Shown here: one piece after another, positions 1-64,000 of the stretch
Numbering within the stretch: position 1 is the stretch's first letter
How the letters are laid out: each line of letters begins with the position of its first letter
NCBI RefSeq assembly: GCF_055900595.2
Contig: NZ_CM148325.1
Direction: 5' to 3' (one strand)
DNA: 64,000 bases
Program-made: the position numbers and the translations under genes
Notes under the pieces: model-generated
What the model saw: the letters and a program-made list of their open reading frames with translations, nothing else
Told to the model about the DNA's origin: nothing
The model's database searches: none

Positions 1-1069
1 CCAGTTCATGACATTTTTGCAGGGCGAAGGCAAACCAGCTTTTCACTTCTGCATCAAGACGCGTTTCCACGCTCAGGTCGATAGGGCTGTGCAGCAATGA
101 GCAGGAAGATGCCACCCACAAATCACGTTTGCCGACAATGTCCTTAATTTGCGCATATTTCTCGGTAAGATCGGCGCGCCAGACGTTACGACCATTGATA
201 AGACCAGCAGATAGCAGCCAGTCAGAAGGCAGACGCTTGTGCAGTTCAGCAACGTCATCTTTACCATGTACGAGATCGACATGCAGACCCTGAACAGGCA
301 GCGCAGTAATGGTGTCGAGATTTGGCGTTACGCCTTCAAAATAGGTAGTCAGCAGCAGTTTCACCTGGCCCTGGAGCGCGTCGTAAGCGGGTTTATAGGC
401 GTCCAGCCACGCCTGCGGCAGTTCCAGCACCAGCGCGGGTTCGTCGATCTGTACCCACTCAATGCCGCGTTTTGCCAGTTCTGCCAACACTTGCTGATAA
501 ACCGGCAGAATGTCGTTTAGCAGGCTCAGGCGATCAAACTGTTCACCTTTCACTTTACCCAGCCACAGGTAGGTAACCGGTCCCAGCAGCACGGGCTTGA
601 CCTTGTGGCCCAGCGCCAGCGCCTCGTCCACTTCCTCCAGCAGTTGCGTCCAGGTCAGTTTGAACTGTTGGCCTTTAACGAACTCCGGCACCATGTAGTG
701 ATAGTTGGTGTTAAACCATTTGGTCATTTCCGCTGCCGCCGCAGGTTCGCCAGTCGGCGCACGTCCACGACCAATACGGAACAGGGTGTCGATATCTACC
801 GAACCATCTTTGTTCTGGTGACGCGCCGGAACGTTACCCAGCAGCAGGCTGGTGGTCAGGACATGATCGTACCAGGCAAAATCACCCACCGGCAGCAGGT
901 CGATACCTGCTTGCTTTTGTTGATCCCAGTGACGAGCACGCAGTTCACGCCCTACCGCCAGCAGTTCTTCACGCGTGGAGTTCCCCGCCCAATAACTCTC
1001 TTGCGCTTTTTTCAGCTCGCGACGCAGGCCAACGCGAGGGAAACCGAGGGTGTGATTAAGAATTGTCAT
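1..1069 (-). CDS. metE: Cobalamin-independent methionine synthase MetE, N-terminal part only; the 3' end of the gene lies beyond the window start
   Basis: Minus-strand reading from ATG (plus 'cat' at 1067-1069) gives [21 protein letters not shown]..., which I recognise as the MetE N-terminus. Absent from the ORF track because no stop falls inside the window. Divergent from metR as in E. coli. Confidence 0.9.
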
Positions 1070-1186
1070 TATATGCCCCTTATGGAATTTTTAGTATTTA
1101 GCCGTCCAGATGTTTACACATCCATAATTGGCGGTTACTGTATATTCCTCAAGCGCAAATTATTCATGCCGAAGTGAAGGACTTTC
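1070..1186. promoter_or_regulatory. metE–metR divergent control region (expected MetR and MetJ operator sites)
   Basis: 117-bp gap between the divergent metE and metR starts. Contains met-box-like octamers (AGATGTTT, ACACATCC around 1108-1125) resembling the AGACGTCT consensus. Site positions were not verified. Confidence 0.45.
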
Positions 1187-2140
1187 ATGATCGAAGTAAA
1201 ACACCTGAAAACGCTACAAGCGTTGCGGAACTGCGGCTCACTCGCAGCCGCTGCGGCGACGTTGCATCAAACGCAATCCGCCCTGTCTCACCAGTTTAGC
1301 GATCTGGAACAACGCCTTGGCTTCCGGCTATTTGTGCGTAAAAGCCAGCCGCTTCGGTTTACACCGCAGGGAGAAATCCTGTTGCAACTGGCGAATCAGG
1401 TGCTGCCGCAAATCAGCCAGGCACTGCAAGCCTGCAATGAACCGCAGCAGACGCGCCTGCGCATTGCCATTGAGTGCCATAGCTGTATTCAGTGGCTGAC
1501 GCCCGCGTTAGAAAATTTCCATAAGAACTGGCCGCAGGTGGAGATGGATTTTAAATCGGGCGTGACGTTTGACCCGCAGCCCGCGTTGCAGCAGGGTGAG
1601 CTGGATCTGGTGATGACCTCCGATATTCTGCCGCGCAGTGGCCTGCATTATTCGCCGATGTTCGATTATGAAGTGCGTCTGGTGTTGGCACCTGACCATC
1701 CACTGGCGACAAAAACGCGAATCACGCCGGAAGATCTCGCCAGCGAGACGCTGTTAATTTATCCGGTGCAGCGTAGCCGACTGGATGTCTGGCGGCATTT
1801 TCTTCAGCCCGCAGGCGTTAGCCCGTCACTGAAAAGCGTCGATAACACCTTGTTGTTGATTCAGATGGTTGCCGCACGGATGGGCATCGCTGCTCTACCG
1901 CACTGGGTGGTGGAGAGTTTTGAACGCCAGGGTCTGGTGGTCACCAAAACCCTGGGCGAAGGCTTGTGGAGCCGACTGTACGCCGCCGTTCGCGATGGTG
2001 AGCAGCGTCAGCCGATTACGGAAGCGTTTATTCGTTCAGCGCGCAATCACGCCTGCGATCATCTGCCGTTTGTGAAGAGCGCGGAGCGACCCACTTACGA
2101 TGCACCCACAGTGAGGCCAGGATCACCAGCGCGCCTGTAA
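1187..2140 (+). CDS. metR: LysR-family transcriptional activator MetR
   Basis: 317-aa ORF beginning [45 protein letters not shown], an HTH LysR-type N-terminus matching MetR, divergent from metE. Confidence 0.95.
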
Positions 2141-2927
2141 TAAACGTTGGCCAGTGCGGCTGTTGGTGCCAGATAGCCAGGTTAACCAACAGCCCTGCCG
2201 GAACGTGCATATTATTCATAATGCCCAGCGTTCCGGCGTCCACCTGAGTCGCGCCGTAGTTCCACATAAAGTAGCCAATACCGGAAGCCACCACGCCAAG
2301 AAACACCAGAATGCCCCATTGCAGCGTGGTTTGCGGCATTTTCTGCGCATTTCCCAGCAAGAACCATGCAATCACCGCCACCAGGAACGCGCCAAGATAG
2401 AACCACGCAAAGGCGTTATGCTGCGGCATCGGGCGAGTTTCCATCAGGCGTTTGTAGCCCACCATGCCGATGGCAAAAGTGATATTGGAGAGTTGCACCA
2501 GCAACAGGCCGGTCCAGAAATGGTCAGTGACCTGATCATAGCGAATAATCCCGGCACCAATCACCGCCAACAAGGCGCTAAAAGCATAGCCCCAGCGCAG
2601 ACGGCGCTTACTCATGATGTCATAAATCAGCGTGATGTAGAGCGGCGTCAGTACGGTGAACAGCAACAGTTCGGAGACCGTCAGGTAGAGATAGGCGCGA
2701 AAACTCAGCATATACATCACGCCAAGCTGCATCGCGCCCACCAGCATATACAGACCGACCGTTTTCAGGCTATTGCCACGGGTACGCAGAAACGGCAGAA
2801 ACACGAGTGCCGCCAGGCCAACGCGCACCAGCACTGCAAAATAGCTATCGACGTGCCCCGCAAGGTACTCGCCATAAAAGCTAAAGGAGAAGGCCCACAG
2901 AATCGTGGTGATGATAAGTAGCGCCAC
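2028..2927 (-). CDS. yigM: Inner-membrane EamA/DMT-family transporter YigM (biotin uptake, BioP)
   Basis: The track ORF (2028..3002) is N-terminally extended. The polytopic membrane protein matches YigM (299 aa) if it starts at the GTG at 2925-2927 ([15 protein letters not shown]...). Its 3' end overlaps the metR 3' end by 113 bp. Confidence 0.85.
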
Positions 2928-3002
2928 AATGGAAAACTCTTTGATTAACGAGTATCCATTGTAGCGAAGTATCAGGTTGACAACTGACCAAATAAAGAAC
3001 AA

Positions 3003-3803
3003 TTACGATAAATAGAGTTTACGCAGATAATGCGGCACCGCGTCGTCGGCATTAGTACCAATCACTTCCAGCTCCGGATGCAGATCTTTCAGACGCTGGT
3101 GCGCACTGCCCATAATGCAGCCTTTACCTGCCATCGACAGCATTTCGGCGTCGTTCATCCCGTCACCAAAGGCAATACAATCTTTCAGACTGTAGCCCAG
3201 TTTCTTCGCTACCGCTTCCAGGGCATGGCCTTTTGAAACGCCACCCGCCATCACTTCCAGACAAGTTAGGGTAGAGAAGCTGACGTTGACGCGATCGCCC
3301 CAACGAGCGTTGATTGCCTGCTCCAGCGGCAGCAGTTGCTCATGGGAATCGCAGGTGAAGAACACTTTGCTGACGCCTTCCGGCTCCAGTAATCCTGGCT
3401 CATACAGCGCATATTTGAACACCGCTTCTTTAAAAAAGCGCATCTCTTCCGGGCGGTGGCGATTCATAAACCATTCGTCGTCGCGATAAACGTTAGTAAT
3501 GATGTCCGGGTTGTCGTTGACCACGCCAAACAGATCGCTGGCAATGTCGCGATCCAGGTTATGAGCAAAAATCAGATTGCCATCCAGATCGTGAACACGC
3601 GCGCCATTGGAGGTAATCATGTAAGACTTAATCTCCAGATTATCGCGAATTTGCCCTACATCAACGTGGTGGCGACCGGTCGCAAACACAAAGTTAATGC
3701 CGCGCGCGGTGAGCAGCTTCAGAGTTTCTTTGGCGTAAGGGGATAACGTATGGTCGGGAGAAAGTAACGTGCCATCTAAATCAGACGCAACAACCTGGTA
3801 CAT
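3003..3803 (-). CDS. yigL: HAD-superfamily sugar-phosphate phosphatase YigL
   Basis: Track ORF 3003..3929 trimmed to the internal ATG at 3801-3803, giving MYQVVASDLDGTLLSPDHTLSPYAKETLKLLTARGINFVFATGR (the HAD DxDGT motif), 266 aa. Immediately downstream of pldB, as in the pldB-yigL operon. Confidence 0.9.
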   Translation of the reverse strand: MYQVVASDLDGTLLSPDHTLSPYAKETLKLLTARGINFVFATGRHHVDVGQIRDNLEIKSYMITSNGARVHDLDGNLIFAHNLDRDIASDLFGVVNDNPDIITNVYRDDEWFMNRHRPEEMRFFKEAVFKYALYEPGLLEPEGVSKVFFTCDSHEQLLPLEQAINARWGDRVNVSFSTLTCLEVMAGGVSKGHALEAVAKKLGYSLKDCIAFGDGMNDAEMLSMAGKGCIMGSAHQRLKDLHPELEVIGTNADDAVPHYLRKLYLS

Positions 3804-3810
3804 AAGAAAT

Positions 3811-4833
3811 TTAAACCTCTGTAGAGCGGTTTCCGCTGGGTGAGTTATGCCTGTTGAAAAAATCAACAATGGCGTGGAGCGCGACTGAGCGCATTGCGTC
3901 CTTTTCAAAAAGGATCTCATGGTACGCACCTTTAATTACCAGCGGTCGTCCCCCTTCGACAGGATGGCCCGCAGCGGTGCGGAGTTCACAAAAACGGTCG
4001 TGCATGCGGTTATCCACCACGCGTTCCTCTTCAGCCTGCAAGAGAAGCGTTGGCGTGGCGTCATCACCCGCACCGGCTAACACCTGTTCGCCAGCCAGAA
4101 TACTTTCGCGTACCCAATGGTAGGTCGGCCCACCGACGCGAATCGTTGGGTCATCAGCATAGAAGCGTAAGTTACGTCGATATCGCTGTCTGCTGTGGGT
4201 CAGTACGTTGATAGCAAACGGCAACGCGCGCCAGCGCCCGGTGCCTATTGCATAGCCATCACGGAAACGGGGATGCGCTTCGGCCCAGTTAAGGATCTGC
4301 CGCGCCATAAATGACGGCATACGAATCACGATCCCAAACATTGGCGCAGTTAGCGCAATGGCGTCACATACACCTGGATGGCGTTGCAGAAATAACGTGG
4401 AGATCGCACCGCCCATCGAATGTGCCAGTATATAGCGCTTACGCCACGGACCGGGCTGGACCTCCTGTTGCCAGAATGCCGCCAGATCATCAACATAATC
4501 ATTAAAGCGATTAACATGCCCAAGATGCGGATCGGCTAACAGGCGACCGGAACGTCCCTGCCCGCGATGGTCGATGATTAAGACATCAAACCCCAAATGG
4601 AACAGGTCGTAGGCCAGTTCCGCATATTTTACGTAGCTCTCAATACGCCCCGGGCAGATGACTATCACCCGGTCATGGTGCTGTGCGCGAAAACGGACAA
4701 AGCGCACCGGAATGTCATCTACACCAGTAAACTCTGCTTCATCACGCTGACGCCAGAAATCAGTCAGCGGTCCCATGGTAAAAGCAGCAAACGCGTTTTC
4801 TCTTGTTTCCCAGTCTTTTTGCTGCTGAAACAT
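3811..4833 (-). CDS. pldB: Lysophospholipase L2
   Basis: 340-aa ORF (MFQQQKDWETRENAFAAFTMGPL...), alpha/beta hydrolase with a GHSMGG nucleophile elbow. Length and sequence match PldB. Confidence 0.95.
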   Translation of the reverse strand: MFQQQKDWETRENAFAAFTMGPLTDFWRQRDEAEFTGVDDIPVRFVRFRAQHHDRVIVICPGRIESYVKYAELAYDLFHLGFDVLIIDHRGQGRSGRLLADPHLGHVNRFNDYVDDLAAFWQQEVQPGPWRKRYILAHSMGGAISTLFLQRHPGVCDAIALTAPMFGIVIRMPSFMARQILNWAEAHPRFRDGYAIGTGRWRALPFAINVLTHSRQRYRRNLRFYADDPTIRVGGPTYHWVRESILAGEQVLAGAGDDATPTLLLQAEEERVVDNRMHDRFCELRTAAGHPVEGGRPLVIKGAYHEILFEKDAMRSVALHAIVDFFNRHNSPSGNRSTEV

Positions 4834-4943
4834 CGGGTAATCTGCCTCTTAAACCACGTAAAATCGTTTTTTTAAGCGTGTCTGACACAACGCTGCGACA
4901 GTAGCGTATTGTGGCACAAAAATAGACACACCGGGAGTTCATC

Positions 4944-5564
4944 ATGACCTTAGAATGGTGGTTTGCCTACCTGCTAACATCAATCATTTTAAGCCTGTCG
5001 CCAGGCTCTGGTGCAATCAACACCATGACCACCTCGCTCAACCACGGTTATCGTGGTGCGATGGCGTCTATTGCTGGGCTTCAGACCGGACTGGCGATTC
5101 ATATTGTGCTGGTTGGTGTGGGGTTGGGTACGCTATTCTCCCGCTCAGTGATTGCGTTTGAAGTGTTGAAGTGGGCAGGAGCAGCTTATTTGATTTGGCT
5201 GGGTATCCAGCAGTGGCGTGCTGCTGGCGCAATTGATCTTAAATCGCTGGCCTCTACTCAATCGCGCCGACATTTGTTCCAACGCGCAGTGTTTGTGAAT
5301 CTCACCAATCCCAAAAGTATTGTGTTTCTGGCGGCGCTCTTTCCGCAATTCATCATGCTGCAGCAGCCGCAACTGATGCAGTATATCGTGCTCGGCGTCA
5401 CCACTATTGTGGTCGATATTATTGTGATGATCGGTTACGCCACCCTCGCCCAACGGATCGCATTATGGATAAAAGGGCCAAAACAGATGAAGGCATTGAA
5501 TAAGATTTTCGGCTCGTTGTTTATGCTGGTAGGAGCGTTGTTGGCATCGGCGAGGCATGCGTGA
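4944..5564 (+). CDS. rhtB: LysE/RhtB-family homoserine / homoserine-lactone exporter
   Basis: 206-aa membrane protein ([28 protein letters not shown]...), divergent from pldB and convergent with rhtC, as in E. coli. Confidence 0.95.
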
Positions 5565-5572
5565 AAAATAAT

Positions 5573-5602
5573 GTCGGATGCGGCGTAAACGCCTTATCCG
5601 AC
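5573..5602. repeat. REP (repetitive extragenic palindromic) element between the convergent rhtB and rhtC
   Basis: GTCGGATGCGGCGTAAACGCCTTATCCGAC, a canonical REP palindrome with the GCCGGATG/CATCCGGC-type core. Confidence 0.8.
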
Positions 5603-5625
5603 TTACTCTGATGACGCGTCTGGCA

Positions 5626-6246
5626 TCAACGCGAAATAATCAAATGAATACCAAATCCGGCAAATAACGCCCCGGCAAAACCATCAATCCACTTCGCCAG
5701 ACGTTGATAACCACGGCGCATTTGCGGCAGGGCAAACAGGCTGGCAACGACGGTAAACCACGCCAGTGTTTCGATAATAATCAACGCGAAAATGCCCCAG
5801 CGCTCAGTGGTGCCGACGTTATCGCCGACAAACAGCGAGAATACCGAACCAAAGTAGATAATCGCTTTCGGATTGGCGAGATTGGTCAGTAAGCCTTTCA
5901 GGAAACTGCGCCCGCTTTTTGCCAGTTCTACCTGTGGCGCAGGCGCAGAAACGACCTCTTTTTTCAGTGCGCTACGCAGCATCTGATAACCCATCCAGCA
6001 GAGATACAGGCCACCGCCCACCATAATCAGCGTATGCAGCCAGGCCATTTTTTCGATAATCAAATGCAGGCCAAGCAACGCGATCCCTGCCCAGACCATT
6101 ACGCCGCAGGTAATGCCCAGCACGCCCATCATCGCTTCTTTGCGCGAACGGCTAACGGCAGTCTGGGAGACAAAAAAGAAATCGGGACCGGGGCTCATAA
6201 GCGCCACGATATGAACCATGGCGACGGTGAGGAATAACATCAACAT
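5626..6246 (-). CDS. rhtC: LysE/RhtB-family threonine exporter
   Basis: 206-aa ORF (MLMLFLTVAMVHIVALMSPGPDFFFVSQTAVSRSRKEAMMG...) matching RhtC. Confidence 0.95.
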   Translation of the reverse strand: MLMLFLTVAMVHIVALMSPGPDFFFVSQTAVSRSRKEAMMGVLGITCGVMVWAGIALLGLHLIIEKMAWLHTLIMVGGGLYLCWMGYQMLRSALKKEVVSAPAPQVELAKSGRSFLKGLLTNLANPKAIIYFGSVFSLFVGDNVGTTERWGIFALIIIETLAWFTVVASLFALPQMRRGYQRLAKWIDGFAGALFAGFGIHLIISR

Positions 6247-6309
6247 ACAATTGACTCGCGGGGAAATCGTTTACGGAGTCTTCATCCTGGCACTTTTTTA
6301 TGCCGCTGA

Positions 6310-8139
6310 CTACTCTTCGTCGTCGCCATCGACATGCGCACGGATAAGTGCCATAAACGGTTTGCCAAAGCGCTCCAGTTTGCGCATCCCAACGCCGTTA
6401 ACGCTGAGCATTTCGCTGGCGGTGATTGGCATCTGTTCCGCCATCTCAATCAGGGTCGCGTCGTTAAACACCACATACGGCGGGACATTACTTTCATCAG
6501 CAATGGATTTACGCAGTTTGCGTAATTTGGCGAACAGTTTGCGATCGTAATTGCCACCGAACGATTTCTGCATCGCTTTCGGTTTGAGCGCCACAATACG
6601 CGGCACGGCAAGTTGTAAAGAGGATTCGCCGCGCAACACCGGGCGCGCGGCCTCTGTCAGTTGTAGGGCAGAATGCTGCGCAATATTTTGCGTCACCAGG
6701 CCGAGGTGAATCAGCTGGCGGATCACGCTGACCCAATGTTCATGGCTTTTATCGCGACCCATGCCGTAGACTTTCAGTTTGTCATGACCATAGTCGCGGA
6801 TTCGCTGGTTATTGGCGCCGCGAATCACTTCCACTACATAGCCCATACCAAAACGCTGATTCACACGACCAATGGTGGAAAGCGCAATCTGCGCATCGGT
6901 TGAACCATCGTACTGTTTCGGCGGATCGAGGCAGATATCGCAGTTCCCGCACGGCTCCTGCCGCCCTTCGCCAAAATAGTTCAGCAGCACCAGACGACGG
7001 CAAGTTTGCGCTTCGGCAAACGCGCCCATCGCATTGAGTTTATGACGTTCGATATCCTGCAACTGCCCCTGCGGCTTCTCTTCCAGGCAACGGCGCAGCC
7101 ACGCCATATCCGCTGGATCGTAAAACAGCATCGCTTCCGCGGGCAGGCCATCACGCCCGGCGCGTCCGGTTTCCTGATAATAGGATTCGATATTGCGCGG
7201 AATATCAAAGTGGACCACGAAGCGGACGTTTGGTTTATTGATGCCCATGCCGAACGCCACCGTCGCCACCACAATTTGCAGGTCATCGCGCTGGAATTTT
7301 TCCTGCACGTCCGCACGGACATCGTTTTCAAGCCCGGCGTGATAAGCCGCTGCGCTGATACCCTTGCTTTGCAGACGCGCTGCGGTGTCTTCTACTTTCG
7401 CACGACTATTACAGTAAATAATCCCCGACTTACCGCGTTGTTCCTGCACGTAGCGCATCAGCTGATCGAGAGGTTTGAACTTCTCCATCAGCATGTAGCG
7501 AATATTCGGGCGATCAAAACTGCTGATTTGAATCAGCGGATCGTTCAGCCCCAGCAGGCGCACGATATCCTGCCGCGTGGTGTCGTCGGCGGTGGCGGTT
7601 AGCGCCATAAACGGCAGAGTAGGAAAACGCTGACGCAGCTGACCGAGCGCGGCGTATTCCGGGCGGAAATCGTGCCCCCATTGGGAGATACAGTGCGCTT
7701 CATCAACGGCTAATAACACTGGATTCCAGTGCGCCAGATGCTCAAGGAAGTTATCCAGCATCAGGCGTTCCGGCGCGATATACAGCAGGCGGATTTGCCC
7801 GGTGCGGCAGCCTGTCATTACTTCAAGCTGCTGCTCGCGGGTTTGCGTCGAGTTAAGGCACGCCGCCGCCACGCCGTTGGCCTGTAGCTGATCCACCTGA
7901 TCTTTCATCAACGAAATCAGTGGTGAAACAACCACGGTAAGACCGTTTAGCAGTAAGGCAGGAATTTGATAGCAAAGGGATTTTCCGCCACCAGTGGGCA
8001 TGACGACCAGGCAATCGCGACCGGAAAGTACGGTGTCGATAATCTCTTCCTGGCCGGGGCGAAACTGTTGGTAGCCAAAGGTTTCTTGTAAAACCTGTTT
8101 AGCCCCGGACTCCAGATTCAACACTTCCGCCTGCGCCAC
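6310..8139 (-). CDS. recQ: ATP-dependent DNA helicase RecQ
   Basis: 609-aa ORF with the helicase motifs PTGGGKS and DEAH (in [19 protein letters not shown]), plus the Zn-binding CGNCDIC and a C-terminal HRDC region. Starts at a GTG (plus 'cac' at 8137-8139). Confidence 0.95.
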
Positions 8140-8157
8140 ATTAACCCCGATTGCCTG

Positions 8158-8188
8158 AAATAAAAACAGGCGCTATTTTCAGCGCCTG
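8158..8188 (-). terminator. Rho-independent terminator downstream of pldA
   Basis: Minus-strand hairpin CAGGCGCT–GAAAAT–AGCGCCTG followed by TTTTTATTT (plus-strand A-run 8158-8166), between the pldA stop and the recQ start. Confidence 0.7.
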
Positions 8189-8270
8189 CGCGAGAAACTG
8201 CAATGCTTTTAGTCTCTGAGAGGGTAATCCTGGATGCTGGATTCCAGTTTTGCCTTTCAATCAACTCACA

Positions 8271-9140
8271 TTAGAACAAGTCGTTTAGCATAACCCCCAC
8301 ACCCACACGGGTCTGGTTAAAGTTATAGTCGATGAGCGATTCGCCATAACCGCTGTAAACCTGGGTATAAAGGCGCACATGCCTGGTGATCGGGTAACTT
8401 AAGCCTAACTCCGCACCACCGTAACCGGTGTTCCAGTTGTACTGTCCTTTCGCACTCAGCACCGCATCACCCAGGTGATAGCCGATTTTAAGCTGGTAGT
8501 AACCCATATATTTGGTGATATCTGGGTTATCGTCAGTATTCCCCACCACATACCACGGCTTCACCTCTACCAGCCAGTTACCGTTTTCTGCCATCAGACG
8601 GGTATAAAGGCGGTTCCAGCTGCGGGAAGTCGGGTCTGAACGCCCGTTAGAGTCGTGGTTATAACCCATCTCCACATCGCGCAGCGTCCAGCCAGCAAAG
8701 CGGTAATCTGTGGCAAAACCAAGGAACAATTGCGGTTCGTAGTTGGTTTCACGAAACGGTGAAGACTCTTCGCTATTGGACAGTTGCCACCAGGATTTTT
8801 GCGTGTAAGAAGCTCCCAACACCGAATTTGGCCCCAATATTCCGCGCCACAGCGGAAATGCCAGACTCAACTGGAATTTCACTTCATCCTTACGCGCATT
8901 TTCCGCCCAGTCATAACTGGCAATCGCTTCTTTATTCAGATCGCTGGTTTGGGTGTAGATGAGGTAGTTGGTGTCATAAGGATAGAGCGTGAAAGGATTG
9001 TCATGCTCCTGCAGCATATTCGCAATAATACTGCCACGCACCGCAGGCGCGTCATGCACCTCTTTTACCGTTGCCTCTTGCGCATACACTGCCATTGGCA
9101 ACATAAACACCGGCAACAACCAGCCCTGCAGAGTCCGCAT
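8271..9140 (-). CDS. pldA: Outer-membrane phospholipase A1 (OMPLA)
   Basis: 289-aa ORF with an N-terminal signal peptide (MRTLQGWLLPVFMLPMAVYAQEA...) and the conserved catalytic region (YNHDSNGRSDPTSRSWNR), matching PldA. Confidence 0.95.
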   Translation of the reverse strand: MRTLQGWLLPVFMLPMAVYAQEATVKEVHDAPAVRGSIIANMLQEHDNPFTLYPYDTNYLIYTQTSDLNKEAIASYDWAENARKDEVKFQLSLAFPLWRGILGPNSVLGASYTQKSWWQLSNSEESSPFRETNYEPQLFLGFATDYRFAGWTLRDVEMGYNHDSNGRSDPTSRSWNRLYTRLMAENGNWLVEVKPWYVVGNTDDNPDITKYMGYYQLKIGYHLGDAVLSAKGQYNWNTGYGGAELGLSYPITRHVRLYTQVYSGYGESLIDYNFNQTRVGVGVMLNDLF

Positions 9141-9304
9141 CGGTCGTGTTCTCCGTAACGAATTATTGATTAGATGAATATTTTTCTGCGGGCTATTTTA
9201 CATACTTAACTCCTTTGCCGTTAGTTATCCCTTCCTAAAGTAGAAACCAACAAAAAAGAAGCATAAAATCAACATTTCATTAACCAATAAAGTGTAAGGA
9301 TGAT

Positions 9305-9772
9305 ATGTCTGCCGTACTGACCGCTGAACAAGCCCTGAAATTAGTGGGTGAGATGTTTGTTTATCACATGCCATTTAACCGTGCGTTAGGGATGGAACTG
9401 GAGCGTTACGAAAAAGAGTTCGCACAGCTGGCCTTTAAAAATCAGCCAATGATGGTGGGTAACTGGGCGCAAAGCATTTTGCACGGCGGGGTCATTGCGT
9501 CGGCGCTGGATGTCGCCGCAGGTCTGGTGTGCGTGGGAAGTACCTTAACCCGCCACGAAACCATCAGTGAAGATGAACTGCGCCAGCGGCTATCGCGGAT
9601 GGGGACCATTGATCTTCGCGTCGATTATCTGCGCCCAGGCAGAGGCGAGCGTTTTACTGCTACCAGTAGCCTGTTGCGGGCAGGCAATAAAGTCGCCGTC
9701 GCCCGCGTTGAATTACACAATGAAGAACAGCTTTATATTGCCAGCGCTACAGCCACCTATATGGTAGGTTGA
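9305..9772 (+). CDS. yigI: PaaI/hotdog-fold acyl-CoA thioesterase YigI
   Basis: 155-aa ORF ([36 protein letters not shown]...), in the position and with the sequence expected for YigI. Confidence 0.9.
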
Positions 9773-9823
9773 TAACGTAAAAGCAGGTAAACTGCTTTTA
9801 CCAATAAAAAATGAGTTTTGCCA

Positions 9824-10714
9824 ATGGACACCAAACAAACGCGGCAGGGCGTATTACTCGCTCTTGCCGCTTATTTTATTTGGGGTATTGCGCCAGCGTA
9901 CTTCAAGCTGATTTACTACGTGCCCGCCGATGAGATCCTGACGCATCGCGTGATCTGGTCGTTTTTCTTTATGGTGGTGCTGATGAGCATCTGCCGCCAG
10001 TGGTCTTATTTAAAAACGCTGATTCAGACGCCACAGAAAATTTTTATGCTGGCCGTCTCTGCCGTACTGATTGGCGGCAACTGGCTACTGTTTATCTGGG
10101 CGGTGAACAATCACCATATGCTGGAAGCGAGCCTCGGTTATTTTATTAACCCACTGGTGAATATAGTGCTGGGAATGATTTTCCTCGGCGAGCGATTCCG
10201 CCGGATGCAATGGCTGGCGGTGATTCTGGCGATATGTGGTGTGTTGGTTCAGTTGTGGACTTTTGGTTCACTGCCGATTATCGCGCTGGGGCTGGCGTTT
10301 AGTTTTGCCTTCTACGGCCTGGTACGCAAGAAGATTGCTGTTGAAGCGCAAACCGGCATGTTAATCGAAACTATGTGGCTGCTGCCCGTGGCGGCGATTT
10401 ACCTGTTTGCTATTGCCGACAGCTCAACCAGCCATCTGGGGCAAAACCCGATGTCGCTGAATTTACTGCTGATCGCCGCCGGTATTGTCACTACCGTACC
10501 GCTGTTGTGTTTTACTGCGGCTGCGACACGCCTGCGTCTCTCAACGTTAGGCTTTTTTCAGTATATTGGCCCGACGCTGATGTTCCTGCTGGCTGTGACG
10601 TTTTATGGTGAAAAACCGGGTGCCGATAAGATGGTGACCTTCGCCTTTATTTGGGTGGCGCTGGCAATTTTTGTGATGGATGCGATTTATACGCAGCGTA
10701 GAACGTCCAAATAA
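9824..10714 (+). CDS. rarD: EamA/DMT-family inner-membrane protein RarD
   Basis: The track ORF starts at a TTG at 9818; the ATG at 9824 gives MDTKQTRQGVLLALAAYFIWGIAPAYFKL..., the RarD N-terminus (296 aa). Confidence 0.9.
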   Translation: MDTKQTRQGVLLALAAYFIWGIAPAYFKLIYYVPADEILTHRVIWSFFFMVVLMSICRQWSYLKTLIQTPQKIFMLAVSAVLIGGNWLLFIWAVNNHHMLEASLGYFINPLVNIVLGMIFLGERFRRMQWLAVILAICGVLVQLWTFGSLPIIALGLAFSFAFYGLVRKKIAVEAQTGMLIETMWLLPVAAIYLFAIADSSTSHLGQNPMSLNLLLIAAGIVTTVPLLCFTAAATRLRLSTLGFFQYIGPTLMFLLAVTFYGEKPGADKMVTFAFIWVALAIFVMDAIYTQRRTSK

Positions 10715-10801
10715 ATATATTCTGAAAAAATATGCCGACTCTTGCATGAGAGTGGGCATATTGTCATGCTGACAGGAGACTCACACAAGGATGTAAAATT
10801 T

Positions 10802-11182
10802 ATGTTGCGTATATTTATCCCAACATCTAACGGTAAGATTTCCAGACGTCGTTATATATTTTCATTTATTTTAATAAATTTCATTTTTGCCTTTCTTATT
10901 ATCTTTTTTAACGATGGGGACGCAGGTTTTCTTGTTATTGTCTCTACCATCGCACTCCATTATCTCGTCATCAACATGAATTGCCAACGACTCCGTGATA
11001 GTGGTTTCATATATATAAAAACTTATGTTTTTGGTACATTAGCAGTATATATCATCTCTATCATCACAATGATAGCCGAACATTTTGATTGTTCAGGCAA
11101 TGGTTCGATGATTTTTTTGATTTGTTATTTTTCTACTTTCAGTATGCTAATGCTTGCACCTACTGATTCATCAAAACAATAG
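10802..11182 (+). CDS. yigG: Small inner-membrane protein YigG
   Basis: Track ORF trimmed to the ATG at 10802 ([36 protein letters not shown]..., 126 aa). AT-rich coding sequence, located between rarD and yigF. Confidence 0.8.
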
Positions 11183-11195
11183 TTATGGAGTATTT

Positions 11196-11576
11196 ATGAG
11201 TAAGGAATATATGAACGATGGTTCATTAAGTGAAAAATGGAAATATCGCTTTAGTTTTTATGATCAACATGGCTTTCCTGGATTCTGGGGGGCAACACCA
11301 GAATATAAAGCAGCATTTAAAGCATTAAAAGTAAGACAACGATTAACTATTCAAATTAATTTCATTGCTTTCTTCTGTTCCTGGATCTATCTATTTGTTC
11401 TGGGTTTATGGAAAAAAGCAATTATAGTTCTATTACTTTGCATTCTATCTCTATTTGTTGGTGCACTAATTGGCGTTAACATTTTGGGAATTGCCGTAGC
11501 AGCCTATGTTGCTGTTAACACGAACAAATGGTTTTATGAGAAAGAGGTAAAAGGGTTAAATACCTGGAGCCTTTGA
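11196..11576 (+). CDS. yigF: Small inner-membrane protein YigF (DUF2628-type)
   Basis: Track ORF trimmed to the ATG at 11196, preceded by a GGAG Shine-Dalgarno (MSKEYMNDGSLSEKWKYRFSFYDQHGFPGFWG..., 126 aa). AT-rich. Confidence 0.8.
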   Translation: MSKEYMNDGSLSEKWKYRFSFYDQHGFPGFWGATPEYKAAFKALKVRQRLTIQINFIAFFCSWIYLFVLGLWKKAIIVLLLCILSLFVGALIGVNILGIAVAAYVAVNTNKWFYEKEVKGLNTWSL

Positions 11577-11582
11577 ATAACT

Positions 11583-11620
11583 GGTGGCTTAGCCGGGCTA
11601 AACCACCACTCTCGTTTTTT
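11583..11620 (+). terminator. Rho-independent terminator for yigG-yigF; its T-tract overlaps the corA stop codon
   Basis: GGTGGCTTAGCC-G-GGCTAAACCACC imperfect hairpin followed by CTCGTTTTTT (11611-11620), between the convergent yigF and corA. Confidence 0.65.
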
Positions 11621-12569
11621 ACAACCAGTTCTTCCGTTTAAAGTACAGATACGGTGCCAGGCCCGCGAGGATCATAAAGATAATCGCGCCTGGGTAGCCG
11701 AAGCTCCACTTCAGTTCCGGCATAAACTCAAAGTTCATCCCGTAGCTGGAAGCGACCAGCGTCGGTGGCAGGAACACCACGGATACCACCGAGAAGATTT
11801 TGATGATGCGGTTCTGCTCGATATTGATAAAGCCCATCGCCGCCTGCATCAGGAAGTTCACCTTCTGGAACAGGGATTCGTTATGCGGCAGCAGGGATTC
11901 GATATCTCGCAGGATTTCACGCGCCTGTTCCAGTTGCCCACCCGGTAAGCGTGCTTTACGTACCAGGAAGTTGAGCGCGCGCTGGGTATCCATCAGACAC
12001 AGGCGAACTTTCCAGCCGATATCTTCCAGTTCCGCCAGCGTGGAGAGCGCCTCGTCGTACTCATCGCCCTGATGCCCTTCCATAATTACCCGGCTCAACT
12101 GCTCCAGGTCGCTGTAGATATTTTCAATTTCATCTGCCAACTGTTCGATTTTGGTTTCGAACAGATCCAGCAGCAGCTCGTAGGCGTTACCGTCCACCAT
12201 TGACTGGCTACGGGCACGCATACGATACAGACGAAAAGCGGGCAGTTCACGCTCACGCAGAGTAAACAGACGACCATCACGGATGGTAAATGCCACAGTG
12301 GAGTTACCGGCGTGATCTTCCGCATCTTCAAAGAAGAAGAAGGAGTGAATATGCAGGCCGTCATCGTCTTCAAAGAAACGTGCCGATGCTTCGATGTCTT
12401 CCAGTTCCGGGCGGGTTGCCAGGCTCTGCCCAAGTTCAGATTGTACGCGCAGTCGCTCGTCGTCATCCGGTTCGACAAGATCAATCCATACTGCATTTAC
12501 AAGGGGTTGTGACTCTTCGACTTCCAGCCGGGTCAGTCGGTTATTTTCCAGTTGAAATGCGCTCAGCAT
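11619..12569 (-). CDS. corA: Mg2+/Co2+ transporter CorA
   Basis: Track ORF trimmed to the ATG at 12567-12569 ([23 protein letters not shown]...). C-terminal [10 protein letters not shown] carries the CorA GMN signature. 316 aa. Confidence 0.95.
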
Positions 12570-12938
12570 GACCGGGACTCCCAATGCTTAAAATATCGGA
12601 CAGTTCGGTGGGCACACAGAAACAAATTGGGTTTCAGACCATTAAACAGCCTGACTCAGCGCGACGGGAAAAATTGAGGTCGCTGACAACCGCTAAGGCT
12701 ATCAGCAAAAAGGGATAGCCTTAGGAGTTGATCCTGGATGACAGGATAATGAGCCAGTATCTACTGGGTGTGTCCAAGGCGAATGTCCTCTTAGAGTGAT
12801 CGTGCGCGCATGTTACGCCAGCAAAATTTTGCCGTCAACACGCAACAGAACACCACAGAACAATAGTTGAACTTCGCGCTTTTTGGTACTCGTCAAGGTC
12901 GCTAACAGGATAAAAAAATCCCACATCCAGGACCTATA

Positions 12939-13703
12939 ATGGCGCATCGGCTACTCATTGGTAAAGGAATGATCACCTTGAATCTCAAACGGATTTTTCT
13001 CGCCCTCACCTTACTTCCCTTGTTTGCTGTTGCCGCTGATGATTGCGCACTATCAGATCCGACACTGACCGTACAGGCGTATACCGTTAATCCTCAAACA
13101 GAGCGGGTGAAAATGTACTGGCAAAAAGCCAATGGCGAAGCGTGGGAAACGTTACATGCGCTGCTGACGGATATTAATAGTCAGGGTCAGGTGCAAATGG
13201 CGATGAACGGCAGCATATATGATGAAAGCTATGCGCCGCTCGGTTTGTACATCGAAAACGGTCAGCAGAAGGTGGCGTTAAATCTCGCTTCAGGTGAAGG
13301 GAATTTCTTTATCCGTCCTGGCGGTGTGTTTTATGTCGCGGGAGATAAAGTCGGCATCGTTCGTCTGGATGCCTTTAAAACCAGTAAAGAGATTCAGTTC
13401 GCGGTGCAGTCAGGGCCAATGTTGATGGAAAACGGCGTCATTAATCCGCGTATTCATCCCAACGTCGCCTCACGCAAAATTCGTAACGGTGTTGGGATTA
13501 ATAAACAAGGGAACGCCGTGTTTTTGTTGAGCCAGCAGGTGACAAATTTTTATGATTTTGCCTGTTATGCCAAAACGAAACTGAACGTTGAGCAACTGCT
13601 TTATCTTGATGGCACGATTTCACATATGTATGTGAAAGGCGGGGCAATCCCGTGGCAACGCTATCCTTTTGTTACCATGATTTCCGTCGAGCAGAAAAGT
13701 TAA
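12939..13703 (+). CDS. yigE: Conserved exported protein YigE (DUF2233)
   Basis: 254-aa ORF with a signal-like N-terminus (…LKRIFLALTLLPLFAVAADDCA…), between corA and uvrD as in E. coli. Confidence 0.85.
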   Translation: MAHRLLIGKGMITLNLKRIFLALTLLPLFAVAADDCALSDPTLTVQAYTVNPQTERVKMYWQKANGEAWETLHALLTDINSQGQVQMAMNGSIYDESYAPLGLYIENGQQKVALNLASGEGNFFIRPGGVFYVAGDKVGIVRLDAFKTSKEIQFAVQSGPMLMENGVINPRIHPNVASRKIRNGVGINKQGNAVFLLSQQVTNFYDFACYAKTKLNVEQLLYLDGTISHMYVKGGAIPWQRYPFVTMISVEQKS

Positions 13704-13738
13704 AACAACCGTTTTGTGTCACTGAATATGGTGCAGAT

Positions 13739-13841
13739 GCCGGATGCGGCGTAAACGCCTTACCCGGCCTACATGACATTGCAATTTATTGAATCTACAT
13801 GATTTTGTAGGCCGGATAAGGTGCGCAGCACCGCATCCGGC
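13739..13841. repeat. BIME: two REP elements in inverted orientation
   Basis: GCCGGATGCGGCGTAAACGCCTTACCCGGCCTAC (13739-13773) and the inverted copy GTAGGCCGGATAAGGTGCGCAGCACCGCATCCGGC (13808-13841), between the convergent yigE and uvrD. Confidence 0.8.
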
Positions 13842-13845
13842 AACG

Positions 13846-16008
13846 TTATACCGTCTCCAGCCGGGCGTAAGCCGCCACCAGCCATTTAATACCCTGGCCC
13901 TGAAATGCCACCTGCAAACGACTATGTTCGCCGCTGCCTTCCATATTGACGATAGTCCCTTCACCAAACTTGGCGTGTCGTACGCGCTGGCCGAGTTTGT
14001 AACCGCTGTCGTTCTCAACCATCGGCGTACCCATACGCTGATGGCTGACCGGGCGGCTTACCGTAGCGCGTAAACGCACCTCTTCCACACACTCTTCCGG
14101 CAACTCGCCAATAAAACGCGACGGGCGATGGTAAACCTCTTTGCCATACAGACGCCGGGTTTCCGCGTAGGTCAGCGTCAGTTTCTGCATCGCGCGGGTT
14201 ACGCCAACGTAGGCCAGACGGCGTTCTTCTTCCAGACGCCCGCCTTCATCCAGCGACATCTGGCTTGGGAACATGCCCTCTTCCATACCGACAATAAACA
14301 CCTGCGGGAATTCCAGACCTTTCGCCGAGTGTAGCGTCATCAGCTGTACCGCATCCTGCCAGGTATCCGCCTGCCCTTCACCTGCTTCCAGTGCCGCATG
14401 GGAGAGGAACGCCTGCAGCGGCATTAAATCTTCGTCTTCTTCGTTGTAGCTGAACTGGCGCGTTGCCGTCACCAGTTCCTCTAAGTTTTCGATACGCGTC
14501 TGGCCTTTTTCGCCCTTCTCTTGCTCGTACATGGTGCGCAGGCCGGAGTCTTTAATTACCCGATCAGTCTGTACATGCAGCGGCATATCGGCAGTTTCTT
14601 GCGCTAAGGCGTCGATCAGTTCCATAAACCGTTGCAAAGCGCTGGCAGCACGTCCGGCGAGGGCTTTTTCCTGCAACAGTTCACGACATGCCTGCCAGAG
14701 TGTTAACTGGCGATCGCGCGATGTCTGACGTACCACGTCCAGCGTCCGGTCACCAATACCCCGCGTTGGCGTATTCACCACGCGCTCAAAGGCCGCGTCG
14801 TCGTTACGGTTGGCAATCAGGCGCAGATACGAGAGCGCATCTTTGATTTCCTGGCGTTCGAAGAAGCGCATCCCGCCATAAATACGGTACGGCATACTGG
14901 CTTGTAATAACGCCTCTTCCAGTACACGCGACTGGGCATTGCTACGATAGAGAATGGCGCACTCGGCGAGCGCCCCGCCGTTGTCCTGCCAGGTCTTGAT
15001 GCGGTTAACAACAAAACGCGCTTCGTCGAGTTCGTTAAAAGCGCAATAGAGGGAAATCGGCTCACCGTCCGCGCCATCGGTCCACAACTTTTTACCCAAA
15101 CGCCCGTTGTTGTTTTCAATCAAGGCGTTCGCCGCGCTCAGGATATTGCTAGTGGAGCGGTAGTTTTGCTCCAGACGGATAGTTTCGGCACCGGGGAAAT
15201 CATTGAGGAAACGCTGAATATTCTCCACCTGCGCCCCGCGCCAGCCGTAGATTGACTGGTCGTCATCGCCAACAATCATCACTTTGCCAGTATCGCCCGC
15301 CAGCAGGCGGATCCACGCGTACTGAATGTTGTTGGTATCCTGGAATTCGTCTACCAGGATATTGGTAAAACGTTCGCGGTAGTGTTGCAGGATATGCGGC
15401 TTGTTAAGCCACAGTTCGTGGGCGCGTAGCAGTAGTTCAGCGAAGTCTACCAGGCCCGCGCGGTCGCACGCTTCCTGATACGCCTGGTACACCTTCTGCC
15501 AGGTCTGCTCCACCGGATTACCGTAGCTTTGAATATGATGCGGACGCAGCCCTTCATCTTTCTGGCTGTTGATGTACCACATTGCCTGGCGCGGCGGCCA
15601 CTGCTTCTCGTCGAGGTTCATGGCTTTGATCAGACGCTTAAGCAGGCGCAGCTGGTCTTCGCTGTCGAGGATCTGGAAATCCTGCGGCAGGTTGGCGTCC
15701 ATATGGTGCGCACGCAGCAGACGGTGTGCCAGCCCGTGGAAAGTGCCGACCCATATACCGCCCTGGCTGGTACCCATCAGTTGCCCGATACGATGGCGCA
15801 TTTCCGCCGCCGCTTTGTTGGTAAATGTCACCGCCATAATCGAGTACGGCGAGCAGTTTTCCACGCTCATCAGCCAGGCGATACGATGCACCAGTACGCG
15901 CGTCTTACCACTGCCCGCGCCCGCCAGCACCAGAAGGTTGCTGCGTGGCGCGGCCACCGCTTCGCGCTGTTTGTCATTAAGGCTGTCGAGCAGGTAAGAA
16001 ACGTCCAT
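13846..16008 (-). CDS. uvrD: DNA helicase II UvrD
   Basis: Track ORF (782 aa) trimmed to the ATG at 16006-16008, giving [40 protein letters not shown]... (720 aa), a UvrD/Rep superfamily-1 helicase. Confidence 0.95.
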   Translation of the reverse strand: MDVSYLLDSLNDKQREAVAAPRSNLLVLAGAGSGKTRVLVHRIAWLMSVENCSPYSIMAVTFTNKAAAEMRHRIGQLMGTSQGGIWVGTFHGLAHRLLRAHHMDANLPQDFQILDSEDQLRLLKRLIKAMNLDEKQWPPRQAMWYINSQKDEGLRPHHIQSYGNPVEQTWQKVYQAYQEACDRAGLVDFAELLLRAHELWLNKPHILQHYRERFTNILVDEFQDTNNIQYAWIRLLAGDTGKVMIVGDDDQSIYGWRGAQVENIQRFLNDFPGAETIRLEQNYRSTSNILSAANALIENNNGRLGKKLWTDGADGEPISLYCAFNELDEARFVVNRIKTWQDNGGALAECAILYRSNAQSRVLEEALLQASMPYRIYGGMRFFERQEIKDALSYLRLIANRNDDAAFERVVNTPTRGIGDRTLDVVRQTSRDRQLTLWQACRELLQEKALAGRAASALQRFMELIDALAQETADMPLHVQTDRVIKDSGLRTMYEQEKGEKGQTRIENLEELVTATRQFSYNEEDEDLMPLQAFLSHAALEAGEGQADTWQDAVQLMTLHSAKGLEFPQVFIVGMEEGMFPSQMSLDEGGRLEEERRLAYVGVTRAMQKLTLTYAETRRLYGKEVYHRPSRFIGELPEECVEEVRLRATVSRPVSHQRMGTPMVENDSGYKLGQRVRHAKFGEGTIVNMEGSGEHSRLQVAFQGQGIKWLVAAYARLETV

Positions 16009-16066
16009 TGGCACCGCCGCGTAAAAATAGGTTGGGCGGAGAAGCGCAACGCCCTCCGCCAAAAAG

Positions 16067-16082
16067 CTGGGTATATATACAG
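16067..16082 (-). promoter_or_regulatory. LexA (SOS) box in the uvrD promoter
   Basis: Minus-strand CTGTATATATACCCAG fits the CTG-N10-CAG LexA consensus and lies about 60 bp upstream of the uvrD start. uvrD is a known SOS gene. Confidence 0.8.
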
Positions 16083-16091
16083 ATTTGCTGA

Positions 16092-16808
16092 TTATATCAG
16101 CGAGGTCAGAGATGCCAACCGGGAAATTTCCAGATGCGGGAGTAAACGGCTGTCCCAGGTTTGCATCAGATCGCCATTTTCCGGTCTGATCCAACAGGCC
16201 TGCATTCCGCTGCGAATTGCCCCACCCACGTCAGTGGTGAGATCGTCCCCGACATGTAAGATCTCACCGATCGGCACGTTGAGTTTTTCCGCCGCCAGGA
16301 AGTACATATCGCTGAACGGTTTCGAGCGCCCGTGCGGACCAGCGCGCAGCACAAACTCAAAATAATGCCCCAAACCAAACAGCTCCGGCTGGGCGTTACC
16401 GTTGGTGATCGCCACCAGCGGCCATTTCTTCGCCAGCTGTTTTAAGGTGTCGTGCGTTTGCTGCGGAACGTCGATCCGGCTACGCCATTTGGCAAAGTTG
16501 ATCATTGCCGCGTGTGCGCCTGCACTGGCCTCTTCCGCGCTCAGCCCGGCATCAAGCATCGCTTGTTCTATTGAGCGAAAACGCCAGCGCGTCACATCAT
16601 GATAAATCTCGGGTTCCGCTTCCCGTACCGCCTGACGCAGACGTTGCAGATCTTCATTCTGGAAGCTGCGCAGCGCCGGATGGTAATTTTGCACAAAGGT
16701 AAGCGCCTCCTGCTCAGTGCGCAAAATCACCGGACGGTTATCGTAAAGGGTATCATCCAGGTCAAAGGTGAGCGCCGAGATGCGCCCCAAAGGCCGGTAA
16801 AAACGCAT
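16092..16808 (-). CDS. yigB: HAD-family phosphatase YigB (5-amino-6-(5-phospho-D-ribitylamino)uracil phosphatase)
   Basis: 238-aa ORF containing [12 protein letters not shown] (HAD motif I), the last gene of the dapF-yigA-xerC-yigB cluster. Confidence 0.9.
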
Positions 16809-17704
16809 TATTTCCCCCGTTTGGCGCGTGGATGCGCCGCATCGTACACCGAGGCAAGGTGTTGAAAATCAAGATGAGTATAGATTTGCGTGGTAGAAAG
16901 GTTGGCATGACCCAGCAGCTCCTGTACACCACGAAGATCACCGCTCGACTCCAGCATATGCGTAGCGAACGAGTGACGTAATTTATGCGGGTGAACGTGA
17001 TTATTCAGCCCTTGTTTTATGCCCCATTCGGCAAAGCGTTTCTGCACATTACGCGCGGAGATACGCTTGCCCAGTTTCGACAGAAAAAGCGCGTCGTCTT
17101 CGCTACCAAACAGGTCGCGCAAATCAAGCCAGTGCTCAATCCACGCCACGGCGTTGCGACCAATCGGCAGGCGGCGCTCTTTGCTGCCTTTCCCCATCAC
17201 CCACACTTCACCGGACTCCAGGTCGAGGTGTTTGATATCGAGCCCCACCAGTTCGGAAAGACGCAGACCCGCACCGTACATTACTTCCAGCATTGCCCGA
17301 TCGCGCACGGCGAGGGGATCGTTGATATCAATATCCAGCAGCCGATTTATATCATCGACGTCGATATTTTTCGGCAGATGACGCGGCGCTTTCGGTGCCG
17401 AAACACCTTTCGCCGGGTTGGCTTTAAGTTCGTTCTGGCTGACCAACCAGTCAAAAAAGCTACGTAGCGCAGAGAGGCGTAATGCGAGGCTTGCCGCGCC
17501 CAGCCCTTTACGGCGACTGCGTACAGCGAAATTGCGCACCATCGCCGCATCACATTGCTGCCAGCTTTGCAGGCCGTTTTCGCTGGCAAAATTGATGATC
17601 GCCTCAAGTTGGCGCTGGTAGTTAAGCAGGGTTATCGGGCTAAGCTGACGCTCCACGCTCAGATAACGTAGGTAGCGTTCTACATCGGTGTGTAAATCGG
17701 TCAT
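16808..17704 (-). CDS. xerC: Tyrosine recombinase XerC
   Basis: 298-aa ORF ([33 protein letters not shown]...) with the C-terminal catalytic region [39 protein letters not shown] containing the R-H-R-Y signature. Confidence 0.95.
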
Positions 17705-18408
17705 ACGCGTTCAATCCAACGCTCCAGAAGCTCCGGCAACATCAGCGCAATTTCATGAAGTAACTGCGTTCCCTGCCCTTGTTGATAGTGACTGGCATCG
17801 CGGCTGGTGAACAGCACGACACCCAAATCAGCATCGCTTCCCAGCATCGACATCGCCACCGATCCCACCGCTTTCGCTTCCGGTAGCACCACCAGCAGCT
17901 CCGGTCCGTTAAGCGGCCCAAGATAGTGCTGTTCCTGCCCCAGACGCTGAATACGCAGCGGTTCGAAAGACTGACGGCTTAATGCGAGATGAGTGTGGTT
18001 CGACGGCGCACCTAAGCGCCAGCGATCCGGAAACAGGCGCAGACTCGCACCTGCCAGGCCGAGATCGCGCGCCCAGCGGTGAAAACGCATCAGCATATCG
18101 TCGAGACTGCTGGCGGCTGTGAGACTACGCTGCAGGTAAAGTAAGCGATAGAACAAGCCTTCGTTGGCGATAGCCTGTTCCATCAACAGCGCCATGTTCT
18201 CTTCCAGAACATGAATATGATGACGTGCGCGGGCCATGTGCCACTCGACCAACGAAACGGTGCCGCGTACCGGATGCGGCACACGTATCGCTTCTACTGC
18301 GCGCGCATTGCGGATAAAAAACTCAGGATTTTTAATCAGATAATCGACAACCGCCCGGTCATCTAGCTCCGTGAGTGTTTCCTGTAGTTCTTCCCCTGGT
18401 TGCTTCAT
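17701..18408 (-). CDS. yigA: Conserved protein YigA (DUF484)
   Basis: 235-aa ORF overlapping the dapF stop and xerC start by 4 bp each, in the conserved position between dapF and xerC. Confidence 0.85.
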
Positions 18409-19229
18409 AGATGAATAAATCCGTCGTAGACATGTACCGCCGGCCCCGTCATATATAAGGGGTGACCCGGACCTTTCCAGGCGATATCAAGACGACCGCC
18501 GGGGAGTTCCACACGTACTTCTTCGGCCAGCAAACCTTGCTGAATCCCTACCGCCACCGCCGCACACGCGCCGCTGCCGCAGGCCTGGGTTTCTCCTGCC
18601 CCACGCTCATAAACGCGTAAACGAATATGCTCGCGCTTAACCACTTGCATAAAACCGATATTAGCGCGCTCCGGAAAACGTTCGTGGCTTTCCAGAACAG
18701 GACCAAGCGTTTCTACCGCCGCAGTATCGACATCATCAACCTGAATCACGCAGTGCGGATTTCCCATCGACACCACGCCGCATAAGATTGTCTGCTCGGC
18801 GGCGCGCATAATATAGGTCTTTTCCGCTTTGTTAGCGCGAAATGGCACGGCAGAAGGTTCGAAGTTGGGTTCGCCCATATTGACGCGCACCAGATCGTCA
18901 TCGGTGACGGTCAGAACCATCCGCCCGTTGGCAGTGCTGACGCGGATATCGCGCTTATTGGTCAGCCCTTTCAGGCGCACAAAGCGGGCAAAGCAGCGCG
19001 CGCCGTTGCCGCACTGCGTCACTTCACTGCCATCAGCATTGAAAATGCGATAGTGAAAATCCAGTTCCGGATCATACGGTGGCTCAACCACCAGCAGTTG
19101 GTCAAACCCTATCCCCAGGTGCCGATCCGCCAGGCGACGAATCAGTTCTGGTGAAAAAAAGACATTCTGCGTTACCGCGTCGACGACCATAAAATCGTTG
19201 CCAAGGCCATGCATTTTCGAGAACTGCAT
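18405..19229 (-). CDS. dapF: Diaminopimelate epimerase DapF
   Basis: [33 protein letters not shown]... with the active-site region around [12 protein letters not shown]; started at the second Met (274 aa). Confidence 0.95.
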
Positions 19230-19265
19230 CATTTACTCCAATCACGCGGGTACAGAAACTGACTT

Positions 19266-19469
19266 TTAGTAATTCACCTGGGATGGGCCATCGCCAGTGG
19301 CGCGGTCGTTTTTATCCGGCACCGTGGATTGCGTTTGCGTCTCTACCGGTTTGGTCGGTGGCGGTGCGTTTTTATCTGCAGGCGGGAAATAGAGCGGACC
19401 TTTCAGACCGCAGCCCGTCAGGCTGAAGAGAGTAAGTAATACAGTGAGTGCCTTAAACACGTTTTTCAT
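19266..19469 (-). CDS. yifL: Small lipoprotein YifL
   Basis: 67-aa ORF MKNVFKALTVLLTLFSLTGCGLKGPLYFPP... with an LTGC lipobox, directly upstream of dapF. Confidence 0.85.
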   Translation of the reverse strand: MKNVFKALTVLLTLFSLTGCGLKGPLYFPPADKNAPPPTKPVETQTQSTVPDKNDRATGDGPSQVNY

Positions 19470-19557
19470 TATGGATTGCCTGTAAAGTTCATCGCTTTCT
19501 GCTTTCTATCATCGCAGGAGAAGACGTAAAAGCAAGCGTTTAGCGACTCTTTATGAA

Positions 19558-19560
19558 GTC
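19558..19560. repeat. Target-site duplication (GTC), left copy, flanking the IS629-like element
   Basis: GTC immediately abuts the IS terminus at 19561 and is repeated at 20871-20873. Confidence 0.75.
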
Positions 19561-19602
19561 TGAACCGCCCCGGGTTTCCTGGAGAGTGTTTTATCTGTGA
19601 AC

Positions 19603-20493
19603 TCAGGCTGCCAGATCATCGTTTCCGATGGAAGCATAATAAGCTTTTTCTGCTTCTGCCGGAGGAGTATGGCCCAGCCTTCCCAGCAATCGTCGATTGT
19701 TATACCAGTCCACCCACGTTAGTGTGGCCAGTTCCACTTCTGCACGGTTTTTCCAGCTCTTACGGTGTATTACCTCCGCTTTGTAAAGACCATTGATGCT
19801 CTCAGCCATCGCGTTGTCATACGAGTCGCCTGTACTCCCTGTTGATGCCAGTAATCCGGCTTCTTTTAGTCGCTCCGTATAGGCCAGTGACACATACTGA
19901 GAGCCTTTATCGCTGTGATGGATGGTGCCAGACGGACGACGGGCCCACAACGCCTGCTCCAGCGCATCCAGCACGAATGTCGTTTCCATAGACGATGAGA
20001 CCCGCCACCCCACGATGTATCCGGCAAACACATCAATGATAAACGCCACATAGACGAAGCCCTGCCATGTGCTGACGTAAGTAAAATCAGCCACCCACAG
20101 CTGGTCAGGTCGTTCTGCCACGAACTGACGGTTTACGCGGTCGCCTGCGGCAACGGCTTTCCGGCTGATGGTCGTACGGACCTTTTTACCCCGGAGAACA
20201 CCGGCAAGTCCCATAACCGCCATGAGACGTGCCACTGTACATCTGGCCACCCTGATTCCTTCCCGTAACAACTGACGCCAGACTTTACGCACACCGTACA
20301 CCTGATGATTTTCATCGTATACGCGCTGTATCTCTCTCTTCAGCCAGTCGTCGTGCTGCGCACGGGCACTGCGTTTATCCGGATGATGTCGCTGTTGCTG
20401 ACAATGGTAATACGTTGACGGGGCAATATGCAGTTCGCTGCATACCGGTCCGACCCCGTACTGCTCACGCAGCTTATCCAGCAGTGGCATCAT
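19603..20493 (-). CDS. IS629-like transposase OrfB (DDE integrase/catalytic domain)
   Basis: 296-aa ORF ([33 protein letters not shown]...) with an rve-type catalytic core (…[31 protein letters not shown]…[10 protein letters not shown]…[16 protein letters not shown]). In the -1 frame relative to orfA. Confidence 0.9.
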
Positions 20494-20816
20494 TTTTTCC
20501 AGAGGCGGTCGAACTCCGCCTTCGCAAAATAAGCGGAAGCCTGGCGAAGGATATCGTTACTGCGGCGCAGTTCACGATTTTCACGTTCCAGCTCTTTCAG
20601 ACGCTGACGTTCAGCGCTGGTGAGCCCACCATCACCGCCCCCGGTATCCCGCTCATGCTGGCGAACCCAGACACGCAGAGTCTCCGGCGTACAGCCAATC
20701 TTTGGAGCAATGGAACAAATTGCCGCCCACTGTGAGTCATATTCATCCTGACTTTCCAGAACCATACGAATCGCCCGCTGACGGACTTCGGGGGAAAAAC
20801 GAGTATTTTTAGTCAT
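20490..20816 (-). CDS. IS629-like transposase OrfA (HTH and leucine-zipper protein)
   Basis: 108-aa [67 protein letters not shown]...[28 protein letters not shown]. Ends in the A-run CTCTGGAAAAAATGA, where orfB begins in the -1 frame. Confidence 0.9.
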
Positions 20817-20870
20817 CCTGTTTACCTCTTTCTCAGGGAGTTTAGTCTCCAGGATTTCCGGGGCGGTTCA

Positions 20871-20873
20871 GTC
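20871..20873. repeat. Target-site duplication (GTC), right copy
   Basis: Direct repeat of 19558-19560, immediately outside the IS terminus at 20870. Confidence 0.75.
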
Positions 20874-20970
20874 TGAAAAATGAGGAATTGCTGCGAGTAT
20901 AACGCTTACACGTGGGGATTTATGTTTTGCTGGTAGTTTCGTGATCGGCACCTCGCGCCAGGATGGCTTT

Positions 20971-22449
20971 ATGCACTATCGCAATGTGGTTTGTTTGTTG
21001 TCTTGTTCGTTATTCTTATCCCCGGCATGGGGATGTCGGCTTTCCGCGCCTGAACATAATATTTACCAGAAACAGGGAAAAGGCGTGGTGTACCTGCGCC
21101 CTTATAAAGAAACAAATCTTTCTCTACCTGACGTGAATTACAAGAGTTTGCGTCGTTTACCTAATTTATTAATAGACGCAACAACACAAGATGAATGGAA
21201 TAAAGAACCACCTCTGACTGATCTAACAACTGACAACCTCTATGAGGGCGCACAAGCCTGGTATCCCCATTACTCCTGGCATAGCGATGGTCGCTATATC
21301 CTCTACGCGGGTGAAGTAGTGCAAAATCCTCACGACGCACCACCCGTCGATATCGCCTCATTCAAGGCATGGGGAGATTTTGCCGCGGATAAACACAGTC
21401 TCTATTTTGAAGGCAAGCGCACCGATAACAATGGCGGGGGAAATAGCTTAGATATCAAAACACTGCATCAGGTGGAATTCCGGCCTCCCTGGGATCCTGA
21501 CTTACTGGGGCTGATATTACGTGACGCTAATTTCTTGTATATCAATGGGCATCGCCTCGCAGATCCCGATAGTTTCCGTGTGCTGGCACAAAAGTCATGG
21601 GATCAGCGAGGAAAGTTTTCTACCGCGTTTAATCCCTGTGTGGCTATGCCATTTGGCCCCTGGGATACCCTGGCTCGTACACGGACCAAAATCCTGATCA
21701 ACGGCGAACAGCTTGATGCCGACCCGGACACCTTTTCCGTCGTGCGCTGGATGCCCGGCTCACTCTTGACCTGGCGTGATAAAAACGGGCTACAGCGTAA
21801 AGTCCTCGACAAGGAAAATCTGGCGTGGGATGAAGATTTAACAAAGCACTGTCTGGATTTTTCTCTGCTGGAAAAGAAAGTGTTCTGGCGTAAAGGGCCT
21901 GCTTGTAAACAGGAAGAATTACCGGGGCTCGATCCTGAACAGTTCCACCCCATCAGTGATGCTGTCGCCCAGTATCAGGATTCGCTTTATACCATCATCG
22001 AAACAGAGTCTGGTGACCGCAAGCTGGAGATCGTAAAACTTGATGATCCCAATCTTATTATCAACAAACGTTTCAACGCCGGGAAACGCCATGGCTATTT
22101 ACTTACGCGTGCCGAAGGGTGGCCAAACCATTCCGGTTTACACGTGTTTGAATCTGACGGACCGCTGATCTTACTGGATAACCACTCTCCGGATGAACGC
22201 GAAGCCCATCTTGATGACCATCCCTTTTTGCGCAGATGGTATGCCCGCGATAACCGCTACGTTTACAGCTTTGATGGCGCGCAGCTCTGGCGATACCGCA
22301 CTGCGGATCCGAAACAAGTTCGCTTAATCTGGAAGGAACAACATTCGGGATATGGCTACGGGGTAAATTACAAAACGGGATATCTGGACGGAAAAATTAC
22401 CGATGACGGCGAATTTATTCCTGCCCCGCGCAATGAGGCGACAAAATGA
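20971..22449 (+). CDS. Secreted protein with DKNYY-like repeats (paralogue 1); function unknown
   Basis: Track ORF 20941..22449 trimmed to the ATG at 20971, with AGGA 7 nt upstream. Hydrophobic signal-like N-terminus MHYRNVVCLLSCSLFLSPAWGC. Recurrent motifs DKHSLYFEGKR, DANFLYINGHRLADPDSF and DNRYVYSFDG. Family assignment is by motif recall, not a database search. The segment looks AT-richer than its flanks by eye. Confidence 0.75.
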   Translation: MHYRNVVCLLSCSLFLSPAWGCRLSAPEHNIYQKQGKGVVYLRPYKETNLSLPDVNYKSLRRLPNLLIDATTQDEWNKEPPLTDLTTDNLYEGAQAWYPHYSWHSDGRYILYAGEVVQNPHDAPPVDIASFKAWGDFAADKHSLYFEGKRTDNNGGGNSLDIKTLHQVEFRPPWDPDLLGLILRDANFLYINGHRLADPDSFRVLAQKSWDQRGKFSTAFNPCVAMPFGPWDTLARTRTKILINGEQLDADPDTFSVVRWMPGSLLTWRDKNGLQRKVLDKENLAWDEDLTKHCLDFSLLEKKVFWRKGPACKQEELPGLDPEQFHPISDAVAQYQDSLYTIIETESGDRKLEIVKLDDPNLIINKRFNAGKRHGYLLTRAEGWPNHSGLHVFESDGPLILLDNHSPDEREAHLDDHPFLRRWYARDNRYVYSFDGAQLWRYRTADPKQVRLIWKEQHSGYGYGVNYKTGYLDGKITDDGEFIPAPRNEATK

Positions 22450-23774
22450 AAGGTCAAATAATCACTGTTGCACTCATCCTGTTGGGGCACATATTTCTGA
22501 CGCCTGCTGTACAGGCCATAGGGTTCGACTATTACAATGATCACGGTGTTATGTCTTACGGTAAAGGTTATGGGGAGGATGAGAAAATCATTGCCCAATT
22601 TCCGAAGATGAACAGAGCCGATTTACGCCTTGTGACAAATATATCCAGGGAGCGGGAGTTGGTGGAAGGCTATATACCCACCGATGAAATAAGCATAAAA
22701 AATGAGGAATACCACTGGGTGACAGACGGCCGCGTTATTCTCTGGCGTGGCAAAATCGTTAGCAATCCACCGGGAACACCCACTGTCGATATTGCCAGCT
22801 TTCAGGCTATGGGCCGCTTCGCGGTCGATAAATATAGCCTCTATTTTGACGGACAGCGCACCGAAAGTAATAGCGGCGCGTCACGTGTTGATCTGGCGAC
22901 ACTAAAAGCTATCGAAGGTAACTCTACCACGCTGGTGGATAGTAAAAATCTCTATTTGTCCGGTCGACGTCAGGGGAGCAGCAGTAATGTTACTGTATTA
23001 GAAAAAAGATGGTGGGGTATTAATCCACGTCTTATGAGTGTAAACAGAAATTTGTATTCCAATGATCTGCTTATCCGCAGTGGGCAGAATATTTATTTAA
23101 ATGGCGTTCACCTTACGGCGAATGCAGACTCATTTGAGATAATTCGCTGGATACCTCATTCACTGCTGGTTTTTCGCGACAATAAGGGTATGCATCGTTA
23201 TCCCTTTGGGCAATTGTCTGGCAAAGCGATACCCGTAGATGATGACGTCTCTTTTGAAGTAGGGGAAAGTCGCGTTCGCTGGCGTAAACAGCTCACGTCC
23301 GACCGTCAGTGGAGCCAGTGGATAGACCTACCAGGTATTGAACCTGAACAATTTCATCTGATTACTGACAATATTGCGCAGTATAAAGATCGGCTGTATG
23401 TAACAAAATTATCGACTTTTGGTGAAGACCAGCTTGAAATAATCCCGCTGGATTTGCCAGACCTGGTCATTGATCACTCATTTAATCGCGGCAAACAGCA
23501 TGCTTACTTTATCCACCAATTACGGTCACGCAAGAGCGTGCAAATTATTCCAGTTAACGGCCCGCTAACTAAAAACGATCGCTTTGCTTATGACGATCGC
23601 AATGTTTATACATGGACCGATACAGAGGTAAGGATTACACCCTCCCCCTGCCCAGCGAAAACATACGTCAGAGAAAAGAATGTCCGTGAAATTCATAATA
23701 GCGACATTATTATTCCGGTGACGGAGGAATCGTGCCGGAACGCAGCAGCAGACGGGCAAACTTTGAAGCCCTGA
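22446..23774 (+). CDS. Secreted protein with DKNYY-like repeats (paralogue 2); function unknown
   Basis: 442-aa ORF whose ATG overlaps the stop of the upstream gene (ATGA at 22446-22449), with GAGG 8 nt upstream. Sec-type signal MKGQIITVALILLGHIFLTPAVQA. Alignable blocks shared with paralogue 1: W.SDGR.IL..G..V.NP...P.VDIASF.A.G.FA.DK.SLYF.G.RT and G..PEQFH.I.D..AQY.D.LY. Confidence 0.75.
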   Translation: MKGQIITVALILLGHIFLTPAVQAIGFDYYNDHGVMSYGKGYGEDEKIIAQFPKMNRADLRLVTNISRERELVEGYIPTDEISIKNEEYHWVTDGRVILWRGKIVSNPPGTPTVDIASFQAMGRFAVDKYSLYFDGQRTESNSGASRVDLATLKAIEGNSTTLVDSKNLYLSGRRQGSSSNVTVLEKRWWGINPRLMSVNRNLYSNDLLIRSGQNIYLNGVHLTANADSFEIIRWIPHSLLVFRDNKGMHRYPFGQLSGKAIPVDDDVSFEVGESRVRWRKQLTSDRQWSQWIDLPGIEPEQFHLITDNIAQYKDRLYVTKLSTFGEDQLEIIPLDLPDLVIDHSFNRGKQHAYFIHQLRSRKSVQIIPVNGPLTKNDRFAYDDRNVYTWTDTEVRITPSPCPAKTYVREKNVREIHNSDIIIPVTEESCRNAAADGQTLKP

Positions 23775-23821
23775 CACCATGCCGCTATACTGCCGCCATC
23801 ACCTAAAAACAGGAAACAACA

Positions 23822-24142
23822 ATGAACGACAGTGAATTTCATCGCCTGGCCGATACCCTGTGGCTGACCATTGAAGAACGTCTGGATGACTGGGATGGCG
23901 ACAGCGATATCGACTGCGAAATCAACGGCGGTGTGCTGACCATTACCTTTGAAAATGGCAGCAAAATCATTATCAACCGTCAGGAACCGCTGCACCAGGT
24001 TTGGCTGGCAACCAAACAGGGCGGCTACCATTTTGATCTGAAAGGCGACGAATGGATTTGCGACCGTAGCGGCGAAACCTTCTGGGATTTGCTGGAACAG
24101 GCGGCAACGCAGCAAGCGGGTGAAACAGTCAGTTTCCGCTAA
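23822..24142 (+). CDS. cyaY: Frataxin homologue CyaY (iron–sulphur cluster assembly)
   Basis: 106-aa [66 protein letters not shown]..., matching CyaY; convergent with cyaA. Confidence 0.95.
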
Positions 24143-24181
24143 GATTGCATGCCGGATAAGCCTCGCTTTCCGGCACGCTCA

Positions 24182-26728
24182 TCACGAAAAATACTGCTGT
24201 AATAGCGGCGTGTCGTGATCCTGATTGGCAGGCGGCATGTTGCCGATAGATTTGGTGCGGAACGGAATCACCTGTTCACGACCATCAACCTTCACAATTT
24301 GATAGAACTGCGGCAGGTTGAAGTTGATGAAGCTTGAGCCGTAGGTGAAACGGTCGTGCGAAGACGAGTAGAAGCGACTGACGTCACGCACCAGTTCCTC
24401 TTTGCTGCCTTCGCAGTGGTGATACACCTCAACCCGGTTGCTTTCGTCGAGAATGTAGATATTAAAGCCATTCTCGTCTTGCGTTTCTTCGAAGAAGAAC
24501 TGGATGATCCCTTCGCTGGCAAAGCCGTCCACCACCGCCGGTAATTTGACGTGATTGGTTTCAACCTGCACTGACAGGCCGTGCAGTTTGTTATGCGAAA
24601 TAGCGCCATAAAACTCGATGGCATTTTCCAGTTTCTGTACCGATACATTCAGGCGTTCGAAGAATAAGCCCCAAGTTTGACCAGAAACGCGCAGCGCCTT
24701 GAAGCGCCCGGTTTCCTGGCGGGTGCTGGAAAGACGCAGTTCAATGCACTCAGAAACCAGTTGCTGCACGCGAGTACGGATTAAGCCGCGCAGATGCTGG
24801 CTGTAGCAGAAGACTTCCACGCTATCTGGCGGTGCGGCGTCCTGATGCATTTTGCCGAGAATGGTTTTCAGGGCTTCGATCATCGACTGCTCGCCGTTGA
24901 AGTGCAGCGTACGCACTTCGTTCCACGAGTTGCGGTACAGCAGGTCAACGCTACCTACCAGGCAATTTTGGTTTTCGCCAAAGCTGAAGACGTCCAGCTT
25001 ACGGAAATCAAAATGCACCACCTGATTGCGGAACGCAGCTGTCGGGTCATATTCCAGGTTAACGATAATCGCCAGATGGCGAATTTCACACGGGCTGTAG
25101 AGCGCTTTTGGCGTCGGTGCAGGCAGGCGCAGCGGGAAATGGTGCGACACATCGGCGACCATCTCCTGCAACTTAGGCAAATCGACAATGCCGTTGCCTT
25201 TAATATACAAGCGGGTGCGCGAGGTCAGCAGGCCGTTAAACCATGCCCACGCCACCAGTTTATTCAGGTAACGGTTATATTCCAGCGGCTGATGGCTGAT
25301 GATCGACTCAATATTTGGCGCGCGGTTATACAGATACCAACCTGAACGGTTAGCCCGGCCCGGCGGCACATAAATAAAGGTCAGATTCGGTTCCGAGAGA
25401 TCGGGCGAAATCTGCGGGTTTACCAGCGTCACTTTACCTGGCAATGCTTCAAACGCGGCGTACAGTTTACGCGTCAGAACACCGATATCCTGTGGGCTGG
25501 CGGAGACGCTAAGGTTATTGCGACGCGCAAAGCGGATCAGATTACGGTAGCTCTGCATCATTGCATCGAGCAGCTCGTTGTGCGCCTCACGCACCTGATC
25601 AATCTTCCAGTTAGCGCGGTTATCGAGCATTGCAAGACGACCATCGTCCCATTCCCACTCTTTCACTAACTGGGTTAGCACTTCACGACGCCAGCCTACA
25701 CAGGCGCGTTCACGGCTGAGTTTTTCGCACACTTTTAAATAGAAGCAGCGACGCACTAAATCCAGACGGGTGAAATCTTCAATCGCCGTCAGGTATTCAG
25801 TAACACGCTCCAGCATCATGCAGTACGGATCGAGACCAAACGATACAATCTCGCCGTCGTGCAAACGCTGTTTGATATCTTTCGCCAGCAGACGTGGGTT
25901 CGGGTATTCCCAGGAATAGGCTTCCAGCAGCAGTGTTTTCAGTACCGCTTTGTATGGGGAATCGATACTCTTGTAGAGCTGCCAAAGGCTGGCACCAAAG
26001 TACTCTTCAGCAGAAAGCGAGCTTAAGCCACCGAGATCCAGCCATTCATTTGGCGTCAGCACGCCCTGCGCGTAAAGCGTCATCACATAGTCATCGTAAT
26101 GCTCTTCTTCGTCACACGGCACCATATTCCACAGAATACGCTTACCGGCGAGACGCACGGCGGTACGATAAAATTCGTCAAGCAGCAGTATATGCTGGGT
26201 GGAGCCACAATCTTCGCCCCCCAGGCTGCCGCTTTCATTATGACGGAAGCGATTTTCATCAATCAGGAAGAAGCTAACTTCCACGCCCAGCGAGGCGGCC
26301 CAGCTTTCCAGCAGGCTGCATTTACGTTGTAGTAACTGGCGCTCTTCGCTATCAAGCCAGGATTGATGACAGACCCAGATATCCAGGTCAGAGGAACAAC
26401 TTTGCCCTACGGACGAGGTGCTGCCCATGGTGTATACACCAGTAATTGGAAGCTCACCTTTCGGCGGATCCTGTACTGACATTCCACGATACAGTTCAAG
26501 CTCGTTCAGGTAGTGGCGTTGAGTTTCATCAGGCGTGTAAAGGCAAATGCCTTTGGGAACGTTACCATCAAGGTAACCCGGCATTAGCGGATGGTGATAG
26601 TGCAACAATGTCGGCAGTAGACTGTAGACCTGTTGGAATGCAGGCCCCATAGCAGCAAGCGCGCGATCCACGCGCAATTGATTTATGGCATCCAGTCTCT
26701 GTTTCAGAGTCTCAATATAGAGGTACAA
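24182..26728 (-). CDS. cyaA: Adenylate cyclase (class I)
   Basis: 848-aa [50 protein letters not shown]..., starting at a TTG (plus 'caa' at 26726-26728), consistent with the known UUG start of E. coli cyaA. Confidence 0.95.
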
Positions 26729-26879
26729 GACGTATCGCCTGATTTGCTACCCGTCATGACTGTGATTCCGCCAACATCAACGGTAACACGCGGCATTCGG
26801 GATATTTCGTATGTCAAAGGTAACCGTTACCACTTTTCGCGCCTGGTTTTTTTAGTTTCACGACGAAAAAATGGTCTAA

Positions 26880-26899
26880 AACGTGATCAATTTAACACC
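26880..26899. promoter_or_regulatory. Candidate CRP-cAMP site in the cyaA–hemC divergent promoter region
   Basis: AACGTGATCAATTTAACACC resembles the TGTGA-N6-TCACA consensus (GTGA-N6-TAACA). cyaA is known to be CRP-repressed, but the exact site was not verified. Confidence 0.4.
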
Positions 26900-27114
26900 T
26901 TGCTGATTGACCGTAAAGAAAGATGCGCTACATACAAGTGTAGCACCGTTTATTCTCTGTAAATTCCTTATTACGACGGCGTGAAACGCCTGTCAGGATC
27001 CACTGCCAGACCTCATTTTACGGTTTGCGCAGGCGTCTACGTTTCACCACAACACTGACATCGCTCTGGCAAGGATGTTAGGATGGACCACGGATGATAA
27101 TGACGGTAACAAGC

Positions 27115-28056
27115 ATGTTAGACAATGTTTTAAGAATTGCCACACGCCAAAGCCCACTTGCACTCTGGCAGGCACACTATGTCAAAGACAAGTTAATGGC
27201 GAGCCATCCGGGTCTGGTCGTTGAACTGGTACCGATGGTGACGCGCGGCGATGTGATTCTTGATACGCCGCTGGCGAAAGTAGGCGGAAAAGGTTTATTT
27301 GTTAAAGAGCTGGAAGTCGCGCTCCTGGAGAATCGCGCCGATATCGCCGTACATTCAATGAAAGATGTGCCGGTTGAATTCCCGCAAGGTCTGGGGCTGG
27401 TCACCATTTGCGAGCGTGAAGATCCTCGCGATGCCTTTGTGTCCAATAACTATGACAGTCTGGATGCGTTACCTGCAGGCAGTATCGTCGGGACGTCCAG
27501 TTTACGTCGCCAGTGCCAACTGGCTGAACGCCGCCCGGATCTGATTATCCGCTCCCTGCGCGGCAACGTCGGCACTCGCCTGAGCAAACTGGATAACGGC
27601 GAATACGATGCCATCATTCTTGCCGTAGCCGGACTAAAACGTTTAGGTCTGGAGTCACGCATTCGCGCCGCGTTGCCACCCGAGATTTCTCTTCCGGCGG
27701 TAGGACAAGGTGCGGTCGGTATTGAATGCCGCCTTAATGATACTCGCACTCGCGAGCTGCTTGCCGCGCTGAATCACCACGAAACTGCACTGCGTGTTAC
27801 CGCAGAACGCGCCATGAATACCCGTCTCGAAGGCGGATGTCAGGTGCCAATTGGTAGCTACGCCGAGCTTATTGATGGCGAAATCTGGCTGCGTGCGCTG
27901 GTCGGCGCGCCGGACGGTTCGCAGATTATTCGCGGTGAACGCCGCGGTGCGCCGCAAGATGCCGAACAAATGGGGATTTCGCTGGCAGAAGAGCTACTGA
28001 ATAACGGCGCGCGCGAGATCCTTGCTGAAGTCTATAACGGAGACGCCCCGGCATGA
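27115..28056 (+). CDS. hemC: Porphobilinogen deaminase (hydroxymethylbilane synthase)
   Basis: Track ORF trimmed to the ATG at 27115 ([27 protein letters not shown]..., 313 aa), the first gene of hemCDXY. Confidence 0.95.
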
Positions 28057-28793
28057 GTATCCTGGTCACCCGCCCGTCTCCCGCTGGAGAAGAGTTAGTG
28101 AGCCGTCTGCGCACACTGGGGCAGGTGGCCTGGCATTTTCCGCTGATTAAGTTTTCTCCGGGTCGACAATTACCGCAACTTGCTGATCAACTGGCAGCGC
28201 TGGGGGAGAGGGATCTGTTGTTTGCCCTCTCGCAACACGCGGTTGCTTTTGCCCAATCACAGCTGCATCAGCAAGATCGTAAATGGCCCCGACTACCTGA
28301 TTATTTTGCCATTGGACGGACCACCGCACTGGCGCTACATACCGTAAGCGGACAGAAGATTCTCTACCCGCAGGATCGGGAAATCAGCGAAGTCTTGCTA
28401 CAATTACCTGAATTACAAAATATTGCGGGCAAACGTGCGTTGATATTGCGTGGCAATGGCGGTCGTGAGCTGATTGGGGATACCCTGACGGCGCGCGGTG
28501 CTGAGGTCACTTTTTGTGAATGTTATCAACGATGCGCAATCCATTACGATGGTGCAGAAGAAGCGATGCGCTGGCAATCCCGCGAGGTGACGACGGTCGT
28601 TGTTACCAGCGGTGAAATGTTGCAGCAACTCTGGTCGCTGATCCCACAATGGTATCGTGAGCACTGGTTACTACGCTGTCGACTATTGGTCGTCAGTGAG
28701 CGTTTGGCGAAACTCGCCCGGGAACTGGGCTGGCAAGACATTAAGGTCGCCGATAACGCTGACAACGATGCGCTTTTACGGGCATTACAATAA
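28053..28793 (+). CDS. hemD: Uroporphyrinogen-III synthase
   Basis: 246-aa [35 protein letters not shown]...; its start overlaps the hemC stop (ATGA). Confidence 0.95.
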
Positions 28794-28814
28794 CTCTCAT
28801 AACAGGAAGCCATA

Positions 28815-30020
28815 ATGACGGAACAAGAAAAAACCTCCGCCGTGGTTGAAGAGACCAGGGAGGCCGTGGACACCACGTCACAACCTGTCGCAACAGAAAA
28901 AAAGAGTAAGAACAATACCGCATTGATTCTCAGCGCGGTGGCTATCGCTATTGCTCTGGCGGCGGGCGTCGGTTTGTATGGCTGGGGTAAACAACAGGCC
29001 GTCAATCAGACTGCCACCAGCGATGCCCTGGCTAACCAACTTACGGCACTGCAAAAAGCCCAGGAGAGCCAAAAAGCCGAGCTGGAAGGCATTATCAAGC
29101 AACAAGCTGTACAGCTTGAGCAAGCGAATCGTCAGCAAGAAACGCTGGCAAAACAGCTGGATGAAGTCCAACAAAAGGTCGCGACTATTTCCGGCAGCGA
29201 TGCTAAAACCTGGCTGCTGGCTCAGGCTGATTTCCTGGTGAAACTCGCCGGAAGGAAGCTGTGGAGCGATCAGGACGTCACGACCGCTGCAGCGTTGCTG
29301 AAAAGTGCAGATGCCAGCCTGGCGGATATGAATGACCCGAGTCTGATTACCGTTCGTCGGGCAATTACCGATGATATCGCCAGCCTTTCTGCGGTATCGC
29401 AGGTGGATTATGACGGCATCATCCTTAAGCTGAACCAGCTTTCTAATCAGGTAGATAACCTGCGTCTGGCCGATAATGACAGCGATGGTTCACCAATGGA
29501 TTCCGACGGTGAAGAGCTTTCCAGTTCCCTCAGCGAATGGCGTATCAATCTACAAAAAAGCTGGCAGAACTTTATGGACAACTTCATTACGATTCGCCGT
29601 CGTGATGACACCGCCGTACCACTGTTAGCACCGAATCAGGATATCTATCTGCGCGAAAATATTCGCTCCCGCCTGCTGGTCGCGGCACAAGCCGTACCGC
29701 GTCATCAGGAAGAGACTTACCGCCAGGCGCTGGAGAATGTCTCCACCTGGGTACGTGCTTACTACGATACTGATGATGCCACCACCAAAGCGTTCCTCGA
29801 CGAGGTGGACCAGTTAAGTCAGCAAAATATCTCGATGGATCTCCCGGAAACCCTGCAAAGCCAGGCGATGCTGGAAAAACTGATGCAGACCCGCGTGCGT
29901 AACCTGCTGGCACAACCGGCAGCAGGGACAACGGAAGCTAAACCTGCACCTGCACCTGCACCTGCACCTGCACCTGCACCGCAAGCTGATACTCCGGCAG
30001 CCGCGCCGCAAGGAGAATAA
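28815..30020 (+). CDS. hemX: HemX (membrane-anchored, coiled-coil and PA-repeat protein; putative uroporphyrinogen-III C-methyltransferase)
   Basis: 401-aa [28 protein letters not shown]... with a transmembrane segment ([22 protein letters not shown]), a Q-rich coiled-coil and a C-terminal (PA)n tract. Confidence 0.9.
29942..29971 (+). repeat. Hexanucleotide tandem repeat (ACCTGC)x5 inside the hemX 3' end, encoding (Pro-Ala)n
   Basis: Five perfect tandem copies, ACCTGCACCTGCACCTGCACCTGCACCTGC, translating to [10 protein letters not shown]. Confidence 0.9.
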
Positions 30021-30022
30021 CC

Positions 30023-31219
30023 ATGCTAAAAGTGTTATTGCTCTTTGTGTTGCTGATTGCGGGGATCGTGGTCGGCCCGATGATTGCCGGTCATCAGGGG
30101 TACGTGCTGATCCAGACCGATACCTACAATATCGAAACCAGCGTCACGGGCCTGGCGATCATTTTGATTCTGGCGATGGTAGTGCTGTTTGCCATTGAGT
30201 GGCTACTGCGGCGGATCTTCCGCACAGGCGCACACACCCGTGGGTGGTTTGTCGGACGTAAGCGTCGCCGTGCCCGTAAGCAGACCGAACAGGCGCTGCT
30301 GAAACTAGCGGAAGGCGATTATCAGCAAGTTGAAAAGCTGATGGCGAAAAATGCCGATCACGCTGAACAACCGGTGGTGAACTATCTGCTGGCTGCCGAA
30401 GCCGCGCAACAACGCGGTGATGAAGCACGCGCCAACCAACATCTGGAACGCGCAGCGGAGCTGGCCGGCAACGACACAATTCCGGTAGAAATCACCCGTG
30501 TACGTCTGCAACTGGCCCGTAATGAAAACCATGCAGCACGTCACGGCGTTGATAAGCTGCTGGAAGTTACGCCACGCCATCCGGAAGTATTACGTCTGGC
30601 GGAACAGGCGTATATCCGCACCGGTGCATGGAGTTCGCTGCTGGATATCATCCCATCAATGGCAAAAGCCCACGTTGGCGATGAAGAGCATCGTGCAATG
30701 CTGGAACAACAGGCATGGATTGGCCTGATGGATCAGGCGCGTGCCGATAACGGTAGCGAAGGTTTGCGTAACTGGTGGAAAAACCAAAGCCGGAAAACGC
30801 GTCATCAGGTGGCGTTACAGGTGGCAATGGCGGAACATCTTATTGAATGTGACGATCATGATACTGCCCAGCAAATTATCATCGACGGCCTGAAACGCCA
30901 GTATGACGATCGCCTGCTGCTGCCGATCCCGCGTCTGAAAACCAATAACCCGGAACAGCTGGAAAAAGTGCTGCGCCAACAGATCAAAAACGTGGGCGAT
31001 CGCCCGTTGTTGTGGAGCACACTGGGTCAGTCGCTGATGAAGCACGGCGAATGGCAGGAAGCATCGCTCGCCTTCCGCGCGGCGCTGAAACAACGTCCGG
31101 ACGCCTACGATTACGCATGGCTTGCCGACGCGCTGGACAGACTGCACAAGCCGGAAGAAGCCGCAGCGATGCGTCGCGATGGCTTGATGCTAACCTTACA
31201 GAATAACCCGTCACAGTAA
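30023..31219 (+). CDS. hemY: HemY (TPR-containing inner-membrane protein of the hem operon)
   Basis: 398-aa ORF MLKVLLLFVLLIAGIVVGPMIAGHQGYVLIQTDTYNIETSVTGLAIILILAMVVLFAIEW..., the last gene of hemCDXY. Confidence 0.95.
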   Translation: MLKVLLLFVLLIAGIVVGPMIAGHQGYVLIQTDTYNIETSVTGLAIILILAMVVLFAIEWLLRRIFRTGAHTRGWFVGRKRRRARKQTEQALLKLAEGDYQQVEKLMAKNADHAEQPVVNYLLAAEAAQQRGDEARANQHLERAAELAGNDTIPVEITRVRLQLARNENHAARHGVDKLLEVTPRHPEVLRLAEQAYIRTGAWSSLLDIIPSMAKAHVGDEEHRAMLEQQAWIGLMDQARADNGSEGLRNWWKNQSRKTRHQVALQVAMAEHLIECDDHDTAQQIIIDGLKRQYDDRLLLPIPRLKTNNPEQLEKVLRQQIKNVGDRPLLWSTLGQSLMKHGEWQEASLAFRAALKQRPDAYDYAWLADALDRLHKPEEAAAMRRDGLMLTLQNNPSQ

Positions 31220-31222
31220 TCT

Positions 31223-31252
31223 ATATCGCCTCGTTCAGAGGCGATATTTTTT
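31223..31252 (+). terminator. Rho-independent terminator of the hem operon
   Basis: ATATCGCCTC–GTTCA–GAGGCGATAT hairpin followed by TTTTT, starting 4 nt after the hemY stop. Confidence 0.7.
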
Positions 31253-31258
31253 ACCAGG

Positions 31259-31858
31259 ATGTCAAAATTGCGCACGCCGTCCCGCTATCTTTTCCGCTTG
31301 CCATCGCATGAAATTACTCCTTTTCGGGCAACGCTCTTTTTAATCTTGTTGATATGTGCCGCTCTGGCTGGCGTAAGTTGGCTGATTATTTCCTTTGTGC
31401 GTACGGGCAATACATTCATCTTCTGGTTAACACTTTTTATTGGGTATCTGATAGCTGCGGCGAAGCAGGAAAAAATCAAGCTCCTCAAGAAGTACCGAAT
31501 CATGGCAGATAAACGTCGGGTACGCTCCATTTGCCAGTTCGCCCGCGAATTTGACACCTACACCGTAGATACATGGGTGATTCGTGCGGTGTGGGATACC
31601 TTGCAAGGAAACGGCTATATCGATTACCCACTGCCACTGAAAGCCGATGATATACTGGACGATGATCTGGATTTGGTGCGCGACGCAGTCGAGTTAGAAG
31701 AGCTGGTTGAAGATACCGCTGCTCGTTGCGGGCGCGATCTATGCGGAATAGAAGAGAATCCGTTTCTTCCCATCGTCACGGTAGGCTCTCTTGTAAGAGT
31801 TTTAAACGCGCAACCGATGACCCAGGAGCGACGTAACCAGTTCTTTATTCGGTCATAA
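31259..31858 (+). CDS. Hypothetical membrane-anchored protein (two predicted transmembrane helices and an acidic cytoplasmic domain); function unknown
   Basis: 199-codon ORF starting 7 nt after the hemY terminator T-tract, with its stop (TAA, 31856-31858) overlapping the 3' end of GlmZ on the opposite strand. N-terminus TLFLILLICAALAGVSWLIISFV / FIFWLTLFIGYLIAAA; C-terminal acidic stretch DDILDDDLDLVRDAVELEELVED. Ordinary codon usage by eye. No convincing Shine-Dalgarno (only AGG abutting the ATG). I do not recognise the protein. Confidence 0.5.
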   Translation: MSKLRTPSRYLFRLPSHEITPFRATLFLILLICAALAGVSWLIISFVRTGNTFIFWLTLFIGYLIAAAKQEKIKLLKKYRIMADKRRVRSICQFAREFDTYTVDTWVIRAVWDTLQGNGYIDYPLPLKADDILDDDLDLVRDAVELEELVEDTAARCGRDLCGIEENPFLPIVTVGSLVRVLNAQPMTQERRNQFFIRS

Positions 31859-32063
31859 AAAAACGCCTGCTCTTATTACGGAGCAGGCGTTAAAACAGGT
31901 CTGTATGACAACAAGTGGGTGCTTCACTCAACGTTGTGTCCATGGTGTCTGATGAGGCATAAGCGACATCTGTCAGTGGACGATAAGCACCGTAAACGGC
32001 TCTGCGTCATTCCGGAGTTTATGAGGCACTAAGGCGAACATAAGAGATGGAATGAGCATCTAC
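31857..32063 (-). ncRNA. glmZ: Small regulatory RNA GlmZ (activator of glmS translation)
   Basis: Reverse complement of 31857-32063 reads GTAGATGCTCATTCCATCTCTTATGTTCGCC...AACGCCTGCTCCGTAATAAGAGCAGGCGTTTTTTT, matching GlmZ (207 nt) including its 3' terminator hairpin and U-tract. Lies between hemY and aslA as expected. Confidence 0.9.
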
Positions 32064-32487
32064 TCGTTTAGTATGCCACAGAGAACCGGGAAATAACATC
32101 CCTTAACACTTGTTATGAGATAATTCTGTAATCCTCTTTGCTTCCTGAGTAATAACTTCCTGAGTGAATATTTCTCCTGCGCACGATTCTACACATATAT
32201 ATAATGAATAATAAAAGTCATTCAATTAATAATATATATATTAATTGCCATTAAAACTAAAAACAGCATCAATAATCAACGCGATATAACATCACCGCCT
32301 TACATATCACCTGCGCCAGAGGTAGGATTGAAAACGCTCTCCTGATTTTCAAATTCATTATCTGGATAAATAAATAATTTATTTTCATCACTATTATTTA
32401 TGCAATCATCCTGTCAGGGAGAGGGATCTCAATTATCAATGCTTAATTACGTCAACATTTTGACGACATGAAACCGGAGCATTTTGC

Positions 32488-34143
32488 ATGGAATTTTCGT
32501 TTTCACCCAAACTTCTTGTTGTGGCTGTCGCCGCCGCTCTTCCACTCATGGCCAGCGCAGCAGATACCCCGTCAACCGCCACCGCACGCAAAGGCTTTGC
32601 CGGATACGATCACCCAAACCAGTATCTGGTTAAACCGGCGACCACTATTGCCGACAACATGATGCCGGTGATGCAGCATCCTGCACAAGACAAAGAAACC
32701 CAGCAGAAGCTGGCGGAATTAGAGAAAAAGACCGGTAAGAAACCGAACGTGGTTGTTTTCTTGCTGGATGATGTGGGCTGGATGGACGTTGGCTTTAACG
32801 GCGGCGGCGTGGCGGTGGGTAACCCTACACCAGATATCGACGCCGTTGCCAGCCAGGGGCTGATTTTAACTTCGGCGTATTCTCAACCGAGTTCTTCCCC
32901 AACCCGCGCCACGATTCTCACCGGACAATACTCCATCCACCACGGCATTCTGATGCCGCCAATGTACGGGCAACCGGGCGGTCTGCAAGGGTTAACCACT
33001 CTGCCGCAGTTGCTGCACGATCAGGGCTACGTCACCCAGGCCATCGGGAAATGGCATATGGGGGAAAACAAAGAGTCGCAGCCGCAGAACGTTGGCTTTG
33101 ATGATTTCCGCGGCTTTAACTCGGTATCCGATATGTATACCGAATGGCGTGATGTTCATGTCAACCCGGAAGTCGCCCTGAGCCCGGATCGTTCTGAATA
33201 CATCCAAAAACTGCCGTTCAGCAAAGATGACGTTCATGCCGTGCGCGGCGGTGAACAGGAAGCCATTGCCGACATTACGCCGAAATATATGGAAGACCTG
33301 GATCAACGCTGGATGGAATATGGCGTTAAGTTCCTCGACAAGATGGCGAAGAGCGATAAGCCTTTCTTCCTCTACTACGGCACTCGCGGCTGTCACTTCG
33401 ATAACTACCCAAATGCGAAATATGCGGGTAGCTCTCCGGCGCGCACCTCTTACGGCGACTGCATGGTGGAGATGAACGATATCTTCGCCAATCTGTATAA
33501 AGCACTGGAGAAAAACGGTCAGCTTGATAACACGCTGATTGTGTTCACCTCTGATAACGGTCCGGAAGCTGAAGTTCCGCCGCACGGTCGCACGCCGTTC
33601 CGCGGTGCGAAAGGTTCTACATGGGAAGGCGGCGTTCGTGTGCCAACCTTCGTTTACTGGAAAGGGATGATCCAACCGCGTAAATCTGACGGTATTGTCG
33701 ATCTGGCGGATCTCTTCCCTACGGCGCTGGATCTGGCAGGACATCCTGGAGCGAAAGTGGCGAATTTAGTGCCGAAAACCACCTTTATTGATGGTGTGGA
33801 CCAGACATCTTTCTTCCTGGGAACAAATGGTCAGTCTAACCGTAAGGCCGAGCACTACTTCCTCAACGGCAAACTTTCTGCTGTGCGTATGGATGAGTTT
33901 AAATATCACGTACTCATCCAACAGCCATACGCTTATACCCAGAGCGGGTATCAGGGTGGATTCACCGGCACAGTAATGCAAACGGCGGGATCGTCGGTGT
34001 TTAACCTGTACACCGATCCGCAGGAAAGCGACTCTATCGGCGTGCGCCATATCCCAATGGGTGTACCGCTACAGACCGAAATGCACGCGTATATGGAGAT
34101 CCTGAAAAAATATCCGCCGCGCGCGCAGATTAAATCTGATTAA
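32488..34143 (+). CDS. aslA: Arylsulfatase-like protein AslA (Ser-type sulfatase)
   Basis: 551-aa ORF with a signal peptide ([27 protein letters not shown]) and the sulfatase signature around [15 protein letters not shown] (S-x-P-x-R). Convergent with aslB. Confidence 0.95.
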
Positions 34144-34179
34144 GCCGGCGCTATCGCTACATCGGGCCACACTGACCTT

Positions 34180-34282
34180 GCCGGATGCGGCGTGAACGCC
34201 TTATCCGGCCTACAAGCCTTGCAAATTCAATAAATTGCAGCGTCCTGTAGGCCGGATAAGATGCGTCAGCATCGCATCCGGC
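34180..34282. repeat. BIME: two inverted REP elements between aslA and aslB
   Basis: GCCGGATGCGGCGTGAACGCCTTATCCGGCCTAC (34180-34213) and the inverted GTAGGCCGGATAAGATGCGTCAGCATCGCATCCGGC (34247-34282). Confidence 0.8.
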
Positions 34283-34317
34283 AATCAACCGCAGGCGGCC
34301 ACAAAATGGCTGCTTTT

Positions 34318-35553
34318 TTACTTATTCACCACCATCAAATGCGCCTGCATAATGTCGCTGGCCGGGCGACCGTGCGCCAGCAAATCAGCCATTGCTTTAA
34401 GATATGGCGGTAGATAGCGGAAATAACGCTGATACCCGGCACACAAATAATTCAGCCCCGGCTTACCGCTGGCATCGAGCATAAAGCGGTGTTTCGGGCA
34501 GCCTCCCCAACATGCTTTTAACACGTTACAACTGCGACACTGCGCCGGTAACTGCTTAAATTTATCTTCTCCAAACACCTGCTGCTGCGGGGAATCTAAC
34601 ATTTCTGCAATTGTTTGCTGAAGCATATTCCCTAGTCGATACTGGGGATAAACATAGTGATCGCAGGCATAAACGTCACCGTTGTGCTCAACAATCACCG
34701 AGCGTCCACAGGTCGGCTGATGATGGCAAACCGCGCCCGGTGCGCCAACAAAATTGGCGAACGCCCATTCGATATTCATTACGAAAATCTTACCGACGTC
34801 GCGCTTAATCCAGTGGTCGAAAATCGCCACCAGAAACTCACCGAACTCATCGGGGCGCACCGACCATTCTGTCAGTTCCCCCTGAATATCACCAGGCGCA
34901 TGTAATTTCAGTCCATTGCGGGCAGCTGTTTCATCAGCCAGGCGCTCCACCACCGGAATAAACTGGATGAACTCCACGCCTGCATTGCACAAAAAATCAT
35001 AAACCTGTAACGGTTGCTGCGCGCTGGTGCGGTTGACACAGACCAGCACGTTATAGTCGACATGATGTTTTTGCAGGAGCGTCAGGGCACGCATCACCAG
35101 CTTATGCGTGGGTCTGCCACCTTTGGTCACGCGATATTGATTGTGGATCTCAGCCGGACCGTCCAGCGATAACCCAACAAGAAAATGATTTTCTGCCAGA
35201 AATGCACACCACTCATCATCAAGCAGCACACCGTTAGTCTGGAAGCTGTTACTTACCTTCCTACCAGCACCATATTTCGCCTGTAGCGCCACGGCACGGC
35301 GGTAAAAATCCAGCCCGAGTAACGTTGGTTCGCCGCCCTGCCAGGTAAAAGCCACTTCGTTTTGGGGTTCGCTGGCAGCGATATAGTGACGGACATACGC
35401 TTCCAGCGTGTCATCGTCCATATGCGCAACTGGCTTTTCGCGGTAAAGGGATTGTTTTTCGAGATAAAAACAGTAGTCACAGTTCAGATTACAATCGGAA
35501 CCGCTTGGTTTCGCCATCACATGAAAAGCACGCGTTGGAACCTGTTGCAGCAT
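34318..35553 (-). CDS. aslB: Anaerobic sulfatase-maturating enzyme homologue AslB (radical SAM)
   Basis: Track ORF trimmed to the ATG at 35551-35553 (MLQQVPTRAFHVMAKPSGSDCNLNCDYCFYLEK...). The CxxxCxxC radical-SAM motif is CNLNCDYC. Confidence 0.9.
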   Translation of the reverse strand: MLQQVPTRAFHVMAKPSGSDCNLNCDYCFYLEKQSLYREKPVAHMDDDTLEAYVRHYIAASEPQNEVAFTWQGGEPTLLGLDFYRRAVALQAKYGAGRKVSNSFQTNGVLLDDEWCAFLAENHFLVGLSLDGPAEIHNQYRVTKGGRPTHKLVMRALTLLQKHHVDYNVLVCVNRTSAQQPLQVYDFLCNAGVEFIQFIPVVERLADETAARNGLKLHAPGDIQGELTEWSVRPDEFGEFLVAIFDHWIKRDVGKIFVMNIEWAFANFVGAPGAVCHHQPTCGRSVIVEHNGDVYACDHYVYPQYRLGNMLQQTIAEMLDSPQQQVFGEDKFKQLPAQCRSCNVLKACWGGCPKHRFMLDASGKPGLNYLCAGYQRYFRYLPPYLKAMADLLAHGRPASDIMQAHLMVVNK

Positions 35554-35664
35554 GGTCGCTCCTTGCCTGAAGTCATCCTTCAATACGTTAAGGGCGAAAT
35601 CATACCGTGTAGCAATGAGTGACTACGGGCGTTTATTGCGAAGGGAGAGTGATGAAATGCACAG

Positions 35665-35693
35665 AAAACAAAAAACCCCGCCGAAGCGGGGTT
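35665..35693 (-). terminator. Rho-independent terminator of the argX-hisR-leuT-proM tRNA operon
   Basis: Minus strand reads CCCCGC–TTCG–GCGGGG followed by TTTTTTGTTTT, directly 3' of proM. Confidence 0.75.
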
Positions 35694-35699
35694 CAAAAT

Positions 35700-35776
35700 T
35701 GGTCGGCGAGAGAGGATTCGAACCTCCGACCCACTGGTCCCAAACCAGTTGCGCTACCAAGCTGCGCTACTCGCCG
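35700..35776 (-). tRNA. proM: tRNA-Pro
   Basis: Reverse complement is CGGCGAGTAGCGCAGCTTGGTAGCGCAACTGGTTTGGGACCAGTGGGTCGGAGGTTCGAATCCTCTCTCGCCGACCA (77 nt, CCA encoded). Confidence 0.97.
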
Positions 35777-35818
35777 AAATACTGCTTTTTGAATTTTTAG
35801 TTCAATTTTTTAAAGTCG

Positions 35819-35905
35819 TGGTGCGAGGGGGGGGACTTGAACCCCCACGTCCGTAAGGACACTAACACCTGAAGCTAGCGCGTCTACCAATTCCGCCACC
35901 TTCGC
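35819..35905 (-). tRNA. leuT: tRNA-Leu (CAG)
   Basis: Reverse complement is GCGAAGGTGGCGGAATTGGTAGACGCGCTAGCTTCAGGTGTTAGTGTCCTTACGGACGTGGGGGTTCAAGTCCCCCCCCTCGCACCA (87 nt, long variable arm). Confidence 0.97.
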
Positions 35906-35925
35906 ATTGTCACAACTTCTAATAA

Positions 35926-36002
35926 TGGGGTGGCTAATGGGATTCGAACCCACGACAACTGGAATCACAATCCAGGGCTCTACCAACTGAGCTATAGCCA
36001 CC
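35926..36002 (-). tRNA. hisR: tRNA-His (GUG)
   Basis: Reverse complement is GGTGGCTATAGCTCAGTTGGTAGAGCCCTGGATTGTGATTCCAGTTGTCGTGGGTTCGAATCCCATTAGCCACCCCA (77 nt). Confidence 0.97.
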
Positions 36003-36059
36003 ACTACAAATCTTGTTACGCGGTATTACTACCACCGCAGCTCAAGCGCCGGGACTAAA

Positions 36060-36136
<77 letters not shown>

Positions 36137-36157
36137 TTAGCGCCGTTGCGGGGGTGG

Positions 36158-36186
36158 ATAATACGGACTTCCCACCCCTCTGTCTA
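36158..36186 (-). promoter_or_regulatory. Candidate sigma-70 promoter of the argX tRNA operon
   Basis: Minus strand has TAGACA (-35), a 17-bp spacer and TATTAT (-10), followed by the GC-rich discriminator CCACCCCCGC typical of stringently controlled stable-RNA promoters; an AT-rich UP-like tract lies upstream. Not experimentally verified here. Confidence 0.55.
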
Positions 36187-36238
36187 GTCCCTTTTTAAAT
36201 AAATTGCGCGTTTGGTTACGGTTTGTGCGTTTTGCTGC

Positions 36239-37624
36239 TTATTCCTCCAGTTTATGCGCTTTACCGTGGCGATTAAGCCCAAAAACTTTATAAATTGCCG
36301 TCACCGCCAGCATAAAGATGATACCGACAAACAGCGACATACGCGTATCTTCATTAAAGTACATGCCGATCAAAACGCAAATCAGGAATGCCATTGTTAC
36401 GTAGTTGGCCCACGGGAACAGGATTGAGCGGAACGGATGGCTGGCAATCGCCGCTTTGTGCGCTCGACGAAAACGCAACTGGCTAATCAAAATCACAAAC
36501 CATGGCACCATCCCCGGAAGCACGCTGGCACTGTAGACATAGACAAACACACGCTGTGGATTGGGAATGATGTAGTTCAGGCATGAGCCAATTAACAGAA
36601 TAGCAATTGATACCGCCACGCCTGCAACCGGAACACCTTGACGGGAAACTTTCGCCATTGCCGCCGGTAACTGACGGTTTTTCGCCAGTGCGTAGAGCAT
36701 ACGTCCACAACTGTACATGCCGCTGTTACAGCCAGAGAGCGCAGCCGTCAGTACCACAAAGTTGATAATACCCGCCGCTGCAGTAATGCCGATTTTGGCG
36801 AAAGTCAGTACGAACGGGCTGCCGTTACTGCCTATTTCATTCCACGGGAAGATGGTGACGATAACGAAAATCGCGCCTACGTAGAAAATCAGGATACGCC
36901 ACAGCACCTTGCCTACGGCACTGCGCAGCGTCACCTGCGGATTCTTCGCTTCACCGGCAGTAATGCCAATCAGCTCCACGCCCTGGTAGGACGCCACCAC
37001 AATACACAATGCGGTCAGGAACCCTTTCCAGCCACCCGCAAAGAAACCGCCATGCTCTGTGAGATTGCTAAAACCAATCGACTGCCCGCCATTGCCAAAG
37101 CCAAAGAAAATCACGCCCAGGCCAATAACAATCATCACGATAATCGTGGTGACTTTGATCATCGCGAACCAGAACTCGATTTCGCCGTACAACCGCACTG
37201 CCGCCAGATTCGCCAGCGCCACCAGCGCCACCGCGATCAATGCGGGTATCCACTGCGCCATCTCCGGGAACCAGAACTGGACATAAACGCCAATGGCGGT
37301 GATTTCTGAGATCCCCACCGCCATCCACATAAACCAGTAAGACCAGGCGGTGAGATAGCCAAAAAACGGGCTCATATAACGATGCGCATAAACGGCGAAC
37401 GAACCGGTAACCGGTTCGAGGAACAACATTTCGCCCATTGAACGCATGATGAAAAAGACAAACAGCCCGGCGATGATATAGGCCAACAATACGGATGGCC
37501 CGGCCCATTTCAGGGTACTGGCGGCCCCCATAAACAGGCCGACGCCAATGGTGCCCCCCAGGGCGATGAGTTCGATATGTCGAGCTTCCAGCCCACGCTG
37601 TAGCTCTGGTTTGTTATCTGCCAT
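36239..37624 (-). CDS. yifK: APC-family amino-acid permease YifK (Thr/Ser transporter)
   Basis: 461-aa polytopic [39 protein letters not shown]... matching YifK. Confidence 0.95.
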
Positions 37625-37814
37625 AAATCCTCGTGTTGTGTTTGCATGCTTTCCGGTGTTACCGGTTATCGTTATGGGTACATCGAGTGTTGCGAATGTT
37701 TTCGTAATTCAGGAGAAATGGCAAATAAAGCATTAAAAATTTGAATGCTTTGTGTAATAAAAAGACAGGCAGGCGACGAAGTGACCACTCCGTCGCTTTA
37801 CAGAGAGAGGAAAA

Positions 37815-38555
37815 TCAGAGGTTGCCGGTGTAATACCAGCGTAAATAACGCAGCAAACGAAGCTGACGCTTAATGCGGCTCGGCTGCGAAAGCAGGCGGT
37901 AGAGCCACTCCAGCCCCAGCGTTTGCCAGATTTTCGGTGCGCGTTTCACGTGACCGGTGAAAACATCGTAAGTCCCGCCAACGCCCATATACAGCGCATC
38001 CGGATGCACCAGACGGCAGTCGCGCATGAAGATCTCCTGCTTTGGCGATCCCATCGCAACGGTGACGATTTGCGCTCCGCTGGCATGAATGCGTTCAAAC
38101 AGCGCCTGACGCTGCTCGGGTTTAAAATAACCATCCTGACTGCCAACGATATTCACATTCCACTGATTGCGCAGTTTAGCTTCAGTTTGCGCCAGCACTT
38201 CAGGTTTACCGCCCACAAGAAATACCGGCGTCCCTTCTTTGCCTGCGCGCGCCATCAGCTCTTCCCAGAGATCGGCCCCGGCAACGCGGGAAACCTGCGC
38301 CTGCGGGTACTTTTTACGTACTGAACGTACAACGCTGATGCCATCAGCATATTTAAATTCGGCAGCATTAATTAACTCCCTGACCTCGGCGTTATCTTCA
38401 ATGGTCAGCATTTTTTCGGCATTAATGGCAACCAGCGTTCCCTGCTTAAGCTGCCCGTCAGCAAACAGATAATCGAGGGCGTGCTGCATATCACGCCAAC
38501 CAATCAACTGTAAGCCACGCAGCGTATAGGTCGGTGCTGTGGTGTTGTTATTCAT
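37815..38555 (-). CDS. wecG: UDP-ManNAcA transferase (ECA biosynthesis)
   Basis: 246-aa [34 protein letters not shown]..., WecB/TagA/CpsF glycosyltransferase family, the last gene of the wec cluster. Confidence 0.9.
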
Positions 38556-38557
38556 TG

Positions 38558-39910
38558 TTATCCTTCAACCTGCGTCCGGAGCGATGATTTTGTACGTTTA
38601 TGAATGAGTCCGGCGCTTTCAAAAAGCCAGTACAACAGTTTTGCGATCATCAGACATGCGCCGAAGACCACGATAAAAAAGACCACGCGTGAGACAAACG
38701 AATCCAGCCCTTCACGCGCCAGTACGACCATATTGAAGATCGCCCCGAAGCAGAAACTGTGCAATATCGCAGCCTTATAGCGATTAGTTTCGCGATTGCC
38801 CAGTTCATACAGCCAGTCGAACCATTTGATGATCAGTCCAACCACAATCGCCCCGAGTGGGATGAACAACGCGCCGCCCATAACAACCAGTGAGCCTATA
38901 AGCGTAGGCGAGATCGCCAGCCCGGAGTGGTTATTCAGCACTTCCCAGGTAAAGTAGTTGGCGGAGTTCAGTACCATACTCGGGCGACCCGGCCACAGCC
39001 AGGAAGGGATAAAGACATAGAAATCGCGGACAATGGGAGCCAGGCCCTGGAAGTCGATGTTGTCGTAGTTCTGCAACAGCAACGCCAGATTCTCCCACGG
39101 CGAGAAGGTGTCGCGAGTGAGATAGAGAAACGTATAGAACGCTTCATCGCCGCTCACATTCATTCCATAGCGTTTTAGCGCCAGCCAGAACATGCCCACA
39201 ATCCCCAGCACGCCCGCCGCCGCCAGCATCCACAACGAAATCCAGCCGCGAATAATGCCAATAAACAGGAAGATAGCAAATGCGATGATAATATTGGCGC
39301 GAGTGCCGCCGACAATCATGTAAGTCAGCAAGCCAAAGGCGACCGTGCTGACGAGGAAAAACAGCCACGCTTTGCTGTCCTGGCGCAGAAAGTAGACCAC
39401 CAGCATTGCTGGGATGAAAAAGTAAAAGAAGCGCTTTAACGCCACGCCGGAGACTTCACTGGAGAAGATCTGACTGTAGGAGTTAAGACGGAACAGCAAA
39501 AAACCGTTGTGCATGAAGAAGATGCCGACGCTTACCAACGCAATGCCCATCAGGATCACCCACGTGAGATTGGTCTCCACGCGGTTCATGGTAAACAGCG
39601 GACGGCGCGGTACATCAGCAACGCGTTTGCGTAGGCGGGTTTTGTAGGTGACATAGTAAACCGCGTAGAAGCAGCCCGCAGAAAGCAACGCCTGCAACAA
39701 GATTTCTGGCGGCGCAACACCAACATCAAAGCGAAATACCAGCACGCTGGTCAGCGGAAAGCCGAAGAAAAAGGTGAGCAAAAACAGCAATGAAAAGAAG
39801 ACATTGAAGTTAAAGCGCACACGGCGAAACTCAAACCAGGTCAGCGTGGCAATAAACAACGTGCAGAGCAGCCAGACAACAAACAGGCCACTGAATTGCA
39901 GCAGACTCAT
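38558..39910 (-). CDS. wzyE: ECA polysaccharide polymerase
   Basis: 450-aa polytopic membrane ORF in the wzyE position of the cluster. Confidence 0.9.
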
Positions 39911-40986
39911 GCGACCTCCCCGGCGGCAATCGCCAATGCCCGCTGCCAGCCTTGCAGATAGTTCGGGCTAAAGAAGGCAATGGTGTTTTTATCCACCGAC
40001 GCCAGCTGGCGCTGCGCTTCACGCACAATATCCTCGTTGAGATCGTCGGTAGTAAACAGCACCGGCAAATGCTGTTCCGTCATATCCTGCCAGAACGGAT
40101 TTTCCCGGTTAAGCACACAAGGAATACCCGCCTGAATAAGTAAGCACAGCGTACCAATGCCCTGCTGGCGGGCAAAAATAAAGTAACCGAGATCGCACTG
40201 ACGAAGTAGCGTCAGATAGGCGTCAAATTCCAGTTTTTCGCTCAGAACTTGCAGATTTTCTTCGCTGAATAACGCCAGCCCCGCCTGACGAACTTCCTCG
40301 ATGTACGCTTCGTTATTAGGCGGATATCCCATCGGTACAACCACTTTTACAGTATCGCCAAATTGCTGATGAACGGCGCGTAAGGCGGCGACATGCTCAT
40401 TGCTGCGGTCGCCGGAGTTCCCCACCAGAATGGTCATTTTCCCTTCACGTTGGCGATCGTTCGCCATCGTATTGAGAGAAGGGTCCATCCGCGTCGGGAA
40501 GTACAGCAGTTCGCCCCGCACCTTTGGATGCGTTTTGGCAAAAAAACTCAAATCACCGCGGGTGGCAAATACACAGCCGACTCGCTTTTGCGCCAGGCGA
40601 CGCAACGGGTAAAAAAGCTTATATCTCAAGCCACTGGAAAGCTCATACAGGTCTGCCCCCCAGATATGCCAGAAAAACTGGCTGGGCTTAATGCCACCAC
40701 TCAGCAGAGCCAGCCACAGTTTGGGATTGAACTGACCGTGGAAAAAAAATCGCTGCTGACGGTTAGCTTTTGCTTTCGCGATGACCGCTTCCGCCAGCGA
40801 TTTTTTCCCAGGGAAAAATTGCACAGAAAGCGCCGGACAGCTATCACTTAAGCCGTCGTCCTTGCCAACAACCATAAACTCGCGCGCATGCTCGCTCGTC
40901 GCGGCCAGCACGTCGTTGAAAAACCGCAAAACGGTTTGGTTATGGTGAGGGATATCCGATCCCAGTACGTGAATCAGTACAGTCAT
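39907..40986 (-). CDS. wecF: TDP-Fuc4NAc:lipid II Fuc4NAc transferase
   Basis: 359-aa [36 protein letters not shown]... in the conserved position between wzxE and wzyE. Confidence 0.9.
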
Positions 40987-42233
40987 GCCCGCCTACGCCA
41001 GAGTAAAAACACGCCACAACAAAGAGAAAAATAGACGATATAGGTTGCCATATAGGCCTGCGCCGCGCCCAGTGCACCATGCGCAGGGATTAGCCAGTGG
41101 GCAAATACCATCAATAAAGTGAACTGGCTGACTTCCGCCAGAATATAAAACCGCAGTGACGCTTTGGCGATCACCAGATAACCAAAGACATAAGCGCCCA
41201 CTTTTAACACATCACCCACTAACTGCCAGGCAAAGAGATCGCGCATAGCGGTAAATTTATTCGACAACAGCAGCCAGATAGCAAAATCACGCAGCAACCA
41301 GACGGTAAAACTCGCCGCCGCCACTGCCGGTAAGACGAATTTCAGCGATTTAACCACTTCCCGGGTGATATCGCGCTTTTCCGTTAGCCGCGACAACGTG
41401 GGCAGTAAATATACGCTGAACGATGCCGTAATAAATTGCAGGTAGGCATCGGAAATACTGCTCACCCCTTGCCAGATACCCACTTCATCCCAGCTATACT
41501 GCGCCGCCAACAGTTTACGCATCATGATGTACGCAACGGGCAAGGTCACCGACGTAATCAACGCCATGAGCGTAAATTTGCTCAACTGCCCTGCCAGGCC
41601 GTTATCCCAGCAGGGTTTCAGATAGCTTAACGGGATGGCACCACGTTTGATCAACATGATGACGGCAGGAATCACCACCAACGCGGGAATCAGCGCCAGC
41701 CCCAGCAATGCCCCTTCATAACCGCCCAAACGGTAACTGACATAATAAGCAATTACGCCAATCAGGCTGCCGACAATCAGCGATAACGCATTACCTGCAG
41801 CATCGCGAAAGCCTTTCATCAGCGCCAGCAACAGGTTGCCCCAGGCGATCCCCATTTGCACCAGCGCCACTAAACGCACCAGCCCCACATAGTCGGTATT
41901 ACCAAACAATCCCTGGCTAATTGGCGCTGCCGCCAGCACAAAAACCAGCGCCATCAGCGTAGAGAAACCAAGCACCATCGCTGATGAAGTGCCGACCACG
42001 CGGCGCAGCTGCTGCGGATTATCATGGTACTGGGCAACGTATTTGGTTACGCCGTTAAAGATGCCTGCACCAGCAAGCACGCCGAGCACGGTAATCAACT
42101 GGCGGAAATTTGCCGCCAGCCCAAGCCCCGCAGGACCAAATGACACCGCCAGCAACTTACCGACTAGTAACCCGGCACCAATCTTGACCAGTGTACTGGC
42201 CGCCGTCCACAAGGACGCTTTTGCCAACGACAT
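40983..42233 (-). CDS. wzxE: ECA lipid III flippase
   Basis: 416-aa polytopic membrane ORF of the MOP/Wzx family, between wecE and wecF. Confidence 0.9.
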
Positions 42234-42234
42234 A

Positions 42235-43365
42235 TCAGGAGAAGTAGTTCAACAAGGTCGCAATTACCGTGCGCTGATTGACGGGCGACAGGTTGTAGAA
42301 CAACGGCAGGCGCAGCAGGCGCTCGCTCTCTTTGGTGGTGTAGCGATCTTCACCGTGGAACTCACCAAAGCGTTCCCCCGCAGGGCAACCGTGCAGCGGA
42401 ATGTAATGGAACACCGCCATGATTTCCGCTTCTTTCAGAAAGTTAATCAACGCGCTCCGGTCATCAATATCCCGCAGTTTAATGTAGAACATATGCGCGT
42501 TCTGCACGCAGCCATCGGGAATCGACGGCAGCTCGATACGCCCGGCTTTCGCCAGAGGTGCTAACGCATCGTAGTAGTTTTGCCACAGCGCCAGACGTTG
42601 CTGATTGATACGATCCGCTGCTTCCAGTTGCGCCCACAGGTACGCAGCTTGCAGATCGGACATCAAATAGCTGGAGCCAATATCGCGCCAGGTATATTTA
42701 TCGACCTGACCACGGAAGAACTGGCTGCGGTTTGTGCCTTTTTCACGGATGATCTCGGCTCGTTCGATTAACGCTTTATCGTTAATCAGCGTCGCGCCGC
42801 CTTCACCGCCCGCCGTGTAGTTTTTGGTTTCATGGAAGCTAAAGCAGCCAATATGACCAATGGTTCCCAGTGCACGCCCTTTATAAGTGGACATCACGCC
42901 CTGAGCGGCATCTTCCACCACAAACAGGTTATACTTTTTCGCCAACGCCATAATGGTGTCCATTTCGCAGGCCACACCCGCGTAATGGACCGGCACGATA
43001 ACGCGCGTTTTGTCGGTGATCGCCGCTTCAATCAGCGTTTCGTCGATGTTCATAGTGTCCGGGCGAACATCCACAAAGACGATTTTCGCGCCACGCAGCA
43101 CAAAGGCATTGGCGGTGGAGACAAAGGTGTAGCTCGGCATGATCACTTCATCGCCAGGCTGGATATCGAGCAGCAGCGCCGCCATCTCCAGAGAAGCGGT
43201 GCAGGACGGCGTCAGTAACACTTTGGCGCTGCCAAAACGTTGCTCCAGCCACTGCTGGCAGCGACGGGTAAAACCGCCATCGCCACACAGTTTGCCGCTA
43301 CCCATTGCCGACTGCATATAGTCGAGTTCGGTTCCCACCACCGGCGGTGCGTTAAATGGAATCAT
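42235..43365 (-). CDS. wecE: dTDP-4-keto-6-deoxy-D-glucose aminotransferase (PLP-dependent)
   Basis: 376-aa ORF MIPFNAPPVVGTELDYMQSAMGSGKLCGDGGFTRRCQQWLEQRFG..., DegT/DnrJ/EryC1 family. Confidence 0.92.
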   Translation of the reverse strand: MIPFNAPPVVGTELDYMQSAMGSGKLCGDGGFTRRCQQWLEQRFGSAKVLLTPSCTASLEMAALLLDIQPGDEVIMPSYTFVSTANAFVLRGAKIVFVDVRPDTMNIDETLIEAAITDKTRVIVPVHYAGVACEMDTIMALAKKYNLFVVEDAAQGVMSTYKGRALGTIGHIGCFSFHETKNYTAGGEGGATLINDKALIERAEIIREKGTNRSQFFRGQVDKYTWRDIGSSYLMSDLQAAYLWAQLEAADRINQQRLALWQNYYDALAPLAKAGRIELPSIPDGCVQNAHMFYIKLRDIDDRSALINFLKEAEIMAVFHYIPLHGCPAGERFGEFHGEDRYTTKESERLLRLPLFYNLSPVNQRTVIATLLNYFS

Positions 43366-43369
43366 GTGA

Positions 43370-44044
43370 TCACCTGTATAACCAGTACGCGGTGCTTTCT
43401 ACATTCGCACCACTTTGTATGTATCGTTTAAGCGCGGCGGTGTTGCCCATCTGGGTCGCCACCCGCAAAGTTGTTTTACCGCGAGCATACGCCCAGTTTA
43501 GCGCTGTTTGCATCAGCTCAGCACCTGCACCGCGTCCAGCCAGCAGGCCAATTCGCGCATCTGTCGCATTGAGTTCCCGTAAAGAGACATAGCCGCGAAT
43601 ATCGCCGGACGCCGAACGTAAAATGAGGCATTGATGATCAAAGGTGCCGCGCACGGCATTTTCAACCCACTGCGCATAAAAGCGACCGCTGGCGTCAGGC
43701 GCATACCACGGCGCACGAAAACGGCTTTGCGCAAATGCGGCACTGGCTAACTGACGTAATACGGGAATATCTGTCTCTTGTGCCACTTCTGCGCCGCTAT
43801 CACTGACATTGTTCACGGGTAGCGCCAAATCAACTTCACCTTCAACCAGGCAGAATCCCAGCTGTTGCAAGGCATCCAGCTCAACAGTATTTGATGCAGC
43901 AATTTTGGCCTGCACTCGTGACCACGGCGCTAAAGCGTCTGGCGTCAGGAGTGGCGCATCAGGAGTGAGATGCACGATAGCGCTGTTAACGCCAAAGAAG
44001 GCATTTTCCCAGGTTAGTGGTTCAATACTGGCGCGGACGGGCAC
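43370..44044 (-). CDS. wecD: dTDP-fucosamine acetyltransferase (GNAT)
   Basis: 224-aa ORF as given in the track; the true start may be an internal codon. Overlaps the 3' end of rffH by 23 bp. Confidence 0.8.
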
Positions 44045-44903
44045 GGAGTAACTCCAGCAGATATTGGCCGTAGCCAGTTTTCGCTAATGAACTGGCAGCA
44101 CGCTTCACACCTTCGTCATCGAGCCAGCCGTTACGCCAGGCAATCTCTTCCAGGCAGGCAATCTTAAAGCCCTGGCGTTTTTCCACCGTCTGTACAAAGG
44201 TACTGGCTTCAATCAGGCTGTCGTGTGTGCCGGTGTCCAGCCAGGCAAATCCGCGCCCGAGCAGTTCAACGGTCAGGTTGCCTGCCTCGAGGTACATCTG
44301 GTTGATGGAGGTAATCTCCAGTTCACCACGCTCCGACGGCTTCACCTGCTTTGCGTACTCCACAACTTTACTGTCGTAGAAATAAAGCCCGGTCACCGCC
44401 CAGTTTGATTTTGGCTGTTTTGGCTTTTCTTCCAGAGAGATAGCGCGGAAATTGTCGTCAAACTCCACGACGCCAAAGCGTTCTGGATCCATTACCTGAT
44501 AGCCAAATACCGTCGCCCCTTGCGTGCGCGCCGCAACATGACGCAGCTTCGGACTGAAGCCCTGGCCGAAGAAGATGTTATCGCCCAGCACCAGACAAGA
44601 TGGTTCACCATTAAGGAAGGTTTCACCGATGATAAATGCCTGCGCAAGACCGTCCGGGCTGGGCTGTTCGGCATATTCCAGCTGGATACCGAACTCACTA
44701 CCATCGCCCAGCAGGCGCTGGAAATAACCTTTATCTTCCGGCGTGGTGATGATGAGAATTTCGCGGATACCGGCCAGCATCAGCACCGACAGCGGATAGT
44801 AAATCATTGGCTTATCGTAAATCGGCAACAATTGCTTCGATACGCCGCGCGTAATCGGATGCAATCGGGTGCCGGAACCGCCCGCCAGGATAATACCTTT
44901 CAT
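44022..44903 (-). CDS. rffH: Glucose-1-phosphate thymidylyltransferase 2
   Basis: 293-aa [42 protein letters not shown]..., the RmlA-type signature. Confidence 0.95.
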
Positions 44904-44921
44904 GTTTGCCTCCGCTGAGAA

Positions 44922-45989
44922 TTAGCCGTTCAGACCTAAACGCTCACCCTGATAGCTGCCGTCCTGCACCTGCTTCCACCAGCTTTCATTAGCCAGATAC
45001 CACTGCACTGTTTTACGCATTCCACTTTCAAAGGTTTCCTGCGGCAGCCAGCCAAGTTCACGGGCAATTTTCGAAGCATCAATGGCATAGCGTAGGTCAT
45101 GCCCTGGACGGTCAGCGACAAAGGTAATCAGATCGCGATAGTGCGCCACACCGTGCGATTTATTCGGGGCCAGTTCTTCCAGCAGCTCGCAGATGGTTTC
45201 CACAACCTCGAGATTCTTACGCTCGTTGTGACCACCAATATTATAGGTTTCACCGACTTTCCCGGTGGTCACCACGCAATACAGCGCGCGGGCATGATCT
45301 TCAACATATAACCAGTCACGGATTTGCTGCCCATTGCCATATACCGGCAGCGGTTTACCCGCCAGCGCGTTGAGGATCATCAGCGGGATCAGTTTTTCCG
45401 GAAAGTGGTAAGGACCGTAGTTATTAGAGCAGTTGGTGATTAACGTCGGCAGGCCGTAGGTCCGCAGCCAGGCGCGCACCAGATGGTCGCTGCTTGCTTT
45501 TGAAGCAGAATAAGGGCTGCTCGGCGAATACGGCGTGGTTTCGGTAAAGAAATCATCTGTGGAATGCAGGTCACCGTATACTTCGTCGGTGGAGATATGA
45601 TGAAAACGGAACGCCGATTTTTTGTCTTCTGCCAGCGCATTCCAGTAAGCCCGCGCCGCTTCAAGCAGTGTATAAGTCCCGACAATGTTGGTTTCGATAA
45701 ACGCTGCCGGGCCGTCAATAGAACGGTCAACATGGCTTTCAGCTGCCAGATGCATAACGCAGTCTGGCTGATGTTCTGTGAAAATGCGCGCCAACTCTGC
45801 CCGATCGCAGATATCAACTTTCTCAAAGGCAAAGCGATCGCTTTGCGCGACTGGTGCCAACGACATCAGGTTTCCGGCGTAGGTCAGCTTATCGACCACC
45901 ACCACCGCATCGTTCGTCTCGTTGATGATATAACGCACCAGCGCCGAGCCAATAAACCCGGCACCGCCTGTTATCAGAATCTTTCTCAT
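44922..45989 (-). CDS. rffG: dTDP-glucose 4,6-dehydratase 2
   Basis: 355-aa [25 protein letters not shown]... with a Rossmann GxxGxxG motif, RmlB family. Confidence 0.95.
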
Positions 45990-47251
45990 TAGCGCCAGAC
46001 TCCTTTGGCATCGACGACATACTGCTGATGGACGTTGTCGCCATTGATAACTTTGAACTGACTATGATCGACCAACATCACCAGCACATCTGCCGTTGCC
46101 AGCGCCTCGTCAAGCTGCGCCAGAGTACAAAGCCCATTCAGTTTGTTCGGCAACTGGTGAATGTTAGGCTCAACAACCAGCGTTTCGCCGCTGTGCCACT
46201 GAGCGATCAATTCAGCGATTTCCATCGCCGGACTTTCGCGCAGGTCATCAATATTCGGTTTAAACGCCAGACCAAAGCAGGCAATTTTCAGCTCACTGGC
46301 GCGTTTATCGGTAGCGGCCAGGCAGTCGGCAACCGCCGCTTTGACCTGATCAATCACCCAGAACGGTTTGTGATCGTTCACTTCGCGCGCGGTACGGATA
46401 AGCCGCGCCTGCTGCGGATTCTGTGCCACGATAAACCACGGATCAACAGCGATGCAGTGGCCGCCCACACCTGGGCCAGGCTGAAGAATATTGACGCGTG
46501 GGTGGCGATTCGCCAGGCGAATCAGTTCCCAGACGTTAATCCCCTGATCGGCACAAATCAGCGACAATTCATTAGCAAAAGCGATATTCACATCGCGGAA
46601 GCTGTTCTCGGTGAGTTTACACATTTCCGCCGTCCGTGAGTTAGTGACGACACACTCACCTTCGAGGAAAATTTTGTACAGTTCGCTGGCACGGGCCGAA
46701 CAAACCGGCGTCATACCACCAATCACGCGATCGTTTTTAATCAGCTCGACCATAACCTGGCCCGGTAACACTCGTTCCGGGCAGTAAGCAATGTTGACGT
46801 CCGCCTGCTCGCCCACCTGCTGTGGGAAAGTCAGGTCCGGACGCATCTCTGCTAACCATTCTGCCATCTTCTCGGTTGAACCCACCGGCGAGGTGGACTC
46901 AAGGATCACCAGCGCGCCTTTTTTCAGCACTGGCGCAATGGAGCGAGCAGCCGATTCAACGTAAGCCATATCAGGCTCATGATCGCCTTTAAACGGCGTG
47001 GGTACAGCAATCAGCCAGGCATCCGCTTCAACCGGCGTCGTGCTCGCTCGTAAAAAACCGCCTTCTACGGCAGTTTTTACTACGCTCGCCAAATCAGGCT
47101 CGACGATATGGATTTCGCCACGATTGATGGTATCAACCGCGTGTTGGTTGATATCAACACCAATCACCTGTTTTTGCCGGGAGGCAAACGCTGCCGCCGT
47201 TGGCAGTCCAATGTAACCCAGTCCAATGACAGAAATGGTCGCAAAACTCAT
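45989..47251 (-). CDS. wecC: UDP-N-acetyl-D-mannosamine dehydrogenase
   Basis: 420-aa [39 protein letters not shown]..., UDP-glucose/GDP-mannose dehydrogenase family. Confidence 0.95.
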
Positions 47252-48378
47252 AGTGATATCCGATTATTTTTTAACGCTTCCAGAATGCGAGAGCATGCCT
47301 GACCATCACCATACGGGTTATGGGCGCGGCTCATGGTTTGATATTCGTTTTCGTCTTTTAAAAGACGCGTCACTTCCTCGACGATTCGCTGCTTATCCGT
47401 GCCGACCAGACGTACCGTACCCGCCTTCACTGCTTCCGGACGTTCAGTGGTTTCACGCATCACCAGCACTGGTTTCCCCAGCGAAGGCGCTTCCTCCTGA
47501 ATGCCACCTGAATCGGTCAAAATCAGCCAGGCGTGGTTCATCAGCCAGACAAACGGTAAATACTCCTGGGGATCGATCAGAATGACATTTTTCACGTGCC
47601 CCAGAATGCGATTGACCGGCTCTCTGACGTTCGGGTTGAGATGCACCGGATAGACAATCTGAATGTCCTGGTGAGTGGTGGCGATGTCTGCCAGCGCATG
47701 GCAGATTTCTTCAAAGCCACGACCAAAACTCTCACGTCTGTGACCGGTCACCAGAATCATTTTTTTATCAGGGTCGATAAACGGATAATTTGCCGCCAGT
47801 TCTGAACGCAGCGTATCGCTGCTCATCACCTGGTCACGCACCCATAACAGTGCATCAATAACGGTATTACCGGTAATGAAGATTCGGCTGTCAGCAACGT
47901 TTTCACGCAGCAAGTTTTGCCGGGAAGTTTCGGTTGGAGAGAAGTGATACATCGCCAGATGCCCGGTCAATGTACGGTTAGCCTCTTCCGGCCACGGCGA
48001 ATAGAGATCGCCCGTGCGCAGACCAGCCTCAACGTGACCAACAGGAATACGCTGATAAAACGCCGCCAGGCTGGTTGCCAGCGTCGTCGTCGTATCGCCG
48101 TGAACCAGCACGACGTCTGGTTTGAACTCGGCAAGAATAGGTTTTAGCCCTTCCAGAATCCGACAGGTTATCTCTGTCAGACCCTGTCCTGGCTGCATTA
48201 TGTTGAGATCGTAGTCAGGTACAATGGAAAAGAGTTTCAGCACCTGATCGAGCATCTCCCGATGCTGCGCAGTGACGCAAACTTTAGCCTCAAAAAAAGG
48301 ATCTTTTGCCAACGCATGCACCAACGGCGCCATCTTGATGGCTTCCGGGCGCGTACCAAATACAGTCAGTACTTTCAC
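47248..48378 (-). CDS. wecB: UDP-N-acetylglucosamine 2-epimerase
   Basis: Track ORF trimmed to the GTG at 48376-48378, giving (M)[46 protein letters not shown]... (376 aa). Confidence 0.92.
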
Positions 48379-48433
48379 ATCGATTCTCTTCGAATAAGCG
48401 GCGAGCGCCTTTGCGCTCACCGCAGCAGTGTTG

Positions 48434-49483
48434 CTATTTCGAGCAACGGCGGGTTAATGCGACACCAGCCCCGATCAGCCCCCCGACAATGCCCCACATA
48501 ATCATCAGGAAGGCACGACGTGGGCTATCGCGTTTTACCGGTTCTTCCGGCGTACGCAAATAGCGATAGGTCTGAAAACGCGGATCCAGGGTTGGACCAA
48601 CATTCAGGGTGTTTAACATGGCCCGATTCTGATCATAGTCGAGATCAAAGGCCGGACCGACGGCCTGTAAATTTTCCAGTCGCGCCTGGAGCATTGGACG
48701 CCCAAGCAGGAACATTTCTGAATCAGGTAGTTCCTCGGCAGGTACATCTGTCGCACTGCGCGAAATATTATGCTGCTCAGCAATTTTCAGCGCCTGTTCA
48801 ATGCTGTTCATCCGGCGGTCGTAGATGGCTTTCGCCACTTCTTCCTGACGCTTCACCTGAGCTTTCATCTGGATGGTACGCGCCGCCCATGCGCCTTTCA
48901 GCTCATCATTCAGATGGCTGGCTGCTCGTTGGCTGGCAAACGCAACATACTGACGTAACAGGTTATTAGCGTCAGGCGCGGTTTCGGCAATCAGCTTAAC
49001 GCTATCATTGACCGCACGCGTGAAGTCACCGGGAATAAACACGATGTTGTTAATCATTTCATCCAGCAACGCCGCATCGGCTTTGCTGTTCCCGACCATC
49101 CGCTGTTTGTAATAGTCTGTCTGCAACCAGAAATCGCGGCGGGTATCCCACGAGGCCAGTTGCATAACAAACTCTTTATAGGCTTCATCCATGACCGATG
49201 GTTGGTCGGCAGAAGCCATGTTCGAACGGACGTCCAGGTTACGCAAAAATTGCTGCTGCGAGTAGTATCCTCCCAGCATATTCACTGTTGGACGATCGGT
49301 AATCGCCGTCGAGCTCCACTCCTGACGAGCAAAAAAAGTATACGCCAGCGCGATTAACGCAAACGCCAGCCCCATGCCAATAATCCACAGCTTCCCAGCC
49401 CACAAGGTACGAAACAACCCACGAATATCCAGTTCATTTTCAGCGTCTTCGGCCGGTTTCCCAGGCATTGGTTGTGTCATCAC
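48434..49483 (-). CDS. wzzE: ECA chain-length regulator
   Basis: 349-aa ORF with N- and C-terminal transmembrane segments flanking a periplasmic coiled-coil domain (Wzz/PCP family). Confidence 0.92.
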
Positions 49484-49491
49484 ATCCTCAT

Positions 49492-50595
49492 TTATTTGGT
49501 TAAATTGGGGCTGCCACCACGATTTCTACGCAGTCTGCGTTTTACGCGCTTAATAAAGCGAGCAACTTTCCAGGCACGCTTAATGCAATATCCATAGAGG
49601 AAGAATGCTAGCAAAAAGAGCACCAGCATGACCCATTCCGGGACAAAATGAGAGTATTCTGCCAGCACGCCAATTGAGGCGAGCAGTGCTGCGGCAAGGG
49701 TAATCAGCACAAACGCCTGGCGGGAAGTAAACCCGGCACGCATGATCAAATGGTGAATATGCTGACGGTCAGGAGAGAATGGGCTCATGCCTTTACGCAG
49801 GCGACGGTACATAATTGCCACCATATCCATTAGCGGAATGGCGATAATCCATAATGCAGTAACCGGGCTTATTGGGTGCGTTTTTCCCTGAGTCGTTTCG
49901 AGCAGGATCCAGATAACGGTAAAACCAATCAGCGTACTGCCCGCATCACCCATAAAGACTTTGTAGCGGCGACCCAGGATACCAAGGTTGAGCATGATAT
50001 AGGGCAGGATGGCGGCGATCATCGCAAAGCACCAGATAGCGAGGCTGGTTTGCCCGTCGAACCACAAAATCATACCGATTGCTGCAAACGAGACGCAGGA
50101 CAACCCGCCCAGCAAGCCATCAATGCCATCAACCATGTTGAAAGCATTAATTGCCGCCCAGACGGCAAATAGCGTCAGGAAGTAGCCAAACGGTCCGAGC
50201 ACCATCTCCCAGGAGCCAAAGATATAACCCAGGCTACTGAGATAAAGTTTGCCGAACACCATCATAACAATGCCAACAGCGGCCTGTATGGTGGCACGGA
50301 TTTTTACGCTGATATCAAAACGGTCATCCAGCGCACCGATGAACACAAGCACACCGGCACAAGCGAGATAGAGAGATGCATGCGGAATATAATAATCGAC
50401 AATTCCGAACGTGAAGCAAATCCCTGCGTAAACCGAAATACCCCCAACGAGAGGTATCAATCCCTGGTGACGTTTGCGGAAGTTAGGTTTATCCACTAAA
50501 CCGACTTTTTTTGCTACCTTTCGGGCAAAAAACAGAAACAGTGTCGTGAATAAAAAAATACTGATGAGATCAGTACTCACTGTCAGTAAATTCAC
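49492..50595 (-). CDS. wecA: UDP-GlcNAc:undecaprenyl-phosphate GlcNAc-1-phosphate transferase
   Basis: 367-aa polytopic ORF of the MraY/WecA family; first gene of the wec cluster, downstream of rho. Confidence 0.95.
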   Translation of the reverse strand: MNLLTVSTDLISIFLFTTLFLFFARKVAKKVGLVDKPNFRKRHQGLIPLVGGISVYAGICFTFGIVDYYIPHASLYLACAGVLVFIGALDDRFDISVKIRATIQAAVGIVMMVFGKLYLSSLGYIFGSWEMVLGPFGYFLTLFAVWAAINAFNMVDGIDGLLGGLSCVSFAAIGMILWFDGQTSLAIWCFAMIAAILPYIMLNLGILGRRYKVFMGDAGSTLIGFTVIWILLETTQGKTHPISPVTALWIIAIPLMDMVAIMYRRLRKGMSPFSPDRQHIHHLIMRAGFTSRQAFVLITLAAALLASIGVLAEYSHFVPEWVMLVLFLLAFFLYGYCIKRAWKVARFIKRVKRRLRRNRGGSPNLTK

Positions 50596-50785
50596 AATGC
50601 ATGCTCTCAGAGAAAATTATTAGCAGAAGTATAACCACGAAGACCTTTATTCAGAAGGGAAAGTCCGTTCCGAACCCACCAGTCCTGTGCAAAAATTAAT
50701 CATTCGATATGCAAATTGCATAACACACGAGCAAAACCCAGGAATTTTCCTAACATTGCCAGTGCGGCAATAAGATTACAGATAT

Positions 50786-50820
50786 AAAAGCAAAACGCCA
50801 CGTAAACACGTGGCGTTTTT
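50786..50820 (-). terminator. Intrinsic (bidirectional-looking) terminator downstream of rho
   Basis: Perfect palindrome AAAACGCCACG–TAAACA–CGTGGCGTTTTT with A/T runs on both sides, 15 bp after the rho stop codon. Confidence 0.7.
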
Positions 50821-50834
50821 GGCATAAGACAAAT

Positions 50835-52094
50835 TTATGAGCGCTTCATCATTTCGAAGAAATCGTCATTGGTCTTGGTCATCGCCAGTTTATTAATGAG
50901 GAACTCCATGGCATCGATTTCGCCCATCGGGTGAATGATTTTGCGCAGGATCCACATTTTCTGCAGCTCTTCCTGAGTAGTGAGCAGCTCTTCTTTACGG
51001 GTACCGGAACGGTTGTAGTCGATTGCCGGGAAGACGCGTTTTTCAGCGATCTTACGAGAGAGGTGCAGTTCCATGTTGCCTGTACCTTTAAACTCTTCGT
51101 AGATAACTTCGTCCATCTTGGAACCGGTATCGATAAGCGCGGTAGCGATGATGGTCAGGCTGCCGCCCTCTTCCACATTACGCGCCGCACCGAAGAAGCG
51201 TTTCGGGCGATGCAGGGCGTTGGCATCCACACCACCGGTCAGCACTTTACCTGACGCCGGAACAACGGTGTTGTAAGCACGCGCCAAACGAGTGATGGAG
51301 TCGAGCAGAATGATAACGTCTTTCTTGTGCTCAACCAGGCGTTTCGCCTTCTCGATCACCATTTCCGCAACCTGAACGTGGCGAGATGCGGGTTCGTCAA
51401 AGGTGGAAGCAACAACTTCACCTTTTACCAGACGCTGCATCTCGGTGACTTCTTCCGGACGTTCGTCAATCAGCAGAACCATCAGCACACAATCCGGGTG
51501 GTTGTAAGCAATGCTCTGAGCAATGTTCTGCAGCAGCATGGTTTTACCGGCTTTCGGCGGTGCCACAATCAGACCACGCTGACCACGACCGATAGGTGAT
51601 GCCAGATCCAGTACGCGAGCGGTTAAATCTTCAGTAGAACCGTTACCACGTTCCATGCGCAGACGAGAGTTTGCGTGCAGCGGGGTTAAGTTCTCAAAGA
51701 GGATTTTGTTGCGGGCGTTTTCAGGTTTGTCGAAGTTAACTTCGTTAACTTTCAGCAGCGCAAAATAGCGTTCACCTTCTTTCGGCGGGCGAATCTTACC
51801 AGAGATGGTATCACCAGTGCGGAGGTTGAAACGGCGGATTTGGCTAGGAGAAACGTAGATGTCATCAGGACCGGCGAGGTAGGAGCTGTCTGCGGAACGG
51901 AGGAAACCAAATCCATCCTGCAATATCTCCAGTACGCCATCACCAAAGATATCTTCGCCACTCTTTGCGTGCTGCTTCAGGATGGCAAAAATAATGTCCT
52001 GCTTACGCATACGAGCCAGGTTTTCCAGCCCCATATTTTCGCCGAGAGTGATCAGCTCAGAAACCGGCGTATTCTTTAATTCGGTAAGATTCAT
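50835..52094 (-). CDS. rho: Transcription termination factor Rho
   Basis: Track ORF (443 aa) trimmed to the ATG at 52092-52094, giving [44 protein letters not shown]... (419 aa) with a Walker A motif (APPKAGKT). Confidence 0.97.
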
Positions 52095-52178
52095 AGTGGT
52101 GTGAGTTCTTAAACTTGGGGTAAATCTCGAACTTAATGTTGTGAATGGTATGGCAGGATCATCCATGCCTGTTTACGG

Positions 52179-52280
52179 TCATCGACTCATGTCTTTTCGC
52201 TGCCTGGTCACAGGAGAGTACGCAGAACTGAAACGACAAGACGGATTGAGTGACGAGCCAGAAATCTGTTCACTTCGCAT
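52179..52280 (-). CDS. rhoL: rho operon leader peptide
   Basis: 33-codon minus-strand ORF MRSEQISGSSLNPSCRFSSAYSPVTRQRKDMSR between trxA and rho. Too short for the track; found by direct translation. Confidence 0.85.
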   Translation of the reverse strand: MRSEQISGSSLNPSCRFSSAYSPVTRQRKDMSR

Positions 52281-52420
52281 TTAAGATAAAACGGGAAGCG
52301 TTGGAAATTACAAGATTCAAACTTAATAAGGTATGTTTAATACGAAGTCAACACTAAGTTAGCATGACTCACGCCGGGCGTCCAGTTTTTAGCGACAGGG
52401 CACCCGAACATGAAATTCCC

Positions 52421-52750
52421 TTACGCCAGGTTAGCGTCGAGGAACTCTTTCAACTGACCTTTAGACAGTGCGCCCACTTTGGTTGCCGCCACTTCACCGT
52501 TTTTGAACAGCAGCAGAGTCGGGATACCACGGATGCCATATTTCGGCGCAGTGCCAGGGTTTTGATCGATGTTCAGTTTTGCAACGGTCAGTTTGCCCTG
52601 ATATTCGTCAGCGATTTCATCCAGAATCGGGGCGATCATTTTGCACGGACCGCACCACTCTGCCCAGAAATCAACGAGGATCGCCCCGTCCGCTTTGAGT
52701 ACATCCGTGTCAAAACTGTCGTCAGTCAGGTGAATAATTTTATCGCTCAT
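52421..52750 (-). CDS. trxA: Thioredoxin 1
   Basis: Track ORF trimmed to the ATG at 52748-52750, giving [50 protein letters not shown]... (109 aa, WCGPC active site). Confidence 0.97.
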
Positions 52751-52880
52751 ATATAACTCCACAGGAATAAGCCTGGCGTGTTGGTTTCGTTGTTGGTGTA
52801 ACATTAACCAACTAAAGGTTGACTTTATTTCACCGGATACGCTTTCGTAAAGCAATAGTAAGCTGATATTCTACCACACT

Positions 52881-54146
52881 ATGAGCAAAACACATTTAAC
52901 AGAACAGAAGTTTTCCGACTTCGCCCTGCATCCGAAGGTTGTAGAAGCCCTTGAAAAAAAAGGGTTTCATAACTGTACGCCCATTCAGGCACTGGCCCTT
53001 CCGCTGACGCTGGCGGGTCGTGACGTAGCCGGGCAGGCGCAAACCGGTACCGGGAAAACGATGGCGTTTCTTACGTCAACGTTTCATTATCTTCTCTCTC
53101 ATCCCGCGATTGCCGATCGCAAGGTGAATCAGCCGCGTGCCTTAATTATGGCACCGACGCGTGAACTTGCCGTGCAGATCCACGCCGATGCGGAGCCACT
53201 GGCGCAAGCTACCGGCCTGAAGCTGGGTCTGGCTTACGGTGGTGATGGCTACGACAAACAGCTGAAAGTGCTGGAAAGCGGCGTTGACATACTGATTGGC
53301 ACCACGGGTCGTTTAATTGACTACGCCAAGCAGAACCACATTAACCTCGGTGCCATTCAGGTGGTAGTACTGGACGAAGCCGATCGCATGTACGATCTGG
53401 GCTTTATTAAAGATATCCGCTGGCTGTTCCGCCGTATGCCGCCTGCAAACCAGCGCCTCAACATGCTGTTCTCCGCCACGCTTTCGTACCGGGTACGCGA
53501 ACTGGCATTCGAGCAGATGAACAATGCCGAATATATTGAAGTGGAACCGGAACAGAAAACGGGCCACCGTATAAAAGAAGAGCTTTTCTACCCTTCTAAC
53601 GAAGAAAAAATGCGTTTGCTGCAAACGCTGATTGAAGAAGAATGGCCAGACCGAGCGATTATTTTCGCCAACACCAAACATCGTTGTGAAGAGATCTGGG
53701 GCCACCTGGCAGCAGATGGTCATCGTGTCGGTTTGTTGACAGGCGATGTCGCGCAGAAAAAACGTCTGCGTATCCTTGATGAATTTACCCGTGGCGATCT
53801 GGATATTCTGGTTGCCACCGACGTTGCCGCGCGTGGTTTGCATATTCCGGCAGTGACGCACGTCTTTAACTACGATTTACCCGATGACTGTGAAGATTAC
53901 GTTCACCGTATTGGTCGTACAGGTCGCGCAGGAGCAAGCGGTCACTCTATCAGCCTGGCCTGTGAAGAGTATGCATTGAATTTGCCTGCTATTGAGACCT
54001 ATATTGGTCACTCAATTCCGGTAAGCAAATACAATCCGGACGCATTGATGACCGATCTGCCAAAACCGCTGCGCCTCACACGCCCGCGTACAGGTAATGG
54101 TCCGCGTCGTACTGGCGCTCCGCGTAATCGTCGTCGTTCAGGTTAA
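52881..54146 (+). CDS. rhlB: ATP-dependent RNA helicase RhlB (degradosome component)
   Basis: 421-aa DEAD-box ORF (AQTGTGKT Walker A; DEAD in VVLDEADRM; C-terminal RGR-rich tail). Divergent from trxA. Confidence 0.95.
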
Positions 54147-54281
54147 ATAAAAAATGTCATACTCAAAATCATTCAAACTGTATCAAGATGGCAAGAGAGT
54201 TAATCCCAATGAACTTACTGTAGTAAGTGATTCGGATGAAAGAACGCAGCCAACGCAGAGACAGAATGAAGGATGAAGAGT

Positions 54282-55766
54282 ATGGGTTCCACTTCGTCAT
54301 TATATGCAGCCATTGATCTCGGTTCGAATAGTTTTCATATGCTGGTTGTGCGCGAGGTGGCTGGAAGCATCCAGACGCTGACGCGAATTAAACGCAAAGT
54401 GCGTCTGGCTGCTGGCCTGAACAGCGAAAATGCCCTGTCTAATGAAGCAATGGAGCGCGGTTGGCAATGTTTGCGCCTGTTTGCTGAACGTCTGCAAGAT
54501 ATCCCTCCCTCGCAAATTCGCGTTGTCGCCACGGCGACATTACGCCTTGCCGTCAATGCCGGTGATTTTATTGCCAAAGCGCAGGAAATCCTCGGTTGTC
54601 CGGTACAAGTGATCAGCGGTGAAGAAGAAGCTCGCCTGATTTATCAGGGGGTTGCTCACACCACTGGCGGTGCCGATCAGCGCCTGGTGGTGGATATCGG
54701 CGGCGCCAGTACTGAACTGGTAACCGGCACGGGCGCACAAACCACCTCGTTGTTCAGCCTGTCGATGGGCTGCGTCACCTGGCTGGAACGCTATTTTGCC
54801 GATCGTAATCTGGGGCAGGAAAATTTTGATGCCGCAGAAAAAGCGGCACGCGAAGTGTTACGTCCGGTTGCCGATGAATTGCGGTATCACGGCTGGAAAG
54901 TATGCGTTGGTGCTTCCGGCACTGTGCAGGCCTTACAAGAAATCATGATGGCACAGGGGATGGATGAACGGATTACCCTGGAAAAGTTGCAGCAACTGAA
55001 ACAGCGCGCCATTCATTGTGGTCGACTGGAGGAACTGGAGATCGACGGGCTGACGCTGGAACGTGCGTTAGTGTTCCCGAGTGGTCTGGCGATCCTGATA
55101 GCCATTTTTACCGAACTGAATATTCAGTGTATGACCCTGGCTGGCGGTGCACTGCGTGAAGGCCTGGTCTACGGCATGTTGCATCTGGCCGTCGAGCAGG
55201 ATATTCGCAGCCGTACGCTGCGTAATATTCAACGCCGCTTTATGATCGATATTGATCAGGCTCAGCGAGTAGCCAAAGTTGCGGCTAATTTCTTCGATCA
55301 GGTGGAAAACGAATGGCATCTTGAAGCAATAAGCCGTGATTTGCTCATCAGCGCCTGTCAGCTTCATGAAATCGGTCTGAGCGTTGATTTCAAACAAGCG
55401 CCGCAACATGCTGCTTATCTGGTGCGTAATCTGGATCTTCCCGGTTTTACGCCTGCACAGAAAAAATTACTGGCGACGCTACTACTCAACCAGACGAACC
55501 CAATAGATCTCTCCTCGTTGCATCAACAAAATGCCGTACCGCCACGCGTCGCAGAACAACTCTGCCGTTTACTACGCCTGGCCATCATTTTTGCCAGCCG
55601 TCGCCGTGACGATCTCGTGCCAGAGATGACATTAAAGGCCAACCATGAACTGTTGACCTTGACGCTTCCGCAAGGTTGGCTAACCCAACATCCGCTGGGT
55701 AAAGAGATTATTGATCAGGAAAGCCAGTGGCAAAGCTATGTTCACTGGCCGTTGGAAGTGCATTAA
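54282..55766 (+). CDS. gppA: Guanosine pentaphosphate phosphohydrolase / exopolyphosphatase GppA
   Basis: Track ORF trimmed to the ATG at 54282 ([33 protein letters not shown]..., 494 aa), Ppx/GppA family. Confidence 0.95.
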
Positions 55767-55813
55767 AGAGTAATATGCTGGGTGCGATGCTCGCGCATCT
55801 TACCCGGCCTTGA

Positions 55814-57835
55814 TTATTTCCCTCGTTTTGCTGCCATCATCGCCTTCAGATTTGCCAGATGGTTTTGGCCTTTCTGCATTCGTTCTTCGGCGCTGACAAC
55901 TTTGCGCTCCTGTTCCCATACCAAATCATCCTGCGGCAGCTCCAGCAGGAAGCGACTCGGCTCCGGGCGCACAAGTTCGCCGTACTGACGGCGTTCTTTA
56001 CACAGCGTAAAGGTCAATTCCTTCTGGGCGCGGGTGATGCCAACATAGGCCAGCCGACGCTCCTCATCAATATTGTCTTCATCGATGCTGCTCTGGTGAG
56101 GCAAAAATCCTTCTTCCATACCGACCATGTAGACATAAGGAAACTCCAGCCCTTTTGACGCGTGCAGAGTCATCAGTTGTACCTGATCCAGCTCTTCCTC
56201 GCTCTCGCCGCGCTCCATCATGTCTCGCAGAGTAAAGCGCGTCACCACCTGAGTGAGCGTCATCGGCTCATCCAGTTCACTGCCTTCCAGCATCTCCGTC
56301 ATCCAGCTAAACAGTTGGTTGACGTTCTTCATGCGCATTTCGGCAGCTTTCGGGCTGGGCGATGTTTCATACAGCCAGGATTCATAATCCATGCCGTGGA
56401 TCAGATCGCGTACTGCGGCAATCGGTTCCCGCTCCGCCAGGCGCTGGATTTCCGCTAGCCAGTGAGTGAAGCGGGTCAATGCTTCATAACCACGTCCACT
56501 AAGCGTCTGACTCAGGCCCATATCAAAACTGGCGGTAAACATACTTTTATTGCGCGTCATCGCCCACTCGCCCAGCTTTTTCAGCGTCGCCGGGCCAATC
56601 TCTCGTTTCGGCGTGTTAACGATACGCAGAAATGCGCTGTCATCGTCCGGGTTAGTCAGCACGCGCAGATAAGCCAGCAAATCTTTGATTTCTGGGCGAG
56701 AGAAAAACGACGTGCCACCGGAAATTTTGTACGGGATGCGGTTTTGCATCAGGAATTTTTCAAACACCCGCGACTGATGGTTACCACGATAAAGAATGGC
56801 GTAATCTTTGTACTGCGTTTTATTGACGAAGTGATGGGCGATCAATTCACCGGTGACGCGCTCGGCCTCATGTTCCTCGTTATTCGCGCTTAAAACTTTT
56901 AGCTCTGTGCCGTAACCCAGTTCAGAAAAAAGACGCTTTTCAAAGACGTGCGGGTTATTGGCGATAAGGATGTTCGCCGCTTTCAGAATACGCCCGGAAG
57001 AGCGATAGTTCTGTTCGAGTTTAATCACCTTCAACGCAGGGAAATCCTGGCTCAACAGCACCAGGTTTTGCGGACGGGCACCGCGCCAGGAGTAGATCGA
57101 CTGGTCATCATCGCCTACCACGGTAAAACGTGCGCGGCTGCCCACCAGCAGTTTCACCAGTTCATACTGGCTGGTGTTGGTGTCCTGATACTCATCCACC
57201 AGCAGGTAGCGAATTTTGTTCTGCCAGCGCTCGCGGACTTCTTCATTGCGTTGCAGCAGTAACGTCGGCAATAAAATCAGATCATCGAAGTCGAGAACGT
57301 TACAGGCTTTCAGGTGTGAATCATACAGCCCATAACAATGGGCAAAAATGCGATCCCGCTCGCCCTTTGCTTCTGCCGCCGCCTGCGCCGGTGTTTTGAG
57401 ATCGTTCTTCCAGTTAGAGATGGTCGAAATCAGCTGTTGCAGAAGAACTTTGTCATCTTCAATCAGCCCCTCGGTCAGTTCTTTGAGCAACGCCAGTTGA
57501 TCGGTATCGTCAAACAGTGAAAAGTTCGCTTTCATCCCAAGCGCCGCATACTCCCGTTTGATGATATCCAGCCCTAATGTATGGAAGGTGGAGATCATCA
57601 GCCCGCGCGCCTCTTTACGCCCCAGCGTCTGCCCGACACGCTCTTTCATCTCGCGCGCCGCCTTATTGGTAAAGGTCACCGCCGCGATATGCCGTGCCTG
57701 ATAACCGCAACCGCGGATCAGATGGGCGATTTTATTGGTGATAACACGAGTTTTACCGGAACCCGCGCCCGCCAGCACCAGGCAGGGGCCGGTAACGAAT
57801 TCGACAGCTTGTTGTTGGCCGGGGTTTAGACGCAT
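55814..57835 (-). CDS. rep: ATP-dependent DNA helicase Rep
   Basis: Track ORF trimmed to the ATG at 57833-57835 ([41 protein letters not shown]..., 673 aa). Confidence 0.95.
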
Positions 57836-58051
57836 AGGTGTATTGCTCAATCTTCGAACGGGGGGAGGATTGTAGCAGAATCGCATTTGAATGTGACCGA
57901 GTGAAAACCGCTAACCGGATGGCTGCGGATGTTTAAATCAGAGAGGGAAGGCCGAAACCGGAGTGCATCATGAATCCATTAGACTTAGAAAATATCGGGT
58001 CGTAACGTTGTGTTATTACTTTTTCAGAGTTTACTAAGGAGAGGTTTACTC

Positions 58052-58501
58052 GTGGCGATTAATTTCAGCCCCAAGGTTGGTGAAATACTGGAATGCAACT
58101 TTGGTAACTATCCTGTTAGCCAGAATGGACAGTTCAGCACGACGTATTACGATGGCCGCATTCCACCTGAGATGATAAAAAATAGGTTGGTTGTCGTGCT
58201 CAACGGAAAAATTAATGGCAACGCATGTATCGTCGTTCCATTATCAACCACTCGCGACCATGACAAGTTAAATCGTGGAATGCATGTTGAAATAGCCAGT
58301 AATGTTATCAATGACCTGCAATTCTTTGATCAGCAGATACGTTGGGCTAAAGCCGACCTGGTACAACAAGTCAGTCGAAACCGATTAAACAGAGCAAGGA
58401 CTTATCGGGGGTATCTTAATCAATGTTTGCCACATGAGTTGGTTGCAGACATACAGAGGGCAGTCATCAAGTCAATCAATGCCATATCGCTCATAAATTG
58501 A
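58052..58501 (+). CDS. yifN: PemK/MazF-like (yifN-type) protein, apparently intact
   Basis: Track ORF 58010..58501. I prefer the GTG at 58052 because AAGGAGAGG lies 7 nt upstream. PemK/MazF-like blocks: PKVGEILECNFG (compare P-x-x-G-E/D-I/L-W), RLVVVLNG and CIVVPLSTT. Similarity judged by eye only. Confidence 0.65.
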   Translation: MAINFSPKVGEILECNFGNYPVSQNGQFSTTYYDGRIPPEMIKNRLVVVLNGKINGNACIVVPLSTTRDHDKLNRGMHVEIASNVINDLQFFDQQIRWAKADLVQQVSRNRLNRARTYRGYLNQCLPHELVADIQRAVIKSINAISLIN

Positions 58502-58578
58502 CAATAAAATCACCATCCCCGATAATGACTCTGTAGCCCATAGAGGCCCTAAGTTTTCTCCCCTTGAGGGACCTGCGA

Positions 58579-58600
58579 AGCCCGGATTTTCCGGGCTTTT
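58579..58600 (+). terminator. Candidate intrinsic terminator downstream of yifN
   Basis: AGCCCGG–ATTTT–CCGGGCT hairpin followed by TTTT. Confidence 0.5.
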
Positions 58601-58628
58601 GCCATATATGTCCCCCCTCCCTGACTGA

Positions 58629-58934
<306 letters not shown>

Positions 58935-58936
58935 CA

Positions 58937-58964
58937 GCAAGGCCTTCTCCGGGAGAAGGCCTTG
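58937..58964. terminator. Long perfect palindrome between the convergent ppiC and ilvC (probable bidirectional terminator)
   Basis: CAAGGCCTTCTCC-C-GGGAGAAGGCCTTG, a 12-13 bp stem directly after the ppiC stop and before the ilvC stop. No strong T-tract. Confidence 0.5.
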
Positions 58965-58979
58965 AACTCTGAATCGCAC

Positions 58980-60455
58980 TTAACCCGCAACTGCAATACG
59001 TTTCATATCCGTCATATAGCCGCGCAGTTTCTTACCTACCTGCTCAATCGCATGGCTGCGAATCGCTTCGTTCACATCACGCAACTGCGCGTTATCTACC
59101 GCACCTTCCGGAATAGCTTTACCCAGGTCGCCCGGTTGCAGCTCTGCCATAAACGGTTTCAGCAACGGCACACAAGCGTAAGAGAACAGATAGTTACCGT
59201 ACTCGGCGGTATCAGAGATAACCACGTTCATTTCGTACAGACGCTTACGGGCGATGGTATTGGCAATCAGCGGCAGTTCGTGCAGTGATTCATAGTAAGC
59301 AGACTCTTCGATGATGCCGGAATCAACCATGGTTTCGAATGCCAGCTCAACGCCTGCTTTTACCATCGCGATCATCAGTACGCCTTTATCGAAGTACTCC
59401 TGCTCGCCGATTTTGCCTTCATACTGCGGCGCGGTTTCGAACGCGGTTTTGCCGGTCTCTTCACGCCAGGTCAGCAGTTTCTTATCGTCGTTAGCCCAGT
59501 CCGCCATCATGCCGGAAGAGAATTCGCCAGAGATGATATCGTCCATATGTTTCTGGAACAGCGGTGCCATGATCTCTTTCAGTTGCTCTGACAGCGCATA
59601 AGCACGCAGTTTCGCCGGGTTAGAGAGCCGGTCCATCATCAGGGTGATGCCGCCCTGCTTCAGGGCTTCGGTGATGGTTTCCCAACCGAACTGAATCAGT
59701 TTTTCTGCATATGCCGGGTCGGTGCCTTCTTCCACCAGCTTGTCGAAGCACAGCAGAGAGCCAGCCTGCAACATACCGCACAGAATGGTTTGCTCGCCCA
59801 TCAGGTCAGATTTCACTTCCGCAACAAAGGACGACTCCAGCACGCCCGCACGGTGACCACCGGTGGCTGCCGCCCATGCTTTAGCGATCGCCATGCCTTC
59901 GCCTTTCGGATCGTTTTCCGGGTGAACGGCAATCAGCGTCGGTACGCCAAACCCACGTTTGTACTCTTCACGCACTTCGGTGCCAGGGCATTTCGGCGCA
60001 ACCATTACTACGGTGATGTCTTTACGGATCTGCTCGCCCACTTCGACGATGTTGAAACCATGCGAGTAACCCAGCGCCGCGCCGTCTTTCATCAGCGGCT
60101 GTACGGAACGCACCACGTCGGAGTGCTGTTTGTCTGGCGTCAGGTTAACGACCAGATCCGCCTGCGGGATCAGCTCTTCATAAGTGCCAACTTTAAAACC
60201 GTTTTCGGTCGCTTTACGCCAGGATGCGCGCTTCTCAGCGATCGCTTCTTTACGCAAGGCATAGGAGATGTCCAGACCAGAATCACGCATGTTCAGGCCC
60301 TGGTTCAGACCCTGTGCGCCACAACCGACGATGACCACTTTTTTACCCTGAAGGTAGCTCGCGCCGTCAGCGAATTCGTCGCGGCCCATAAAGCGACATT
60401 TACCCAGTTGCGCCAGTTGCTGGCGCAGATTCAGTGTATTGAAGTAGTTAGCCAT
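58980..60455 (-). CDS. ilvC: Ketol-acid reductoisomerase (NADP+)
   Basis: 491-aa [65 protein letters not shown]..., matching IlvC. Confidence 0.97.
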
Positions 60456-60606
60456 GGTGATTCCTCGTGATGTTGTGCTTCTTATTGTTCGGTTCGCTGA
60501 TGAGCGAGAATGTCACCACATTACAACAGGAAATTTATTGCGGAAATTGATATATTCACAACGTCATGTTGCAATTTCTGCAACGTCCTAACCGGGGGAT
60601 CTACCA
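60456..60606. promoter_or_regulatory. ilvC–ilvY divergent promoter/operator region
   Basis: 151-bp gap between the divergent ilvC and ilvY starts. IlvY is known to bind tandem operators here; the sites were not individually mapped. Confidence 0.5.
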
Positions 60607-61497
60607 GTGGATTTACGCGACCTGAAAATGTTTCTACATCTGGCGGAAAGCCGCCATTTTGGCCGCAGCGCACGGGCGATGCACGTCAGTCCGTCCACGC
60701 TTTCGCGTCAGATTCAGCGCCTGGAAGACGATCTCGGTCAACCATTGTTTGTACGCGATAACCGTACGGTGACGCTGACGGAAGCGGGCGAAGAACTGCG
60801 CGTTTTCGCCCAGCAAACACTGTTGCAGTATCAGCAATTGCGCCACACCATCGACCAGCAAGGGCCGTCCCTCTCTGGCGAATTACATATCTTCTGCTCG
60901 GTGACCGCTGCCTACAGCCATCTGCCGCCGATTCTGGATCGCTTCCGCGCGGAACACCCGTCGGTGGAGATTAAACTCACTACTGGTGATGCGGCGGACG
61001 CAATGGAAAAAGTTGTAACGGGGGAAGCGGATCTGGCGATTGCCGGGAAGCCGGAGACGCTGCCCGGTGCGGTGGCGTTTTCGATGCTGGAGAACCTTGC
61101 GGTGGTGCTGATCGCGCCAGCCTTACCGTGCCCGGTGCGTAATCAGGTTTCGGTAGAGAAGCCGGACTGGTCTACAGTGCCGTTTATCATGGCCGATCAG
61201 GGACCGGTACGCCGCCGCATTGAACTGTGGTTCCGACGCAACAAAATCAGCAACCCGATGATTTACGCCACGGTTGGTGGGCATGAAGCGATGGTATCGA
61301 TGGTGGCGCTCGGCTGCGGCGTGGCCTTGTTGCCAGAAGTGGTGCTGGAAAACAGCCCGGAACCGGTGCGTAACCGCGTGATGATTCTGGAGCGTAGCGA
61401 TGAGAAAACGCCGTTTGAGCTGGGCGTTTGTGCACAAAAAAAGCGGCTGCATGAGCCGCTGATTGAGGCTTTCTGGAAGATTTTACCGAACCATTAA
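60607..61497 (+). CDS. ilvY: LysR-family regulator IlvY
   Basis: 296-aa ORF starting at a GTG (MDLRDLKMFLHLAESRHFGRSARAMHVSPSTLSRQIQRLEDDLGQPLF...), an HTH LysR N-terminus. Confidence 0.95.
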   Translation: MDLRDLKMFLHLAESRHFGRSARAMHVSPSTLSRQIQRLEDDLGQPLFVRDNRTVTLTEAGEELRVFAQQTLLQYQQLRHTIDQQGPSLSGELHIFCSVTAAYSHLPPILDRFRAEHPSVEIKLTTGDAADAMEKVVTGEADLAIAGKPETLPGAVAFSMLENLAVVLIAPALPCPVRNQVSVEKPDWSTVPFIMADQGPVRRRIELWFRRNKISNPMIYATVGGHEAMVSMVALGCGVALLPEVVLENSPEPVRNRVMILERSDEKTPFELGVCAQKKRLHEPLIEAFWKILPNH

Positions 61498-63038
61498 CCT
61501 GCCAAAAAGAACCTGAACGCCGGGTTATGGGTTTCGTCGTGGCAATCGTAGCCCAGCTCATTTAGCCGGGTTTCGAAATCCGGTTCATGATCGCCAAGCT
61601 CGAACGCCGCCAGTACGCGCCCGTAGTCGGTACCGTGGCTGCGATAATGGAACAGCGAGATGTTCCAGTGCGTACCCAGCGTGTTGAGGAAGCGCAGCAG
61701 CGCACCCGGTGATTCCGGGAATTCGAAGCTGTAGAGACGTTCCTGCAACGGATGCGATGGACGCCCGCCAACCATATAGCGCACGTGTAGCTTCGCCATT
61801 TCGTCGTCGGAGAGATCAACCACGCTGTAGCCGCCATCGTTGAGCATCTGCAAAATTTCTTTACGCTCTTCGAGGCCGCGGCTTAAGCGCACGCCGACAA
61901 AAATGCAGGCGTTTTTCGCATCGGCAAAGCGGTAGTTGAACTCGGTGACCGAGCGCCCGCCAAGCAACTGGCAGAACTTCAGGAAGCTGCCCTTCTCTTC
62001 CGGAATGGTCACCGCCAGCAATGCTTCACGTTGTTCGCCCAGTTCGCAGCGTTCCGAGACGTAGCGCAGGCCGTGGAAGTTCACGTTAGCACCGGAAAGA
62101 ATATGCGCCAGCCGTTCACCGCGAATGTTGTGCTGAGCGATATATTTTTTCATCCCTGCCAGTGCCAGCGCGCCGGAGGGTTCCGCCACCGCGCGCACAT
62201 CTTCGAATAAATCCTTCATCGCCGCACAGATAGCATCACTATCGACGGTGATGATGTCGTCGAGATACTCCTGGCACAAACGGAAGGTTTCGTCGCCAAT
62301 GCGTTTTACCGCAACGCCTTCAGCAAACAGCCCCACGCGCGGCAGATCCACAGGATGACCCGCATCCAGCGCCGCTTTCAGGCAGGCAGAATCTTCCGCT
62401 TCTACGGCGATCACTTTGATTTGCGGCATCAGTTGTTTGATCAACACCGCCACACCCGCCGCCAGACCGCCGCCGCCGACCGGCACAAACACGCGGTCAA
62501 GATGGGCATCCTGCTGGAGCAGTTCCAGCGCCAGCGTGCCTTGCCCAGCGATCACCATCGGGTGGTCGAACGGTGGCACCCAGGTGAAGCCCTGCTGCTG
62601 TGACAGTTCGATCGCTTTCGCTTTTGCTTCGTCAAAGTTCGCGCCATGAAGCAACACTTCGCCGCCAAAGCCGCGTACCGCATCAACTTTGATATCGGCG
62701 GTGGCGGTTGGCATGACGATCAGCGCCTTCACGCCTAACCGTGCGGAAGAAAACGCGACGCCCTGCGCGTGATTACCCGCCGAGGCAGTGATCACGCCGT
62801 GCGCTTTTTGTTCTTCCGTCAGGCCCGCCATCATGGCGTATGCACCGCGCAGCTTAAAGCTGTGTACCGGCTGGCGATCTTCGCGCTTCACCAGAATCAC
62901 GTTATCAAGACGCGACGAGAGCTTTTCCATTTTTTGTAGCGGCGTGACCTGCGCCGCCTCGTAAACCGGTGCACGTAGCACCGCTCTTAAATATTCGGCG
63001 CCTTCCGGAGCACCAGACAGGGGTTGTGAGTCTGCCAT
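61494..63038 (-). CDS. ilvA: Biosynthetic threonine dehydratase (deaminase)
   Basis: MADSQPLSGAPEGAEYLRAVLRAPVYEAAQVTPLQKMEKLSSRL..., started at the second Met (514 aa). PLP-binding region around FKLRGA. The 3' end overlaps the ilvY 3' end by 4 bp. Confidence 0.95.
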   Translation of the reverse strand: MADSQPLSGAPEGAEYLRAVLRAPVYEAAQVTPLQKMEKLSSRLDNVILVKREDRQPVHSFKLRGAYAMMAGLTEEQKAHGVITASAGNHAQGVAFSSARLGVKALIVMPTATADIKVDAVRGFGGEVLLHGANFDEAKAKAIELSQQQGFTWVPPFDHPMVIAGQGTLALELLQQDAHLDRVFVPVGGGGLAAGVAVLIKQLMPQIKVIAVEAEDSACLKAALDAGHPVDLPRVGLFAEGVAVKRIGDETFRLCQEYLDDIITVDSDAICAAMKDLFEDVRAVAEPSGALALAGMKKYIAQHNIRGERLAHILSGANVNFHGLRYVSERCELGEQREALLAVTIPEEKGSFLKFCQLLGGRSVTEFNYRFADAKNACIFVGVRLSRGLEERKEILQMLNDGGYSVVDLSDDEMAKLHVRYMVGGRPSHPLQERLYSFEFPESPGALLRFLNTLGTHWNISLFHYRSHGTDYGRVLAAFELGDHEPDFETRLNELGYDCHDETHNPAFRFFLAG

Positions 63039-63040
63039 CA

Positions 63041-64000
63041 TTAACCCCCCAGTTTCGATTTATCGCGCACCGCGCCTTTGTCGGCGCTGGTTGCCAGGCT
63101 GGCGTAGGCGCGCAGGGCAAAGGAAACCTGACGTTCACGGTTTTTCGGCGTCCAGGCTTTGTTGCCACGGGCTTCCTGCGCTTCACGACGGGCCGCCAGT
63201 TCGGCATCGCTTACCTGTAACTGAATGCCACGGTTCGGAATGTCGATAGCGATCAGGTCACCATCTTCAATCAGGCCAATGCTGCCGCCGCTTGCCGCTT
63301 CCGGCGAGACGTGGCCGATGGAAAGACCAGAGGTGCCGCCGGAGAAGCGTCCATCGGTGATCAGCGCACAGGCTTTGCCGAGCCCCATTGATTTCAGGAA
63401 GCTGGTTGGGTAGAGCATTTCCTGCATGCCAGGGCCGCCTTTCGGGCCTTCATAGCGGATCACCACCACATCGCCCGCGACAACTTTGCCACCGAGGATC
63501 GCTTCTACCGCGTCGTCCTGGCTTTCGTACACTTTCGCCGGGCCGGTGAATTTTAGGATGCTGTCATCGACGCCTGCGGTTTTAACGATGCAGCCGTTTT
63601 CTGCGAAATTACCGTAGAGCACCGCCAGACCGCCGTCTTTGCTGTAGGCGTGTTCCAGCGAGCGGATACAGCCATTGGAGCGATCGTCGTCCAGCGTATC
63701 CCAGCGGCAATCCTGCGAGAATGCCTGTGTAGTACGAATGCCCGCAGGGCCAGCGCGGAACATATTTTTTACCGCATCATCCTGGGTCACGACGATGTCG
63801 TATTGTTCCAGTGTTTGCGGCAACGTCAGGCCAAGTACGTTTTTCACATCACGGTTCAGTAACCCCGCGCGATCCAGTTCGCCGAGAATACCGATAACAC
63901 CACCAGCACGGTGAACATCTTCCATATGGTATTTCTGGGTGCTCGGCGCGACTTTACACAGCTGCGGTACTTTGCGGGAGAGCTTATCGATATCACTCAT
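63041..64000 (-). CDS. ilvD: Dihydroxy-acid dehydratase IlvD, C-terminal part only; the 5' end lies beyond the window end
   Basis: Minus-strand ORF running off the window end. The translation (…[52 protein letters not shown]…) is the IlvD/Edd-family C-terminus. The initial M in the track entry is an artefact of the window edge. Confidence 0.93.

Follow-up and report, generated by a model that had tools for sequence, protein, structure and literature searches.

The rep–ppiC locus and the yifN gene

In the window, by which we mean the whole 64-kb stretch of DNA analysed, yifN lies between rep, which is divergent and upstream, and ppiC (58653–58934), which is downstream on the same strand; ilvC is also among its neighbours. 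The initial annotation had described an ORF of 149 aa (163 aa from an upstream start) between rep and ppiC. In the ORF list the frame that begins with a GTG at 58010 (58010..58501, + strand) is open over 163 aa. The shorter form is backed by PGAP, which in the identical sequence of strain Z0117EC0005 (WP_000996698.1) starts yifN at GTG 58052 and labels the product "type II toxin-antitoxin system PemK/MazF family toxin". The strong Shine-Dalgarno sequence that had been noticed in front of a GTG belongs to this start (Table 1). The N-terminus MAINFSPKVG, which matches start 58052, is common to 52 of 52 aligned YifN homologues. For the 163-aa form the homologues give no support; since a Ribo-RET preprint (10.1101/520783) reports initiation of yifN at the annotated start and also at an upstream in-frame site, the longer protein may nevertheless be made.

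Downstream of yifN, on the same strand, the window contains a second gene, which encodes a small structured RNA with its own promoter and terminator. The yifN stop codon lies inside the −35 box of this promoter.

Table 1. Features of the yifN locus in the window
Feature	Position	Strand	Evidence
In-frame 5′ extension of yifN, giving the 163-aa form	58010..58051	+	ORF list; unconserved
Shine-Dalgarno sequence AAGGAGAGG, 7 nt 5′ of GTG 58052	58036..58044	+	Read from sequence
yifN coding sequence, GTG start, TGA stop (58499–58501), 149 aa	58052..58501	+	ORF translation, PGAP, homologue starts
Codon His70 (CAT); T58261 missing in K-12	58259..58261	+	Alignment with NC_000913.3
Sigma-70 promoter of the RNA: TTGACA (58498–58503), 17-nt spacer, GATAAT (58521–58526)	58498..58526	+	Promoter scan
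Small structured RNA gene, ~70 nt	58533..58603	+	Covariance model R1, covariation, linkage
RNA hairpin P1, loop CAUAGA	58536–58538 pairs with 58545–58547	+	Covariance model
RNA linker CUAAGUUUU	Between P1 and P2	+	Sequence
RNA hairpin P2, loop CUUGA	58559–58562 pairs with 58568–58571	+	Covariance model
RNA terminator hairpin, followed by a U-tract	58577–58586 pairs with 58590–58599	+	Covariance model

YifN is a divergent member of the PemK/MazF family

Membership of YifN in the PemK/MazF family had been proposed from the motifs PKVGEILECNFG, RLVVVLNG and CIVVPLSTT, all of which were found in the translation. The Pfam family PF02452 (PemK_toxin) matches YifN with an E value of 1.5e-10 over model positions 14–108 of 109, and the predicted fold is MazF-like, so that the assignment can be upheld. 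When the AlphaFold model of YifN, which was made from the family alignment (pLDDT 76.9), was compared with the PDB by Foldseek, the top 50 matches were all MazF toxins (probability 1.00; TM-score normalised to the target, TMt, 0.62–0.78, ~0.7). As judged from this predicted structure, YifN is a divergent PemK/MazF-fold protein with an SH3-like barrel; the barrel, the match to PF02452 and a C-terminal helix are common to YifN and to MazF, PemK (Kid) and ChpBK.

The divergence is such that the MazF chains in the PDB are found neither by the YifN sequence nor by a 53-member family profile, both of which gave no meaningful match. A recurring PDB match to DarA (E about 1) is weak and was taken as chance. 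Searches of YifN against NCBIfam and against the defence models of PADLOC gave no match, and the only match in PHROGs was phrog_15698, a family of unknown function. Arg45 (in NRLVVVL) and Ser65 (in VPLSTT) are invariant in the 53 homologues and align with Arg29 and Thr52 of MazF in a profile alignment that is weak (hhalign probability 2.8%); the corresponding MazF motifs are HRPAVVL and VPCTTQ. YifN is ~40 residues longer than MazF and has a long, poorly predicted loop between beta1 and beta2 that carries the invariant motif PPEM.K.R.

The family comprises 513 clusters at 50% identity (1.84 billion representatives searched, E of 1e-3 or better). Its carriage extends to 119 plasmid records, 58 of them conjugative; among phage genomes, relatives of YifN were found only in 11 Vibrio prophage-like elements, with 27% identity. 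Pairwise dN/dS values of the yifN allele in the window are 0.054 versus that of O26, 0.067 versus that of O157 and 0.053 versus that of Superficieibacter, from which it follows that the protein is under purifying selection. With the PF02452 match, 147 homologues found and dN/dS of 0.05–0.07 between E. coli alleles, yifN is far from being a chance ORF.

Search for a protein antitoxin

The absence of an antitoxin-sized ORF next to yifN had already been pointed out in the initial annotation, and in the ORF list no ORF of at least 60 aa adjoins the gene. The scan for antitoxin-like ORFs of less than 60 aa that had been suggested there turned up four small flanking ORFs (57838–57936, 57963–58037, 58564–58638 and, on the minus strand, 58491–58631), which are unconserved and match no NCBIfam family and were therefore rejected as antitoxins. 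When every ORF of at least 25 aa within 400 nt of yifN at 31 loci was compared all-against-all, the only conserved flanking ORFs were those that shadow yifN or the RNA on the opposite strand.

The contexts of yifN are unalike, the pCAR1-like elements, Serratia and Roseateles having no common neighbour. On IncP-7 plasmids of the pCAR1 type and related elements yifN is found amid small unknown genes and an orphan N6-methylase gene; in Serratia it is flanked by genes for a lipoprotein and for a MerR protein; and Roseateles and an IncX1/F plasmid of E. coli show further arrangements. Directly 5′ of yifN in Massilia and Herbaspirillum there is a winged-helix gene, whose product could be a protein regulator or antitoxin in these organisms.

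A small RNA gene downstream of yifN

That a terminator and ppiC follow yifN had been stated in the initial annotation. This holds for ppiC, whereas the hairpin turned out to terminate a small RNA gene that has a promoter of its own. The two possibilities that had been offered, a toxin-like gene with no partner or one whose partner is tiny (<60 aa) or lies far away, both pass over this adjacent non-coding gene (58533–58603).

The promoter scan showed a match of the RNA promoter to the consensus at 11 of 12 positions. In ~30 other loci TTGAC(A) as −35 box and a −10 box are present at a constant distance 5′ of the RNA, and the spacer sequence between the boxes is unconserved across loci. The layout of promoter, RNA and terminator was first visible by eye 3′ of the Serratia and Pseudomonas homologues. 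From 58 loci with YifN relatives, taken with one genome per species, 32 RNA sequences were aligned and used for a covariance model, R1, which consists of two small hairpins and the terminator. The RNA in the window scores 75.1 bits with R1 (E 3.6e-18) and is the sole full-length match in the 64 kb; the K-12 RNA 3′ of yifN also scores 75.1 bits. No entry of Rfam 15 overlaps the RNA at E ≤1, either in the window (57500–59200) or at seven related loci.

In 2014 Romero et al. (PMC4681348) reported from K-12 an sRNA, detected by northern blot, that is located "downstream of yifN on the same strand". It is unnamed and was given without a link to yifN, a structure or a family; from the matching position and strand it is very probably the product of the RNA gene described here. 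A partnership of yifN with an RNA was not encountered in the literature searched, a search that was incomplete, so that an earlier description is possible; the yifN gene was already known, and its RNA partnership appears to be new.

That the RNA could be a leader or attenuator of ppiC was considered and rejected, since the only two loci in which ppiC comes after yifN and the RNA are those at the rep site (E. coli, Superficieibacter); when 41 related loci were searched with tblastn, none of the others had ppiC.

Structure of the RNA

In an alignment of 37 sequences that had been fitted to the structure, 96.9% of the cells are paired and 12 of the 17 pairs show compensatory changes. None of 500 shuffles came up to the observed score, and slid controls pair only 30–62% of the cells. 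With an unfitted MAFFT alignment P1 and P2 together are 87% paired (P1 99%, P2 79%). A competing long hairpin, which is the minimum free energy fold of the E. coli RNA, is 70% paired in the family and so has weaker support than P1 plus P2, although it may also form.

The two hairpins are alike. In E. coli P1 reads GCC-CAUAGA-GGC, and P2 reads (U)CCC-CUUGA-GGG(A). In Haemophilus both hairpins of the RNA have the sequence CGG-CUUAGA-CCG, in which the stems are fully swapped relative to E. coli and the loop is kept, and the RNA of Roseateles chitinivorans has three units, 27 nt apart. Since the hairpin units resemble one another, the RNA can be described as a short tandem array in which the loop is conserved and the linker is CUUAAG.

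Linkage of yifN and the RNA

The RNA was found beside 37 of 37 full-length YifN homologues (38–86% identity) with E values of 2e-8 or better in 380 kb searched; the remaining matches of the model in these 380 kb were low-scoring (E 1.8e-4 or worse) and mostly terminator palindromes. Full-length matches with E values as good as for the 37 were also present at six separately fetched loci, two of them plasmid-borne (one on pCAR1, one on an IncX1/F plasmid of E. coli); plasmids on which the RNA was found are pCAR1 and pW1316-2. Two distant homologues (L061 and L071) have weak full-length matches to the model on their 3′ side. Searching in the opposite direction, for the RNA pattern, yielded 29 metagenome loci, all of which (29/29) carry yifN directly upstream, many with the frameshift of the K-12 type; the viral contigs gave no match to the pattern.

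The arrangement of the two genes is not fixed. In Shewanella the RNA is convergent with yifN, and in Massilia and Herbaspirillum it is divergent and located ~0.8 kb upstream of yifN, with two copies in Herbaspirillum. Because its orientation varies between loci, the RNA must be a separate gene rather than a 3′ UTR of yifN. More distant homologues (27–34% identity), which occur in alpha-proteobacteria, in a planctomycete and in Vibrio prophage-like elements, likewise have, on the 3′ side of the gene, a promoter with a structured RNA and a terminator; their RNAs have the motif CUYAAGAC in common.

Decay of the gene pair goes in one direction. A broken yifN together with an intact RNA is found in 1228 E. 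coli genomes, in CFSAN004176, in Rahnella woolbedingensis and in Haemophilus, the related loci with this combination including L051, L052 and L074, and some remnant loci have lost both; an intact yifN without the RNA was not found among the loci examined. The RNA is very probably the conserved genetic partner of yifN.

The yifN lesion in K-12 and its spread in E. coli

In K-12 MG1655 yifN (b3777) is annotated as a pseudogene of 449 nt, as the initial annotation had stated, and JGI annotations label it "YifN, PemK superfamily". The alleles of K-12 and of the window lie at the same rep–ppiC locus and differ by 16 substitutions in 447 nt. Their alignment confirmed that the frame is open in the window and placed the K-12 lesion at T58261, with which the His70 codon ends; deletion of this one base pair breaks the frame at codon 70, which is why the K-12 gene is a pseudogene.

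A search with a junction-specific 37-mer showed that 1228 of the 5426 complete E. coli genomes have the deletion allele, among them those of K-12, HS and derivatives of B/BL21. The deletion thus reaches beyond laboratory strains. CFSAN004176 has a frameshift different from that of K-12, and yifN is intact in O157:H7, O26:H11, ST2747 and the window. The locus as such is present in ~4010 of the 5426 genomes; in the ~1410 genomes without it (e.g. the B2 strain UM146) a rep–ppiC spacer of 86 nt replaces a segment of ~790 nt. The spacer of E. coli HH97 was considered as a hypermutated yifN allele and was treated as an artefact because it was seen in one assembly only.

Comparison with type II and type III toxin-antitoxin systems

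MazF and PemK, toxins that inhibit growth as sequence-specific endoribonucleases, are encoded next to a small protein antitoxin of the MazE/PemI type (AbrB or RHH), whose gene usually lies upstream and is co-transcribed. This adjacent protein antitoxin, the feature of the type II systems MazEF and PemIK, is absent from the yifN module, and, next to the greater length and the PPEM.K.R loop, it is the RNA gene linked to every relative examined that sets YifN apart from MazF.

In type III systems (ToxIN/AbiQ, CptIN, TenpIN) a toxin resembling endoribonucleases is tightly linked to a non-coding RNA, and the same would hold for yifN if YifN is the ribonuclease that we infer it to be. The structure of ToxIN revealed that ToxN has a Kid/MazF-like fold. 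The obligate linkage of toxin and RNA that is typical of type III is also displayed by yifN, from the protein side (37/37) as well as from the RNA side (29/29), and both the type III systems and the yifN module are plasmid-borne. Type III RNAs are made of short tandem units, and the RNA of YifN consists of 2–3 degenerate units of ~25–27 nt.

There are also differences. The toxins of type III systems belong to the ToxN/AbiQ, CptN and TenpN families, whereas YifN is assigned by Pfam to PemK only and has no assignment in PADLOC, whose models cover these systems. In type III the RNA binds the toxin protein and inhibits it directly, which the RNA of YifN may do as well. The type III RNA lies upstream of the toxin gene and is co-transcribed with it via a leaky terminator, whereas the RNA of YifN is transcribed from a promoter of its own and can be downstream, convergent or divergent. 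Its units are simple hairpins in which no pseudoknot is evident. The layout of the yifN module therefore differs from that of every known type III system. Since the module misses the defining feature of type II and two defining features of type III, it is best described as one that would work like type III, and it is filed in no known type III family.

Proposed function and alternative explanations

We propose that yifN and the RNA gene form a type III-like toxin-antitoxin module, in which the RNA inhibits YifN directly; on the evidence of the sequences we give this reading a probability of roughly 0.5. YifN would be a divergent endoribonuclease of the MazF/PemK fold without a protein antitoxin. 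Transcription of the RNA would start at the strong promoter in front of it, with read-through from yifN probably contributing, and in its abundance the RNA would bind YifN and hold it inactive, either as a type III-like antitoxin or as a pseudo-substrate, whereby the two hairpin units could plausibly occupy the two RNA-binding grooves of a MazF-like YifN dimer. If the supply of RNA stops, as upon loss of the plasmid or of the locus or when transcription is shut off during phage infection, YifN would be freed, cleave cellular RNA and bring about growth arrest. Ribonuclease activity of YifN, its toxicity and its direct inhibition by the RNA are all inferred. That the RNA is kept beside a broken yifN and never the reverse is what one would predict if the protein can be tolerated only when the RNA is there, and the plasmid records (119, of which 58 are conjugative) fit a role in addiction or defence. 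More generally, and with somewhat greater reserve, one may suspect that ribonucleases of the MazF/PemK family neutralised by a structured RNA constitute a hitherto unrecognised class of toxin-antitoxin or defence systems, which has spread on conjugative plasmids and genomic islands in Proteobacteria.

Taken alone, the linkage of the two genes is explained equally well if the RNA serves as substrate, as cofactor or as effector. The main alternative is a ribonucleoprotein that is non-toxic, in which YifN processes, stabilises or chaperones the RNA, and the RNA or the complex is the effector, for example as regulatory sRNA or as a factor in plasmid establishment or anti-defence. An obligate linkage suits such a complex as well as it suits an antitoxin, the surroundings of yifN on elements of the pCAR1 type (small unknown genes, an orphan N6-methylase) are typical of establishment and anti-defence regions, PADLOC does not recognise YifN, and K-12, with its broken YifN, very probably goes on expressing the RNA (PMC4681348). 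We nevertheless consider this explanation rather unlikely: the RNA outlasts yifN in a one-sided decay, as a toxin with its antidote predicts, the residues that align, if weakly, with the catalytic Arg and Thr/Ser of MazF are invariant, and the structural neighbours of YifN are all RNase toxins. An improbable alternative is that yifN is a true orphan, kept in check by weak expression or by a factor encoded elsewhere, and that the RNA is an unrelated sRNA or is just the conserved 3′ end and terminator of the cassette with which it travels. In its favour, no protein antitoxin was found, and type II families often contain solo toxins (PMC2701414). An unrelated RNA or mere terminator would not be expected, however, to have a conserved promoter of its own, to shift in orientation and position relative to yifN with the linkage kept, to show hairpin covariation that exceeds the needs of a terminator, to persist at protein identities down to 38%, where synonymous sites are saturated, and never to occur without yifN (29/29 metagenome loci).

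Two further explanations are very improbable. The RNA could base-pair in trans with the yifN mRNA and control its translation or stability, as in an antisense antitoxin of the type I kind; as it lies on the strand of yifN, it cannot be antisense in cis. The C-rich sequence UCUCCCCUU of the E. coli RNA could pair with the Shine-Dalgarno sequence of yifN at 8 of 9 positions. Duplexes of the RNA with the translation start, however, were not more stable for cognate than for non-cognate pairs (−19.7 versus −20.4 kcal/mol, p 0.68), and along the whole mRNA the best sites were scattered, with a mean z versus shuffled RNA of −0.2. Antisense control was rejected, as neither at the translation start nor along the mRNA was there cognate-specific pairing. 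Hardly more credible is the view that in E. coli yifN is a remnant in decay and at present serves no function. The frameshift in 1228 of 5426 genomes, the other one in CFSAN004176 and the absence of the gene from ~1410 genomes could be taken as signs of decay; against this stand the dN/dS values among intact alleles (0.05–0.07, and 0.05 versus Superficieibacter), the intact genes in O157, O26, ST2747 and the window, the strong Shine-Dalgarno sequence and the initiation detected by Ribo-RET (10.1101/520783).

Implications

The "missing antitoxin" of yifN is most likely the small RNA gene, part of which had earlier been taken for a terminator. Annotation pipelines call yifN a "type II toxin-antitoxin system toxin" and leave the RNA unannotated. 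YifN stands for a subfamily of proteins with the MazF fold (513 clusters at 50% identity) in which every relative examined has an RNA gene beside it and no shared protein antitoxin was found. If the RNA is the antidote, then protein-binding RNA antitoxins would no longer be confined to ToxN-like toxins, and this would matter because MazF is the best-studied toxin family. At least one family among the "solo" type II toxins would then have a concrete explanation. Strains that are naturally yifN-null and RNA-positive (K-12) and strains that are free of the locus (B2) exist. With the RNA as antidote, the locus would be a new toxin-antitoxin or defence locus of E. coli, which O157, O26 and many other lineages have in intact form; that it is broken in the laboratory strains K-12 and B would explain why it was overlooked.

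The rep-ppiC site in E. coli

The intergenic site between rep and ppiC exists in more than one form in E. coli. In about 1410 genomes (B2-like) the segment of about 790 nt carrying yifN and the gene for its proposed partner, a small structured RNA, is replaced by about 50 nt of unrelated sequence, as in strain UM146; the sequence directly 5' of rep, including the presumed rep promoter, therefore differs between the haplotypes. In Superficieibacter electus the module of yifN and RNA gene occupies the identical rep/ppiC site. In the mechanical call of rep as a 690-aa open reading frame (55814-57886, minus strand), the part beyond the annotated Rep start, the ATG at 57836 (673 aa), is an ORF-calling artefact.

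Just 5' of ppiC, at about 58617-58640, a stretch of about 47 nt present in K-12 and about 3470 other genomes is missing from the window. The CTGACAATT direct repeats on either side of this indel suggest slippage or an inter-repeat deletion in the ppiC promoter region.

The window's yifN allele (58052-58498) differs from the K-12, O26 and O157 alleles with a dS of about 0.16, and only 539 of 4016 genomes are at least 99% identical to the window across the yifN region. Such a dS is high for divergence within E. coli and suggests, at the level of sequence, a divergent lineage or recombination at the yifN locus. The rep-ppiC spacer of E. coli HH97 (NZ_CP116409.1, 3600-4300) is colinear with the yifN region at an identity of only 53%. 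Its G content is 47% and its changes are strongly G-biased (A>G 80, C>G 58, T>G 53, G to other bases 25); since it is confined to a single assembly, its probable origin is an error of base calling or assembly, not biology.

Fold of the RNA and its 3' flank

When the E. coli RNA is folded as a single sequence, the minimum-energy structure is one long hairpin (58544-58574; GGCCCUAAG with CUU.GAGG.GACC), a rival to the two small hairpins P1 and P2. Family-wide, the pairing of the long hairpin is found in 70% of cells versus 87% for P1 and P2; the long hairpin could be an alternative conformer. Beyond the terminator hairpin about 10 nt (GCCAUU-CUGRG) are kept between genera (window 58600-58625; L008 4575-4640; L076 4085-4140), followed in E. 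coli, Serratia and plasmid pCAR1 by a C-rich or CT-rich tract.

Variant modules and remnants

In Massilia and Herbaspirillum Sphag64 a winged-helix-like gene (176-191 aa) stops immediately 5' of yifN, the YifN C-terminal tail is long and Ala/Pro-rich, and the RNA gene is divergent, about 0.8 kb 5'; in Herbaspirillum it is duplicated in tandem (two copies). Eleven small (13-15 kb) Vinavirales-type Vibrio elements carry a YifN-like gene (27% identity) at the genome end, 3' of a LexA/S24-like repressor gene. Here too a promoter comes next, then a structured RNA carrying the motif CUAAGAC, then a terminator.

Coordinates of the compared regions
Feature	Locus	Position
yifN and RNA segment, present	window	57852-58640
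Segment replaced	L013 (UM146)	836-922
Variant module	L043 (Massilia)	1633-3142
Variant module	L047 (Herbaspirillum Sphag64)	1479-3145
YifN-like region	L078 (Vibrio phage 10N.237.312.C11_PE001)	1876-3180
yifN/RNA remnant	L065, L067, L068 (Pseudomonas)	about 2501-2600
yifN/RNA remnant	L070 (Pseudomonas)	910-1010
yifN/RNA remnant	L054 (Photorhabdus)	2501-2674

In the four Pseudomonas remnants yifN codons 1-26 are joined to the 3' half of P2 (TAGAGGGAC / AAGGGACCTGC), to which in Photorhabdus a mid-gene yifN fragment ending near codon 79 is joined. The loci in both genera are deletion remnants, in which toxin and RNA were lost jointly.

Follow-up and report, generated by a model that had tools for sequence, protein, structure and literature searches.

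Several classes of described element bear comparison with the hairpin that lies between the convergent genes ppiC and ilvC of Escherichia coli. Bidirectional Rho-independent terminators share with it the position, the GC-rich stem-loop and the service of both strands; they differ in that the tails of the E. coli hairpin both score below 2.5 and that Rho-dependent read-through occurs beyond it in K-12. A further class, in which Rho-dependent termination is followed by exonuclease trimming back to a protective stem-loop, was described by Dar & Sorek 2018 (PMC6061677), who also stated that the loss of U residues may turn one type of terminator into another and that mixed cases may be recognisable by weak U-tracts. 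With this class the hairpin has in common a stable structure that lacks a U-rich tail, RNA ends right after the stem, bicyclomycin-sensitive read-through and a C>G bias downstream, but here one hairpin acts on two transcripts of opposite direction and its descent from an intrinsic terminator is visible, and trimming by PNPase or RNase II is putative here. Collision-driven bidirectional terminators (Ju et al. 2019; Wang et al. 10.1101/2022.10.23.513370) need a stem-loop and are described as Rho-independent. The convergent pair, the stem-loop and overlapping 3′ ends (33 nt in K-12) are found at ppiC/ilvC too, whereas Rho regions flank this site. REP and BoxC/TMECO elements, finally, are likewise palindromes of intergenic regions that can stabilise the mRNA upstream of them, and a BoxC/TMECO copy adjoins the hairpin in K-12-type strains; the ppiC/ilvC palindrome, in contrast, occurs once per genome and has no sequence relationship to REP or BoxC.

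The window, by which is meant the whole 64-kb stretch of DNA analysed, is E. coli chromosome, a 501-nt query being 100% identical to several RefSeq genomes annotated with ppiC and ilvC. The ppiC coding sequence (58653..58934, + strand, 93 aa, stop at 58932-58934) is defined by its open reading frame, by the RefSeq annotation of identical DNA and by the K-12 annotation, and that of ilvC (58980..60455, − strand, 491 aa, stop at 58980-58982) by its open reading frame and by RefSeq and K-12 annotation. The gene names and the convergent layout proposed in the first-pass annotation, which was made from the sequence alone, are confirmed by these open reading frames and by the annotation of identical DNA. 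The 45-nt gap between the two stops holds the hairpin, at 3 nt from the ppiC stop and 15 nt from the ilvC stop.

The palindrome occupies 58938..58964 as a perfect 27-bp element, which a repeat finder detected and which is predicted to fold into an RNA hairpin in both the ppiC (+) and the ilvC (−) transcripts. Its arms, 58938-58950 (CAAGGCCTTCTCC) and 58952-58964 (GGAGAAGGCCTTG), are 13 nt each and 100% complementary in the repeat finder; the single base G58951 separates them, and the true 27-mer is CAAGGCCTTCTCCGGGAGAAGGCCTTG. Within 58600-59300, the order of segments is CGTAACTAA CAG CAAGGCCTTCTCC G GGAGAAGGCCTTG AACTCTGAATCGCAC TTA ACCCGC. The first-pass annotation had correctly recognised a perfect palindrome between ppiC and ilvC with fully complementary 13-nt arms, but its string, CAAGGCCTTCTCC-C-GGGAGAAGGCCTTG, carries one C too many and its start, 58937, falls 1 nt before the beginning of the arm at 58938. 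The 1-nt loop that it drew cannot form in RNA; upon folding, each strand adopts a 12-bp stem with a 3-nt loop and 7 G-C pairs, at -19.6 kcal/mol. The folding-energy calculation that it had suggested as a check supports a stable hairpin, with z = -4.2 and -4.8 for the two strands and 0 of 200 shuffles as stable. The GC-rich stem and short loop of an intrinsic terminator are thus both present. The element is also the longest perfect inverted repeat of the whole window. Arms of at least 13 nt with a spacer of at most 8 nt appeared in only one of 100 first-order Markov versions of the window (mean 0.01 per window), and a chance match was rejected as its origin on these grounds. Natural terminator stems reach 12-14 bp. 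Since other loci have core stems of up to 15-17 pairs by the same counting, the description of the palindrome as unusually long does not hold for a hairpin of the terminator type.

The tails beside the stem were scored with a d'Aubenton-Carafa-type function, for which every trimming of the stem was tried, because pairing between A-tract and T-tract otherwise extends stems and hides tails. The function and its cut-off of 2.5 are those used in TransTermHP. In the ppiC direction, the tail AACTCTGAATCGCAC (58965..58979, + strand) is U-poor, with 2 T in 8 after the full stem (AACTCTGA) and 3 T in 8 after the GC core (TTGAACTC); it scores 1.87, raises no flag in a simple terminator scan and lacks the U-rich tract of an intrinsic terminator. 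In the ilvC direction, the tail CTGTTAGTTACGGTA (58923..58937, − strand), which overlaps the ppiC stop and last codons, is moderately U-rich, with 4 T in 8 after the full stem (CTGTTAGT) and 5 T in 8 after the GC core (TTGCTGTT). Its score of 2.32 lies below 2.5, yet it passes the simple scan rule of 5 T in 8 and is terminator-like by that measure. The weak U-tracts reported on both sides in the first-pass annotation are borne out by the 2 T and 4 T in the first 8 nt and by the two scores. For comparison, K-12 gives 2.19 in the ppiC direction and 2.32 in the ilvC direction, and the medians of 32 other Enterobacterales loci are 3.3 and 4.5, respectively. An A-tract mirroring a T-tract is likewise missing from the window (AACAGCAA...TTGAACTC): the E. 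coli A-tract reads AGCAA and the T-tract TTGAA (TTGAG in K-12), whereas Siccibacter has AAAAA...TTTTT and most other genera also have tracts.

A PpiC scan, with one genome per species, provided 80 loci, among them 34 Enterobacterales loci with a convergent ilvC within ~300 nt. A GC-rich hairpin stands a few nt after the ppiC stop in almost all of the 34, with a stem sequence that varies by genus, and in most of them it is preceded by an A-tract and followed by a T-tract, as in Citrobacter werkmanii (AAAAAGCCCGGTG-TTTA-AACACCGGGCTTTTTT). Among the 32 other loci, scores of at least 2.5 are reached in both directions at 20, in the ilvC direction only at 8 and in neither at 4; the tail is stronger than that of the window at 29 of 32 in the ilvC direction and at 21 of 32 in the ppiC direction. 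The window's own stem is found at the orthologous site in three other taxa. In Siccibacter colletis it forms a textbook bidirectional terminator, AAAAAGGCCTTCTC-TGA-GAGAAGGCCTTTTT, while Enterobacter asburiae (ACAAGGCC...GGCCTTTAATGTTTG) and strain RIT691 (ACAAAGCC...GGCTTTTAGTGTTTG) carry intermediate forms, the latter with one clean compensatory G-C to A-U change. Across 7 homologous hairpins, pairing holds in 96% of cells, whereas shifted registers give at most 64%; with 7 sequences the covariation is not significant, as the 2 pairs changed on both sides were matched or exceeded in 41 of 500 shuffles. By these sequence relationships, the E. coli hairpin appears to be the descendant of a canonical two-way terminator, from which most of the A and U tracts have been lost.

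Within E. coli, 5393 of 5426 complete genomes contain a 30-mer around the hairpin, at a single locus; the median count of 2 places per genome would follow from a palindrome being matched once on each strand. The stem core is invariant in the strains read, and changes are confined to the loop (G or A), the apical pair and the basal pair. For example, strain EBJ003 has C to T at the apical pair, which gives a G-U pair in the ppiC-sense RNA, SYNB1934 has C to A at the basal pair, and K-12 MG1655 has the same hairpin with A as the loop base. A larger difference lies beside the stem. By alignment to K-12, the 9-nt segment ACTCTGAAT (58966..58974) is replaced in K-12-type strains by 50 nt, at about 3959450-3959499 in K-12, between the hairpin and the ilvC stop. 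These 50 nt contain CCCTCTCCCTGTGGGAGAGGGTCGGGGTGAGGGC, which matches the BoxC/PIT/TMECO element, known for its presence or absence between strains, and the insert has been listed as a putative G-quadruplex site between ilvC and ppiC. It provides K-12 with a better ppiC tail (GUGUUUUCU; AGUGUUUUCU) and with a second hairpin. No TMECO core was found in the window with up to 2 mismatches allowed. The K-12-type allele is carried by 2944 of 5426 genomes (~54%), and the short allele, that of the window, accounts for most of the rest (~45%). Enterobacter asburiae and strain RIT691 have a K-12-like arrangement, and for this reason the short form of the window may be a secondary loss.

The transcript data are all from K-12 and from one experimental dataset (Adams et al. 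2021, eLife, PMC7815308), and the K-12 allele differs from that of the window by its loop base, A instead of G, and by the presence of the BoxC/TMECO element. The K-12 hairpin is located at 3959502-3959528, and on each strand the Term-seq end lies exactly 3 nt beyond the full stem. In M63 medium, the ppiC end is 3959499(-), with 23,172 reads and the class 'primary, ppiC', and the ilvC end is 3959531(+), with 5,802 reads and the class 'antisense to ppiC' (Supplementary file 1 of PMC7815308). Both ends are 6 nt past the GC core, and the two RNAs overlap by 33 nt. The objection that the first-pass annotation had itself foreseen, namely 3′ ends mapping well away from the hairpin on both strands, thus did not materialise. 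In LB at OD 0.4, the end listed for the ppiC direction is 3959467(-), immediately past the BoxC/TMECO hairpin (PMC7815308), which implies that polymerase or RNA passes the first hairpin in this medium. Since the K-12 ends lie 3 nt past the homologous stem, the 3′ ends of the present strain are expected near 58967 (+, ppiC) and 58935 (−, ilvC).

Beyond the hairpin, Rho regions have been mapped in both directions in K-12 (PMC7815308, Supplementary file 2). At 3959177(-), 325 nt beyond the hairpin, the Rho score is 3.98 (p = 2.4e-12), and the upstream/downstream reads change from 147/39 in untreated cells to 179/189 with bicyclomycin; at 3959826(+), 298 nt beyond the hairpin, the score is 2.80 (p = 4e-5) and the reads change from 75/35 to 81/106. 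The bicyclomycin data suggest that a substantial share of transcription in K-12 runs past the hairpin. The Rho scores are computed over windows of 800 nt in which few reads fall, however, and antisense transcripts initiated at other places could contribute to them. In the window, the RNA that would be made by read-through from ppiC, antisense to ilvC, is C-rich and G-poor over 58965..59144 (+ strand), a rut-like composition: its C/G ratio over the first 80 nt, 2.36, exceeds the 99th percentile of the window, and as far as +180 the ratio does not fall below 1.7. The read-through RNA in the ilvC direction reaches a peak C/G of 1.69. Two features of the Dar & Sorek class are found at this locus, with a stem-loop that lacks a U-rich tail and a 3′ end directly downstream, the ends being those of the near-identical K-12 allele, and with Rho-dependent read-through (K-12 scores of 3.98 and 2.80) into RNA richer in C than in G (2.36 and 1.69 in the window).

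The reading that we consider likely is that of a decayed, leaky bidirectional intrinsic terminator, which still sets stable 3′ ends and beyond which Rho stops read-through. According to this proposal, the palindrome would encode the common 3′-end hairpin of the convergent units ppiC (+) and ilvC (−). Its ancestor would have been a canonical bidirectional intrinsic terminator, composed of A-tract, GC stem and T-tract, both tracts having largely decayed in E. coli. RNA polymerase arriving from either side would transcribe the stem, and some complexes probably terminate there, more of them in the ilvC direction because the tail UUGCUGUUAGUU is still fairly U-rich. The remaining polymerases would run on into the facing gene in antisense orientation, and Rho, as published for K-12, would stop them there within ~300 nt, since the read-through RNA is antisense and untranslated. 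By analogy with the class of Dar & Sorek, 3′-to-5′ exonucleases may trim these longer RNAs back to the stem, so that both mRNAs would end a few nt past a hairpin that protects them from further decay. The position of the K-12 ends, at +3 from the full stem and +6 from the GC core, fits termination and trimming alike; we infer that both contribute at the hairpin, and that the K-12 data carry over to the short allele. This allele is expected to allow at least as much ppiC read-through as that of K-12, because its ppiC tail is poorer and it has no second hairpin. A ribosome that halts at the ppiC stop, 3 nt short of the stem, would sit over the 5′ arm and could reduce termination in the ppiC direction still further.

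Two other readings were weighed. According to one, the hairpin works as an efficient bidirectional Rho-independent terminator of the classical kind, and the downstream Rho signals reflect unrelated antisense transcription; the flag of the minus strand in the simple scan, the canonical terminators at the homologous position in relatives and the K-12 ends on both strands, each 6 nt beyond the GC core, are consistent with it. This reading is nevertheless quite unlikely, given a ppiC-direction tail with 2 to 3 U in 8 and no scan flag, tail scores below those of most relatives on both sides, and a bicyclomycin treatment that raises K-12 downstream coverage to the upstream level in both directions. 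The other, preferred in the first-pass annotation, sees a purely protective hairpin at which no termination takes place, with Rho acting downstream and exonucleases trimming back. It draws on the weak U-tracts, on Rho regions downstream both ways with rut-like composition right after the hairpin, and on the existence of the class described by Dar & Sorek 2018 (PMC6061677), but we hold it unlikely, as 5 of the 8 nt that follow the GC core in the ilvC direction are still U and some intrinsic termination should therefore occur. The wording of that annotation, a stabilising hairpin rather than a classic terminator, finds real support in its first half, from the K-12 Rho regions ~300 nt beyond, the C-rich and G-poor read-through and the fit to that class; the opposition implied by 'rather than' overstates the case, given the canonical Siccibacter homologue, the ilvC tail that passes the scan and mapped ends which, at 6 nt after the GC core, also agree with weak intrinsic termination. 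As a general property of intrinsic terminators, 5 U in the 8 nt following a GC core are expected to cause some termination.

Convergence itself could also matter. In a collision-type terminator, converging polymerases would meet at the stem-loop and be released by head-on and trailing collisions, a process that could act alongside the leaky terminator favoured here. Convergent genes, a stem-loop unlike that of a strong intrinsic terminator and the 33-nt overlap of the K-12 ends agree with it. It is nonetheless very unlikely as the explanation of this site, because the class is described as Rho-independent while Rho-dependent regions flank the hairpin, and because ilvC is inducible and its 3′ end is found in the minimal-medium Term-seq sheet only, which would make collisions rare in rich medium. 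Extremely improbable is a role as a binding site for a DNA-binding protein, or membership in a mobile or repeated element family, despite the perfect dyad symmetry and the IS1 found in one arm in one strain. The element is single-copy per genome, its place between two stop codons is no regulatory position, RNA 3′ ends map to it, and the same position is taken in other genera by hairpins of unrelated sequence, a pattern that fits an element acting as RNA structure, not a site recognised by its sequence. Repeat-family identity was rejected on the single-copy state, and the many dispersed copies and family consensus of repeated extragenic palindromes give way here to one locus per genome. The identity as a protein-binding site, an alternative offered by the first-pass annotation, was rejected in view of stems that differ between genera at the same position, between stops, where RNA ends map. 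Rfam at a permissive threshold gave no match at the hairpin within 58300-59300, and a literature search with the stem sequence returned unrelated primer matches only.

The decayed, leaky terminator favoured above can be extended, in a tentative and rather doubtful form, to a bidirectional terminator in transition from intrinsic to Rho-backed (or collision-assisted) operation, in which ppiC read-through into antisense ilvC would be set per strain by the presence of BoxC/TMECO. The class of element and the 3′-end data at the locus are already known, and the element is an ordinary one; only mildly new are the series of orthologues in which the tracts decay and the variation between strains in the presence of the neighbouring BoxC/TMECO element. 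Beyond annotation, with 3′ ends placed at ~58967 (+) and ~58935 (−), the ppiC/ilvC hairpin carries little weight. It offers a clear example of what Dar & Sorek proposed in general terms, since a canonical two-way terminator would here have lost its A and U tracts while the hairpin persisted. The presence or absence of BoxC/TMECO may cause modest differences between strains in antisense transcription across ilvC.

Additional rearrangements were encountered at the locus. In E. coli F829 (NZ_OY754443.1; locus L089 47-824), IS1A is inserted in the 5′ arm of the hairpin with a 9-bp target duplication, GGCCTTCTC; a complete core hairpin follows on the ilvC side, and only a half-stem stands after ppiC. 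The 501-nt stretch 58600-59100 has at least 99% identity in 13 of 5431 matching E. coli records, and 1249 records reach only 90-95%. This low identity is partly the 41-nt length difference between alleles, and the rest would lie in the ppiC and ilvC ends. In E. albertii and the record 'E. coli SCPM-O-B-8794' (L006, L007, 2280-2416), the ppiC-ilvC gap holds another, canonical terminator, AAAAAACCGGTG...CACCGGTTTTTT, with REP-like palindromes after it. None of the 5426 complete E. coli genomes has this arrangement, which is thus no E. coli polymorphism in that set; because of this absence, the SCPM-O-B-8794 record may belong to another Escherichia species.

Other hairpins of the window were also recorded. 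Between a yifN-like ORF (58010-58501) and ppiC, a canonical terminator hairpin, AAGCCCGG-ATTTT-CCGGGCTTTTG, is located at 58578-58604; its K-12 counterpart is the very abundant 3′ end 3959909, with 39,000-63,000 reads and the class 'orphan', 96 nt upstream of ppiC (Adams et al. 2021, PMC7815308). Further long perfect inverted repeats lie at 50792-50819, 31862-31891, 31223-31247 and 9777-9801. Located between two ORFs of the minus strand (49492-50595 and 50835-52166), the one at 50792-50819 (AAAACGCCACGT-AAAC-ACGTGGCGTTTT) possesses complete A and T tracts and forms a useful contrast to the tract-poor hairpin of ppiC and ilvC.
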